From an uncultured Methanosarcinales archaeon (GTDB lineage Archaea > Halobacteriota > Methanosarcinia > Methanotrichales > Methanotrichaceae): a stretch of DNA of 64,000 nt. Both the position numbers and the translations under genes were made by a program. The DNA lies in contig CAWJKV010000005.1 of assembly GCA_963843555.1 (NCBI GenBank), positions 64,001 through 128,000 on the forward strand. Direction: 5' to 3'. Of this stretch, positions 1-64,000 are shown piece by piece (positions within the stretch are counted from its first letter, which is position 1; each line of letters starts with the position of its first letter). Under the pieces are notes generated by a model, which saw nothing but the letters and a program-made list of their open reading frames with translations, was not told the origin of the DNA and ran no database searches.

Positions 1-55
1 ATCAAGACCTCTGGATGTGACTATTCCGCCGTTCCAGAAGGATTCTGATTTCTAA

Positions 56-1111
56 ATGACTCTTCAACAGGAAGGCGCCATCACCTTCGAGACCGAGGGA
101 GCCTTTTACAATCCCAAGATGATGCTCAATCGAGATATCGGCGTGGCTATGGCCCGGGCACTGAGCCTGACAGAGTATCTGGATGCCCTATCTGCCAGCG
201 GAATTCGCGGTCTGCGGGTGGCGAGAGAGGCGGGCGTAGAGAGAGTGACATTGAACGACTTTAGCCCCCAGGCCTACCAGCTTATACTGAAAAATGTGGC
301 CAGAAATGATCTCTGCTGCACAGTCACCGAACGAAACGCCAATGTTCTCCTGCATGAGCAGCACTTTCAAGCCGTGGATCTTGACCCATTCGGCTCGCCA
401 TCATCCTACCTTCCTGCTGCCAGCAGATCAGCCCAATCCTATCTATTCATTACCGCCACAGACACGGCGCCTCTTTGCGGCGCTCATCTCAAGAGTGGTA
501 TTCGCAAGTATATGACAGTGCCTTTGCGCACAGACTATCACCGGGAGATGGGGGCCAGAGTCCTCCTCGGCCTGGCGGCGCGGGAATTGGCGCGGCTGGA
601 TAAGAGCCCGGCCCCCATGCTCACCCACGTTACAGACCATTATGTGCGCACTTACCTTCGCGTGATCAAGGGCGCAAGAGCTGCGGACAAATGTTTGGAG
701 TCCCTGGGATATGTCGAGCACTGCCGGAGCTGCGGCGGCTTTGCTCTGCTCAATGATCCACATCCAACGGGCACATGCGGCCACTGTGGTGGCAAGACCA
801 CATTGGCCGGACCCCTGTGGCTGGGCAGGATACAGGAGCCGGATGCTATCCATAACGCCCTAGCCGGGCCTGGCTTGAGCCGGAGAGCCGAAAAGCTCCT
901 CTGCGCCTGCGCGAGGGAGGTGGAGGCACCCATGTACTATGACCATCATAGTATCTGCGAGAGGCTAAACATCACTCCAGGCAAGATAGACGATGTCGTG
1001 CAAAGGCTGCAACGGGCGGGCCGTCAAGCTTCCCGCACACATTTCAATGGACTGGGCATAAAGACCGACGCCGCTATCCGTGAGGTAGAAGAGGCTGTGA
1101 AGCTAGCTTGA
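56..1111 (+). CDS. trm1: tRNA (guanine(26)-N2)-dimethyltransferase
   Basis: FYNPKM..NRD, DALSASGIRGLR, DLDPFGSP, ITATDTAPLCG, Zn-finger CxxC..CxxC and GPLWLG motifs. Confidence 0.95.
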   Translation: MTLQQEGAITFETEGAFYNPKMMLNRDIGVAMARALSLTEYLDALSASGIRGLRVAREAGVERVTLNDFSPQAYQLILKNVARNDLCCTVTERNANVLLHEQHFQAVDLDPFGSPSSYLPAASRSAQSYLFITATDTAPLCGAHLKSGIRKYMTVPLRTDYHREMGARVLLGLAARELARLDKSPAPMLTHVTDHYVRTYLRVIKGARAADKCLESLGYVEHCRSCGGFALLNDPHPTGTCGHCGGKTTLAGPLWLGRIQEPDAIHNALAGPGLSRRAEKLLCACAREVEAPMYYDHHSICERLNITPGKIDDVVQRLQRAGRQASRTHFNGLGIKTDAAIREVEEAVKLA

Positions 1112-1401
1112 TTTTTAAAAGATTATAAAAAAGTCGGATCTGTTTTCCACCTAAAACTTAATAAAGGAGAAGAGACCTAATAGTGATAGCTGCATTATGA
1201 TAGGATAATGCAGAAGATCGCGGCACGAGGTGACGTTTATTACCCCCTTCATTGCTACTCCCTTTCGCATCTCGTGCCATCCCTTGTTACATTTTAGCGA
1301 ATCAATAAAATGCAATTGACGTCTCTTCGTGATACCGTCCAACCCTATTCCAGACTAATTGGCGCAAAACGGTAAAATAATGGTGAGATAATGCCCCTGG
1401 C

Positions 1402-2058
1402 ATGAAGATTGCCCTAGTTGGCGGTACCGGCGATATTGGGACCGGCTTTGCCGTGCGCTTTATGCAAAATCATGAGATCATAATAGGATCACGTAAAATT
1501 GATAAGGCCAAGGAAAGTGCCGCTGCAGTTATGCAACTTCCCGACGCAAAGGGAAATGTCTGGGGCACTGATAACGGCAGCGCAGTTGCCGCGGCGGATG
1601 TCGTCTTGCTTTGCGTGCCCTATGAAAATCTGAATTCAGTGACCTCGGATCTGCTGGCCTCGTACAACAGTCAGCTCGTCATTTCTCCCGTGGTTCCCAT
1701 GAGCTACAACGGCAAGTTCTTCCAGTTCAATCCCCCGGCTGAAGGCAGCGCTGCCATGCAGGTGAAGTCGCTGCTTCCGGAAGGCATGAGAATCGTCTCT
1801 GCTTTTCATACCATCTGCGCCGCGGCTCTGCAGGCCAGGGACCGGGTGCTGAAAGCCGATGTTCTTATCTGCGGCGACGATGCCGAGGCCATAGACATTG
1901 CTGTGGGCTTGACAGGGGAGATTAAGAGCCTGCGGCCGCTGAGAGCGGGTCCACTGGCAACTTCAGCCCTGGTGGAAAGCCTGACACCCATGCTACTCAA
2001 TGTGGCCCGCAGAAACAAGATAAAGAATGCCGGCATAACCATAGTATCTGAGAGTTAG
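1402..2058 (+). CDS. npdG: NADPH-dependent F420 reductase (F420H2:NADP+ oxidoreductase)
   Basis: MKIALVGGTGDIG, IIGSR, EGSAA, SAFHTI, VESLTP motifs; 218 aa. Confidence 0.92.
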   Translation: MKIALVGGTGDIGTGFAVRFMQNHEIIIGSRKIDKAKESAAAVMQLPDAKGNVWGTDNGSAVAAADVVLLCVPYENLNSVTSDLLASYNSQLVISPVVPMSYNGKFFQFNPPAEGSAAMQVKSLLPEGMRIVSAFHTICAAALQARDRVLKADVLICGDDAEAIDIAVGLTGEIKSLRPLRAGPLATSALVESLTPMLLNVARRNKIKNAGITIVSES

Positions 2059-2077
2059 CCTGGTACGTTGATCATTT

Positions 2078-3307
2078 TTATATGAGAATTTTAGATATTA
2101 TCTCATTCAGAATCTCCATCGCCAGGCTCCACAGCTCCCCCAGTTGGATTAGCCCTGCCCTCTGAAAGATGATACCAGCAACGATAACCCCGGCTACGGC
2201 ACCCAAATTCGACAGCGTCGTCACCAGGATGACCTTGCCGAAGCGGTTTTGCCTCATCTCCCCAAAGTTATCCGATAGAGCCAGGCGCTTCAGATCCGCC
2301 ACGGTTGGCTTGATCTTCCAGGCTTCGACCATCCCGGCAAACCAGCCTGCGGCTATGAAGGGAATGAGAGTCGTCATCCAGGCCACCGCGAGTGCAGTCA
2401 GCGCAGAGAGGGGATGGCCCCGGGCCAGGACCACGCCTAAAGCAGATAGCCCTCCAGTGGCAACAACCCATATGGCAATGACCAAAAGACCGTTCTGGCT
2501 CTCTTGGGCCGCGACCAGAACCAGGCAGACGATCGCCAGGACGATCAGGCTCACAAGCACACCCAATACCCTGAAGAGGGTGATTCTCTTCTTAGGTCGC
2601 TCTATCAAGCCTTCCATGGCTGGAATATCTTCAGGATGCGCCAGATGGTGGGCTATGCCCTCTCTATGACCTGCCCCCACAACCGCAAGCACTCGTCCCT
2701 GTTTAGAGAGCAGAATCAGGTTCCGGGCCAGGAAGGCGTCGCGCTCATCGATGAGTGCATTCGCGGCTCCCGGAGAGATCTTGCGAAACTCGCCGATCAT
2801 CTGGGAGACTATATCTTCTTGAGTGATGCTATCGATATCAATCTCTTCTTTACCACCCCAGCCGATGGCCGCCGGGATCAAGGAACCGGCCAGCTTGACC
2901 TTACCCCAAAATCCCATAGCCGACCAGAAACGTTGAATGGTTATGCCCACGTCCCTGTCCACGAGTGCCACGCGCGCGCCCGTTCTCTTCGCCGTCTCGA
3001 TGGCCGCCAGCATCTCTGAACCCGGCTTGACCCCCATCTCATTGCCGATCTTTCGCTGGATATAAGCAAGGAGCAACTGCACCAGGAAGAAAGAGAGCTT
3101 TCCGCCGCTCAAGAGCTCGCTGATCTTGATCTCTTTCTCCTCTTCCTGGCCAGTCAGCGCCCTGTAGCGGGCAGGACATAGCTCCACGGCCACGATATCG
3201 GGCCGAACCTCCTCTATCTTGCTGACTACCTCCTGGACGCTCTTCTCAGAGACATGAGCCGTTCCTACTATGACGATCTCATGGGATTCGCCTTCGGTCA
3301 GGTTCAA
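2078..3307 (-). CDS. TraB/GumN family protein with C-terminal membrane domain
   Basis: VGTAHVS, VAVELC, PGSEM, LVDRD, LIDERD, VVGAGH motifs followed by TM helices. Confidence 0.9.
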   Translation of the reverse strand: MNLTEGESHEIVIVGTAHVSEKSVQEVVSKIEEVRPDIVAVELCPARYRALTGQEEEKEIKISELLSGGKLSFFLVQLLLAYIQRKIGNEMGVKPGSEMLAAIETAKRTGARVALVDRDVGITIQRFWSAMGFWGKVKLAGSLIPAAIGWGGKEEIDIDSITQEDIVSQMIGEFRKISPGAANALIDERDAFLARNLILLSKQGRVLAVVGAGHREGIAHHLAHPEDIPAMEGLIERPKKRITLFRVLGVLVSLIVLAIVCLVLVAAQESQNGLLVIAIWVVATGGLSALGVVLARGHPLSALTALAVAWMTTLIPFIAAGWFAGMVEAWKIKPTVADLKRLALSDNFGEMRQNRFGKVILVTTLSNLGAVAGVIVAGIIFQRAGLIQLGELWSLAMEILNEIISKILI

Positions 3308-3382
3308 TTGCGCCTTCGGACTCCACTATCTGGCAGGGAAGCACTGCTTCAACTTTATTTTCTTCCAAGTTCTCCAAATCGA

Positions 3383-4490
3383 TTACCTCTTAAAATCCTG
3401 CCCGGAGCTTAGCTCAATGGCCCTGACCAGGTCCTCCCTGGAGACAATGCCCACCAGCCGGCCGTTGTCCATCACAGGCAATCGGCGAATTTGCATATCG
3501 TTCATCATCTTCATGGCAGTTGATGCCTCATCCAGAGGGGCGATCACATATAACTTTCTTGCCATCACCTTTTCGACGCTGGTGCTGGAAAGCAGCTCAT
3601 CCGGAACGCTCTGCAGGTTGGTTAAGGTTACAATTCCGAGCATTTCATCTCCAGACATGACTGGATAGCCTCTATGCTTTTCCAGGAACATCAGTTCCTT
3701 CAGCTCCTGGAGTGTCGTATCGGGGGCCACGGTGCGCACCTCAGGGGACATGATGTTTTTGACTTTTATGCCCTCCAGGCTGACACTGATCTCCGTCGCT
3801 TTCTCCTCTTCCGAAGCTCCGACGTAGACGAAGAACGCCACAAAGAGAAGCATGAAGTTGAAGGAGAACAGGCCGAGCACAAACATCAGTATCGCGAACA
3901 TCTTTCCAATACCGGCCGCATTCCTGGTAGCTCTTATGTACGGCATGCGGGTGGCAAACCAGGCCCGCAAGAGCCGGCCGCCGTCCATGGGAAAGGCAGG
4001 GATGAGATTGAAGATCATGAGGATGAGGTTCATGAGGCCCAGGGTCCAGAGAATGATGGCCGCAGCACTGCCATCTCTGAGCAGGGAGGCCAATAGAACA
4101 GAGACCAATCCTATGACGCCGCTGACCGCCGGCCCGGCAAAAGCCATCTGCAGCTCCAGGCGGGGATTGCGGGGGATCTCCTCTAAAGCGGAGACTCCGC
4201 CGAAGAAGTAGAGCGTTATGCTCTTTATCTCTATGCCGTTCTTGCGAGCGATATAGGAATGGCCCAGCTCATGCAGAGCTACGCAGGCGAAGAGCACTAC
4301 GGCAAAGACCAGAGAATAGGTCCATCTGAGGCTGACGGGCTCAATGCTTCCTAAACCATATGTCCTGCCCAGAGACCTGCTGGTTGATAGAGGCAAAGGC
4401 CCAGGCAAATAAAGGGATGACCAGGAGAAAAGTCCAGTGCAGCCGGACGGGTATTCCCATGATCTTACCCAATTGCAGAGAGGAATTCAT
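3383..4490 (-). CDS. Site-2 (M50) metalloprotease with CBS pair; frameshift near 4390
   Basis: HELGH and NLIPAFPMDGG motifs, CBS pair; N-terminus MNSSLQLGKIMGIPVRLHWTF lies in another frame starting at ATG 4490. Confidence 0.88.
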
Positions 4491-4914
4491 TCTTTAGCTT
4501 TAGTGCTCCTGCATTAATAGATCTTTTGATAACTTATCGCCCGAATATCGATCTGCTGGCAAAATGCAATCCTCAATAATTTATTAAGTGAGCGGGTAGG
4601 AGAGTGGGGGTTCAGTGTGGATTTTAAAAACTAGGATTACCCGCTCAAGTCAATGGAGTGGCGATAAAGATATAAATTTTTCCCCTGAAACATTTGAGAT
4701 TTTTACGAGGACAATTTCGCCGCATAAGGGCATCCTTCACAATCAGTGATTAGCGAGGTCGTCCGAAGCACTCCAGACAACCCCGATTTCAGGAAATGGG
4801 CATCTGATCCCACATAAGGCATCTCGATCAGAGGGGACGAATATACATATAGATATATATTTTGAAGATTGAACCAAGTGTAATTCTGAGATATAGTTAA
4901 ATATATAAATATAT

Positions 4915-5514
4915 TTATAAGATATCTTTCTCCTTATTCATTTCCATCCTGGCATTGCTGGGATAGACTCTTACCAGATATCTCACCTGAGAGCTATGCT
5001 CAGCCATACAGGCCGCAGGTAAAGGCCTCGCTTAAATTCATTCCGGAGGCAAATACGCCATGGCCGCGAGCAATACAGGCCTTGTGGCTCTGCAATGCCA
5101 TCGATACAGCTTTAGCAAGACGATCCGATCCAAAATGACCTTCAACAATGGGCATGGCCCCTAAGAAGAGGATGCCTTCGCTGTCAAGGGGTTCTACTGA
5201 ATCACTTTCCAGTAGAGGATAGAGCTACAGCATAGGGAGAGTGAGTGTGGATGAGGGCCTTAATTGAGGTGCTCTGATAGATCGCTCTGTGAACACAAGT
5301 CTCGCTGCTGGCCACCTTATCCCAAGGCGCAGGGACAATTCAGATCCACTTCCACCACATGGGACTCATCCAGCTCGTCCAGCATCGAGCCCGTGCAGGT
5401 GATGGATATCTTCTCCCCCTGACATAAACTGATATTTCCGAACCGAGAGCTTGTAAGGCCCGAGGCCACCACTTTTTTGCCGAACTTCGCAATCTCCTGC
5501 CATGCTACTGACAT
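4915..5514 (-). CDS. Class II aldolase/adducin family protein (frameshifted)
   Basis: GNIS, ITCTGS, then HTHSPYA and ARGHGVF in other frames; end approximate. Confidence 0.8.
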
Positions 5515-5521
5515 ACCAGCC

Positions 5522-7398
5522 TCAAGCCTTTTTCCGCAAATGGAAAGGGACCGCCTTTGATTCCACCTCTCCGAATTTTCCCTCTAAATCGACAGCTACC
5601 TGGTAGTCGCCGGGCGTCCAGAAGCTCGTCTCCCAGCGGGCAGAGAAGATACCGTTGCCGTCTAAGTCGTCCATGGGGATCTCGAGCGTTCTGTCCGGAC
5701 CCAGGATGTTTGTGCTTATGGTCTTGATATCGCCAGAGGCGCTCGCTTCGATCATCACCGGCTCGCCTGCAGAGGCATCTTCCCGGTTCAGCTTAATCTC
5801 CTTGAGATCCGGAGGAGATAGCCTCGAGATGAGGCATCAATGCTGGCAAGGGCCCGGGTCAAATTAAGCGCCCCATAGCCGTAGACATTATCCTGCCCGG
5901 ACGGCCCCAGGTCGTCCGCAGTCTTGAGCAGTATCCTCTTCACATCGGCGGGCTCCAGATCAGGCCGGACCTCCAGCAGAACGGCAGAGGCTCCCGAGAC
6001 CTGAGGAACGGCCATAGAGGTGCCGCTCACTGAGCTCTGGCCATTCTTCGATCCCGCCAGGGCCGAGACCACATCCACACCCAGAGTGACCAGATCAGGC
6101 TTGGTCTCGCCTTTGGCAGTAGGCCCGCGTGAAGACAGGTCGAAGATAGAGCCGGAATCGTCTATGGCACCCACCGTTATCACATTCTCGGCATCTCCTG
6201 GAATGACAATGGACGAAGGAGCGGGACCGGAGTTCCCGGCAGCTACGCACATGATAAGTCCCTTTTCGACCATCTTGTCACAGGCGTCATCCAGGAGAGA
6301 CGTTCCATCAGAAGGGTTCTCACCACCGACGCTAAAGGATACCACCTTTATTCCATAACGATCCTTATTTTCCAGGCACCAGTCCAGTGCTTTGAGGGCA
6401 TCGGATAGGTAGCATGCCCCATCCCGGTCCATGACTTTTATTACTACCAGCTTCGCCCCTGGCGCCACTCCCGTCCCCTTCTCCCCAGCAACGAGGCTGG
6501 CGCAATGAGTGCCATGTCCATTGTCATCGTAGGCCGCCGTTTGATTGTTCACGAAGTCCTTGAAGGCCACGATTTTGTCGTTCAAGCTATCGTGATCTGC
6601 ATCTGCTCCGGTATCGATGAGTGCCACAGTCACACCATTTCCGGTACGGCCGCCATTCTTTCTCGGATCATCGATGATTGCCGGCCCGGATGACGATTTG
6701 CTGGAGCCGCTCTCCTGCGATCCCAGCACCTTCAGCTTCTGGTCCTTGTAGATGCCCTTGACACCATCCGTCCTGGCTATCTTCTCCAGCTTGTCTGCCG
6801 GCACAGTTAACGCGCTCCCCGGCAGGATACTGAGGCTATCTTGCTTTGCAGAGGCAACACCCGTCAGGTTGCCGTCATGGAGGACTATTACCTTCAGATC
6901 CCTGGCGCCTTGCTTCTCCAGGCTGTCCTCGATTCCGTTGCCGTTGAGATCATTGGGATCGCGAATAGTTAACTTTCGGGACTCATCCTTTGCAGCATTT
7001 CCGTTTTTGTCGATGGCGATAATTGTCACATTGAAGGTTCCGGGCGGCAAATTGGAACCACAGTAGCCGGTGTATCTGTCATCGTGGTTCAGATCCAGCA
7101 TGAGGTTCATGCGATTGCCTACATCAGCGTAAACCATCTCAATGCCGCCAGTATCATAGACGAAGGCGTTGATCTCGCTTCTGGGAGAGCCGATCTTCAG
7201 CGACGAGGGGCTTACGCTCACGCCATAAATGGACGGCGGCATGCCGTCATCGATGTTTGGCTTGAAGTAGTTGTTATACTCTTTCTGAAACCAGATAGTG
7301 GCCTTGTTATTCTCAAGTGCATTTTGCACGGGAAAAGCTGCCGCACTGCTAACCAGACAGGCCACCAGAACAAAATAGAGCAATAGGCTGGAGTTCAC
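5522..7398 (-). CDS. Secreted subtilisin-like S8 serine protease with Ig-like flanking domains (frameshift near 5800)
   Basis: Signal peptide; triad motifs IDTG, HGTHCA, SGTSMA; oxyanion AAGNSG; C-terminal part in ORF 5522-5758. Confidence 0.9.
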
Positions 7399-7444
7399 AC
7401 TTAACTCCAGCTATTAATTTTCAATATTCTTATATTTACTGGTG

Positions 7445-8997
7445 TCAAACGACTTCGATCTCCATGGCATCAGTGAAGGTCTTGTTGAGATTTTCTAGAG
7501 AAGCCACAATGTCGACCTTATAGATCCCGGCCGCGGCATTGGCATTCCAAATTCCTGCAAACTCGTCTCCAGAGATGCGCTTCACTATCACCTTGGACAC
7601 AGGGTCTCCGTTCGAATTCTTTACCATGGCCAGGACTGTGAATCCCTTGTTGGCAGCGCTTTTTTGGGCCTGGGATGAGGAGCCTATCTGTCACCACACC
7701 ACCAGTGCTGCTGAGATCGGCATACCCCTGCGGCGAGCCGAATCCGCAGGTGGCACACCCTTTGATGGTCAGAACGGTCTCGTTGGCGACCTTGGATTGC
7801 TCCGGAGTACCGTTGGTGCTCAGGTTCTTCTCCTTGAAGACAACCGTCATCTGGACGACATCTCCAATCCTGGCCAGGATTGGGCGAAGCCCTCGCTTCC
7901 TGCAGTTCGATGTTGAGCTGCGGCTGATTGGCCTGCCAATCCTGCCAGGAGTAAATTCTGGCATCATAACCGAGGAGCGTCAGGGCAAGCCAGGTCATGG
8001 AGGCCTTGACACCGGTATTGGTGTAGACGACTATGGGCTTATCCTTTGGCAGCGAGGAGAATAGCTTTTGCAGTGCTGCCTCGTCCTTGATCTTTTGCCG
8101 TCCAGGACGCTGTCATAGGGAATATTGACGGCATTCGGTATCGATCCGGCATTGAACTCGGCAGGTGTTCTGGCGTCGACGATCAAAGGCATATTGCTAT
8201 GTACGTACTCGTAAGTGGCCAGGAGATCGGCCTTAATGGATGGATTGTAGCTCTTGGGAGAGAGGACGGCAGGCTCTGTCACTGTGGGTTGCCTTGCCGC
8301 CACCCAGTCGTCTATGCCTCCGTCCAGCAGTTTGACATTCTCATGTCCCAGATACTTCATGATCCAGTAGACATAAGCTGCTGCCGATGGTCCGCCGCCG
8401 CATGGCTGGCATTCGCCGTAAATGAGCACGGCATCACTCTGGGATATTCCCGCATCACCTAAGATGCGAGCCATCTCGGATATCGGCAAGAGAACTCCAT
8501 CCGGATCAAGGAATTTTGTATAAGGGATGTTTATCGCTCCAGGGATATACTCCGTGGAGTTGGGGCTGATATCAAGAATTATCCCTGAATTATTGGCACT
8601 CTCCAGAGGAACCAGGATTGAAGCGCAGCTTCGGGCTTCTCTCGGGCCAGGGTTTGCTATTGGAAGCCACTACATCGGAGGCCGCCCCATGAGATGGGCT
8701 CGAATCTGGTGGGCTTCTATTCGGATTCGTTTATCCGATGCTTTGCCATTATTTTCCGCCTGACGAGCTGACTCGCTGGAGTACTGGGGCGAGATCAGGC
8801 CATTGGCGCTGGTTATTACTCCGGCGTAGTGGCATTCTCATCCCCCATAAACACTGCCCACTCGGAATTCAGCACGTCCTGTTGAGCAGTGGCAGATCCG
8901 CCCTGGCAGGCGCTGCATTCTCCGTTAGCGCTGGAGACCAGAGCGACGAAACTGCAACTAACATCAGGGCAATGCCAGCGGTTCTAATTATCTTCAT
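7445..8997 (-). CDS. Secreted tandem-rhodanese-fold protein with C-terminal Ig-like domain (multiple frameshifts)
   Basis: Signal peptide from ATG 8997; YIPGAINIP, LLDGGIDDW, IVDART, GSIPNAVNIP, LGYDARIY motifs spread over ORFs 8031-8489, 7684-7998, 7518-7967 and 7445-7627. Confidence 0.78.
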
Positions 8998-9017
8998 GCT
9001 TTTGCCTCATTCTCATT

Positions 9018-10143
9018 TCAAGCTGTATTATTGCCTGCATTGGACTGGCTTTCAGCCATCTGATTATACGATAGTCCTCGTAGCTGTAGAGCTTGGCATC
9101 ATAGCCAAGAAGCTCCAGCGCAAACCAGACCACAGATGCTTTGATGCCCGTATTGTCGTAGACTACCACCGGTTGGTTCTTATTCAGGATGTTGAATACC
9201 CGGGCAAGTTTGGTTTCATCCTTGATCCTGCTATTGCTGATAACGCTCTCGTAGGGATGTTGATCGATCCCGGTATGGAGCCAGCCCCAAACTCCTGCAC
9301 AGTTCTTGCGTCTATTATCTGCGCGGACCCGCTCTTCACGTAATCGTAGGTGGCAATTAAATCAGGTGTGAACTGTGCCGTATAGTTTCTGGATGGCTTT
9401 ATGACCGTCTCTTTGCTGACAGGCTTTCCGGCGGTTGGCCCAATTTGTCACTGTTCCGTCCATCACCCGAACGTTCTCCTGGCCCAGAGATTTCAGCATC
9501 CAGTAAACATAAGTCGCCGGACTTGGCCCTCCGCCGCAAGGCAGGCATTCACCATAGACGACCACGGGATCTGTGCGGGATATTCCTGCGTTACCCAGTA
9601 TCCTGGAGATCTCTGGAACTGACAACAAGCTTCCGTTATTCATGAAATGGGTGTAAGGGATGACAATCGATCCCGGAATGTGTTCCGTAGCGTTCTCGCT
9701 GATGTCCAGCAAGATATCGGTACCAGAGACATCCACCATGGGAACCAGCATACCCTTGGCCCCGGTGCTCCGCACGATGGTGTCATTCTCCGGGACGGGT
9801 TTGCTTTTCACCACGATCTTTGCTGCGATGGTCTTCACGGAAACGTTGCTCTTCCGAGGCTGATTGGTCTCATCAGTTGCATTGTCACCGGCAAATCCGG
9901 CCAGGGGTTGTTTCCATATACCCACTCGATTCTTCTGAGCCGTGCTCAGACCTGACATGACTTCAGTCGTTGCAGCGTTGGGGTTACCGATCTGATCAAG
10001 CGCTTTTGCTCCCGACCAACCGGAGTCGCCTGCACATGCGTTACAGATAAGCTTCGGCCCCCAATGCAGCATTTGCCAGCATCAATAACGCTATAAGTGC
10101 TACTATGCCCGCTCCTGCCGAACCATGATCTAAATATTGTCAT
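9018..10143 (-). CDS. Secreted tandem-rhodanese-fold protein, paralog of the adjacent gene (frameshifted)
   Basis: HIPGSIVIP, VYGECLPCGGGPSPATYVYW, IIDART, VVVYDNTG..LLGYDAKLY; boundaries approximate. Confidence 0.78.
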
Positions 10144-11617
10144 TATCTCCCCATTTTAATAAATTTAATATTACTTGTACTCAGGAAAAGCCGCCTCTGG
10201 CTTTCACCGTCACACGCGCCCAAAGTCTCTTGCAGTTCAAACCCTCGTGCGTCTTTCGCATTCAGGACTATATCGTACTCCCCCGGGTCCAGGAGAGCTG
10301 TAGAGAAGGATCCCTGATAGAAATCCCCGGACTGAACCAGTCTGGCGTAGCCTTCTGCCTCCTTTCCCGATTGAAAGGCGCGTGCAGTTACTTGTGTGAT
10401 CTCGTACTTGGATTTTAACTTTGCTTTTACGGCAATACTGTCGCCCACCCTCGCCTCGGTTGGAGTCAGATCCTGGCTAACAATGCTGATCTGTTTGACC
10501 TGGTTGCCCATAACAGGATATTCATCTAGATGCGCTTCTCGCTTACCTTATAGGGCATATCTCCAAAGCCGTCCTTTCCGATGACGTCCTGGTCAGGCCC
10601 CTGCATCTCGTCGCTGCCCTGGTAGTCGCTCCAGAGGTTGCCGCCCCAGGGATAGTCGGCATTCCAGGTATTCGCTCCCCTATCTTCAGCTTGAATTGCA
10701 TTGTCGGCAATGCTATTTCCGTAGATCTGATTCTTGCTCGAATCCAGGAATATTCCTGTCTGGCTATCTGTAATGTTGTTGTAGATGATTGTGTTGCCGT
10801 CGGAATCGCTTTGAATCTGCATTCCATAACGTCCGTTGCCTTTGATCAGGTTCCCTTTGATGGTATTTTGTCCCGACTCCATGAGAACTATTCCAGAGAC
10901 GACGTTGTCCAGCATGCTGTTGTTGAGGATGAGGTTGTCTGTGCAGTTGAAGCGCAGATCCAGACCGGAGTTGGTGTTTCTGGACATGTCATTGAATTCG
11001 ATGACATTTCGGGCACAATCGGTGAACATGTAGAGCCCGTACATGTTTCCTTGCAGCACATTGCCTCTTATGGTATTATTGCTGCAGGACGGGAAGAGGT
11101 TTATGCCGTAAGCGCCGTTGCCATAAGCAACATTATTCGTGATCTGATTGTCATTGGAATTGGAGAGATATATTCCGTACCAACCCTCGCCTACCACGCC
11201 GTTAAAGCTGGCATTGTTCCCAGTGATGGTGTTGCCGTTAGAGAAGAGCAAGGCTATGCCGGGCTGAGCACAATGGATGACGGTGTTGTTGGCGATGGTG
11301 CAACCCATAACATTATTGAGCTTTATCCCATAAAATCCGTCTCTGACTAGGAAGCCGGATATGCGAACGTCGTTGGCCTCTACGTTTACGCAGGCGTCCC
11401 TATTTCCGGCTCGGATAACCGCACCATTCCCCACCAGGTTCAGGCTCTTTTGTACGGTTATTCTGTCATAATCACCCGGCGCTACCTGGAGAGTATCGCC
11501 AACGGAAGCGGCATCTATCGCAGCTTGCAGATTCGAGCTTACGTCTATCGTGGCACCATCCGCGACGGAAGCTATCAGCAAGGCGGCGCAGAAGATGTAA
11601 AAGACTATGTTTCTCAA
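10143..11617 (-). CDS. Secreted NosD/CASH right-handed beta-helix protein with C-terminal Ig-like domain (frameshift near 10530)
   Basis: Signal peptide, LQAAIDAASVGDT, repeated GIxLxxSxxNxIxxN coils, GGNLWSDY..DGFGDMPY; ORF 10143-10511 is the probable continuation. Confidence 0.85.
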
Positions 11618-11807
11618 GCGACCACCGTCACGAAGAGCAGTGGTGAGGTTAATAAAGCTAACGTAGAGGATTTTCCCCTGCAGTTGGTTAACCGTTTCAT
11701 TTAGAAAATATGGCTCATATGGACCAGAAGATCGCCTAACATAAGCTACATATGAAGGTAAGTCTTTTTATTTGCTGGAATATGGTAGTCTAGCGGAGGA
11801 ATCGAAT

Positions 11808-12380
11808 TTGAGATATTTGTATGCACTTATGGGCATTTTCCTGCTCTGGCCGCAGATGCCGCTGCAGGGAGTTTCAAAGCAGAGATGGATGTGGATACCT
11901 ACGTAAATGCGAATGACGCCAACCAGAGCTATGGCGACAGCGATCTCCTCTGGGCGACTTCCGAAAATGGAACGCCTGTGAATGAGACGTATCTCAGCTT
12001 TGTCAACCTCTTTGGATCGCAGAGCATCTTCAAGGCGGAACAGATCAAGTCTGCTACGCTTACTCTTGATGCAGCCGATGTCGAAAAAGCAGGCGAGGTC
12101 ACAGCTTACTTCTTCCACGGAGCGACATTCGACAATGTAAATTGGAATGACAAATCCGAATACGACAGCAATGTTACATCCACGCCAGTCGAAATAGTAA
12201 AGGAAGGCAGCTATGAACTGGACGTGACCTCCATCATCCAGAAGGCAGTCGAAACCTGCACGGAAGGGTGCCCCTACAGCATAATTCTGGTAGCAGAAGA
12301 CGATGCCTCAATTGCATTCACCTCCAGCGAGGGCATCCGATGAGAATAAGCCAATCCTGGAGTATGTCACTGAAGAGTGA
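11808..12380 (+). CDS. Secreted DNRLRE/CBM96-like domain protein (frameshifted at both ends)
   Basis: DTYVNANDANQSYG, IKSATLTL, LDVTSII and FTSSE..NKPIL pattern; signal peptide in an adjacent frame. Confidence 0.6.
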
Positions 12381-12549
12381 AACCAAAAATAGCCCAATTG
12401 CGGTGCCGCAATAGAGACAATTACTGATAGAAATTGTCTTGAGAAACGAATTGATTGGCCGGAGGATGTTTTACCATTCCCCGGCCAAGAGCCCGCGATC
12501 TTTGAATGGTACCTTCCTTTTATATCTCTTATATTCCATAAGGTGGCTG

Positions 12550-13689
12550 ATGCGCTCTATCCTGCCCACCATGGGAGTCATCGGTCTTATCCTGCTCATA
12601 GCTATAGCTCTGCTATTTTCGAATAGCTTTGCCGCTTCAGGAAAAGATGCGGCAGAGGTCATAATCATCAAGTCTCCAGGATGCACAAAATGCGCGGCTG
12701 CTGACAGAACGCTTGATAAGATAGGGCAAACGGTGCCTCTGAATGTCACCGGTTATTATTATTATTCGGATGAGGGTCATCGCGTCATCAAGCAGTACAA
12801 TGCCAAGGATGTTCCCGCCATCATCATTGGGACCCGGGCCATAAACTACAGGGACTATGAGGGGAACAATTCCAAGCTGGAGCTGCTTATTGTTGAGGCT
12901 CTGGCAAACCAGAGTTCGGGTATCAAACCTGCGATTTCGATACCTGGCAACGAAAGCCAGAACATGAGCAACAAAAATGGCCCCGGCATGGGCGGGCTGG
13001 ATTTGAAGGAGCTCTCCATTTACACTATCTCCGCCGTCCTGGGAGCGGGCCTCGTGGCAGGCTTCAACCCCTGCCTCCTGGGCATTCTGGTCTTCCTGGC
13101 AGCATCCATTCTCTCTACCAGTGGAAAGAGGCGCGAGCTGGTGATGATGGTGGTGTTCTTTTCTCTTGGCATCTTCACCATGTACTTTCTATTTGGCCTG
13201 GGAATGCAGCGACTATTGCAGTCGGAGGCGATAGCCAGTGCCTTCCGCTACTTCTTGACCGTCCTGCTTTTGGTGGCCGGCTTTTCACAGGTTCTGGATG
13301 CGGTGCGGCTGAACCAGGGAAAACCCTCTCTGTTCCGGACGGACTGGGCGCTCAAGTACTTCCAGGCCGGGGTTGACAAACGTCGCTTCAGCTCCTACTT
13401 CCTGATAGGTGCGCTCTTCTCCCTGGTCAAAGCTCCCTGTGTGGGTGCCATCTATCTCGCGATACTGGATCTTATCTCCGCCAGAAGCTACTTTGAGGGT
13501 GCTGCCTATCTCTTCTTTTTCAACCTGGGAGTGATCCTGCCCATCATTGTCGTGGGCAGCATCTTAGCCCTGGGTATGAGCCCGGAGCAGGTGGATAGTT
13601 TCCGCAAAGATCATCGGGTGGGAATGAGGCTTTTCACCGGCCTGATGTTGCTGGCACTGGTACCTCTCATTTACTGGCAGCTAATTTAA
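12550..13689 (+). CDS. Extracytoplasmic thioredoxin/glutaredoxin-like domain fused to CcdA/DsbD-type transmembrane domain
   Basis: Signal peptide, SPGCTKC (CxxC), VPAIII cis-Pro; TM domain with FNPC and KAPCVG. Confidence 0.85.
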   Translation: MRSILPTMGVIGLILLIAIALLFSNSFAASGKDAAEVIIIKSPGCTKCAAADRTLDKIGQTVPLNVTGYYYYSDEGHRVIKQYNAKDVPAIIIGTRAINYRDYEGNNSKLELLIVEALANQSSGIKPAISIPGNESQNMSNKNGPGMGGLDLKELSIYTISAVLGAGLVAGFNPCLLGILVFLAASILSTSGKRRELVMMVVFFSLGIFTMYFLFGLGMQRLLQSEAIASAFRYFLTVLLLVAGFSQVLDAVRLNQGKPSLFRTDWALKYFQAGVDKRRFSSYFLIGALFSLVKAPCVGAIYLAILDLISARSYFEGAAYLFFFNLGVILPIIVVGSILALGMSPEQVDSFRKDHRVGMRLFTGLMLLALVPLIYWQLI

Positions 13690-13848
13690 TCGTGACTGAG
13701 ACGGATCCAGGGTTACGGACCCGGGATCGCAGAGCCAGGGGTCGGGCAGAACGGCATTAGCGTATCGTAGACCTCAGAGCCAGGCACCAAACGCAGCAAA
13801 AGGATTAAAATAGAGAGATTGCTCACTCGTCTGGCGAGGTGAATCTTT

Positions 13849-15036
13849 TTGTTTTTAGTTGGAGAGGCTCTCATAGGAAAGGAGCCTGAGATAGCTCATA
13901 TCGATCTGATCATCGGAGACAAGGAGGGGCCTGTTGCAACGGCTTTTGCCTCCGGACTCACACAGCTTTCGGCAGGGCACACGCCGCTTTTGGGAGTCAT
14001 CCGGCCGAATCTGCCGCCCAAGCCATCTACTTTAATCGTTCCCAAAGTTACTGTGAAGAACATGGATCAAGCTGCCCAGATCTTCGGACCTGCGCAGCAG
14101 GCCGTGGCCAAGGCGGTGGCTGATTCCGTTGCCGAGGGCATCATTCCCAAGGATAAGGCAGAGGATCTGCTGGTAATAGTATCCGTCTTCATCCATCCCC
14201 AGGCCAGGGATTACGACGCCATCTATCGCTACAATTACGGGGCCACGAAGCTGGCCTTGCAGCGAGCCATGGAGGGCTTCCCGGATATCGATAAAGTTCT
14301 TTACGAGAAGGACCGGTCCACGCATCCCATCATGGGATTCCGCGTTACACGTCTATGGGACCCACCATACTTGCAGGTGGCCTTCGACCTCGTTGACGTC
14401 GCTGAGGTGCGCCGCGTGCTCAATGCGTTGCCTGAGAGCGATCACATACTGATTGAGGTGGGAACGCCCCTGGTGAAGATGCTGGGCATAAGTGTGGTCA
14501 AGGAGATTCGAGCCATCCGGCCGGGTGCCTTTGTCATCCTGGATCTCAAGACTCTGGACACAGGCAATTTGGAAGTGCGTCTGGCTGCGGACTCTACAGC
14601 CGATGCCGTGGTGATCTCAGGTCTCGCGCCCAAGAAGACGCTCGAGCTCTCCATCAATGAGGCCAGGAAGACGGGCATCTACTCCATAATCGATATGCTC
14701 AATGTGCCAGATCCGCTGGCCGTCCTGAAGAGCCTGGACGTCCTGCCGGATGTGGTCGAATTGCACCGGGCCATTGATAACGAGAAGAGCGCTCACGCCT
14801 GGCAGAACATCGGCGAGATTAAGGCCCTGGCCAAAGATGGCCGCAAGCTCCTTGTGGCCGTCGCGGGAGGCATCCGCACGGACACGGAAGGCGCAGCCCT
14901 GGCAGCAGGCGCGGACATACTCGTAGTGGGCAGAGCCATAACCAGATCCCGGGATATTCGCGACATGGCCGAGCAGTTCCTGACGGGCCTGAAGCAGACG
15001 GAGATCGACCAGTACAGGATCATGACCGACTTCTGA
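13849..15036 (+). CDS. fae-hps: Bifunctional formaldehyde-activating enzyme / 3-hexulose-6-phosphate synthase
   Basis: [30 protein letters not shown] (Fae); [20 protein letters not shown] (Hps). Confidence 0.95.
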
Positions 15037-15330
15037 TGCTGAAGTTGGATGATCCATTTTCTCTTTTTTTATTGGTACTCTCATTGTTACTGAAGAGAGA
15101 GGACCAGATCTACGAGCAAAAATTTGTGGCGCGGGCCAAGAAGCACTCCTGCGAGGCCCAAAATGAGATCGAGCTTATTGCCCACCACAACCCCCTTCAC
15201 AGCACGAACACGATAAGCAGCAGTGGTCAGGTAAGAGCCGGGATAGCTGGCCAGGACTCTCTTTGAGTGAAGGGTCCTGCAAGCAAAACGCCTGAAAGAT
15301 TTTAATAACTTGGTGATCAAGGCCAGATAG

Positions 15331-16641
15331 ATGATCCGCGCTCTTCTTCTTTTATTGCTATTGCTGCTGCCCGCTAGCGCCCTCGACATCCAGGTGGGGC
15401 CGGAGGCCCGGCCTGATGGCGCAGTGATCGTGGTGGTGGACGGGTTGGGCGCATCCTATGTTTACCCCGAGCATAGCGCCTATGCTCTGGACGGCTCCCC
15501 CTTGGTCAAGGCCGTGCTCTTCAACCTTACCGGCGGCGGGGCTCGGGCTGTGGATGTGAGGGTTCCCGTGCCGGAGACGACGAAGAGCCACAGCGTTCTC
15601 ATCACAGGGAGCTCAGATGCCGATCCGGAGTTCCTCAGCCCCACAGTCTTTGACGCCGCCCGCCAGAAGGGCTACCTCTGCCTCGGCGTTCTGGAGCGGG
15701 GCGATTCCATGCATGTTCTGCAAGAGCTGGATGCCGTTCTCTATCTGGGCGACAATGCTTTGCACGGAGCCGAGCCCACGCCGGGATTCAGAGACGATGT
15801 GCCGGCAGGCCTGCGGGTCCTGTTCCAGGAATGGCGGGATAGATTTGCAGAGTACACCGAACCTGCTGGTCTCCCTGGCTACGCAGGGAACAATGCCTGG
15901 GGGCTGGATGCGGCTGCCGACATCGTCGAGCACCTCCCAGGCCAGCCCTTCATCATGCTGGTCAATGTGGGCGCAGTTGATAGCGCCGGGCAGAACCTCG
16001 GGGCGGACGGTTACTTGCAGACGGCGCAGGCCCTGGACGAGCCGCTGGGAAAATTGGCCGAGGTCTGCCGCAAGAACAACGCCCTACTGGTCATAACTGC
16101 TGACCACGGCATGGTCTTTCCAGATGCAAAGGGCAAGGGCGGCCACTCCGCCGAGAAATACGCGGCAAAGCCTGAGGCCCTGCGCGTGCCCCTGGTCGTT
16201 CTCGGGCGAGGAGTGGAAGAGCTGAACCTGGGCGGCCGCTGGTCGGAGATGGACATCACGCCTACTGTGCTGGATATCCTGAATATATCGTCAAACTTAA
16301 CCAACGAAGGCAGGTCCATGCCCCTTCGCGAGAGCTACGACCTGCGGGTTACGGGCGCGCCCGCGGGCCTGGAGCTCTGGCGCGGTGAAGAGCGGCTGGC
16401 CAATGCCACTGGAGAAGACGAGTACAACTTCCGCGGGCTGGAGCGCGGGCTTTACATGCTCAAGGCGGGCGGGCAGTCCATCCGGGTTTTGGTGAATGGA
16501 GATCAGACCATGGATCTAGCAGGAAAGACGGCAGCGGCACCCAGCGGCGACATGAAGAAGACGATCGGAATCGTACTCATCCTGGCCATAAACCTGGCTG
16601 GATTAGCAATAATTATCAGGATTTGGAAAAGAGGCGAGTGA
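15331..16641 (+). CDS. Membrane-anchored extracellular alkaline phosphatase/sulfatase superfamily protein
   Basis: Signal peptide, VVVDGLG, ETT, VDSAGQ, ITADHG, GGH..LRVPL, C-terminal TM plus basic tail. Confidence 0.8.
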   Translation: MIRALLLLLLLLLPASALDIQVGPEARPDGAVIVVVDGLGASYVYPEHSAYALDGSPLVKAVLFNLTGGGARAVDVRVPVPETTKSHSVLITGSSDADPEFLSPTVFDAARQKGYLCLGVLERGDSMHVLQELDAVLYLGDNALHGAEPTPGFRDDVPAGLRVLFQEWRDRFAEYTEPAGLPGYAGNNAWGLDAAADIVEHLPGQPFIMLVNVGAVDSAGQNLGADGYLQTAQALDEPLGKLAEVCRKNNALLVITADHGMVFPDAKGKGGHSAEKYAAKPEALRVPLVVLGRGVEELNLGGRWSEMDITPTVLDILNISSNLTNEGRSMPLRESYDLRVTGAPAGLELWRGEERLANATGEDEYNFRGLERGLYMLKAGGQSIRVLVNGDQTMDLAGKTAAAPSGDMKKTIGIVLILAINLAGLAIIIRIWKRGE

Positions 16642-16775
16642 TTCCGGCTAACTCTGCGGTACGAATAAAAATCGAGATGCTTTGACCTTATCGACTAGAC
16701 CTTAAGCCAAAGTCGTGGCTACATCCAAACGGTGGAACTCTCGATTAGTCTCCAGTTTGGCCGCCGTCGCTTGGC

Positions 16776-17019
16776 CGGCCGCGGCCTTGAGCGGCGCCCC
16801 AACCATAGCGCGGGAGGCCAGCAGGCCGACTCGCGGCACCCCAGAAGGATGTGCGGACGTTGTTCCTGCTGGCATCGGATAGATCCCATCTGCAGTTGAA
16901 TGATTTCTAACTTGTCGAAAATTATCCTACTACATCTTTCGATTCCCGCGCGGGTGTTACGCGTTAGGGGTGACGGGGGCCACTCCAGGCCGTGGTGGCC
17001 CCGCCTGACTCCGCGGCCG
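16776..17019. other. GC-rich nested inverted-repeat element (possible structured RNA or MITE)
   Basis: Helices 16776-84/17011-19, 16808-15/16944-51, 16817-25/16865-73, 16976-83/16995-17002. Confidence 0.45.
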
Positions 17020-17033
17020 CGGGGGGACAATCT

Positions 17034-17456
17034 ATGAAGCCTTGCCAATTATCCGTGAACGTGTTTGAGGAGGCCCCAGCCAGGGTGCATATCCTGCGGG
17101 ATCTTCTAAACGTGTCGCTAAACCTCACAGAAGGCAAGCCGATATCCGTTCTCGAGAGCTATGACCTGCGGGTTACGGGCGCGCCCGCAGGCGTGGAGCT
17201 GTGGCGTGGCGAAGTGGAGCTTGCCAACGGCTCCGCTGCCGGGGAGTATAACTTCCTAGGTCTGGAGCGCGGGCTTTACTCGATCAAGTCGGGCGGGATG
17301 TCCTGGCAGGTTCTAGTGAATGGGAACGCGGAGATGGACCTATCAGGGAAGGCGCCATTTAGCAGCGATATGAAGATGATAGGAATCAAACTCATCCTGG
17401 CCATAAACCTGATGGGGGTTTTGGTGATCATAAGAATAATCAGGAAGGAGGAATAG
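17034..17456 (+). CDS. Stand-alone duplicate of the C-terminal Ig-like + TM module of the upstream phosphatase-like gene
   Basis: ESYDLRVTGAPAG.ELWRGE..LAN, YNF.GLERGLY and LILAINL match residues ~310-436 of the 15331 ORF. Confidence 0.65.
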   Translation: MKPCQLSVNVFEEAPARVHILRDLLNVSLNLTEGKPISVLESYDLRVTGAPAGVELWRGEVELANGSAAGEYNFLGLERGLYSIKSGGMSWQVLVNGNAEMDLSGKAPFSSDMKMIGIKLILAINLMGVLVIIRIIRKEE

Positions 17457-17547
17457 GCATCCAAAGTCTGAATGGGCGCCCTATTGTTGCCCTGAGTCCA
17501 GTCGTTTCTCCAGGGTTCAAAACTCGGGTTGAGATATTTCATACTTA

Positions 17548-17590
17548 TTATGAACTTCGCATACATTTTCCCAAATATGCTTATAAAATA
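17548..17590 (+). promoter_or_regulatory. Candidate operator TATGAA-N3-(CG)CATA plus TATA box upstream of amt1
   Basis: TTATGAACTTcgCATAcatttTCCCAA is shared with the amt2 upstream region; TTATAAAA at 17581. Confidence 0.5.
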
Positions 17591-17607
17591 TGTATCTGCC
17601 TTGACGC

Positions 17608-18882
17608 TTGGTGGTAACAATTCGTACCTTCTGGTCATTACTTCTGCTAGCTCTGCTGATAGGCACGGCATCTGCAGACGATGGAATGATAAATGCTGCG
17701 GACAACGCCTGGGTTCTGATCAGCGCAGCTCTGGTCTTACTCATGATTCCGGGGGTTGGATTCTTCTACGGGGGGATGGTTCGCAAGAAGAATGCCATCT
17801 CCACGATCATATTCAGCTTTGCCGTCATGAGCATCATAAGCTTGCAGTGGATCTTATACGGCTACACCCTGGCCTTCGGAAAGGACATCTACGGCCTTAT
17901 AGGCAGCCTGGAATTCCTGGGCCTGATGGGTGTGGGCATGGGTGTGAAAGAGGGCCTGACCATCCCTTCGCTCACCTTCATGATCTTCCAGGCCATGTTT
18001 GCCATCATCACCGTGTCTCTGATCACGGGCAGCTATGTAGAGCGCATAAAATTCAGCTCTTTTCTGGTCTTCTCTCTGGCCTGGGCCACTCTGGTCTACG
18101 ATCCTGTAGCCCACTGGGTCTGGGGCGGGGGCTGGCTGCAACAGATGGGCGCACTGGACTTTGCGGGCGGAATTGTGGTGCATATCACCGCAGGCGTCTC
18201 GGCCATGGCGGTGGCACTGGTCATTGGAGCTCGCAAGGGATTCGGAACGGACCCCATGGAGCCGCATAATATCCCCACTACAGTCATGGGCGCGGCCCTG
18301 CTCTGGTTTGGCTGGTTTGGCTTCAACGCGGGCTCGGCCTTGGCCGCGAACGGCATAGCTGCCAATGCCTTTGTAACCACAAATACCGCTGCCGCGGCCG
18401 CGGCGACGACCTGGATGCTTCTCTCCTGGAGACAGAGAGCGCCTTCCGCCCTGGGAATCGTGACCGGCGCCGTTGCTGGTTTGGCCGCGATAACGCCGGC
18501 TGCGGGTTTCGTGACGCCCCTGGCGGCGATTCCTATAGGCATAATGGCTGCCATTGCCGGATACTATGCCATCATCCTGGTTCGAGGCAGCAAGAAGGTC
18601 GACGACTCTCTGGACGTCCTGGCCTGCCACGGCATCGGCAGCACCTGGGGCGTCCTGGCCACAGGCATCTTTGCAACCATCGGGGCGACCGGCCTCCTGG
18701 CCGGCAACCCCCATCAGGTCATGGTGCAGGTCGTAGCCATTGGAGCTGTCTGGGGCTACTCCTTCCTGGTCACCTTCGGCCTCGCCAAGCTCATTGATGC
18801 CTTAATGGGTCTGCGCGTTCGGGATGAGGAAGAGTCTGTGGGTCTGGACATCAGCCAGCATGGCGAAGGCGCCTACATGTGA
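17608..18882 (+). CDS. amt: Ammonium transporter (with N-terminal signal-like extension)
   Basis: [53 protein letters not shown]. Confidence 0.96.
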   Translation: MVVTIRTFWSLLLLALLIGTASADDGMINAADNAWVLISAALVLLMIPGVGFFYGGMVRKKNAISTIIFSFAVMSIISLQWILYGYTLAFGKDIYGLIGSLEFLGLMGVGMGVKEGLTIPSLTFMIFQAMFAIITVSLITGSYVERIKFSSFLVFSLAWATLVYDPVAHWVWGGGWLQQMGALDFAGGIVVHITAGVSAMAVALVIGARKGFGTDPMEPHNIPTTVMGAALLWFGWFGFNAGSALAANGIAANAFVTTNTAAAAAATTWMLLSWRQRAPSALGIVTGAVAGLAAITPAAGFVTPLAAIPIGIMAAIAGYYAIILVRGSKKVDDSLDVLACHGIGSTWGVLATGIFATIGATGLLAGNPHQVMVQVVAIGAVWGYSFLVTFGLAKLIDALMGLRVRDEEESVGLDISQHGEGAYM

Positions 18883-18900
18883 AGGATGTGAGGAGTCAAG

Positions 18901-19239
18901 ATGAAGAAGATTGAAGCCATAATCCGGCCCGAGAAGCTCCACCTGCTGCGCGATAAGCTGGACAAGAAGGGCTTTTCAGGCATGACAGTGACAGAGGTCA
19001 AAGGCCGGGGAAAGCAGAAGGGCATCACGCTGCAGTGGAGGGCCGGAGACTACAAAGTGGAGTTCCTGCAGAAGATAAAGCTGGAGATGGTGGTAGAGGA
19101 TAAAGACGCGGAGGACGTCATCGATGTGATCTGCGATGTAGCCCAGACGGGGGAAGCCGGGGACGGCAAGATCTTCGTCTATCCTGTGGAGGACGTGGTG
19201 CGGGTGAGGACGAAGGAGCGGGGGTGCGGAGCGGTTTGA
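18901..19239 (+). CDS. glnK: P-II nitrogen regulatory protein
   Basis: [28 protein letters not shown]; follows amt. Confidence 0.95.
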   Translation: MKKIEAIIRPEKLHLLRDKLDKKGFSGMTVTEVKGRGKQKGITLQWRAGDYKVEFLQKIKLEMVVEDKDAEDVIDVICDVAQTGEAGDGKIFVYPVEDVVRVRTKERGCGAV

Positions 19240-19377
19240 CGCCAGCTCAAGCGTTTCCTTTTTTTTAGCTCCTCCGACTTCAGAGGTTCTGATTTAGAAA
19301 ACCTATTGAAGGCAAACAGTTTCTAAGTCCCCCCGGAGCTCTATGCTTCCCATCCCATATAGCTCCTAACCAAAAGC

Positions 19378-19440
19378 TATGAACGGTTATGAACTTTTCA
19401 TATCTCTTCCCAATTTATATCAAATACTCTTTTAAATACT
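19378..19440 (+). promoter_or_regulatory. Candidate operator, perfect palindrome TATGAA-CTT-TTCATA, plus TATA-like boxes upstream of amt2
   Basis: Palindrome at 19388-19402, extra TATGAAC at 19378, TTTATAT ~19414 and TTTAAATA ~19431. Confidence 0.5.
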
Positions 19441-19555
19441 CCTGCCCAGGTTCCATCCAGCAAATCCTGGACCCGAGATCCCTAGAGTGGTCCGGAGAGT
19501 CAAATCAATAAACTGAATATCTTTCGCATTCATATAACATTTAAGGTGATGCAGT

Positions 19556-20764
19556 TTGCCAATAAATACTGGAGACACAGCATGGGTTCTGGCGGCAACA
19601 GCGATGGTAATGCTGATGACGCCGGGCGTTGGTTTGTTCTACGGCGGCCTGGTCCGCAGCAAGACCGTCGTCTCGATGATAGGTCTCTCTTTCCTGGCTT
19701 TCGCCATAGCCAGCATCCAGTGGGTCCTCTTCGGCTACAGCCTCTCTTTCGGCTCGGATATTTCCGGTGTCATAGGCGGCCTGAACTATATGGCGCTAAA
19801 CGGCATTGGCCTTGGCGAGGCGCCTCTGGCGAGCAACATACCGCATCTGCTCTACGTGGCCTTTCAGCTGGTCTTCGCAGCCGTTACTCTGGCCATCCTG
19901 ACCTCTGCCGTGGCGGAACGGGTCAAGCTCAGCTCCTTCATCGTGCTGGCCGTTCTCTGGACCACCCTGGTCTATGACCCTCTGGCTCACTGGGTCTGGG
20001 CAGGCGGCTGGATGGCTCAGATGGGAGCCCTGGACTTTGCCGGCGGAACGGTGGTGCACATCAGCTCCGGGTTCTCGGCCCTGGCCATAGCTCTGGTCAT
20101 AGGAAAAAGAATGGGTTTCGGATCCTATGTCATGGAACCCCATAACATCCCCCTGGCCATGATCGGCGCTGGTCTGCTCTGGTTCGGCTGGTTTGGATTC
20201 AATGCCGGCTCCGCCCTGGGCGCCAACGGCCTGGCCGCTTCCGCCCTGCTGGTCACCAACACCTCTGCGGCTGCCGGTGCTCTGACCTGGCTCTTCGCCA
20301 GCTGGTTCAAAGGAAAGCCCAGTGCTCTGGGAATGGTGAGCGGAGGTATAGCCGGTCTGGTGGCCATAACGCCTGCTGCGGGCTATGTTGATATCGCTGG
20401 CGCCGTCGTCATCGGCGCGGTGGCCGGTGTTGTTTGCTACATGGCGCTCCTCTTCCGCGTCCGTCGGGGCCTGGATGAGAGCTGCGACGCCTGGGCAGTG
20501 CACGGCATGGGCGGCCTGTGGGGCGCTATAGCCACAGGCATCTTTGCTACGGCCTCGGTCAACAGCTACACCGGCTTGCTCTCTGGCAATGTTCATCAGT
20601 TCACTGTGCAGATCATGGCGGCGGGTGCATCTGTGATCTATGCCTTCGTGATGACGTTTGTCCTGGCCAAGATCGTGGACTCTCTCATGGGCTTGAGGGT
20701 CACTGAGGACGAGGAATACGTGGGCCTGGATATATCCCAGCATGGCGAGAAAGCTTATGCCTGA
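19556..20764 (+). CDS. amt: Ammonium transporter
   Basis: [49 protein letters not shown]. Confidence 0.96.
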
Positions 20765-21109
<345 letters not shown>

Positions 21110-21162
21110 TTCCTCTTTTTTGATCAAGACGAAAAGGTAAATAGCTTTATTTCAACTAGTTA

Positions 21163-22215
21163 ATGATGGCAGGCGAGATTAAGATCCTGGGTGCGGGAAT
21201 CTCTGGTTTGACCGCGTCAATTAATTTGGCCAAGGGAGGATTTGGTGTAACGGTTTTTGAAAAGTCCTCTTCGGTTGGAAGCCGTTTCCATGGCGATTTT
21301 CAGGGCCTGGAGAATTGGAGCGACGAGACGGATACTCTGGAAATTTTAAAAAATCTGTCGCTCAAGACCAACTTCTGGAACAAGGGTTTCAAGAAGGCCA
21401 CCATATATACCGATTTGCATAAGGAGTTTAAAGCAAGAGATGCTGACAACATTTTCTATCTGGTGCGAAGGGGGCCTGTTGATAGCCTGGATGAAAGTTT
21501 AAAGAACCAGGCTCTTGATGCCGGCGTGGAAATAAGATTCAATTCAAAAACGGACCAAAAAGAATGCGATATAATTGCTACAGGGGTTTCTGGCAAAAAA
21601 CCGGTTATGATCGCAAAGGGCATCGTCTTTGATACAGATGCCGAAGATTTGATTATTGCGACCCTAAATGATAAATTAGCCTTCAAAGGATATTCATATT
21701 TTTTGGTTGCAGATGGGAAAGCAACATTGGCCTCTGTCGTAGCCAAAGATTTATCAAAAGTGAATCTCTGCTTTAAAAATACCCTTGCAAGCATTTTCAA
21801 AATTGAAAAAATTCAAGATCGAAAACAAGAGATCCTTTGCAGGCTATGGAAATTTTGCAGTGAATGAGAGCAATATACAGAATAAGAAGTTGTTCGTAGG
21901 AGAGGCCGCGGGTTTCCAGGATCTCTTTTTGGGTTTTGGCATGAAGTATGCCCTCTTAAGCGGATATGCGGCAGCAAGAAGCATAATGGAAGAAAAAGAC
22001 TACGATGACGATCTGCCGAGAAGTTGTTCTTGGATAAGCAGAAGGCATCCGCTGCCAATAGACTGATCTACGAGTTATCCGGCCAATGGGGCTATAATTA
22101 TATCGCAAGTCGAGCCTGTAATTCGAGAAGTCCGAAATCGTGGTTGAAAGGTAAATATAGCTTCAGTCCGAGCAAAAGGCTCGTCTACCCCTTTACAAAA
22201 TTTGCAAAGATATGA
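21163..22215 (+). CDS. FAD-dependent oxidoreductase, geranylgeranyl-reductase-like (two frameshifts)
   Basis: ILGAGISGL, VFEK, GYSY, FVGEAAGFQD..GFGMKYALLSG spread over three ORFs; AT-richer than neighbours. Confidence 0.75.
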
Positions 22216-22323
22216 TTCTCCGTAAACATATCTCCTCCAAATCATATACATACAAATCAACTTTAAATCAAGTTCATTTGCCTGTAGGTAAATCTAATTT
22301 TTTAAGCAATCTTAAGTCAAACG

Positions 22324-22456
22324 GCGGCGGCGCACCCCGCTGCAAGCAGGCGGGGCATGCGAGGCGCCGCCGCATGAAGGCGGAACTATATCGATCTGAT
22401 CCATTCCTAAGTTGAACACGTATGCCCTTTATCCCCGATGCAAGCATCGGGGTATT
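22324..22456. mobile_element. Miniature IS200/IS605-like non-autonomous element (two related hairpins)
   Basis: CCCCGC-TGCAAGCAG-GCGGGG (22335-55, inside a 10-bp outer stem) and CCCCGATGC-AA-GCATCGGGG-TATT (22433-56). Confidence 0.5.
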
Positions 22457-22500
22457 GCTATAAAATAATTGTTCTTCATCCCAAGTTCGGGTGAAATGAA

Positions 22501-23784
22501 TTGGGACTTTTAGATGACGCATGCAGAGGCAAATTAACAGAGGAGATGAAGGCGGTAGCTGAGGCCGAAGGCAAAACTCCTGAGTTTATACTTCGAGGCG
22601 TAGCCAGCGGCAGAATTGTGATACCCCGGAGTCCTTACAGATATACGAGACCTGTGGGCATTGGCAAAGGGCTACGCACCAAGGTGAATGCCTCCATCGG
22701 CACCAGCAGCGACATCGTCGATGTGGAGATGGAGGTCGCCAAAGCCCGCGTGGCCGAGGCAAATGGAGCCGATACGCTCATGGAGCTCTCCACGGGAGGA
22801 GACTTTCCAGAGATCAGAAGACGCGTGGTTGAAGCCACGACATTGAGCGTGGGCAGCGTCCCTCTTTACCAGGCCTTTATCGAGGCCATAAGGAAGCACG
22901 GCGCGGGCGTCGATATGCCGGAGGATGACCTCTTCCGGGTGACTGAAGAGCAGGCAAAGCTCGGCACCAACTTCATGGCCATTCATACCGGCATCAACAG
23001 CATCTGCATAGAGCGGCTCCGGCGCCAGGGAGGACGCTTTGGCGGAGTCTGCAGCCGGGGAGGCGCCTTCATGATTGGATGGATGCTGCATAACCAGAAA
23101 GAAAATCCCCTCTACAAGGACTTCGATTATCTCCTCGAGATCCTGAAAGAGCATGAAGTGACTCTCAGTCTGGGAAACGGCCTGCGTGCCGGAGCCGTGC
23201 ACGACTCTACCGACAGGGCCCAGATCCAGGAACTGATAATAAATGCCGAGCTTGCCGATAAGGCTCAAGCCGCAGGCGTTCAGACCATCGTCGAGGGGCC
23301 TGGCCATATCCCCATCGACGAGATCGAAGCCAACGTCAGGGTCATGAAGCGCATGACAGATGAGCGACCCTTCTACATGCTTGGTCCTCTGGTTACTGAC
23401 ATTGCCCCAGGCTACGACCATATCGTGGCGGCGGTGGGGGCAAGCCTTTCCAGCGCCTATGGAGCGGACTTCATCTGTTATGTCACTCCCGCGGAACATC
23501 TGGCGCTTCCCAACGTGGAGGACGTGAGACAGGGAACGATCACGGCAAGGATTGCAGCCCATATTGGAGACATGATCAAGAACAATGATCGTGATCGTGA
23601 CCTGGCCATGGGAAGTGCCAGAAGAGATATGCTCTGGGAAAAGCAGTTCCAGCTCGCCATCGACCCGGAGACGGCAAGGCTTGTCCGGGCAGATAGAACG
23701 CCATACGACGCTGATGTCTGCACTATGTGTGGGGACTACTGTGCCTTGAAAATAATAAAAGAGAGCATAGATCTCGCTCGCTAG
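22501..23784 (+). CDS. thiC: Phosphomethylpyrimidine synthase ThiC family (radical SAM)
   Basis: KVNASIGTS, MELSTGG, SRGG, VEGPGH, GYDHI, YVTPAEHL, CTMCGDYC. Confidence 0.9.
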   Translation: MGLLDDACRGKLTEEMKAVAEAEGKTPEFILRGVASGRIVIPRSPYRYTRPVGIGKGLRTKVNASIGTSSDIVDVEMEVAKARVAEANGADTLMELSTGGDFPEIRRRVVEATTLSVGSVPLYQAFIEAIRKHGAGVDMPEDDLFRVTEEQAKLGTNFMAIHTGINSICIERLRRQGGRFGGVCSRGGAFMIGWMLHNQKENPLYKDFDYLLEILKEHEVTLSLGNGLRAGAVHDSTDRAQIQELIINAELADKAQAAGVQTIVEGPGHIPIDEIEANVRVMKRMTDERPFYMLGPLVTDIAPGYDHIVAAVGASLSSAYGADFICYVTPAEHLALPNVEDVRQGTITARIAAHIGDMIKNNDRDRDLAMGSARRDMLWEKQFQLAIDPETARLVRADRTPYDADVCTMCGDYCALKIIKESIDLAR

Positions 23785-24248
23785 CCAAAGAAGAGACTAT
23801 AGCCGAACTGGAGAACCTCTGTGCTGGAGAGAACGGCCTCCAGCTTGGCTTTAGCCAGCAAACCTTTTCCTTCGAATGTCATCTGGCCTTGCTCTCTCTC
23901 TTGCTGAAAGGTGGCGATGGGATCCTTTGAGCTTCTGATATTGTTTATGGCGCTCTCAGTGGTGGTTATGGTGATAGAGGGATCATTCAGGCCACCAACA
24001 ACAGTTTCATTTATCTTCGCATTCACCATATCCAATCCCACGAGAAATACGCTTCCATCATCCCTGGTAATATCCAGATTGATCTTCTCATCGCCCACGA
24101 TGCCTTTCAAAAGAGCAGGTGCTTTGTCGATATTTTTATTATAGGCATCGACATTTTTTTGCGTTTCTGCCATATCAATTGAAAAAGCATTGGCAAAAGA
24201 TACCAAGAGCATCAAGAAGATTGCCGCGAAAAGGATTGATCGTCTCAT
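23781..24248 (-). CDS. Secreted hypothetical protein (possibly SCP2-like fold)
   Basis: Signal peptide; 155 aa with natural composition. Confidence 0.7.
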   Translation of the reverse strand: MRRSILFAAIFLMLLVSFANAFSIDMAETQKNVDAYNKNIDKAPALLKGIVGDEKINLDITRDDGSVFLVGLDMVNAKINETVVGGLNDPSITITTTESAINNIRSSKDPIATFQQEREQGQMTFEGKGLLAKAKLEAVLSSTEVLQFGYSLFFG

Positions 24249-24363
24249 AATAGGAATTAGATCCTATTGAAATAAATATTTTGCGGCGGTCTCTTCTTGA
24301 TTTTTAGATACCTGAAAACTGGCTAGAGAATCCTTTAAGTACAATCTTTTCAAATAATAGTCT

Positions 24364-25467
24364 ATGGATGTCCTTGTGCTCTGTATTGACCGGGATAACG
24401 ACTTGGGCCGCAAGGGCGGGGTAATAAGCCCTGTTGTGGGCAGAGAGGCCAATATCGATGCCGCACTCCGGCTGGGTATGGCCGATCCGGAGGATTCAGA
24501 CGTCAATACTATATTCGGAGGCATAAAGGCGCTCGATGAATTAATCGCTTCCGGCAAAACTGCGGAGATCGCTTCTCTGGCAGGAGATCTGAAGGTAGGC
24601 CTGATATCGGACAGCAAGCTCGCCGCCCAACTGGAAGATCTGCTGGCACTCCTCCATCCTGAAGGCGTGATCGTGGTCTCAGACGGCGCCGAAGATGAGG
24701 CCATTCTGCCCATAATCCAGTCTCGCGTCAAGGTCAATGGCGTGCGCCGGGTACTGGTCAAACAGAGCCCCAACCTGGAGAGCACCTACTACCTTCTCAA
24801 GCAGGTTTTTAATGATCCCAAGATCAGCCATACCGTCTTCATTCCGCCGGCTTTGGCCTTGCTCATGTTCGCCATCTTCAGCTTGCTCGGCTACCCCAAC
24901 GGCGCTATTGTGGCCATCACTGGGGCAGTAGGCCTTTACCTCCTCTTCCGGGGCCTCGGCCTGGATGACTCCATGGAAGAGGCCAAGCAGACTTTAAGAA
25001 AATCCCTTTATGCCGGGAAGATCGCATTCATAACTTACATTCTGGCAGCCATGCTGGTGGTCATTGCCACCGTCAATGGACTTGCCTATTTCTGGGAGTA
25101 TTTCCATAAACCCATGTTTCCCGGTTACTTCACGCTGATTATGATCTTTCTTTATGAGAGCATCTGGTGGTACATGGCCGCAGCCCTCTGTGTGATTTTG
25201 GGCAGGATCATGGATATGTATCTGGAAGGGATAAGAGACGCTCGCACCATCTCCTATCTGTTCTTCATAGTGGCAACGGGCCTCATCATCTGGTCTGCCA
25301 GCAGCTTTATCCTGGCCAGCGATGCCAACCTGGCGTTCGGTATCGGCGTAGTTGAATCCGTCCAGAAGCTGGCCATATCTGCCATCGGGGCCATCCTCAT
25401 AACCGTTGTCGGTGTCAACATATCCAAGCGCATAGCTACAGAGAAATCCCTTCCGGCCGCCAAATGA
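24364..25467 (+). CDS. DUF373 family membrane protein
   Basis: LVLCIDRDNDLG, DPEDSDVN, VSDGAEDE, VKQS, followed by TM helices. Confidence 0.9.
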   Translation: MDVLVLCIDRDNDLGRKGGVISPVVGREANIDAALRLGMADPEDSDVNTIFGGIKALDELIASGKTAEIASLAGDLKVGLISDSKLAAQLEDLLALLHPEGVIVVSDGAEDEAILPIIQSRVKVNGVRRVLVKQSPNLESTYYLLKQVFNDPKISHTVFIPPALALLMFAIFSLLGYPNGAIVAITGAVGLYLLFRGLGLDDSMEEAKQTLRKSLYAGKIAFITYILAAMLVVIATVNGLAYFWEYFHKPMFPGYFTLIMIFLYESIWWYMAAALCVILGRIMDMYLEGIRDARTISYLFFIVATGLIIWSASSFILASDANLAFGIGVVESVQKLAISAIGAILITVVGVNISKRIATEKSLPAAK

Positions 25468-25473
25468 TCCGCG

Positions 25474-26361
25474 ATGCTCCAGATCCAAGCCTCGGGAGAG
25501 AAGTGCCTGGGCGACTTTACATTTGATTTTTACTGGCAGCACCAGGGCTCAAGACTTGACAGGAATCAAACCGTAAGCGGCATCAGCCTTCGGCAGATAG
25601 TGGAGGCCTTATGCCAGGGCGAGACGATAAGCATTTCAGGTGATGCGGGCAGCCGTCTCGGCTCAAGCCTCGGCGTGGATTTGATCCGGCTGGGGGGAAA
25701 GGGCGGGCCCATTGAGACGACTGGCAGGATTGTGGTGGAGGGCAATGTGGGCCGTCGCATGGGCATAAGCATGTTGCGTGGTTCTATCTATGTCTCGGGC
25801 CGGGTTGAAGCACCACTGGGAAATGTGATCGAGGTTGAAAGCGATCTGACTGGGTATCGAAAGTTCGTCTCGGCCACAGAGGCTCTGGAAAAAGGGATAA
25901 AGGTCCTGGAGCCGAATATTCTGGATGAGCATGGATTGATCATCGAGGACGGCATATTGAGGGATACACTTGGAGCAAGAAACCCCATCGACAAAATAGT
26001 TCGTCTGCAAGGTGATGCAGGAATGAGCACCGGCATACTTATGACCTCCGGCCAAATCGAAGTTTTTGGGGATGCGGATCGCAATACAGGCGTACTCATC
26101 AGAGGCGGCAGAATAGTAGTGAGAGGCAATACAGGGGACTTCACAGGAGCCGAGATGAGAGGAGGCGAAGTTTTCATAGAAGGAGATGCAGGCAGCTTCA
26201 CCTGCGCCCGGATGAGGGGCGGGGCCGTCTATGCCAAAGAGGGCAAGCCTCTGCCGCCCGCCCGGGCGCAACTGCTCAACTCTTCCGAGCAGATCAAAGT
26301 GGCCAGGGTGCTACAGCTCGCCCCTCTCCACGCCATGATGTATCACAAGTTCGGCCTGTAG
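25474..26361 (+). CDS. FwdC/GltB C-terminal-like GXGXG beta-helix protein
   Basis: Repeated GxxMxGGxIxVxGxAG coils in two blocks. Confidence 0.8.
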   Translation: MLQIQASGEKCLGDFTFDFYWQHQGSRLDRNQTVSGISLRQIVEALCQGETISISGDAGSRLGSSLGVDLIRLGGKGGPIETTGRIVVEGNVGRRMGISMLRGSIYVSGRVEAPLGNVIEVESDLTGYRKFVSATEALEKGIKVLEPNILDEHGLIIEDGILRDTLGARNPIDKIVRLQGDAGMSTGILMTSGQIEVFGDADRNTGVLIRGGRIVVRGNTGDFTGAEMRGGEVFIEGDAGSFTCARMRGGAVYAKEGKPLPPARAQLLNSSEQIKVARVLQLAPLHAMMYHKFGL

Positions 26362-26364
26362 CAT

Positions 26365-27474
26365 TCAGTAGATCTCTTCCAGATCCTCAATGTGAGCGAA
26401 GGCATCGTCCAGCTGCTTCCTGGCGCGCGACCTCTTCTCCTTCTCGTCCTGCATGCCTCGAGCGGCCTGGGCATAGATGGATTCCAGCTCCGGCGCGCTG
26501 GCCATGGTGAAGATGGATAGGACCTTGGGATGCCCTTTCTTGACGATAATTCCCTTGAAGACGTGGCCCGCGCTGGCGGAGATCTTCTCTACCTCTTTAG
26601 TGATCTGATCCACATCCAGGTGCTCCCGCGAGCCCTGAATAATAATCATCGCTCTGGCGGCGTCGTCAGTCACATTTGCCGGATAAAGCAAGTTGCCCGG
26701 CTTTAGACTGTTCTCAATGGCGTCCTTGATGGACAGATTCTTGCCGTCTGCCTGATAGAATCCCATGGTGCCTATGCGCAGGCCCCCGTTCATGACCGTC
26801 TTGAAGTCGCCAAGATCTGTTACAGAGAGCATCTCGCTGTCCAGAGATTCGATCAGGAAGAGCAAGCGTTGGGCGATCATGCTGTTGATTTTGTCATAGG
26901 CAGAGGCTATATCTCCGCTGAACCTCTTCATGTACTGGTTGTCCGCCAGAATTATGCCCTCTGCGTCCACCTCCATCAGCTCTCTCATGCTGAAAGCGGC
27001 ATTCTGGAGGTAGATGGAACCCTCCTCCCGGAAGGGCAGGACGGCAACTGTGATGACGGTGATATTTGGATACTGCCTCTTCAATTCGTTTATAAGCAAA
27101 GGTGAGAACGAGGACCCCGTCCCTCCCGAAGTGGAGGTGATCACAAAGGCTATATCGAAATCGCCTCTTTTCTCGATCTCGCCCATGATCATGTCGCGGT
27201 TATCCATAAAGGCTTGCTTGCCCACATTTCTGTTGGCTCCCACGCCATGCAGGTTAGGTACATGCAATCTATCTTTGGCCGTGGTGAACCTCAACTCTTT
27301 AAGGTCATTTTGGGCCGTATTGATGGCCAGGGTTTCCACCCGACTGGGGAACTTGGGGCGCAAACAATATTTGGCAAGCTTTGAGGCCCCGCCTCCTCCA
27401 AAGGACTCTTTATTTATTGAATCCAATATTCGATTCCCGCACTGGCCTACGCCGAGCATGAGTACGTTAAGCAT
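26365..27474 (-). CDS. cetZ: Tubulin/FtsZ superfamily protein, CetZ type
   Basis: GVGQCGNRI, AINTA, GVGANR, SGGTGS, ADN, DLGDFKTV. Confidence 0.85.
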   Translation of the reverse strand: MLNVLMLGVGQCGNRILDSINKESFGGGGASKLAKYCLRPKFPSRVETLAINTAQNDLKELRFTTAKDRLHVPNLHGVGANRNVGKQAFMDNRDMIMGEIEKRGDFDIAFVITSTSGGTGSSFSPLLINELKRQYPNITVITVAVLPFREEGSIYLQNAAFSMRELMEVDAEGIILADNQYMKRFSGDIASAYDKINSMIAQRLLFLIESLDSEMLSVTDLGDFKTVMNGGLRIGTMGFYQADGKNLSIKDAIENSLKPGNLLYPANVTDDAARAMIIIQGSREHLDVDQITKEVEKISASAGHVFKGIIVKKGHPKVLSIFTMASAPELESIYAQAARGMQDEKEKRSRARKQLDDAFAHIEDLEEIY

Positions 27475-27562
27475 GATATCAATCTCTCTTATATTGGAAT
27501 TTTATGTAATTGTGATCCCGATTGAACGGAACTATTCCGATTAGGAAATATTGTCACTCTCT

Positions 27563-28721
27563 TCAATATTTATACTCTTTGTATCTCCTAAACATCCATG
27601 CAATGATAACTATGATTGGGATGATGAGTAGTAGATATTGATATTTATACTCTCGTCCCAGAACGACCACATCTACCGTCCCTTCCTGAGTCATGGCTCC
27701 GTCCCCACCGTCATAACTGGCCTTGAGGCTCACGGTGTAGTTTCCCGGGGCAATTCCTGAAAGCACGGCCGAGTAATTCACCTCTTTTTCTGGCGAGATC
27801 TCAAAGAAGCTCTTGTCAAGCCCGGAGGCCTCCAGGCCCTCGGGGGGCCTGACCTCTCCTTTCACTTCTATCTTGGTTGCGGCCGCCGTTCCCAAGTTAG
27901 AAAGGCTGACGTTCATTGTGCCTTTGCCATCCAAGGGTATCGGTCCAGATGCGGTCAGCTTTATTGCCAGATCCGCTTTGCTTTTTGGACTTATCAAGAC
28001 GTTGAAGGGCTCGGAGCTATTTGATTTGGCGTTCTTCTTCGAGTCTGTGTAGCTGACTTGCATGGCCGGAACCCTAATGGACCCTTCTTTGACTGCACTT
28101 ATCAAATATACTGCTGAATCGGACTCCCCGGGGTCCAGCGTATCCTTGATCTTTGGCGGATAACCGGCGATATAGGAGAACTCCGGGAGAGGCGGTACAT
28201 CTTCGGTTTTTATGTCCATGGCCTGCCCAGTGCCTGTGTTCTTGACAGTGATCGTGGCCTTGACCTCGTCTCCCACGTTCAGCTGGTTCTTGTCGAAACT
28301 CTTTTGCACGGACAAAATAGGTAAATCCCGGGGTGTAGCAGGCTGTTCTGACGCATGCTTCCTGGCTGAGCCCAGGCCCTCTTGGTATTCGACCCTCACC
28401 TTGGCAGACAGTTCGTCCAGGATGTCAGTTACAGTGATGGTGATGCCTCCGTTTTCCGCGCCTCCATCGAAATTATTGGCGCTATTCTCCAGAAAAGCTC
28501 TTTGTTCATCCAGGGCACCACCTACCTTGGAGATCCTCATCACCGCTAATCCCATCTCTTTCCGATTGTATCTCAATGAGTTCCGCCTGATAATCACCAA
28601 CATCAATGCGGTCCCCAATGGTGAGGGTGAAATCCGTATAGGTCACCTCATCATCATCGGTTTCTTGGGCATAGACGGCACCAATACAGGCGGCTGAATC
28701 ATATAGCATAAAAACCGCCAT
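27563..28721 (-). CDS. BatD/DUF11/CARDB Ig-repeat cell-surface protein with C-terminal TM (5' frameshift)
   Basis: SVQKSFDK..VGDEV..TITVKNTG, LDPGES, TM plus basic tail; start uncertain. Confidence 0.7.
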
Positions 28722-28742
28722 ATGGAGATTCCGTCAAATTTG

Positions 28743-29567
28743 CTAATTTGCATCTTTCTCTATCTCCAGGCTTAAATCGATCCATCTCGCATTTCTGGTG
28801 AGAGCACCAAGAGATATCACGTCCACTCCGCTGGCTGCGTATTCTTTTATATTATCCAGGGTTATGCCTCCAGATGCCTCCAGGAGTACTCTGCCACGAT
28901 GACCAATGTTTTGCAGAAGCTCAACTCCGCGGGCAATCTCAGTCGGGGCCATGTTGTCGAACATGATGATATCTGCGCCACCTTCCGCTGCTATAAGCAT
29001 ATCGTCCAGGTTCTCTACCTCCACCTCGATCTTCTTGGTGAAGCTGGCCCGATTACGGGCTCGGCAGAGACATTCCTCCAAACCCAGAATCTTTATGTGA
29101 TTGTCTTTTATGAGCACAGCGTCAGAAAGATTGAACCTGTGGGTATCGCCACCCCCCAGGAAGACTGCCTTCTTCTCGAATACTCTGAATCCGGGGGTGG
29201 TCTTGCGAGTGGCAGCGATGCGCGCGTGGCCGGCGCATAACACGCACTCCCTGGTGAAGGTAGAGATTCCGCTCATTCGCGCCATGAAATTCAGGACAAG
29301 CCTCTCCGATTGCAGGATCTTTCTGGCATTGCCGCATACGGTGATCACCACACTTGCGGCGGGGACGAATTCACCATCATCGTAGAGTCGCTCGGCCACG
29401 AGACCGAAATAATCGAAGATCTCCTCTGCCTCCGCCAGTCCAGAGATAATACAGTCTTCTCTGGCGATGACGGCGGCTCGGGCTGGGATTTCGGGGACGA
29501 GGCTGCTGGAATCATCCCACTCGCCCAAGTCCTCACCCACAAATCGATCCAGCTCAGACCTTAGCAT
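28743..29567 (-). CDS. nadC: Nicotinate-nucleotide pyrophosphorylase (quinolinate phosphoribosyltransferase)
   Basis: TRKTTPG, HRFNLSD, LIKDNH, IEVEVE, MFDN, EASGGI; likely start ATG 29567. Confidence 0.95.
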   Translation of the reverse strand: MLRSELDRFVGEDLGEWDDSSSLVPEIPARAAVIAREDCIISGLAEAEEIFDYFGLVAERLYDDGEFVPAASVVITVCGNARKILQSERLVLNFMARMSGISTFTRECVLCAGHARIAATRKTTPGFRVFEKKAVFLGGGDTHRFNLSDAVLIKDNHIKILGLEECLCRARNRASFTKKIEVEVENLDDMLIAAEGGADIIMFDNMAPTEIARGVELLQNIGHRGRVLLEASGGITLDNIKEYAASGVDVISLGALTRNARWIDLSLEIEKDAN

Positions 29568-29607
29568 ACCGCAAAGATTTTGATGTCCAATTGATTTATA
29601 GCCTCCG

Positions 29608-30445
29608 ATGCCTCTAAGAGTCGGGCTTGTTGGGTGCGGTGCCATTGGAGCCGAGATTGCAAGAGCGATAGATACGGGCGTGATAGACGCAGATCTGGTT
29701 GCAGTATGCGACCACAATCCGGCAACGGCTGAAGCCCTAATAGAAAGCTTGCAGCATAAACCGATCAAGGTCAAACTGGAGGATCTTGTGAACCTCTCCG
29801 ACGTAGTGGTGGAGGCGGCTTCCCAAAAGGCAGTCCCGGCCGTTGCCAGGGCCGTGCTGGCGAAGGGAAAGAAGCTCATGATCATGAGCGTTGGCGCCCT
29901 GGCCAGCCCCGACTTCTTCCAGGAGGTAAAGAACCTGGCCAAAGAGCATGGTTCTCGGGTTTACATTCCATCCGGAGCTATATCGGGACTGGATGGCCTC
30001 AAGTCCGCCAGCATTGGCACCATTCGAAAAGTGGCTCTCACCACCACCAAGAACCCCAGCAGTCTGAAGGGTGCGCCATACATCCTGGAGAAGAAGATCG
30101 ACCTCGATGCCCTGACGGGACCGACAACGATCTTTGCGGGAAGTGCCGCGGAGGCGGTAAGAGCCTTCCCTGCCAATGTGAATGTTGCCGCCACCCTCTA
30201 TCTTGCGGCAGGCGAGAGCGATGTGCGGGTGGTGGTCGTCGCAGATCCAAACATTCATGTAAATCGCCACGAGATCGAGGTGGAGGGCGATTTTGGGAGG
30301 ATCTCAACCCGGGTGGAGAACGTTCCCTCGCCCCGCAACCCCAGGACCAGCTATCTGGCGGCTCTCTCCGCCATCGCCACCATTGAGATCTATTGCGGAA
30401 CCTGTGAAGATCGGAACTTCAAAAAGACCGCATGGATTGCATTGA
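29608..30445 (+). CDS. nadX: L-aspartate dehydrogenase (frameshift near the 3' end)
   Basis: VGCGAIG, VEAAS, MSVGAL, PSGAISGLD, FPANVNVA, NPRTSYLA; typical tail LRSIAEPVKIGT is in another frame. Confidence 0.92.
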
Positions 30446-31542
30446 TCTTCTCTTTCAAGCCCTGCAGCGTCGCGACAAGCTCCGATGTTATCCGTTTCTG
30501 GGTCTCTTTGCCCACTTTTATCTCGATATCCGGAAGTGCAAGAGGCTCTCTGCCTGTCAGATTTGTAAAGAACTCCACCCAGTAAGGGGGCAAATATTCA
30601 GGCAAAGGCTGGCCCCTCATGATACATAAAACGCTCGCCCAGGCCACAGGTACAACTTCCATGTTATATCCGCCCCCACCCAGAGCCAGAAGCCGGTCCC
30701 CTGAATACTGGCCCGCCAGTTCGGTGATGCGATGAACAAGATATGTATAGCCGGAAAGGGTCATATTCAGGCTGGTGAGGGGATCGGAATAATGAGCGTC
30801 CACCCCCAGCTGGGCCACCACAACCTGGGGTTTGAACCATTCAAAGAGGCTGGGAACTATCTCTTCAAAGGCCCGGCAGTATTCGCCGTCTCCCGCATAC
30901 ATGGGCATGGGTATGTTCACACTGTACCCAACCCCGGGACCTGTGCCGATCTCGTCAATAAAACCGGTGCCAGGAAATAGGTATAATCCTGATTCATGCA
31001 GGGAGACGGTTAGGACGTGGGGGTCTTCATAGAAGATTTGCTGCACCCCATCGCCGTGGTGGCCATCGATGTCGATATAAAGAACCCGATCGAATCGCTC
31101 TCTTAAAACGCTGATGGCAAGAGCCGGATCGTCAAAAACGCAAAATCCCGACGCCCTGGAAGGAAATGCATGATGCAGGCCGCCGCCTATATTGAAGGCG
31201 CTGCAGCCCTCCCCGATAATGCGACGAGCGGCGCTGATGCTGGCACCGGCGAGAAGTTGCGATGCATTATAAATCCCGGGGAAGACGGGAGTGTCATCGC
31301 TGCCCAGGCCAAAGGCAAGATCCGGCTCCTCCATTTTTACTGCATCCAAATACTCCTGGGTGTGCACTCGCTGCAGATCAGCTCTCCGAGGCCGGGCCCG
31401 GCTCCATCAGGCAAGTGGATTCGTCCGTCAGGCCCAGCTCTTCTATGAGCCGGCAGGTGAGCATCAAACGAACCGGATTGAAGGGATGCTCCGGGCCGAA
31501 GTTGTAGCACTGGAATTTATCGCTATAATAGAGATAGATCAT
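30390..31542 (-). CDS. AcuC/histone deacetylase family protein (frameshift near 31380)
   Basis: HPFNPVR, GGLHHA, GFCVFDD, DIDGHHGDG, GVDAHYSDPL, GGGGY. Confidence 0.9.
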
Positions 31543-31736
31543 TTATAGCCTTTCTCAACCAGGCCATCGCTCCAATAGTTATCGCAATTCTTGCAGTAGA
31601 AGATGGTCTCAATTATGATCTTCTTCCAATTATCAGCATCCAGGGCCCGCCGGAGCTCCTTTTGATCGCACTCATTGCCGCATTTGGGACAGAAGGGTAC
31701 GTAGTGTTCCAGAACTGCCTGGTCCTCATCAGCCAT
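31539..31736 (-). CDS. Small zinc-ribbon protein
   Basis: CPKC...CKNC; overlaps the start of the deacetylase gene as in an operon. Confidence 0.65.
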   Translation of the reverse strand: MADEDQAVLEHYVPFCPKCGNECDQKELRRALDADNWKKIIIETIFYCKNCDNYWSDGLVEKGYK

Positions 31737-31793
31737 CGAATATTCCTCTTTCTTAGTTTCAGGAGCCGGATAGGGCAAAAAAGCTGTCGGTGA

Positions 31794-32661
31794 TCAGAAA
31801 GGCCGGACGCCGGCAGCGAGGCATCCTGCCAGGAATCCCAGAATCACACCGGAGTTGAGAAAAGGCAGTCCCGCCTGGGGACGATCCCTTGAGGTCGTCG
31901 CTAAAATGAGAAAACCAAGGTATGTGCCCAGCATTGCCCCAATGACGGGCAGGTTCAGACCGAAGCCCAAGGCAGGAAACGACCAGCTGGCTGAAACCAC
32001 CAGGATTGTAGGTATTACGGCATCTCCCAGGCCCAGGAAAAAGGCGCCCCTCTCTTTGGCCTCCGGACGAGGTGGAAATCTCCTGATCTTTGCGGTAGCT
32101 ATACTCCCGGCTCTTGGGCACTACAAAGAGTAGTGGGGCCTTCATTTTTATGACGCCCTCCGCCAGGGAGACCATATGGCGGGTCTTGTAGACGGATATG
32201 GCATCATAGACCGCCAGGACCACTAATAGCAGCAGCGCTGGAAGTATGGCCATGCTCACGCCAAAGAGTGAGCTGATGCCTGCACATACCAGGATTCCAA
32301 AGACGTCTACGATATACCACTCCGGATAGAAACGCAGCAATAGCATTATGGCCAGAGTAGGCACGAGCGCCAGCAAGGGCGGCAAATAGGCCACAATAAC
32401 ATAATAAATGCTGGCGGCAATGGAGAGAAGTATGAAACCGCCAACGACCCATCCCCTCTTCAGTCTCATGGCCAGAAGAAGGAGACCCGTAAACACAAGG
32501 ATAAGGAGCATATAGGCAAAGGGATTGGAGATCGATGTTGGGTCTTCAAAGACCCTGTTGCCGCTGGCAGAGATAGCAGGAGTGATGGCCAGAGCTATTA
32601 TCTGCACTGCCACCACAAAGAGCAACATGACCAGTACCTGAATCTTTGAACTTTCCGACAT
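31794..32661 (-). CDS. Presenilin/SPP family GxGD intramembrane aspartyl protease (frameshift near 32050)
   Basis: LAVYDAISVYKTRHM, FLGLGD and PQAGLPFL motifs. Confidence 0.88.
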
Positions 32662-32696
32662 GTGAGTGGAGTTTTAACTTTAGATCGAGATCGCTA

Positions 32697-35273
32697 TCAT
32701 CTTCGCACCAGCACTGTGGCGACTTCCAGATTCAGGATATCAACCGCTTCACCTGCAGAAAGAGTCTCTACCTCGACCTCTGCGGCCTCTGGTGGAAGCT
32801 CAATGATCTCCCCCTCCAGCTCGACCCGGATCTGCCCGGCAGCCTTCTGGCTGGCAACGAGACCCGGCTCCATGAGGCTTATGGCTCTTATGATCTTATG
32901 GCTCTTATCCTTGAACCGGGGTCCGATGATCTTCATCTGTGGCTTGACGGACACGGGCTTCGTCTCGATCATGGGGTCTCCCGTTCTGCTCTCAACCGGA
33001 GAATTGGCCACGCCCATAAGATCGAAGGTCTCCAGGGCAGACTCCGAATACACTACTATCCCCGGCAGAGGCGAATTTAGAGCCATCCCTTTTTCGGCTT
33101 TGTAGCGACGAAGCGCTGCAGCAATCTCTTTTATGGCCCTCCCCGCAGGATCGATAGAGGTTTTGCTGACAGTTGGCCAGCTCTGCGTATGCACGCTCTC
33201 TCCCGTCAGGGAATGATAGATCTCCTCTGAGAGGAAGGGCGTGAAGGGTGCCATAAGCTTTGCAATCGTCTCCAGAGCCGTGTAAAGAGTATTTTGGGCG
33301 GCTCTCTTCTCTGGACCATCCGGGCCGTAAAGCCGGGCCTTGACCAATTCGATATAGTTGTCGGCCAGAATATCCCAGGCAAAGGCCCTTATGGCCTTCA
33401 TGGCCTCATCGAACTGGAAACCGTCCATGGCGATGGTGGCTTTGGCGATCAGCTGATCGAGCTCTCCCTGGAGCCAGCGGTCCACCTGCCCGGGATTAGC
33501 ATCTGCTCGGGCGATTAAAGGACGGGAGAAGCGAAAGATCGACCAGAGCTTCTGCTGGAATCTGCTGGCGGCAGTTATCTCCTTCCACTGGAACGGGATA
33601 TCGTTTCCAGGGCTGCCTCCAATGGCTGCCCACTGGCGAAGCGCATCTGCGCCATTGGTCTCGAAGACCTCCTCAGGACGGATGAAATTGTTCAGGGACT
33701 TGGACATCTTGTGACCATCTTCACCCAGAGCCATGCCATTGATGAGAATGGAGTCCCAGGGCTTGACCCCTTCCAGGGATTTCGTCCTCAAGATGGTATA
33801 GAAGGCCCAGGTGCGAATGATGTCATGGCCCTGCGGTCGAAGCTGGGTAGGCATGCGCATGTCTTTCCGATCGGGCCAGCCGGCCACGGCAAGAGCCGAG
33901 ATGGAGCTGTCCATCCAGGTGTCCAGGACATCCTGCTCTGGAATGAAATCGTCACTGCCGCACTTGCATTTTACAGGAGGACGGGTCTGGTTGGGGTCCA
34001 GAGGAAGCCATTTTTCGTCGGCTACCAGGACCCGATGGCAATCACGGCAATACCAGACGGGTATCGGGGTGGCAAATATCCTCTGGCGGGAGATGCACCA
34101 ATCCCATTCCATGGAGTCGGCCCAGTTATCAAGCCGGACCCTCATATGGGGAGGTACCCACTCGATCTCCTCTGCCGTCTTCTTAATCTCCTCGGAGTTG
34201 ATCCGGACAAACCACTGCTGCTCGGAGAGGATCTCAATAGGCGTCTTGCATCGCCAGCAAAGGCCCACATTCTGTTCCAGAGGCTCCTCTTTGAAGATGA
34301 TTCCCGAACCCTGCAGATCCTCGGTTATCCTTTTCTTGGTCTCATCTACGGAGAGCCCTCTGTATGGCCCGGCTATATCCGTCAGCCTGCCGCTGCGGTC
34401 TATGGCCTGACGGAGCGGGAGATGATGCTCCATCCACCATCTTACATCCTGCTTATCTCCAAAGGTGCAGATCATGACAAATCCGGTGCCAAAGCTTGAG
34501 TCAACGACCGGGTCGGAGATCACAGGAACGTCGTAGTCGAATATGGGAACCCTGACGGTCTTGCCGATGAATTTTTGATAACGCTCATCTTCGGGATGCA
34601 CAGCTACGGCAACGCAGGCGGGCAGGAGCTCCGGCCGCGAGGTAGCGATCTCGATATGGCCTTCTTCGGCTTTGAAGCGCATGTAGTTCAGAGTTGAGGT
34701 GCGGGAATCGTATTCCACTTCGGCAAGGGCTATGGCCGTACCGCAACGAGGGCACCAATTTACCGGGTGCTCTTCACGGTAGATCTGGCCTTTCTCGTAC
34801 ATGCGCACGAAGGAGGTTTGCGTCTTGACATAGTACTCCGGCTTCATGGTGGCGTACTCATTGGACCAGTCTATGGACAGGCCCAAACGGCCCATGGACT
34901 GATGGAAACGAAGGATTGCCTCATCAGTCAGCTTTTCACAGAGCCTTCGAAATTCCTCTCTCGGGACCTGGTTCTTGGTGATGTGGTTTAATTGCTCCAC
35001 CTTCACCTCTGTGGGAAGGCCGTGGCAGTCCCAGCCCTGAGGGAACATTACATTGTAGCCTTGCATGCGCTTGTAGCGAGCCACGAAATCTATGTAGCAC
35101 CAGTTGAGAGCGTTGCCGATGTGGAAGTTTCCCGTGGGATAAGGCGGGGGAGTGTCTATGATGTACTGCGGCTTCGTTGAGGCCCAGTCAAAGTAGTAGA
35201 TTGAACTGTCCCAGCTTTGCACCCACTTCTCTTCTACCTGCCTAAAGTTGTACTCCTTGGAGAGCTCGCTCAT
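32697..35273 (-). CDS. valS: Valine--tRNA ligase
   Basis: PPPYPTGNFHIGN, GWDCHGLP, DWCISRQR, DTWMDSS, KMSKS. Confidence 0.97.
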   Translation of the reverse strand: MSELSKEYNFRQVEEKWVQSWDSSIYYFDWASTKPQYIIDTPPPYPTGNFHIGNALNWCYIDFVARYKRMQGYNVMFPQGWDCHGLPTEVKVEQLNHITKNQVPREEFRRLCEKLTDEAILRFHQSMGRLGLSIDWSNEYATMKPEYYVKTQTSFVRMYEKGQIYREEHPVNWCPRCGTAIALAEVEYDSRTSTLNYMRFKAEEGHIEIATSRPELLPACVAVAVHPEDERYQKFIGKTVRVPIFDYDVPVISDPVVDSSFGTGFVMICTFGDKQDVRWWMEHHLPLRQAIDRSGRLTDIAGPYRGLSVDETKKRITEDLQGSGIIFKEEPLEQNVGLCWRCKTPIEILSEQQWFVRINSEEIKKTAEEIEWVPPHMRVRLDNWADSMEWDWCISRQRIFATPIPVWYCRDCHRVLVADEKWLPLDPNQTRPPVKCKCGSDDFIPEQDVLDTWMDSSISALAVAGWPDRKDMRMPTQLRPQGHDIIRTWAFYTILRTKSLEGVKPWDSILINGMALGEDGHKMSKSLNNFIRPEEVFETNGADALRQWAAIGGSPGNDIPFQWKEITAASRFQQKLWSIFRFSRPLIARADANPGQVDRWLQGELDQLIAKATIAMDGFQFDEAMKAIRAFAWDILADNYIELVKARLYGPDGPEKRAAQNTLYTALETIAKLMAPFTPFLSEEIYHSLTGESVHTQSWPTVSKTSIDPAGRAIKEIAAALRRYKAEKGMALNSPLPGIVVYSESALETFDLMGVANSPVESRTGDPMIETKPVSVKPQMKIIGPRFKDKSHKIIRAISLMEPGLVASQKAAGQIRVELEGEIIELPPEAAEVEVETLSAGEAVDILNLEVATVLVRR

Positions 35274-35349
35274 CTGAAACTCCTGGCTTCTTGATTGCTA
35301 AGGGAGTTGAACACAATGTTAATAGGATTATCGGTAGACCATAGCCAGG

Positions 35350-35841
35350 ATGGAACTCCTAATTTACCACGCCAATCAATGCGACCCCAAGAAATGCTCG
35401 GGAAAAAAGCTGGCCCGCTTCGAGCTGGTTCGAATGACCCGGCATATAAACCAGCTCAGGTCTTTCCTGGTTCTCAGCCCCTTCTCGGAAAAAGCGCTCT
35501 CACCGGAAGATAAGGGAACCAGAGGGCTTGCCGCCCTGGATTGCAGCTGGGCCCATGCTGAGGAAGTCTTCTCGCGCGTCCGGCTTCAGGAGAGGGCGCT
35601 GCCATTTCTTGTGGCGGCCAATCCCGTGAACTATGGGAAGCCGTTCAAGCTCTCCACTGTAGAAGCCCTGGCAGCGGGGTTGGTCATCCTGGGAGAACGG
35701 GGCCTGGCGGAGTTGATACTCTCCAAGTTCAATTGGGGGCATGTATTCCTGGAGCTCAACCGCGAACCCCTCGCGGAGTATGCTGCTGCCAGGGACTCGG
35801 CTGAGGTGGTCAGGATTCAAGCAGCATATCTATCGGAATAA
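35350..35841 (+). CDS. tsr3: 16S rRNA aminocarboxypropyltransferase (DUF367)
   Basis: CDPKKCSGKKL, LDCSW, LPFLVAANPVNYG, FNWGH. Confidence 0.93.
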   Translation: MELLIYHANQCDPKKCSGKKLARFELVRMTRHINQLRSFLVLSPFSEKALSPEDKGTRGLAALDCSWAHAEEVFSRVRLQERALPFLVAANPVNYGKPFKLSTVEALAAGLVILGERGLAELILSKFNWGHVFLELNREPLAEYAAARDSAEVVRIQAAYLSE

Positions 35842-35881
35842 ATATAAGCTGCCACTGCATATTATTTCATGGTGTTTTGAA

Positions 35882-36382
35882 ATGGCAGGATTGATCCCGG
35901 CAGATGAACTGAGAAAGCTGCAGAAGAGGATGAACAGGCTCATAGAAGAACTGGGGCTGGGGGAGCTCGAGTCCAGGTATATCGAGGAGATGGAGCGCAT
36001 GCAAAAACGCATGAGCGATCTTATGGAAGACGTGGAGAGTAAGGAAGAAGAAGAGGGCGTGGCAAAACCGCTGGCTGATGTCCTTGAGACTGAAGAGGCA
36101 ATAATTGTAACTATGGACATGCCTGGAGTGGACAAACAGGACGTTGATATCACTATCCTGGAAGACGAATTGCGTGTGGTGGCCGAGAGGAAGCGAGGAG
36201 CAGAGGTGGCAGAGAAGGACTACCACAAACGTGAGCGCACTTCCAAGAAATTCGATCGCAAGGTGTTGCTGCCGGCAAGAGTCAAGATGGATGAGGCCAA
36301 GGCAAGCCTTGCGGAAGGCGTCTTAGAGGTCACACTCCCGAAAGCTGTGATCGTCTCCCGGAAGCGCATAGTCATTGACTGA
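35882..36382 (+). CDS. Hsp20/alpha-crystallin small heat shock protein
   Basis: PLADVLET, DMPGVDKQD, RER, GVLEVTLPK. Confidence 0.92.
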   Translation: MAGLIPADELRKLQKRMNRLIEELGLGELESRYIEEMERMQKRMSDLMEDVESKEEEEGVAKPLADVLETEEAIIVTMDMPGVDKQDVDITILEDELRVVAERKRGAEVAEKDYHKRERTSKKFDRKVLLPARVKMDEAKASLAEGVLEVTLPKAVIVSRKRIVID

Positions 36383-36384
36383 CT

Positions 36385-37593
36385 TTAAGGCCCCTCATTT
36401 TGGAGAAGGAGATGGTGCATCTTGTCCCTCTTCGTCTCCAGATATCTTCTATTGATGCTATTGGGCTCTATCTCCAGCGGCACGCGCTCCACGATCTTGA
36501 GTCCATAGCCTTCCAGACCGATTACTTTGCGCGGATTGTTGGTCAAGAGCCGAATCTCTTTTATGCCCAGATCGACCAGGATCTGGGCGCCAATGCCGTA
36601 GTCTCTGAGGTCTGCAGCATAGCCCAATTCGTTATTGGCCTCAACGGTATCTGAGCCCGTATCCTGCAGGGCATAGGCGCGAAGCTTATTGGCAAGGCCT
36701 ATTCCTCTTCCCTCCTGGCGCATGTAGAGAAGAACTCCATTTCCCCTCTCGCTGATGAGCCGCATGGCCTGCCGGAGCTGTTCTCCGCAGTCGCAGCGCT
36801 TTGATGCGAATACGTCGCCTGTCAGGCACTCCGAATGAACGCGCACTAACGCCTCGTCACTTGCAGGGTTCCCGGCGACAAGGGCGATATGGCACTGTCC
36901 ATCCAGAATGGACTCGTAGCCAATGGCTTTGAAGTCACCGTACTCTGTAGGCATGCTCACAACCGACACCCTGCGTATCAGCTTCTCGCACTGCATGCGA
37001 TGGCGGATCAGTGCCTCAATGGTCACCATTCTGATGCCGTGCTCTTTTGCAAAACATTCCAGCTCAGGCAACCGGGCCATGGTGCCGTCATCGTTCATGA
37101 TCTCGACAATGACTCCGGCAGGCTCGAGTCCCGCCAGACGGGCCAGGTCGACGCAGGCTTCCGTGTGTCCTGTACGCTGCAAGACACCACCCTCTTTGGC
37201 CTGCAGAGGAAATAGATGGCCGGGGGTGACAATATCGGTCCGCTTCGTCTCCGGAGCGATTAAAATATGTACCGTTGTCGATCGATCGAAAGCGGATATG
37301 CCTGTGGTGGTATTGGCTCTGGCATCCACGGATACCGTAAAGGCCGTGCCCATGGACTCCGTGTTCTGGTTGGTCATGAGCGGGAGGCCGAGCTCGCGGA
37401 GGCGCATGGCTGTCATGGGCATGCAGATCAGGCCGCGACCAAAGCGAGCCATGAAGTTGATGGCTTCAGGAGTAACCATCCTTGCTGCCATCATCAGGTC
37501 GCCCTCATTCTCCCGGTTCTCGTCGTCCAATATTATTATAAAACGACCCGACCGGACATCCTGGATCGCTTCTTCCACGCTGCAAAATGGCAT
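36385..37593 (-). CDS. ribBA: Bifunctional DHBP synthase / GTP cyclohydrolase II
   Basis: [50 protein letters not shown]. Confidence 0.95.
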
Positions 37594-37633
37594 AGAAGAT
37601 GAAATCGCAACTGTCAGATACTTAAGAGTTTTG

Positions 37634-38651
37634 TCAGGACCAGACTCCCGGCAGAGCTGTGCCGCATTTGCCGCAATGCCCTTCCACAAGGGAATTTTTC
37701 GTGACCCTATATCCCTGCCGCCTGATTAGCACCTCTTTGCAGTTGGAGCAAAGAGTATCCTCGCTCTCGCCAGGAATGTTGCCCGCATAAACGTACTTAA
37801 GACCTGCCTTGCGACCGATCTCCAGGGCCAGTACGAAGAGATTCGATTCCGGCAGCGGGCACATTCAGCATCTTATGCATGGGATAAAAGGCAGAGACGT
37901 GCCAGGGCATATCAGGGCTCACGCCTGCCAGAAATTCGGCAAGGCCCGTAAGCATTTGCAGAGAATCGTTATAACCGGGAATGATGAGAGTAGTAACCTC
38001 CACCCAAACGCCTTCTTTCCAGAATTTCTCGATATTATGCTGAACCGGCTCGAGTTTTGCTCCGCAGACCTTGCGATAGAATTGATCATCTCCCTTCAGG
38101 TCTATGTTTATGCCATCAAGAACGGGAATGATCTTCTGCCCGGCCTCCTCGCCTATGTAGCCGTTACTGACAAAGACATTGCGGAGGCCGCCCTCGCGGG
38201 CCAAACTCGCCACATCAAAGGCGTACTCGAAGAAGATGGTGGGCTCAGAGTAAGTATAAGCTATGGACTGGCAGCCTTCGGCTCTGGCTGCAGCAACCAC
38301 CTCTTCCGGAGATACGAATGAACCGGGTATCTGCCCTGTTTCCCTGGGAAGCTGGGAGATGTCTGCATTCTGGCAATGCAGGCAGGTGAAGTTGCAGCCC
38401 ACAGTAGCTATGGAATAGGCCAGGCTTCCTGGCAGAAAATGGAAGAACGGCTTCTTCTCAATAGGATCTCTGTTGGCGGCTATGAGGTTTCCGTAAACCA
38501 GAGTCAATAGCTTTCCATTCTGGTTCTCTCGCACGTCGCATAGTCCCCTCTTGCCGGGGCGAATGCGACACTGCTGATAGCAGAGGCTGCACTTTACTGC
38601 CCCCTCCTGAGCTTCCCAGAACTGGGCCTCTCGAGTGCTCTCTATGGACAT
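37634..38651 (-). CDS. AmmeMemoRadiSam-system radical SAM enzyme (frameshift near 37830)
   Basis: [33 protein letters not shown]-terminal CxxC..CxxC. Confidence 0.88.
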
Positions 38652-38832
38652 AATATCACCACACAATAGGACTTATCTCTCGCATTGTATATGCAGCTAA
38701 TGGATGTAATACTTTTGCAGACCGTCTTGCGAGCTATAATCGAGAATCCGATCTCTTTCAGAGCAGGGAAATTTTATATAAGATGTTTTTTTCTGCAAGA
38801 GAGAAGGAAAAGTACAAAGAATAGTAGGGTAT

Positions 38833-38871
38833 AAAAAAAGAGATAGTTCTGGAGAGCCGAAGCCCTCCAGC
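38833..38871 (-). terminator. Hairpin plus T-run downstream of the S-layer gene
   Basis: CTGGAG-agccgaagcc-CTCCAG followed on the minus strand by a T-tract. Confidence 0.55.
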
Positions 38872-38880
38872 TATTTGATC

Positions 38881-41085
38881 TTACTCTCTTCTGTTCAGTA
38901 CCAGGTAGGCTACTGCCAGAAGGCCGGTTAAGGCGAATACGCTGCCAAATCCGGGTGTTTCATTTGTCGCTGGTGCAGGGGTCTCGGCAGCAGCAGGGGC
39001 TGGCTCAGCCTCGGCTTTGGCTGCGGACACGTTCTCCGCGGCTGCGGCCTCAGCGGCCTTGGCTGCGGACACGTTCTCAGTGGCTGCGGCTTCAGCTGCC
39101 TTGGCTGCGGACACGTTCTCAGTGGCTGCGGCTTCAGCGGCCTTGGCTGCGGTTACGTTCTCTGCAGCTGCGCCCTCGATGGTTACTGGCTTGTAGATGT
39201 AGAACCTGAGAGTGTCATTGTCTGCGGTCTTGATGCTGACGCCAGGCATAAGCTCAGTGTCCTTGTTCTTGCTCAGCGTTACAGCGTTGTCCTTGTTATC
39301 CATGGTGATGGTGCCAGCGTTGGCATCAACGGACCTGATGGTCATCTTGCCATACTGTGTGTCAGCCTTGACCTCAGCGGGTGTGTCAGAGATCTGCCAG
39401 ATGCCGTCGATAGAGGCCAGGTTAGCATCAGCACCGCGGAAGGCATTCTTGAAGTGGACACCGATGGTCACAAGCTTCTTCTGATCGCCTACAGCGGGAT
39501 TCTTGTAGTAGTAGGTCTTGTCGGTTTCAGTCGCGCCGTCCTTGGATGGGGATATGACCTTGGAGTCAACGACCTGTCCATCCTTGGTCAGCTCCAGGTA
39601 GACCTTGTTGCCGTCAATGTCGATGGATTTGATAGCGAGCTCGTAGCCTTGTTCCAGCTTCAAGGGTGTGCCGGATGTGACAGTCATCTCATCTTTACTA
39701 TCAATCAGGATCTGTTCAAGCTGTTCGCTTGAGAGCGAATTCTTGTCCGTGGACTCAGAATAGAACAGATTCGAAGCCGCATCTTCGCCTGGATTGTATC
39801 CGGCGAAGTACGGTTCAGCACCGAAGCCGATAACCTTGTAGCTACCCCAGATAGCGCGCTCATATGCCTTGTCCTGGGTGGTGGTGAGGTATGTAGCACC
39901 GTAGGGCGAATCGCCGCTGAGCTTGTTATCTTCAGTGAGAACGAATTGGAGGTTCTCATTGCCGAGATCCTTCTTTATGTCGTAGTAGAAGCCGGCAAAG
40001 GTCTGTGGATTCCAGGTGAAGCTGTTGCCATCAACCAGATTGCTCGCTCCACTAACCGTGCCTGCAACTGCGCCTCTTACCTGAACTTCTCCGGGCTCAG
40101 TTATCAGCTTGTATATGTAGAACCGGAGTGTGTCATTGTCGGCAGTCCTGATATTAATACCGCCGGCCAGAGTTGTATCCTTGTTCTTGCTCAGTGTTAT
40201 GGCGTTATCCTTATTGTCCATGGTGATGGTGCCGGCGTTGGCATCAACAGACCTGATGGTCAACTTTTCATACTGAGTATCTGCCTTGACATCAGTGGGT
40301 GTGTCAGAGATCTGCCAGGTGCCGTCGACGGTAGCCAAATTCTGATCAGCGCCGCGGAAGGCATTCTTGAAGTGGACACCGATGGTCACAAGCTTCTTCT
40401 GATCGCCTACAGCGGGATTCTTGTAATAGTATGTCTTGTCGGCCTCAGTCGCGTCAGTCTTGGATGGGGATATGACCTTGGAGTCGACGACCTGTCCATC
40501 CTTAGTCAGCTCCAGATAGACCTTGTTGCCGTCAATGTCGATGGATTTGATGGCGAGATCGTAGCCCTCTTTGAGCTTCAAGGGTGTGCCGGATGTGAGA
40601 GTCATCTCTGTGTCGTCATCAATGAGAACCTTCTCGAGCTGCTCGCTTGAGAGCGAGTTCTTATCGGTAGACTCAGAGTAGAATAGATTCGAAGCCACAT
40701 CTTCGCCCGGGTTGTATCCGGCGAAGTACGGATCAGCACCGAAGCCGATTATCTTGTAGCTTCCCCAGGGTTCGAACTCAAAGTCCTTGTTCTGGGCGGT
40801 GCTTGTGTATTTAATGCCGTAAGGCGAATCGCCACTAAGTTTGTTACCCTCGGTGAGATCAAACTTCATGGTCTCCGTGCCTATGTCTTTCTTTATGTCG
40901 TAGTAGAAGCCGGCGAAGTTCTGCGGATTCCAGGTGAAGCTGTTGCCATCAACCAGATTGCTCTGGCCATTTATTGTTCCGGCAACCGCTCCCCGGACCT
41001 CCACACTGGGAACTGCACCGACTACCATCGCTGTTGCCAGTAACAGCATCATCGATGTAAGTGTAATTGCAGCCAATTTCTTCAT
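38881..41085 (-). CDS. Major S-layer protein, two tandem DUF1608-type domains, PGF-CTERM anchor
   Basis: WNPQNFAGFYYDI twice, KSIDIDGNKVYLEL twice, TPGF+TM+RR tail, strong RBS GGAGG. Confidence 0.92.
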   Translation of the reverse strand: MKKLAAITLTSMMLLLATAMVVGAVPSVEVRGAVAGTINGQSNLVDGNSFTWNPQNFAGFYYDIKKDIGTETMKFDLTEGNKLSGDSPYGIKYTSTAQNKDFEFEPWGSYKIIGFGADPYFAGYNPGEDVASNLFYSESTDKNSLSSEQLEKVLIDDDTEMTLTSGTPLKLKEGYDLAIKSIDIDGNKVYLELTKDGQVVDSKVISPSKTDATEADKTYYYKNPAVGDQKKLVTIGVHFKNAFRGADQNLATVDGTWQISDTPTDVKADTQYEKLTIRSVDANAGTITMDNKDNAITLSKNKDTTLAGGINIRTADNDTLRFYIYKLITEPGEVQVRGAVAGTVSGASNLVDGNSFTWNPQTFAGFYYDIKKDLGNENLQFVLTEDNKLSGDSPYGATYLTTTQDKAYERAIWGSYKVIGFGAEPYFAGYNPGEDAASNLFYSESTDKNSLSSEQLEQILIDSKDEMTVTSGTPLKLEQGYELAIKSIDIDGNKVYLELTKDGQVVDSKVISPSKDGATETDKTYYYKNPAVGDQKKLVTIGVHFKNAFRGADANLASIDGIWQISDTPAEVKADTQYGKMTIRSVDANAGTITMDNKDNAVTLSKNKDTELMPGVSIKTADNDTLRFYIYKPVTIEGAAAENVTAAKAAEAAATENVSAAKAAEAAATENVSAAKAAEAAAAENVSAAKAEAEPAPAAAETPAPATNETPGFGSVFALTGLLAVAYLVLNRRE
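39019..39162 (-). repeat. 42-bp tandem repeat (~3.4 copies) encoding ENV(S/T)AAKAAEAAA(T/A)
   Basis: Units start at 39019, 39061, 39103 and 39145. Confidence 0.9.
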
Positions 41086-41620
41086 CTTTTAACCTCCTAT
41101 TTTCCCTTTCCGATCACTTTCAGCAGCATACAGTCTGATTATTCTTAAAACTATTGCCTGAATAACGTCTTCGATCGCCATGCTACATATTGTGGCACGT
41201 CCATTTCCAGCACTGCCATCGCTGCCTGGCGTCTCTCTGACATATGTATAGCTACGTCACCCTCCTAATCCCATAAGGGACTATAGGGTAGTGATAGAGT
41301 ATTTCCCTATTATATCTTTTTTGGTCACTAGTAGCAGCTTGGTACTGGTCTTTCCCACCCAGAGCTATCGTCGACCAAAGAGCTTTACAAGGCTCAGGGC
41401 TGCATTTGTCATACCTGCTTAAAAGCCTATTCTTCGCCCGAGGCAATAAGGACTGATAGAAAACCGGTGAAGGACAGGTCGAATGAGATTTCATATCATT
41501 TGAGACTGCGGGGGCAAACATCCAGAGGCAAGTCTCCTTGTGGCTGCATAATCCGGCAAAGCACTCTGCGTTGTGACAAGAGGAAAACAGTTTTACGAGA
41601 GGCGATATGATCTCAAAAGC

Positions 41621-42658
41621 ATGAAAAGATTCGGCCTTGTTTATCATCCTATTTATCTTCAGCACGAAACCGGGGGGCATCCGGAGAAGAAAGAACGCTT
41701 GACCGCGATCCTGGAAAGAATCAATTCTGAGAAACTAGATGTTGAATATATAACACCCCGGGCCGCGACCATCGATCAGGTTGCAGCGGTACACACACGA
41801 AGGTATATCGATCAGGTGAAAGCCATCTCCCAGAATGGCGGCGGCTATCTGGATATCGATACTATTCTCTCTCAGCACTCATATGACGCCGCCTTGATGG
41901 CGGCGGGCGGAGCCGTGACGGCAGTGGAGGCTGCGATCAACGGCTATGATGGCGCCTTTGCTCTGGTCAGGCCGCCCGGACACCATGCCATGCCGGACCG
42001 CGGCATGGGATTTTGCGTCTTCAACAATGTGGCCATAGCCGCGAAGCATGCTCAAGCTCTGGGTCTAAAAAAAGTGCTCATAGTGGACTGGGATGTGCAC
42101 CATGGCAACGGCACCAATGCCATATTCTATTCTGACAGGTCGGTACTGTACTTCTCCACGCACCAGCATCCTCATTATCCGGGCACAGGAAGGATAAATG
42201 AGGTCGGAGAAGGTGGTGCAGAAGGCACCAAGGTAAATGTGCCCCTGCCCTCAGGAACGGGTGACGAGGGCTACCTAATGGCATACAGGGAGATCTTAAA
42301 ACCCATAGCGCACGAATTTAAGCCGGACATAGTCCTGGTCTCGGCCGGCCAGGATCCACATCGAGACGACCCCCTGGGTGGAATGTGCCTAACAGCGGCG
42401 GGTTTTGGCGCCATCGCCGGCGTGGTGAAAGATGTAGCTAATGCTTGCTGCCAGGGAAGACTGGCCGCTGTCTTGGAAGGCGGCTACAACCTCCTGGCGC
42501 AGGGCGACGCGATTGTAGCCGAGATAGAAGCATTTCAGGGAGCTCTGCCCAATGTAGAAGGCTTTGACCCCAGGGTCGTCAGGCGAATTGAGGAGGTCAA
42601 GAATGTTCAAGAAGCCTACTGGAGCAGCTTGCGCAAGTCAGCCGGAGCGGGACCATAG
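41621..42658 (+). CDS. Histone deacetylase family (class II-like) protein
   Basis: HPEKKERL, RPPGHHA, GFCVFNN, DWDVHHGNGT, SAGQD, LEGGY. Confidence 0.93.
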   Translation: MKRFGLVYHPIYLQHETGGHPEKKERLTAILERINSEKLDVEYITPRAATIDQVAAVHTRRYIDQVKAISQNGGGYLDIDTILSQHSYDAALMAAGGAVTAVEAAINGYDGAFALVRPPGHHAMPDRGMGFCVFNNVAIAAKHAQALGLKKVLIVDWDVHHGNGTNAIFYSDRSVLYFSTHQHPHYPGTGRINEVGEGGAEGTKVNVPLPSGTGDEGYLMAYREILKPIAHEFKPDIVLVSAGQDPHRDDPLGGMCLTAAGFGAIAGVVKDVANACCQGRLAAVLEGGYNLLAQGDAIVAEIEAFQGALPNVEGFDPRVVRRIEEVKNVQEAYWSSLRKSAGAGP

Positions 42659-43957
42659 CCTGAAAGTAATGTGCCAGAAAGATCCGGAAGCCGTCGTCTC
42701 TTATTTCAAGCATCTCCGGGCCCACATATATGTTGTGTTCACTACGAATGGCGAGGGAGAGATGCTTGCCCAGGGAGAGGTTTCCCATCTCTGCCGCCAG
42801 AAGATCCCACGCCAGAGTATATTTTCGCAGCTCCTCCACCACAACTTTGCCGTCTTGCTATGTAGGGGCCGGATAGAGGATGAGGGTGCGCGGCCAGGAA
42901 GCGGGCGGTGTGATCCGCCTCCCAGACAGGTGGACCCATGCGGCAGCTTGCCTTCGCGAGCTCCCAGACCTCCATTTCAAAGAGCATCACAGCCCGGTCA
43001 CGATACGCCGCGACATCGCTGCGCAAGACCCGGAAGCCGTTTCTCTCCAATAACGCTTTTATGGATTCTTCAGCTTTGCGCAGCTGTGGATAGAGGATAT
43101 CCTCTACCACCGCGGGAGCGGGGAGCTCCAGGAGGATCAGCTTTGTTCCCCGCATCGTTTATCAGGGCCTGCGATCTCCTCATCGGACAGAGGGCCTGGG
43201 CTTCTGGGGAAAGAAGAAATCAAGGCCCGGTTCTTTCAGAAATGCGTTGCGATACAGCTGCAAACTGGAGCATCTTATCCAGGGTTAATGCGGCTGCCAC
43301 ATTTCTATTCGGATCTACCGGATCCACAACAACCAGTGGCTCTTCATGCGTCTTTTTGCCCTTCCCTTCCAGGTCGATGTACGTTCCTGGCCTCCAGGAA
43401 GACGCTCCCTGGAGGACGCAGGAAAAGGAGCCATAGCATAGAACGAGCAATTCAGCCAGGTAACCGGAAAAGCCACCCACCTTCAACTCCGAGCCGTAGA
43501 CGTCTATGCCCTTCATGAACTGCTTGAGGAGGAGGACATCGTCCTCCCGACCGGCGACCGCTGCGCTGACATATCGGGTGTGAAAGGGGGTCCGATCCAC
43601 AGCCGATCTCAGCTGGGAGGCGTCCTCTACCAGATAGCATGGAACCAGGTCGACATCGAAGCCGTCCACCTGGGCATGAACATACGGATGCTCTGCATAT
43701 TTCTCCTCGTGATCAAAGGCGACAAGCCTTGCCACCTCCAGAGCAGCGAAAAGATCTCCCTCCGGGGGCACCCCCAAAAATATGTCCAGGTCGTGATCCT
43801 GGGCCAGCCAGGTGTTTCTGGCCGCGGAGCCCACCAGCATGGGCTTCATGCTCAATTTGCGCTCTCTTGCCAGCCGATCTATGTGGTCGATGATGGCGTT
43901 TGAGGTCTCAATCAATCGTGCTCTTTCGGCAAGACTGGGCCGGACCCTCCTGAGCAC
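42597..43957 (-). CDS. cca: Archaeal class I CCA-adding enzyme (frameshifted twice)
   Basis: VGSAARNTWL..DHDLDIF, YAEHPY, SAVDRTPFH, GFSGYLAEL, DPVDPNRNVAAA, GPP. Confidence 0.92.
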
Positions 43958-43970
43958 CTCCTCCAGGACC

Positions 43971-44516
43971 CTAGAGAGAGAATCCTGCCAGGTCTTCGTA
44001 GATGGGGCCTCCGCGGGTCAACTTGCTCTTCTTAAGGCTGAATCGTTCTACGTTGAAGCGGCCCAGCTCCACTGCACCGAGGGAGGCGATCTTTGGCCTG
44101 AGCTCGCGATTCGTCTCCGGTCCTGGCCGGCTCACGCGACCCAGGGTCATATGGGGGCTGAAGCCTCTCGCCTCGCGCTCAAAGCCGACGGGGCCTAGAG
44201 CCGATTCCACCTTCTCATAAAGCTCATCGAAGTCTCCTTCCAGGCCCAGCCAAACGACACGCACGTCTCGACCGGGAAAAGTGCCCATGCCAGCGACGTG
44301 GGCGGGAAAGGGCGCCATCATAACTTTGCTGAGAGCCTCTTTCACCCGTCCCACCTCTGTTTCAGGCACATCTCCCAGGAACTTGATGGTGACATGCACT
44401 AACTCCGGCCGAACAAGCCGCAAACCTTCCGTCGCGATCTGGCTTTGCAGGCGCCCTATCGCGTCAAGCATCTCTCCCGGCAGGTCCACCGCCACAAAGC
44501 ACCTGATTCCGTTCAT
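43971..44516 (-). CDS. thpR: RNA 2',3'-cyclic phosphodiesterase (2H family)
   Basis: [28 protein letters not shown]. Confidence 0.92.
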
Positions 44517-46160
44517 CTGAGTACACTGCCTTTGCTGGCCGAAGTAACAGAATTTCTGTAGCGGGCCAGGACGCCCGTCTTTATCACGGGCTCCGGTGCG
44601 GTCCACGCCTTCCGGCGCGTCTCCAGCTCCGCGGCATCGACGAGCAGATCGATCTTGCGCGCAGGTATATCAATTCGGATCATGTCGCCCTGCCGGACCA
44701 GGGCAATTGGTCCACCCACTGCGGCCTCCGGCGAGACATGGCCAATGCAGGGACCGCGGGTTCCGCCGCTGAACCGGCCGTCGGTGATGAGGGCCACAGA
44801 CTCGCTCAGGCCTGCGCCCGCGATGGCCGACGTCGGTGCCAGTGTCTCCCGCATGCCCGGGCCGCCTTTTGGCCCTTCATATCTTATTATCACGACATCC
44901 CCGGGCTTCACGCCACCTGCCACGATGCCCGCCATGGACTCCTCCTCGGAGTCGTAGACCACAGCGGGGCCGGAATGCTTGAGCATGGAATTGGATACCG
45001 CCGTCTGTTTGACCACCGCCCCTTCGGGGGCCAGGCTGCCGTGCATTATGGCAATCCCACCTTCAGCGTGCACGGGCGCATCGAGGGTGGCGATGATGCT
45101 GGCATTGGCTTTGGGATTGATGGGCTTGAAGGCATCCAGGTTCTCGCCCAGTCCTTTGCCTGTGACCGTGAGTGCATCCAGAGAGAGCAGGGAGCGAAGC
45201 CTGCTCATGATGGCCGGAATGCCTCCCGCCCGGTCCAGATCGAGAATATGATGAGGGCCGCCCGGCCGGAGGTTGACCAGATGGGGTGTATCCCGGCTCA
45301 GCTGATCGAAGCGGTCCAAATTCAGATCCAGTCCGAACTCAGCCGCGATAGCCATCATGTGCAAAACGGTATTTGTGGATCCACCTATGGCCATATCCAC
45401 TCGAATGGCGTTGTCCAGTGAGGCATTCGTGACTATCTGCCGGGCAGTTATGCCGCGCTCTACCAGCTCCATAATCTTCATGCCCGACTGTTTTGCATAT
45501 CGAATCTTGCAGCGCGTCCACGGCATGAGTGGTAGCGCATCCCGGCAAGCTCAAGCCCATGGCTTCGGTGAGGCAGGCCATGGTATTGGCAGTAAAAAGC
45601 CCGGCGCATGAGCCGGCTCCAGGACAGGCCATCTCCTCCAGGGCGTTCAGCGTCTCGCCTCCCGCCTGCCATCCCTCGAAGACGTTGATCAGATCCAGCT
45701 CCTTGTCGCAGGCAAAGCCGGGCATCATGGGCCCGCCCGTGATGACGATGGTGGGCAGGTCCAGTCTTCCCGCAGCCATGATGTGGCCGGGCACTATCTT
45801 GTCGCAGGAAGGGATCATAACCAGCCCGTCAAGCTGATGGGCCTCGGCCATGATCTCGATGGAGTCTTCGATCAGCTCGCGACTGGGCAGAGAATATCTC
45901 ATGCCCTTATGGCCCATGGCAATACCGTCGCAGACGCCTATGGTCTGGAATTCGAAGGGCACGCCACCGGCAGAGCGTATGCCCGCCTTCACTGCCTGCC
46001 CCAGCTTGTCAAGGTGAATGTGCCCGGGTATAAACTCATTATAAGAGTTGACAACGCCGATGAAGGGACGGCGAATCTCTTCATCGCATAGGCCAGTGGC
46101 CTTGAAAAGAGCCCTATGAGGCGCCCTCTCTCTGCCTACTTTGGTGACATCGCTCCTCAT
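44513..46160 (-). CDS. ilvD: Dihydroxy-acid dehydratase (frameshift near 45510)
   Basis: [55 protein letters not shown]. Confidence 0.95.
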
Positions 46161-46362
46161 CCTAAAACCTCATTTGAGCCTTTGTCACTTTTCCGTTTAA
46201 GTAGTTGCTGATCTTCAATTTATCGATAAAAAGACTTGCTTCTACAACGAATTGCTTTTGCGAAGAATCAAAAGCATCATGATTTGCAGGAAGCCGTCTC
46301 TCCACCATCTCGTCCCACAAGTTAAATACCACGAGATACTAGCCGCCAGAGGTGGTTTAACC

Positions 46363-48255
46363 GTGGATGCCTACTCGTTCTTCCTGGTGTTCCTCGCAAT
46401 CTACATAGCCGTCTTGCTCGCCATCGGCCTCTACTTATCTCGTCGACAAAAGTCTGTGACGGACTTCTGGCTGGCAGGAAGAGAGCTCGGGCCGATCAGC
46501 ATCGGATTTTCTGCGGCATCCGCGTGGATAACGGCGAGTGCACTGCTCCTGGCCACAGGGCTGTTTCTTCTCATCGGCATAGGTTCGATATGGATCTGGG
46601 TCTTCCCCAACATTGCCGGGCTGATCATAATAGCCGCGATCTCAGGAAGGATCAAGAACATTCCTGCTCTGACCCAGCCTGAGCTCATGGAGATAAGATA
46701 CGACCCCATGATCCGGGCGCCGGTGGCCGTGGCCGTCACCATCATGATGATACTCTTCTCGGTGACTGATTTCATCGGTTTCAAGCTGGTCCTGGGGACC
46801 TTCTTCGGCATCGAGCCCTTCTTCGCCATCGCCATTATGGCCGTATCAGTCGCCCTTTACGTCAGTGTGGGCGGCTTTCGCGCCGTGGTCTGGACCGATA
46901 TTTTGCAGTATATTCTGTTGGCAGGCCTGGCGGTGTATGTGGCCACACTGGTTCTGGACCTATCTGCCAAGAAGGGTGTCTCTTTGATCGAGGCCTCTTC
47001 AATGCTTGGCACAGACTGGTGGGATCTCTTCGTCCTGGGAGGCTTGATGGGGGCTCTGGTCTTCATGGTGGCCCTCTTGCCGGGATGGGTTGCAGAGCAG
47101 GATCCCTGGCAGAAGGTCTGGGCGGCGCGCGACGAACGCTCCGCGAAGAGAGGGCTCTTGCTTGGTGCTGCACTGCTGGCTTTGGTCTATCTTTGCTGCC
47201 TGCTCACAGCCATCGGCCTTTCTGTGCTCTATCCCCGGCCTGCAGGAGAGGTAGAGGCGGAGATGCTCTACCTCAGAGTCATCAGCGATAACGTATCGGG
47301 ATGGCTCCTGGGCCTGCTGACCATAGGCTTTGCCGCAGCCTCGATGTCCTGCACGGACACCTTTGCCACGTCTGGAGCCTCCTGTATCTCCCGGGATCTG
47401 ATCCAGCGGCACCTCTGGCCCACAGCCACCATGAAAGAGATGCTGATTGTCAACAGGATACTGGTGATAATCATGATCGGCATCTCGGCGTTAATCGCGT
47501 TGAATGTGAACAGCATCATGGATGCGGTAATCATCGCCACGGTCATAGGCACCACATCCTACTTCTTCCCCATTATCGGCGGGCTCTACTGGAAACGAGC
47601 CACCAAGTGGGGGGCCATGGCAGCGCTCATAGTCGGCGGCGGAACGCAGATCCTGCTCGTCTCCTATGAGCAATTCTGGCTGAAACAGCCTCTGGACAGC
47701 ATCTCGCCTCTGCTCACGGAGCACGGAGTGCTTGTCGGCCTGACATTGAGCGCTCTATTCTTCGTCGGCGTCTCGCTGGTCACGCGACCGACAGAGGATA
47801 TTCGCCTCGCGCCGTTCTTTCCTGAGGTCGCAGAGAAGGTCTTTGACAGCGGCCTTCCAGGAGTGGACAAGAAGGGCGCGCGCTACCATGAGGTCATCAT
47901 GCAGATCGAGGAGAAGATGGCAGGAGACCGCACTCACCTCAACCTCGCTATCGCGCACGCGAACGTCGACGGCGCTGCCGGGGCAGAGGAGCTGAAATGG
48001 GAGCCGTTCGTGGAGAAGCTGAAGGACATGCATTCCTCCTGGTTCACGCCCACGGGGAGCCACATCGTCTACCGGCTCTCTCAGGCGGATATGCTGGCCT
48101 GCGTCAAGATGGTGCGCGGCGATTCCAGCCAGATCTGGCTCTCAGCCGAGCCGACGCGCGAACAGAACGAAAGACAAAAGGATGAGCTCTATTTGGCATA
48201 TGAGGAGATAGGGGATGCACTGCGGGAGTTCGGCATGACCATCCTCGATCCAGAC
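46363..48255 (+). CDS. Sodium:solute symporter family protein with C-terminal soluble extension
   Basis: FWLAGR, GGFRAVVWTD, WQKVWAA, AASMSCTD, ~13 TMs; 3' end uncertain because it reads into the next gene. Confidence 0.85.
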
Positions 48256-49421
48256 ATGAGGGAAGATATTCAGGTAGCAGTGGTCGGCGCGGGGCCGGCG
48301 GGCAGCACTGCCGCAGAAGTTGCCGCGCAGGGATGCAAAGGTAGTGCTCATCGATCAGAAGAGCGAGATAGGAAGCCCCGTGCAGTGCGGTGGCTTCCTT
48401 CCTGAACCCTGCGAGCTGGTGCGGCTTATGCCCCGCGCCCGCCTGCCCCAGACGCTAATTGAGATTCCGGAACGCTGCATACTGCACCGCACCAGATTGC
48501 AGCGCATCTATTCTCCCTCTGGAAAGGGCAAGGAGTTTCCCGTGGCGGGCAGGGTTTTGGACCGCCGCGCCTTCGATCGCCACCTTGCCAGCCGGGCGGC
48601 TCGCGCGGGAGCTCGGATCCTTCCCGCGACGCGCGCAAATCTCAGCGAGGGCACATTGCAGCTTTCCGGACGCTTCTCCGGAGCCATGCGGCCGCAGGTA
48701 ATAATAGGTGCAGACGGTCCGCACTCGATCGTCTCCCGCGCCATGGGAAATCCTGGCCAGGAGCTGGGCATCTGCCTGGAATATGAGATGGTCGATGTAA
48801 AGATCGATGCCGATGCGGCAGAGATGTACTTCTCGGCAAATTTTGCTCCAGGCGGCTACGCCTGGATAATTCCTCTGGGACCGGACACGGCCAATGTGGG
48901 AGTAGGCGTTCGGGCATCGTACCTGGCGGGCCGAAAGCTTCCCGATATTCTGGACAGGTTTGTCAAAGAGCATCCTATTGCCGCGAAGAAGCTGGGATGC
49001 GGTGAAGTCTTGGCCGTCATGCGCGGTCTCGTGCCCGCGGGCGGGTCCCCAGGCAGTGATTCAGAAGAGCAACATGCTACTGGCCGGAGACGCTGCCGGC
49101 CACGTCATGGCCACCAGTGGAGGGGGCATACCCTTGGCCATGGTAGCTGGAAGGATAGCGGGCGATGCTGCAATCGGGCATTTGCAGGACGGGGTGCCTC
49201 TGCAGGAGTACCCGTCGCGCATCCGCGAAGAGTTTGGAATAGAGTTGTCGCGATCGGTGCAGATAAGGAAAATGGTGGATATGGCCATGAAGAGCGACTC
49301 TCTCATGAATGCCCTCTTTGCGACCTTGAGCCCCAGCCAGATGAAATCTGTAATGCGCGCCCAGATCCCCCTGCCTCTCCAGGCGTGCGAACGATCTGAC
49401 GATTCGTTCCGGACAGTCTAA
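48256..49421 (+). CDS. Geranylgeranyl reductase family (digeranylgeranylglycerophospholipid reductase-like; frameshifted)
   Basis: VVGAGPAGS, PVQCG, GADG, PGGYAWIIP, GDAAG..SGGGI. Confidence 0.88.
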
Positions 49422-49519
49422 TCAGGGAACGCACCAGGGGCAGAGTTATCCAGATTTTATAAAACCAAAAGAGAACACCGCGGAAGGATGGCATGACCAT
49501 CCCCGCCAAAATTGCAGAT

Positions 49520-49921
49520 CTATTCCTTTTTCTCTTCTTTGGGAGCCTTGCCCAGCAGCTCCTCCACGGACTTGGCCCCGATCTCCACTACCTTGACATT
49601 TATCTGGCCAATATCGGGAGAGATATCCCTTCCGTGAATGCTCATCCTCTTCTTCTTTCCTTCGGCGACAGGGTGATACCCGGTTCCAGTCGATAACAGG
49701 ATTTTTCTGCGCTTTGTGCCGGGAAGGTCTGCACGCATGGGAAATCCTTCGCGATCGCTACCGCCCGTGACCTGTACCGAATAGCCGGGCATGCCCAGGA
49801 TATCTCCTTCGATCTTGTCGCCAATGTGTTTTCCCAGAAGCTTGCCGGCTCCTGGATCCTTAAGCTCCACCTGATAGGCCTTACCGCTCTTGGGATCTGA
49901 GACTACAACCCTAAAATCCAT
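49520..49921 (-). CDS. rps6e: 30S ribosomal protein S6e
   Basis: VVSDPK, TGGSDREGFPMR, GKKKR, QINVK. Confidence 0.95.
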   Translation of the reverse strand: MDFRVVVSDPKSGKAYQVELKDPGAGKLLGKHIGDKIEGDILGMPGYSVQVTGGSDREGFPMRADLPGTKRRKILLSTGTGYHPVAEGKKKRMSIHGRDISPDIGQINVKVVEIGAKSVEELLGKAPKEEKKE

Positions 49922-49933
49922 CTTTCTTCCTCA

Positions 49934-51031
49934 TCATGTAAATGTGATGTTGAGTCTAGAGATCGATGCTCTATAAAACCTTATCTTGTCGGGAAAGGAG
50001 TTTTCCGAGCAGGATTGATGATTACGCCTTGCGCGAATCATTTCAGCATCTGTCATCCTGGAGTAGTCCACCAGCATGGATATGGGCGCGGTCTCGATTT
50101 TTCCTCCCAGCTCCTCGGCGGCCACCATCCCGTTGACACCAGCATAGAAGGCTATGCCGATCTTGCCCGAAGCCACGGGGCACCCCAGGATGGGCTCCGC
50201 TGGACCACCGATCTTTATGAGCCCGCCAAAGCCCGCGGCCTGAGACTCTTCCAGAAGCTCGCAGGCATGTTCCGCTGCCGCGACGGGCACCTCCCGAACG
50301 TTGGCCAGCACCCGTCCCGTGCCTTTAAAGATGGCATTTGCCACACTCGTCACCCTGCGGCCCATGAACACCTTAATGGGATCGAGGGACGAGCCAGCAT
50401 AGGCGATGAGGTCGGTGAACTCCCCTGGCTGCTTTTCCCTGACTTCCGCCAGCCCAGCGAAGCTGGTGAGAACTGGAATGCCCTTATTCAGGAGCATGCC
50501 GTCCAGAGTGATACTGCATACCGTCGCCACGCCCAAGGACCCTGCAGGAATCTCCAAAGAGGAGAGAGTATCTCCTTCATCCAGGACCAGCGCCCTCCGG
50601 CTTATGGTATAACCTGCATCGAAGGCATAGCCCAGGATCTCGAAAACCTCTTCAGCGTTCGCCTTATCGATGATGCTGGTATTGGCGATGACTTCACCTT
50701 GTCCGGTCAGAGGATCAAAACTGGTCTTGAACATATATTCTTCAATCCTCGTATTCACAAAACCGATCCGGTCGTCCACAAGGGCATCGCTCAGCTCCCT
50801 TGAGCCGAGAGGCGTAATCACCCGGCCGCTGTAGCCGCTCTTCATGGTAAATCCCAGCTCATCGAGGATCTTGAGGTTGTAGCGCACCGCCCTCTCCCCC
50901 AGGTCATAGCCGCGATTGCATAGAGAATCCGAGATCGCCCTCGCCCCGACTGGCGAGCCCGCGCTTTCGATAACTCTGAGGATCTCTATGAGCCTGCGCT
51001 GGCTCATATGCGTCTTGGTGAGCAGCTTCAT
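49934..51031 (-). CDS. nrpR: NrpR-family nitrogen regulator (wHTH plus a single NRD/DUF128 domain)
   Basis: IEILR..PVGA..GYDLGERAVRY, TVCSITLDG, GSSLDP, ANVRE; 3' end may be frameshifted. Confidence 0.85.
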   Translation of the reverse strand: MKLLTKTHMSQRRLIEILRVIESAGSPVGARAISDSLCNRGYDLGERAVRYNLKILDELGFTMKSGYSGRVITPLGSRELSDALVDDRIGFVNTRIEEYMFKTSFDPLTGQGEVIANTSIIDKANAEEVFEILGYAFDAGYTISRRALVLDEGDTLSSLEIPAGSLGVATVCSITLDGMLLNKGIPVLTSFAGLAEVREKQPGEFTDLIAYAGSSLDPIKVFMGRRVTSVANAIFKGTGRVLANVREVPVAAAEHACELLEESQAAGFGGLIKIGGPAEPILGCPVASGKIGIAFYAGVNGMVAAEELGGKIETAPISMLVDYSRMTDAEMIRARRNHQSCSENSFPDKIRFYRASISRLNITFT

Positions 51032-51140
51032 CTCCTTTGATCCTCCGGGAAAGGCCATATATATCTTATGCGGATAACTAGCTGCCCGAGCTGGAGATGC
51101 CCGGGCCTGCAGACCAGCCAAATAAGCCTTGCAAGATTAT

Positions 51141-51213
51141 AGTCCCGTGGGGTAGCGGTCAATCCTGAGGGCCTTTGGAGCCCGCGACGGCGGTTCGAAT
51201 CCGCCCGGGACTA
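51141..51213 (+). tRNA. tRNA-Gln(TTG)
   Basis: AGTCCCG/CGGGACT acceptor stem, anticodon loop CTTTGGA, GGTTCGAATCC. Confidence 0.95.
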
Positions 51214-51307
51214 CTTTCAACTCAAGCGCATCAGAAACGTAGATATATCTGGCCGAGTATCATGAGGAGAGGGCCAGGCGGTTTGATTTATGATGCTAGA
51301 GTCAATT

Positions 51308-51382
51308 GCTCCGGTAGTGTAGCCCGGCCAATCATTTCGGCCTTTCAAGCCGAAGACTCGGGTTCAAATCCCGGCCGGAGCA
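51308..51382 (+). tRNA. tRNA-Glu(TTC)
   Basis: GCTCCGG/CCGGAGC acceptor stem, TTCGG-C-CTTTCAA-GCCGAA anticodon arm, GGTTCAAATCC. Confidence 0.95.
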
Positions 51383-51967
51383 TTTTTACCACAATTTTTC
51401 TTGATTATTATATCGCGGGATCGCCGACCCCATGATGGTCAGCCACTCTTGGGCATCGATTTGTGGCAAATTCACTTGGTTTGCGGCAAGTAATCTTGAT
51501 TTGCTGCCCAGGAGTATTTGCCCAGGAGTATTGAATGCCGAATATCCCGCTGCGAATTATCCACCCAGTATTCGGATACAGGACCTTTTTGGCGCGCATT
51601 ATCAAGGACTAATGCGGAGTGAAGAAGACGGCATCTTGGCAGCACCGCCCAGTAACAAAGACCCTTAGTTTCTACAACTTTGGATAGAAAAAGGACCTAC
51701 AAATATCGATTTTTAAAATAAATACCCGACACGTTTATATTCCATAAGCCGTTAAGAGGTGCTTGTGCCTGAGCAAAATACTCAAATATAAGCCGAGAAG
51801 CATGAGGATCAGGTACTCCACACCGCCAGCGGCATTTCAACTGCCTCTGCTTGGACCTAATGCCAAGCGAGGGTAATAACCCGTTGTCGGATGGTGCCAA
51901 TGGATTTGGGCCTCTGCGGACGGCTTAGATCTATGCATTGATGGTAAACTAAGGAGGTGGGAAAGAA

Positions 51968-52696
51968 ATGAGGAAACTAATAGCTGTTTTGGTTATTATC
52001 GCCATGGCCGTAGTAGGCATGGCCGGTGCAGCCAACTATATGTACGAAAAGGCATCGGTCAAGGGCGTTGGATACAAGAACGTAGAGATGATCGTTTCAA
52101 CCCAGACTGGTTTTGCAGGCCAGAAGCTGGTAGAGAAAGAGTCCGGATCCGGTAACGTAATCACCGAGAGGACTGAGCTCGAAGCCGAGAGGCAGCTTGG
52201 CAAGAATGGTCTCGTCCTAGCCGATTGCCTGTACCCAACCGGTGGCTGCGCCATGGACTACATCAACTTCACCAAGGAAGCTGAGTTCGAGTACATGCCC
52301 GTATCTTACCAGACCGGAACCTACGACCAGAAGTGGGTCGAGAAACTCTGCGTCCAGAACTACAGGATCGGCGCTGTGCTGACTGAGATGTACACCCATG
52401 CTGAGCACCTGCAGAAGACCACTGAGGTCAAGACCAGGGGCTACGCCAACAACTGCGTAACAAACTGCTGCACAGGTGTACTCGAGGCTAACCTCAACAG
52501 CAATGTAATCGGCGTTGCTCACATCGGATGGATCTCCAGGGATCCCATGGCTGACAACCAGCTCAAGGGTCGCCATGCCGAGTACGGCAGATCCGTCGAG
52601 GACCTGACTGGTGTCTTCTCCATCGAGAAGTTCATCCAGCTCTGGGGCAACTCCACATGCGGCGCAATCAGCGTTGACTGGCTGCCCTGCGTGTAA
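51968..52696 (+). CDS. Secreted Cys-rich hypothetical protein, paralog 1
   Basis: RBS AAGGAGGT, signal peptide ending AGA, 8 Cys, ends DWLPCV. Confidence 0.9.
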   Translation: MRKLIAVLVIIAMAVVGMAGAANYMYEKASVKGVGYKNVEMIVSTQTGFAGQKLVEKESGSGNVITERTELEAERQLGKNGLVLADCLYPTGGCAMDYINFTKEAEFEYMPVSYQTGTYDQKWVEKLCVQNYRIGAVLTEMYTHAEHLQKTTEVKTRGYANNCVTNCCTGVLEANLNSNVIGVAHIGWISRDPMADNQLKGRHAEYGRSVEDLTGVFSIEKFIQLWGNSTCGAISVDWLPCV

Positions 52697-52722
52697 ATAG
52701 ATAAAACTGAATCGTCAGATTT

Positions 52723-52770
52723 GGCTCCGGGCTTGATTGCCCGGAGTTCATATTATATTTCGCGTTTTTA
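52723..52770 (+). terminator. Hairpin plus T-rich tract, duplicated after paralog 2
   Basis: CTCCGGGC-ttgatt-GCCCGGAG; near-identical copy at ~54021-54042. Confidence 0.6.
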
Positions 52771-53257
52771 TTGAAGTAGTAACCTTGCATCGAACGTTCT
52801 TTTTGCGAAAATATCGTCACCCAGATGGGGCGCCGATATATTAAGTGCATTATTCTGGATAACATGTCCCTAGAACCATGCGACCTCAGGTGAGTTTCGC
52901 CCTGCCCGGAGGTGAAAACAGGCATGTCGTGCGTGAATATTAGATGATCAAATTACAGAATTCATGCTCGATAGGTTTATATGTCAGTAATCTAATGTGG
53001 AAGGTTGTGCCTGAAGAACATTTTCAAATGCCCGATGAAAATCATGGGACCAGGCGCCTCACGCCGGATAGGATAGCACTTGACGCTTTCGGCAGATGTA
53101 TCAAAACTGAGCCGAACCAAGCGGTTTCACTCTTCTGGTGGAACGATCCCGGATCTTTGATCTGGGGCATATCTGATCCAATCGGGGTGATGTACTGAAG
53201 GATCATTCGTTGCTGTCAAGCAGCATTCGATCCTCATGTAAAGGAGGTGGGAAAGAA

Positions 53258-53992
53258 ATGAGAAAACTAATAGCTGTTTTGGTTATTATCGCCATGGCCG
53301 TAGTAGGCATGGCCGGTGCAGCCAACTATATGTACGAAAAGGCATCGGTCAAGGGCGTTGGATACAAGAACGTAGAGATGATCATTTCCACACAGACTGG
53401 CTTTGCCGGCCAGAAGCTGGTAGAGAAAGAGTCCGGATCCGGTAACGTGATCACCGAGAGGACTGAGATCGAAGCCGAGAGGCAGCTCGGCAGAGACGGC
53501 CTCGTTCTTGCTGGCAATTGCATTTACCCAACCGGCAATGCTTGCGCCATGGACTACATCAACTTCACTAAGGAAGCTGAGTTCGAGTACATGCCCGTAT
53601 CTTACCAGACCGGAACCTACGACCAGAAGTGGGTCGAGAAACTCTGCGTCCAGAACTACAGGATCGGCGCTGTGCTGACTGAAATGTACACCCATGCTGA
53701 GCACCTGCAGAAGACCACTGAGGTCAAGACCAGGGGCTACGCCAATAACTGTGTAACAAACTGCTGCACAGGTGTACTCGAGGCTAACCTCAACAGCAAC
53801 GTAATCGGCGTTGCCCACATCGGATGGATCTCCAGGGACCCCATGGCTGACCCACAGCTCAAGGGCCGCCATGCCGAGTATGGCAGATCTGTCGAGGACC
53901 TGACTGGCGTCTTCTCCATCGAGAAGTTCATCCAGCTCTGGGGCAACTCCACATGCGGCGCAATCAGCGTTGACTGGCTGCCCTGCGTGTAA
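53258..53992 (+). CDS. Secreted Cys-rich hypothetical protein, paralog 2 (near-identical to paralog 1)
   Basis: Same RBS and signal peptide; differs mainly in one loop. Confidence 0.9.
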   Translation: MRKLIAVLVIIAMAVVGMAGAANYMYEKASVKGVGYKNVEMIISTQTGFAGQKLVEKESGSGNVITERTEIEAERQLGRDGLVLAGNCIYPTGNACAMDYINFTKEAEFEYMPVSYQTGTYDQKWVEKLCVQNYRIGAVLTEMYTHAEHLQKTTEVKTRGYANNCVTNCCTGVLEANLNSNVIGVAHIGWISRDPMADPQLKGRHAEYGRSVEDLTGVFSIEKFIQLWGNSTCGAISVDWLPCV

Positions 53993-54353
53993 ATAGACAA
54001 AACTGAAATCTCAAATCAGGCTCCGGGCTCGATTGCCCGGAGTTCATATTATATTTTTGACTTTATTATTATCTCAGAATCTATTTTAATCATTTCTGGA
54101 TTCAGTCTCAAATATGAGCGGTAGTAGTAATTCCAAAAGCACAATTGTGCTATTCTCTTCCAAGAAGCTCATCCGCATAGGCAGCTCCCCTGGCGCTAGC
54201 TGCCTTAAGTGTTGATTATGAACAACAGATAGATTTATATCAAATAAAAGCATCAGCTTATAATTGTAGCTCAAGTCTCGGCTTTACGGCCGAAAGGGAT
54301 CTACATCTAAAGGGATCAATAACTGTTACGTCAACATCGGGGGTGAATGTAGC

Positions 54354-55130
54354 ATGAAGGGAGTAGTAGTAGTAATTGCAATTGCCCTTATGGGGCTATG
54401 CGGCACTGTGGTGGCCACTCCGCCTTTAGTTCCGCCCGTACAGTATGAGCAATTCTGTGAAAACCAAAAAGTATCCGGAACAGGGATTATCGATGTCAGT
54501 AGCTCGATAATCGACAAAAAAATCGCTCTTGAATACTTCAGCACCATGAATGGTGACGGCGACCTCGAGCTCGATCAGGAGACCGCCTATTCGCAGAATG
54601 CTGACAAGCTCATGAGGAATATATCCACGGTCAACAATGGAAACAAGTCCAACCTGAACCTTGTCCAGGCTACCAAGATGACCTACAAAGGCGAAACGCC
54701 CTTGACCGGCGGAAAACTCATCAATTCCAAGGCCTTCTATGGAGGTATGGGCGCTAATGTGCAGGAGCTATTCTCGGTGAATGAGATGGAGCAGGATGAG
54801 ACCGCGTTCTTCTCCTCAACCACGCCATACAATCCACCAGGAATGACGCCCGAGAATCTCATTGGCGCGCTCAAGGATGCTGGTAGAGATACGGATGCAG
54901 TTGGCCAGCTGATGGGTAACAACCCGGCTCACCTGGTTGGAATCGAGACCAAGAACACCTTCAACGGCACATGGGGCACCGACGCAAGCTGGCACAAGAT
55001 ATTCTACAAGGATATCAAAGCTCACGAGATGTTCACAGGAACATTCGAAGCCGAGAAGACCATAAAGTTCCATGAGAATCCGGTACCTGAGACGGATTCA
55101 CAAGCACCTTGCGAAGGCATAGACTGCTAG
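54354..55130 (+). CDS. Secreted hypothetical protein, distant member of the same family
   Basis: Signal peptide; ENQKVSGTG..GDG at the N-terminus and EMFTGTFEAEKTI near the C-terminus; ends PCEGIDC. Confidence 0.85.
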   Translation: MKGVVVVIAIALMGLCGTVVATPPLVPPVQYEQFCENQKVSGTGIIDVSSSIIDKKIALEYFSTMNGDGDLELDQETAYSQNADKLMRNISTVNNGNKSNLNLVQATKMTYKGETPLTGGKLINSKAFYGGMGANVQELFSVNEMEQDETAFFSSTTPYNPPGMTPENLIGALKDAGRDTDAVGQLMGNNPAHLVGIETKNTFNGTWGTDASWHKIFYKDIKAHEMFTGTFEAEKTIKFHENPVPETDSQAPCEGIDC

Positions 55131-55183
55131 GCTGAAATAGCTCAGCAGTTTTTCTTTTTTTAGGGCTTTATTGGGGGATTAGC

Positions 55184-56401
55184 ATGAAAAGATGTCTGAT
55201 TACGTTAATGATAATATTTGTTCTAACAGCATGCCAGGCAATGGCCACTGTTGAGGACCCGGCCGAAGAAATAGATGATGTATCGGGCAATACCTGTGCT
55301 GGCAACACCTGTGCTGGACCCTCCACACCATCTCTGCCGACATATTTGCCCAGTCCATGTTCCGGGGATTCGGGTTCACTTTCCGTGAGCGTAAGCCTTA
55401 CTGGACCCGAATCAGAGCCTGATAAATCATACACGACCCAGGGCAAACCACTGAGTTTCATAGTCACCATAAGCAACAATGGCAAAACAGAGGCCGATGC
55501 TGAGGTGAATGTCAAGCCAGAGGGTTCGCCATTGGAATGGTTCAGCTGGACGACAACATCCATAAAGATCCCGGCGGGAGCCTCTCGATCCCAGAACCTG
55601 GAAGTCCAGCCGGATATGAATGCAGTAGCTGGAGTGTACAAGTTTTCCGTCCAGGCCTCTGCCAAATGCCGCAACTCGGCTGAATGTCTGGCCCAATTCA
55701 AGGTGCAGGCATTCGACTATGCATCAGAGACCGCCATCAGTGGTTCCGGTCAGTTCCAGATCAATAAGGATCTTCGCTCGATGAACTCAGGGATAAAGTC
55801 CACCAAAAATGTGATATTCAGCGGCACTGTGGATGCTATTGTAAAGAATGAATACCTGGTGGACGAGGCAAAGGGCAAAAATGCCAACTTCCAGGAACAG
55901 GACGCCGTTGACAACTACAACGCCGTTGCCAGTGGAGATGCACTTGTGGGAACAGAGAGCTTCAAGAGCTCCGCGGTCTTCGGAGGAGTGGGTGCTAAAG
56001 TAAGGGAGAGCTACGATGTGCAGCAGATGGAATTCAAGAGCCAGGACTTCACACTTCATCAGACTGGATCCTTAAAGAAGTCCGCGGAGTTCCAGACGGC
56101 GAACAACTTCACAGGATACTATCTGATAGACGCCAAGCAGACAATTCCCGGCCAGAAGAGCCTGAAAGAGCTTGAGGAGTATTTCGGCTCCTTTGAGATC
56201 AATAGGAGAATACTCTTCCGGAACGATGCCGAATCCACGACTCCATGCCAGGAGGGAGATTGCCTGAAAACACCTGGTGTAAAAAGCCCAAGCAGTCCTG
56301 CCTTCACCAGTCCCTGTTTGAGCGGCTCATGCAATGACTTCGTAAATAGGCTGAATACTTTCGACCAAGCCACCAGTATGAGCCCTTTCTTTTTTTCCTG
56401 A
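55184..56401 (+). CDS. Secreted protein: Ig-like domain plus family domain, Cys-rich ends
   Basis: Signal peptide, VTISNNG..IPAGAS..AGVYKFSVQA Ig-like segment; ETAISGSG and EYFGSFEINRRI motifs. Confidence 0.85.
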   Translation: MKRCLITLMIIFVLTACQAMATVEDPAEEIDDVSGNTCAGNTCAGPSTPSLPTYLPSPCSGDSGSLSVSVSLTGPESEPDKSYTTQGKPLSFIVTISNNGKTEADAEVNVKPEGSPLEWFSWTTTSIKIPAGASRSQNLEVQPDMNAVAGVYKFSVQASAKCRNSAECLAQFKVQAFDYASETAISGSGQFQINKDLRSMNSGIKSTKNVIFSGTVDAIVKNEYLVDEAKGKNANFQEQDAVDNYNAVASGDALVGTESFKSSAVFGGVGAKVRESYDVQQMEFKSQDFTLHQTGSLKKSAEFQTANNFTGYYLIDAKQTIPGQKSLKELEEYFGSFEINRRILFRNDAESTTPCQEGDCLKTPGVKSPSSPAFTSPCLSGSCNDFVNRLNTFDQATSMSPFFFS

Positions 56402-56613
56402 ATTACGCACTATTCTTTCTATTTGAAAGTAAATCCACAATATAAATGGCAGCCAAAACCTTGAAATAGACTCCAGAGAACTAGATAACGGGTGTTAGGG
56501 TTCATCAGGAGAGTAATGGCCGTACATAAAGGTTACCGGCCCTGATTATTGTCAGAGGCCAAAGCGACCCCATAAATTTCCGGGGGCATCCGGCCAAAAG
56601 GAGGTAGTGTGGA

Positions 56614-57324
56614 TTGAAGAGAAAATTGATCGTTCTTGCGATTATCGCCATAGCTCTGGTGGGCATGGCGGGGGCTGCCAATTACATGTACGAGAAATCG
56701 TCTGTAAAAGGAGTAGGTTATCGGAGCCTGGAGATGGTTATCTCCACACAAAACGGCTTCAATGGACAGAAGCTGGTGGAGAAGCAGTCCGGTTCGGGAA
56801 ATGTAATTACTTCCAGGATAGAACTGGAAGCTGAGAGGCAGCCAACGAATCTGGATTGTCCCTGGCCGACCGGCAGCACTCCCATGGACTACATAAACTT
56901 CACCTCGGAACAGGAGCTGGAGTATATGCCCGTCTCATATCAGACCGGCACCTATGATCAGAAATGGGTGGACAAGCTCTGTGTGCAGAACTACAAGATC
57001 GGCGCCGTTCTGACTGAGATGTACACTCATGCTGAGCACCTGCAGAAGACCACCGAGGTCAAGACGAGAGGATACAATGGTCCCGTGACGAACTGCTGCA
57101 CAGGTGTTCTCGAGGCTAACCTCAACAGCAACGTAATCGGCGTGGCCCACATTGGATGGATCTCCCGGGACCCCACCGGCGACCCACAGCTGAAAGGCCG
57201 CCATGCTGAATATGGCCGCAGTGTCGAAGACCTCACCGGTGTCTTCTCCATTGAGAAGTTCATCCAGCTCTGGGGCAACTCCACCTGTGGAGCCGTCAGC
57301 GTTGATTGGCTGCCCTGTGTGTAA
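56614..57324 (+). CDS. Secreted Cys-rich hypothetical protein, paralog 3
   Basis: TTG start after GGAGGT; C-terminal half nearly identical to paralogs 1 and 2; 6 Cys. Confidence 0.88.
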   Translation: MKRKLIVLAIIAIALVGMAGAANYMYEKSSVKGVGYRSLEMVISTQNGFNGQKLVEKQSGSGNVITSRIELEAERQPTNLDCPWPTGSTPMDYINFTSEQELEYMPVSYQTGTYDQKWVDKLCVQNYKIGAVLTEMYTHAEHLQKTTEVKTRGYNGPVTNCCTGVLEANLNSNVIGVAHIGWISRDPTGDPQLKGRHAEYGRSVEDLTGVFSIEKFIQLWGNSTCGAVSVDWLPCV

Positions 57325-57349
57325 ATACCTGAAGTGGAATAACAGAGAA

Positions 57350-57390
57350 GCGCCGCAGCAAAATTCGGCGCCAATCTTTTCTTTTTTTGA
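57350..57390 (+). terminator. Hairpin plus T-tract after paralog 3
   Basis: GCGCCG...CGGCGC followed by TCTTTTCTTTTTTTG. Confidence 0.55.
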
Positions 57391-57656
57391 CTGCAGTTCT
57401 CGGGACTATTTTCGCCAATTTGGTCCAAAGACCACCTTCGTCTTGTACCGGTTACACTCACGATATCTCGTCCGGTTTGAAAGCCTTTGCATTTGGAATT
57501 CAAACTGGAGATCGTCCTTCAGGGGATTTTACTCCGAGGATCATACCCTATCACTCTGAAGCTTCAATACAATCGAGGTGTCTCATATTCTCCGGCATCA
57601 AGCGATTTAGAAAGAAAAGAAAAAAGAATCCGAAGATCGCTGAACCAATCCTTCGA

Positions 57657-58193
57657 TTATTTGATTTTTACTTTTTCTGCAGCTTTTGCACCCTCAGCCA
57701 GTTCTGCGCCAAGAGCTACCAGCGCCCCTGGCTGTATGAAACCTTCCGCCAGAACTACTCCATCTTGTTTTAGAACTAGCTCTTTCAATTTCTTGGCCCA
57801 AAGGTGCTCAACAAGCAAAAAGCCGGCCGCTGTACCTTTGGGGATGTCCTTCGCAATTTCCATTATCTTTTCCTGGCTAAGCCCGAATTCCTTCTGAGCT
57901 ACCCTCTCAGCGCCTGCCTTTGCTCCTGCCATAGCACCCTCTTTGCCAGCCGCGCCAAGGCCGATAAGTGCTCCTATTCCTGCACCTAATTTCATCCTAT
58001 CTTCGTCGGAAAGTTCGGTAATTTGAGCAGCCGCAATGTCTCCCTTTGCATCCTTCAGGATCGCCAAGAGTCCTATAACTCTTATGATCTTAGCTTCACT
58101 GAGCCTAAATATCTCTGTGAGAACATCGCCTTTCATCTTATTCACATCTGGGAATCCCAGCGCGATTATCTGTATCGGACCAAATTCAACCAA
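57657..58193 (-). CDS. DUF1269/DUF6325-like protein
   Basis: FGPIQIIALGF, GAGIGALIG glycine zipper, IPKGTAAGFLLVEHLWA. Confidence 0.7.
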   Translation of the reverse strand: MVEFGPIQIIALGFPDVNKMKGDVLTEIFRLSEAKIIRVIGLLAILKDAKGDIAAAQITELSDEDRMKLGAGIGALIGLGAAGKEGAMAGAKAGAERVAQKEFGLSQEKIMEIAKDIPKGTAAGFLLVEHLWAKKLKELVLKQDGVVLAEGFIQPGALVALGAELAEGAKAAEKVKIK

Positions 58194-58489
58194 TTAGACT
58201 CCTCCTGGTCTTGATATCCCCATTTTCAATGGTCAGGATATGTTTACAAGTACCATTATATATAGGTTCTTGAAGTGCGCTCAAATTCATCAGAAGTGGG
58301 AGGGAATTCAATTCAGCCCCAGCAACTCCGTTCCGTTTGAAAATGAGATCCAGTAGGCAAGGATACGATCTCTCAATTGCATTCTGCTTGCATGGTCTCA
58401 GCCCGGCGAACGCAGGCTGCAAGATGGGCGGACAGCAATCCAGGGATGCCAGGCAAAGAGATATATCGGAAGAAGCAAATTATAAATCG

Positions 58490-59242
58490 ATGAAAAGACT
58501 GACTGCCTTTGTCTCAGGAACGGTCCAGAAGACCGGCTACCGTGCAAAGGTAGTAAATCTGGCGAATTTTCTGGGACTTATGGGATTTGTGCAGAACCTT
58601 CCCGACGGCAGAGTGAAGGTTGTGGCGGAAGGTGATGATTCTATCCTAGAGCGTTTCCTCAATGATTTAAGGATCAAAGATCCTCTGATCGATGTGCAGG
58701 ACATCGAAAGTAATTACACTTCTGCCAGGGGTGACTTCATAAGATTTGAAAAGATGGTCGCCAATGGTGAAACGGATCAACGCCTGGACAAAGCAGCAGA
58801 ACTGCTCGGTGATCTAATCGTTGTCAACAAGCAGATTGTGGCCCAATTAATAATAAATAATGAGGAGACCAAGGGCGTCCGGGAAGAGGTCAGAGGCTCT
58901 CGCGAAGACATCCGAGCGGTTCATGAAGAAGTTAAAGGTGTTCGAGAAGAGGTCAGAGGCTCTCGCGAAGACATCCGAGCGGTTCATGAAGAGGTTAAAG
59001 GTGTTCGAGAAGAGATCAAAGGCTCTCGCGAAGATACAAACAAAGTCCGTGAATCCATCCAGGATGCTAGCCAGGAGATCACTTCCTCCTGTGAGATAAT
59101 CGCAGAGAAGATAGATGATGCCAGAGAAGAGATTGCAGATAGTGTTAAAGAGCTTCATTCTGATTTAAAAGATGATCTAAAAGAGAGATTGGTCCGAATG
59201 GAGGCAGATGTCTCGCAGATAAAAGCCAGGATCGGCCTGTAA
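58490..59242 (+). CDS. Acylphosphatase with long C-terminal coiled-coil
   Basis: VSGTVQKTGYR, GFVQNLPDGRVKVVAEG, then a heptad-rich tail. Confidence 0.85.
   Translation: MKRLTAFVSGTVQKTGYRAKVVNLANFLGLMGFVQNLPDGRVKVVAEGDDSILERFLNDLRIKDPLIDVQDIESNYTSARGDFIRFEKMVANGETDQRLDKAAELLGDLIVVNKQIVAQLIINNEETKGVREEVRGSREDIRAVHEEVKGVREEVRGSREDIRAVHEEVKGVREEIKGSREDTNKVRESIQDASQEITSSCEIIAEKIDDAREEIADSVKELHSDLKDDLKERLVRMEADVSQIKARIGL
58871..59034 (+). repeat. 63-bp tandem repeat (~2.6 copies; 21 aa = 3 heptads)
   Basis: KGVREEVRGSREDIRAVHEEV repeated; GAAGAGGTCAGAGGCTCTCGCGAAGACATCCGAGCGGTTCATGAAGA is duplicated exactly. Confidence 0.9.
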
Positions 59243-59536
59243 AGAAATCCACAAATCAACCCCCCCATTTCCTTCTATTCTGTGCAGTCCTAATTCCCAA
59301 AAAAATCAAGGTTATATAAAATATAAAACAATAATGAGAACGATGCGGGGAGAGTGAAGTCGAGGCCCTGTGCAGAATATTGCGCTCTCCAACACATCCG
59401 TCTTCGGACATGATTCCTGCAGAATCTCCAATCGTTTCAGCATCCGCCCCGCCGCCATGCACCTCTCCGCCCAGGAGACATCGACTGCCATCTACCCCCG
59501 GTCCAAAACGTCGATCTGAATCATAACTTCTACCAG

Positions 59537-59996
59537 AGCTCGACTTTCAACCGCAAACTACAAGTATCCATAACGACTAAATAGGTAGTTTGCCGCTTCA
59601 TGCAAAGGGCGGCGGGCGTGTCGTGGGCCTAACGTATGCCGATAATGCTCTGTTCGGCAAGGCTGATTCAATCGCTGTCCCTCCGAGGGGCAGTTTGCGG
59701 TCGCTTATAAGATCAGATCGCTTCCTTGTTCCAGGAGATGCATGCCGTCGTGGTACTGCATTCGGCTACGAGCCTGTGAGACTTGAACTTCGGCAGCCAA
59801 AAAAAAGTTGCGCACGGTAACAGGTGCAGCAATCTGCCGAAAGGATCTCGCGCTAATACACGACCGGGGCATGAAGCGGCACAAAGCCAAAGGCGAGAGG
59901 CGAGCATGAGGCCCAGTGAGTTCGGGTTCCCGTGAAACGGACGCTGTGTCAAATTCCAGCGCTGTGTCGCCTCCAAGCCCAGATTAAAGTCGAGCT
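59537..59996 (+). ncRNA. Candidate large structured non-coding RNA (unassigned)
   Basis: Helices 59537-47/59986-96 (11 bp), 59591-603/59869-81 (13 bp), 59620-25/59859-64, 59897-903/59967-73 plus local hairpins; no credible ORF; strand tentative. Confidence 0.55.
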
Positions 59997-60657
59997 TCGG
60001 GCAGGCCAGGTCATCACTTCTGTGATTGGCTCCTCCTAAAAGGGCGCTGTGGATTTCGGCGCTGGCCCGCCCGGGAATCGATTATGCAGTTTTTCTATTC
60101 TTCCCTCCCAGATGGTGGTTTTATACTCTTGATTCTTCCTAATCGAAAGCCTTAAATATCGGCAATCGACGTATAGTATATTGGCGAAAGTCAATGGCTA
60201 ATTTTCTCCCTCCTACACCCAGAAGACTTTTGCCTCCCTCCTTCTTATGCATAAATGCTTTCAGGTGATGCACTATTACTCAGGAGACAAAAAATTATTA
60301 ATTTCTATCCCGTCTTGAAATCGGAATCCTTTACCTTCAGTCCTCCTCTTTCAGCCTGCAGGTCGCAGGGATCGCCTCGTGCCTTCATCACCTCTACTTT
60401 TCGTCCATCCAATTCAGTCTCGGCTGAGTCTTCTGATCTTTTTTCAGTCAATTCATTCACCTCAATCAGAAAGGAAATTCGCACCTGATGATGATTATTA
60501 AGGAATCCATATTGATAAAGTATTGCCTTAACAAGACAAATTTATTTAAGATTATCCAGAAAGCCAGCGAGACAGATTATGACCCGTGAGCACGTCTTTC
60601 ATTACAGAATCAGCGGCTTATGTGGACTGATAGAGATGTTGCCTGTCACCATAATGG

Positions 60658-63003
60658 CTAATTGTAAGATCCCAGGACAGTTCGCAACTCTTCAAGATTC
60701 ACCGGTTTGGTTATGTAATCGTTCATGCCTGATGCGATGCATTTCTCCCGATCGCCTTGCATAGCATAGGCAGTGATGGCGATGATCTTAGGCCATTCAG
60801 GCGACTTTTCACGGATCTTCCTGGCGGCATCCAGCCCGTCCATCTCAGGCATCTGGATGTCCATGAGAACTACATCATAGGGCTGACGTTCCAGGGCGGC
60901 CAAGACCTCCAGCCCATTGGCGGCGACATCTGCACGATAGTTCAGCTTATTGAGCATCTTCAAGATTACCTTCTGGTTGATAATATTGTCCTCCGCGACC
61001 AATATGCGCAGAGCACGATCATGATCTGTTTGCATCTTGGTGTCTATCAACGGGGCCGGTTCTCTGCTTGTCACAGGCTGGAAGGAAGATTCCTTCGCCA
61101 GTATCGTAAAATGGAATACTGAACCTTTGCCTGGCTCGGATTCAGCCCAAATTCTGCCGCCCATCAGCCCAACAAGCCTCTTGCTTATGGCGAGACCAAG
61201 GCCAGTGCCGCCGTATCTGCGCGTAGTTGAGGGTTCAACCTGGCTGAAAGATTGGAATAGGTGGCTCATCTTATCCGCAGGGATTCCAATTCCTGTGTCC
61301 CTAACTGCGAAGTGGATCTCATAGTTGTCTCCTTCGAGATTCTTGCTCGAAACCGAGATATTCACCTCGCCTGAATGCGTGAATTTAACCGCATTGCTGA
61401 GCAGATTGGCCAGGACTTGGCGTAATCTTGTTGGGTCGCATATGATCGTTTTTGGAGTGTTGTTATCTATGTCGTAGGCAATTGTCAAGCCTTTTTCAGA
61501 CGCATTCGAAGCTACCAGATCAATGGCGTCCTCTATGCTGCCTTTAATATCAAAGGACTGTATCTCCAATTCCATCTTGCCATTATCAATCTTTGAAAAG
61601 TCCAGAATATCGTTGATAATCGATAACAGGGCGTCACCACTGATTCGGATGGTCTCGACATAATCGAGCTGCTCACGAGTCAGATCGGTTCTGAGTAGAA
61701 GACCTGTCAGGCCTATGACCGCGTTCATGGGAGTTCGTATCTCGTGGCTCATGTTGGCCAGAAACTCGGATTTGGCAATCGTTGCGGCCTCTGCAGCTTC
61801 CTTGGACTTCCGTAGATCCTCCTCTATACGTTTGCGATCCTGGATCTCGTTTTGCAGCTCTATATTGGTCGCTTCGAGCTGTGCTGTGCGTTCAATGACC
61901 CGGTCTTCGAGATCCTCATTTAGCTTTCTGACCTCCCTTTCAGCTCGTTTGGATGCCTCGTATAGACTTTCGTTCTCTTTAAGAGCCACGATTTGGCGGA
62001 TGATGATCAAACCGATGATGCCTCCCACACCCCACGATAGATGAAGGGTGCTCACCGGAAGTGGGTGATCATAGCTCCAGAGGAGAAGGATGTAAGCTGC
62101 TCCTGCGCAAATATATGGCAGATAATGAGGTTTCATGAACTGAAAAATATCAATTTCAAGATAACGAGAAGAGGATGAGTCCGTAAGAGTGGATGTTGGA
62201 GAAGAGGACCCGGGTTTCAGGGAATTGGCCTGCAGTACACCTGCGAGTCCGACCAACGAATAGGCAATGATCCAACCCGTATCCAAAAGGCCTCCCGGAT
62301 CATAAGTACCCTGCAAAGATTGGCTCGTATAAGGGATATCCGTTCCAATAAACATAGCCGTTCCCATAACCAAAAGCATTAGTGGGCCCATCCGCCGGGA
62401 TTTGACCCTCCGGAACAGCAGCTCTATCAGAGCAAAGAACAGCATTAGATCCATAACCGTATAAGCTACAGAGAGAGTTTGAATAAGGATGTCTGAGCCT
62501 GCGTTGTATTCAATAGTCGGCGCGATCAACAAGGCCCAAAATAGCATGACTGAGGCAATCACCACTATTCCCTCATCCAGCATGACCTTTAGCCTCTCGC
62601 TGGAGGTCAAAGAAATGCTTGGCAAGAGAAGAATACCTATGATGAAAAGAGGATACTGCATCAGATACGGTACATCGGCCAGGGAGGGGAAGGGAGACTG
62701 ATGCAGTATAAGTTCGTAGAACGTCCAGATAATATCGCCAATAGCATGACTGATCATGGCCAAAGCCAAAACAGCCCAGGCCAATTGGACCTCTCTTCTG
62801 CAAATGGCAGACCTTTGGGCTGCAGAGAACAGAGCAAGAACAGCCAGCATATCGACCAAAATACATAGCAAATCATTCGCCGCGGTTCGAAGCTCGCCGC
62901 TCAAGAGGATGCTAAAGGCTATCGAGCTGAGGGTAAGGAAGGCTGCCAGTAACAGAGCCGTGCGGAAAGAGATAATCGGTATTGTGTATCGATCGGCGGT
63001 CAT
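60658..63003 (-). CDS. Membrane hybrid sensor histidine kinase (multi-TM input, HisKA, HATPase, REC)
   Basis: [51 protein letters not shown]. Confidence 0.95.
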
Positions 63004-63451
63004 CTGCGGAAGCCTTTAATTTTTTGCCGCTCTCCTATCGTATGCCTGAAAAGCAATGGCGAAACTATTTTCAAATATCGTCCTATATCCTTTTTCTAAT
63101 ATTGAGCTATGATCGATGATAAGATGAACTCCATCTTCCAACGGGGATAAAAAGCTTGCGTCAAGCTGGCAAAAGCTTTCCGAGATCGTCATTCGCAAGT
63201 TCGATTGCACTGACGATTGAACACTGCTTTGATTAGCTTATGAGGGCATAGGCTACGCCCTATCGCGAAGCACATCATTTCATCGACGATGACGAGCGCT
63301 GGCGGCAGTCCTTTGAGGACGCATCCCTTCTTACAGCGCAAGGCCTTTCAGGGGTGCACTCCAATTCATGAGCGTTGAATAATCAGAAAAACTTAACTAT
63401 AATGATATGAAATAAAGATTAGAGTTCAAAAGGGGATTCAAGGGATTTAAA

Positions 63452-64000
63452 TGAAGGCGAGGAATAATTCGGATTCTTTTAGCGTGCTCTTTGTTGATAG
63501 TGGTATTTATCTGCTCAGGTCAGGCCATCACCACCAAAGATCTTTTGTTCGCAGGAAATGATCAAAGCTCAGAACCTATCAAGTCTGTGGCGGCAAATGC
63601 CCTGAACCAGGCGCCTTCTGCCAAGAGTCTGACGCCGGATCAAGAAGGTCCGATAACAGCAGGCTCTACAGTCATTTGGACGGGAAATGCTTACGATCCG
63701 GATGGAGATAAGCTGTTTTATCAGTTCTGGTTGAATGGACCGATGACAGGAAACACCTGGCAACCTATGACCGGCTGGAGCGAGGATAACACATGGAACT
63801 GGACCACCAGCTCCATCGATGACGGCATAAATATCATAGATATGCGCGTCAAGGATGGACGCCATGCGCCAGCTGGAGGACATGATAGTCATATCAGTGC
63901 TGAATATGTTGTTATCAACTCGATGGGTATTGGAGGCAGCCCAGGAATAAACTCCAAGCCAACTATCCTGAGCCTCAAATCGGATAGACAGAGCCCTCAA
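63452..64000 (+). CDS. Secreted Ig-like repeat protein (5' frameshift; runs off the window)
   Basis: Open frame: signal-like ILLACSLLIVVFICSGQA, NQAPSAKSLTPD..AGSTVIWTGNAYDPDGDKLFYQFWL..WNWTT..VKDG, then a second unit NSKPTILSLKSDRQSPQ. Confidence 0.7.

Follow-up and report, generated by a model that had tools for sequence, protein, structure and literature searches.

The large RNA gene, its ends and its transcript

The window (the whole 64,000-nt stretch of archaeal DNA that was analysed) contains a 1415-nt intergenic gap at 59243-60657, between an acylphosphatase-domain gene and a histidine kinase gene. A sequence-only reading had described this gap of about 1.4 kb and placed in it a multi-domain, functional and uncatalogued large archaeal ncRNA, a proposal that is supported by the lack of an Rfam match, by covariation and by cover in RNA libraries. 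The features recognised at the locus, together with related genes elsewhere, are listed in Table 1. The acylphosphatase-domain ORF carries a 21/63-nt tandem repeat (window 58860-59050) that codes for a coiled-coil-like tail. At 51968-57324 the window also holds three near-identical secreted cysteine-rich paralogs of ~240 aa with two other secreted-looking ORFs between them; the one paralog scanned had no Pfam match.

Table 1 Features of the large RNA locus (window coordinates) and genes mentioned in the text from other records
Feature	Position	Strand	Description and evidence
Decayed remnant of the 57-aa small basic protein gene	59426..59524	-	tblastn 52% identity over 33 aa, E 2e-5, stop inside the match
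5' arm of the proposed outer helix	59537..59547	+	Outside the RNA; chance complementarity
Conserved dedicated promoter	59548..59591	+	BRE-like ACCG(C/A)AAA, non-canonical TATA-like box, imperfect palindrome reaching the RNA start
Large structured ncRNA, type A 5' domain	59592..60082	+	491 nt, 57% G+C; homologs, covariation, RNA-library cover
Domain 1	59592..59880	+	Closed by P1 (59592-603/59869-80); holds P2 (59620-25/59859-64)
Domain 1 hairpin	59808-59832	+	K-U-R-A-N-N hexaloop; hexaloop counts in homologs
Domain 2, four-way junction	59899..59971	+	Closing stem, arm a (59910-14/59924-28), arm b, arm c
Domain 3, second copy of the domain 2 junction module	59989..60082	+	Closing stem formed by GUCGAG and the 3' end
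U-rich tract, likely archaeal terminator	60083..60110	+	Sequence; T-rich in homologs; RNA-library cover dies out here
RNA-C promoter	60143..60182	+	Canonical-looking BRE/TATA; conserved in 8 source-genome copies
RNA-C, second small RNA	60183..60245	+	Separate multicopy gene; 8 source-genome copies at E<0.01
57-aa protein, example gene	L072:1241-1414	-	
54-aa protein gene	L220:4238-4399	+	
54-aa protein gene	G000 C5:226091-226252		
54-aa protein gene	G000 C6:71015-71176		

The helices named in the sequence-only reading are all present in the DNA (59537-47/59986-96, 59591-603/59869-81, 59620-25/59859-64 and 59897-903/59967-73), and the inner ones proved to be part of the RNA. The outermost, an 11-bp helix thought to enclose two domains, did not hold up. 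The conserved block and the transcribed interval both begin downstream of its 5' arm, and a complementary run of at least 11 occurs in just 2 of 78 homologs (the source copy and one other; mode 5). In 72 of these 78 homologs the GTCGAG hexamer pairs instead with the 3' end of the RNA (5-6 of 6 positions). Since the GUCGAG segment pairs with the 3' end and the outer helix is unconserved, we set the RNA at 59592-60082. The proposed multi-domain organisation stands, with three domains in place of two and with an end near 60082 in place of 60070.

Comparison of homologs showed a sharp onset of sequence conservation near 59549, and the 44-nt promoter block is highly conserved across 82 elements (column conservation). 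At a loose threshold the block was found upstream of 114 of 125 independently fetched copies, and the 11 misses look 5'-truncated. We take its BRE and TATA elements as such from their resemblance to archaeal promoters. A TATA-like box that had been suggested near 59311 is not in the conserved block and sits 280 nt before the transcribed interval begins; the promoter is instead placed at 59548-59591. In the source genome the full motif scores only at large-RNA genes (4 real matches vs 0 shuffled), and a motif scan of that genome gave no protein-coding regulon marked by it. A bacterial promoter and terminator scan of the locus was uninformative. Downstream, the U-rich tract is likely to be the terminator of the large RNA. 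Folding, G-U tolerance, the direction of the promoter and the downstream U-tract all point to the plus strand as the transcribed one. No reading frame is maintained within the RNA: of 463 net indels, 417 have lengths that three does not divide.

Part of the stretch is contained in 20 sequencing runs from nine studies, 16 of them recorded as RNA. In all four runs that were mapped (four studies; wetland and sediment samples), metatranscriptome contigs gave deep cover confined to bins within 59571-60119. Summed contig depth peaked at 1.4 million and 1.1 million in two runs, these being contigs that come mostly from relatives and carry no strand, true ends or level relative to rRNA. The bin 59510-59570, which holds the first half of the conserved promoter, had zero RNA-library cover; as DNA carry-over should cover the conserved promoter too, this favours a discrete transcript. 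Zero cover over the flanking genes carries no weight, because the runs mostly contain relatives with other flanks. One 433-nt RNA-library contig starts at 59592 (8 differences, 2 gaps). Depth over domain 3 was far under the peak in three runs, and in the fourth there was none past ~60022. No joint of the 3' end to the 5' end, the sign of a circle, was listed in the four runs, although contigs cannot exclude a circle.

Fold and covariation of the three domains

The plus strand of 59530-60075 folds better than its shuffled controls (z -4.46, 0 of 100 shuffles as good), the outcome expected from the sequence-only reading, and the minus strand gives a weaker fold (z -2.32). Ten single members of the family, tested with 12 shuffles each, ranged from z -0.9 to -4.9 and were weaker than -2 in 4 of 10. 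With energies this uneven, the structural case rests on covariation.

Covariation supports a large RNA of three side-by-side domains. Comparison with relatives, proposed earlier as a check, found the family by BLAST and covariance search and showed which of the inner helices are preserved. In domain 1, homologs confirmed the 13-bp P1 helix, and the nested GTCGTG/CACGAC helix shows a double change at one pair in 8 of 31 sequences; a proposed hairpin TGCCGA..TCGGCA was lost, as its CCGA pairs further downstream in homologs. Across the 31 type A sequences, the 60 modelled pairs of domain 1 were paired in 95.9% of cells and 15 showed double changes, with 0 of 500 shuffles as high. The type B 5' domain, in its own alignment, had 19 of 88 pairs doubly changed.

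Domain 2 is a four-way junction. Its arm b has 3 bp and an 8-nt N-G-U-R-A-R-A-N loop (G-U-R-A-R-A in 45 of 60 sequences), and arm c ends in a G-C-closed loop of seven nt at 59949-59955. This loop carries the sequence signature of a T-loop, in which U54, A58 and U60 form the consensus pattern. Among 52 seven-nt loops from 62 sequences, 50 have A at the 58-like place, 46 a pyrimidine at 54 (39 U, 7 C) and 47 U at 60. Domain 3 repeats the arrangement, and the module common to both consists of CA, a GGYC/GGYY arm, a CC-N8-GG arm, a purine, a CRCUG/CRGYG arm and C-UG; domains 2 and 3 are a duplicated four-way junction.

In a MAFFT alignment of 62 sequences, the 46 pairs of domains 2 and 3 were paired in 92.4% of cells and 26 were doubly changed (0 of 500 shuffles), with shuffle controls that, for all our covariation counts, ignore kinship, and with a tested structure derived from the source-genome copy and RNAalifold. 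Slid controls for this alignment gave only 28-48% pairing. In a mostly independent, model-fitted set of 94 sequences, 31 of the 46 pairs were doubly changed. Five of the top six mutual-information pairs are pairs of the model, and arm b gains one pair. The core of the GAGGCGA/TCGCCTC helix, which had been proposed to close the second domain, is the top mutual-information pair of all (z 13); the proposal holds for this core, and one part of the closing stem is only 64-66% paired across the two alignments. No convincing non-nested pair, of the pseudoknot or kissing kind, was found among the top 45 mutual-information pairs of domains 2 and 3 (79 sequences, effective number 39).

Three further readings of the fold were set aside. 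A switch is not supported: its 13-bp pairing of the type A 5' region with the 3' end reaches 96.5%, and shuffled controls do as well. Two features picked out by eye, a type A mini-ORF of four codons and a likeness to group II domain V, use bases that lie within covarying helices, and type B does not have them.

The T-loop-like arm raises the idea that the RNA is a tRNA-like decoy or a binder of tRNA or ribosomes, with domain 2 as a part-tRNA mimic or T-loop platform. In this role it would bind the translation machinery or soak up enzymes that act on tRNA, such as toxin nucleases or synthetases. Domain 2 resembles the tRNA T-arm and the tRNA-like parts of the bacterial Y RNA YrlA and of tmRNA in having a five-bp arm with a G-C-closed seven-nt loop and U54/A58/U60-like positions within a four-way junction. 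It differs from these tRNA-like domains in the order and sizes of its arms and in having no anticodon arm or CCA end, and neither ARAGORN nor Rfam calls a tRNA in it. The arm c consensus and the second G-U-R-A-R-A loop in arm b speak for such a role, as do the very high apparent abundance of the RNA and the toxin-like ORFs beside a few copies. Arms b and c, however, abut and probably stack end to end, so that their loops would point apart. Passages of 10.1101/2024.12.08.627333 also place T-loops in unrelated compact RNAs such as raiA. Overall, we regard a tRNA-directed role as unlikely.

The size of the RNA, the complexity of its junctions and some near-invariant unpaired bases would suit a new ribozyme or catalytic RNP acting on some substrate, and large complex bacterial ncRNAs are often catalytic according to passages of PMC5737381. 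Against this, few columns are invariant (4 of 336 across types), domain 1 can be exchanged, entire genera have no match, no Rfam ribozyme or intron model matches, and the abundance suggests stoichiometric action. A catalytic RNA is very unlikely in our view.

Distribution, copy types and neighbouring genes

The RNA was called an orphan in the sequence-only reading; it is instead one of eight model matches in the source genome (six near full length with promoter and two partial) and belongs to a gene family found across the archaeal family. The other source-genome copies are ~71-87% identical to the 59592-60082 copy over the aligned parts. With this copy, BLAST gave further matches in the source genome and matches in 24 of 24 genus relatives and 0 of 16 other genomes of the class; a second query was positive in 59 of 59 genomes of the genus. 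Searching with a covariance model built on the 3' part gave matches in 84 of 105 genomes of the Methanotrichaceae and their order (83 of 104 besides the source), spread over 11 of 16 genera at 1-11 per genome; of 76 genomes from four other families of the class, 0 had one. Two BLAST-positive genus genomes were missed by this first model, so its negatives mean 'not found'. Five family genomes that were negative with the first model gave no convincing match with a second model either, one of them holding a possibly decayed remnant (E 0.008). The second model gave three weak partial matches (E 0.003-0.007) in 150 other genomes of the phylum, about the chance expectation at the cut-off, and these were taken as noise. 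An exact 26-nt pattern occurred at 64 loci among 185,579 species genomes: 56 under titles that name Methanothrix, Methanosaeta or Methanotrichaceae, 6 under uncultured Methanosarcinales and 2 under uncultured archaeon. There were 0 matches in collections of 50,697 phage and 72,556 plasmid records. By these searches the family appears to be restricted to the Methanotrichaceae and uncatalogued. Taken together, we are almost certain that the large RNA is a real, expressed and structured ncRNA gene family.

Simple motif rules sort the 82 full elements by their 5' part into type A with 38 members (median 494 nt), type B with 34 (461 nt), type C with 8 (326 nt) and type D with 2 (450 nt). The family ranges from 325 to 520 nt, type C at ~325 nt being a natural minimal form. 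The types are common to several genera and were defined from the 5' domain before the tree of the 3' part was built. In that tree, built from 62 rows of the last 205 nt, strong branches force at least 5 changes for A and likewise for B, and an A copy and a B copy from one genome come out as sisters (100/99). Type A as a single clade is rejected (p-AU 0.0004; 82 rows, 38 vs 44, last 205 nt). Our reading is recombination, which would either keep the 3' chassis uniform among copies or exchange the 5' domain.

Truncated (5'), deleted and interrupted forms are common among the copies. One copy (L104, near 1620-1690) is interrupted by what we take, by resemblance, to be an IS200/IS605 right end. At five loci (L129, L132, L135, L138 and L139) an intact small-protein gene is accompanied by the promoter and no more than the opening 40-100 nt of the RNA; these are either decayed copies or short functional forms. 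Type C copies (L092-L094, L097 and L098) carry an extra conserved segment of ~45 nt upstream of the promoter that is absent in A and B.

This copy history could also be that of a selfish non-autonomous mobile element, MITE- or SINE-like, that folds and is transcribed for the sake of its own spread alone. Flanks differ at each copy, copies are truncated or interrupted, integrase fragments adjoin a few, and two viral records carry the large RNA. Among 150 matches listed from five relatives there was no syntenic empty site at which a target duplication might show. Terminal inverted repeats are the mark of a MITE or non-autonomous IS, but none of the 25 longest listed joins the ends of the element, and the co-duplicated flanks vary in length. 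The ~71-87% identity of copies within one genome, the spread of types across genera and the RNA-like covariation with its G-U tolerance also speak against an element of this kind. An RNA intermediate is disfavoured in that copies keep the promoter, which is not itself transcribed. We hold a purely selfish origin to be highly improbable.

Among the flanking ORF clusters of 80 loci, no neighbour is obligatory. The recurrent ones are DUF1699 (15 loci), the 57-aa basic protein (~13), an unnamed 128-aa ORF (9) and MC1 (6). tRNA genes are not enriched, with a tRNA within 6 of the 80 loci vs a 5% background. DUF1699 was rejected as a specific partner, as it is present in all 105 genomes, including those in which no RNA was found; it occurs in 1 to 20 copies per genome across these 105 genomes of the order, and a full-text search found no relevant paper on it.

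The viral record G313 (loci L220 and L221) is a 25-kb provirus-like sequence with a terminase in two ORFs, a portal, a protease and a 197-aa integrase. Its large RNA lies directly downstream of the integrase, with RNA-C, MC1, DUF1699 and a TPR protein alongside, and is either viral cargo or part of a host flank. An unnamed 54-aa protein, 83-100% identical across loci, is encoded just upstream of two source-genome RNA copies and of the viral-record copy.

The 57-aa basic protein belongs to a family of 334 homologs with a predicted fold of three helices (pLDDT 87). It had no Pfam, PHROG or Atlas match, and a structure search gave no significant match (best Z 6.3, rmsd 1.8, 56 aligned). Its gene is often divergent from the RNA promoter, back to back with it; at the locus studied here only a decayed remnant is left, and in other genomes the gene beside the RNA is intact. 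The protein was found in 45 of 105 genomes, every one of which has the large RNA; one genus has the RNA in 11 of its 16 genomes and the protein in 0. At 30 small-protein loci, the large RNA or a 5' stub of it lies within 1.5 kb at 20, MC1 at 9 and DUF1699 at 6.

RNA-C, the second small RNA of the gap, is the next feature after the large RNA in 52 of 127 copies. It consists of a 10-bp hairpin with a CU-rich, anti-Shine-Dalgarno-like loop and a tail, has no Rfam match, and showed trace cover in one of the four RNA-library runs.

The large RNA or RNA-C might act as an RNA antitoxin in an addiction module, neutralising the 57-aa protein and so keeping the cassette in the genome. The back-to-back cassette and the presence of the large RNA in every protein-bearing genome fit this idea, as does the predicted pairing of the RNA-C loop with the 25 nt upstream of seven small-protein genes (-12 to -28 kcal/mol vs a background median of -7.3). 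Just 2 of the 7 pairings, however, beat the 5th percentile of the background (-15.7 kcal/mol). The protein was not found in 39 genomes that have the RNA, and its gene is often decayed beside an intact RNA, as at 59426-59524; conversely, some protein loci retain no more than a stub of the large RNA. Nor is the protein a hydrophobic peptide, and it matches no known family or clear fold. We judge an antitoxin function to be distinctly unlikely.

The MC1 chromatin genes beside some copies, the abundance of the RNA and its dedicated, unusual promoter would also be in keeping with a regulator of the 6S kind, or one linked to chromatin, whose target when growth is slow would be RNA polymerase or the general transcription factors. 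6S RNA is a long rod with a central bubble, and the branched three-domain fold has no such rod. This strikes us as the least probable of the roles considered for the RNA.

Function of the large RNA and comparison with known systems

The sequence-only reading had offered three roles, namely ribozyme, scaffold and mobile-element guide RNA. The scaffold fits best. The guide RNA is disfavoured, since no nuclease, transposase or reverse transcriptase gene recurs beside the large RNA. By analogy, our preferred reading, to which we give somewhat less than even weight, is that the large RNA may be an abundant structural scaffold or sink, an archaeal counterpart of GOLLD, ROOL and OLE. Its high level, its dispensability in some genera and its lack of an invariant core argue for action by mass rather than catalysis. 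The dedicated promoter would yield a large amount of a compact three-domain RNA, in which domains 2 and 3 may dock through the T-loop and U-turn loops to give a rigid, long-lived particle, alone or as an oligomer. Domain 1 would set which partner is bound, and the RNA would hold or store a small basic protein or another cellular partner. First candidates for this partner would be the 57-aa protein, MC1 and DUF1699, which are encoded beside many copies. The copies would spread as DNA on accessory islands and occasionally proviruses, be homogenised by recombination and often decay. In an extension of the scaffold reading that we offer tentatively and consider rather doubtful, the constant two-junction chassis, with 5' domains swapped between paralogs, would give each cell a small repertoire of particles with different partners, abundant enough to rank with the dominant non-ribosomal RNAs of Methanothrix in wetlands and sediments.

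In wetlands, sediments and digesters, methane production from acetate is mainly the work of archaea of the Methanothrix type. If a large share of their transcription goes to the large RNA, a major part of their physiology is missing from annotation and is ignored in metatranscriptome counts. An abundant RNA restricted to one family could serve as an activity marker, and the 325-nt minimal form and the A/B/C/D domain swaps are ready-made constructs for work on structure and function. The family is an uncatalogued archaeal one of the ornate large RNA kind, which the passages of 10.1101/2024.12.08.627333 and PMC5737381 drawn on here describe from bacteria; because those described ornate RNAs are bacterial, an archaeal family directly tests how general a solution such RNA-only particles or large RNPs may be.

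Full-text searches of the literature found no description of the family, which may be contained as an unnamed cluster in supplements or in the COMPASS database. The string 'Methano' does not occur in the main text of the COMPASS preprint (10.64898/2026.10.21.760802). The 59592-60082 copy matched none of 4227 Rfam models at E up to 10 and none at the gathering thresholds, and ten further loci of types A-D gave just a tRNA and three weak unrelated matches (E 4-5). GOLLD, ROOL, OLE and raiA all have Rfam families.

Archaeal RNase P and SRP RNAs are alike in size class, in being independent genes and in abundance, but they are encoded elsewhere in the source genome. RF00373 (archaeal RNase P RNA) matches once, on another contig (E 1.9e-67), and RF01857 (archaeal SRP RNA) gives a full match on another contig (E 2e-47), neither matching at the locus; equally, the large-RNA family profile does not match the RNase P or SRP loci of the source genome. 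The earlier view that the element is not RNase P RNA, SRP RNA or a simple terminator holds. A tRNA or tmRNA was rejected, as ARAGORN finds only two tRNAs, 8 kb away, and the indels are frame-breaking. A group I or II intron or a derived ribozyme was rejected as well: there is no Rfam core match and the RNA begins directly at its promoter. HEARO or omega RNAs of IS200/IS605 elements (IscB, IsrB, TnpB) have no Rfam match here, and no nuclease or TnpA ORF recurs beside the 80 loci, whose flanking clusters were judged by sequence and in some cases scanned with Pfam.

OLE forms an RNP with defined partner proteins. The large RNA differs from it in having no obligatory neighbour and no Rfam match, and resembles it as a large stand-alone ncRNA that may bind small proteins. 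ROOL is reported to be as abundant as 16S rRNA, yet non-essential, in passages of 10.1101/2024.12.08.627333, and to have three pseudoknots in passages of PMC5737381. The large RNA is like ROOL in its similar size (ROOL ~580 nt), few invariant bases, absence of a fixed protein partner, very high abundance and apparent dispensability. It is unlike ROOL in having no Rfam match and no pseudoknot detected in domains 2 and 3, in being archaeal and in its dedicated promoter common to paralogs. GOLLD, in the passages of 10.1101/2024.12.08.627333 that concern it, has a conserved 3' part and a variable 5' part. GOLLD and the large RNA are both large multi-junction RNAs with a constant 3' and a variable 5' part, present in viral records as well as chromosomes; this layout is a trait common with GOLLD and no proof of homology. 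The large RNA departs from GOLLD in having no Rfam match, in its length (325-520 nt vs often >800), in being archaeal, restricted to one family, mostly chromosomal and multicopy, in showing no tRNA enrichment and in its duplicated junction module. By analogy, it would work most like GOLLD and ROOL as a member of neither.
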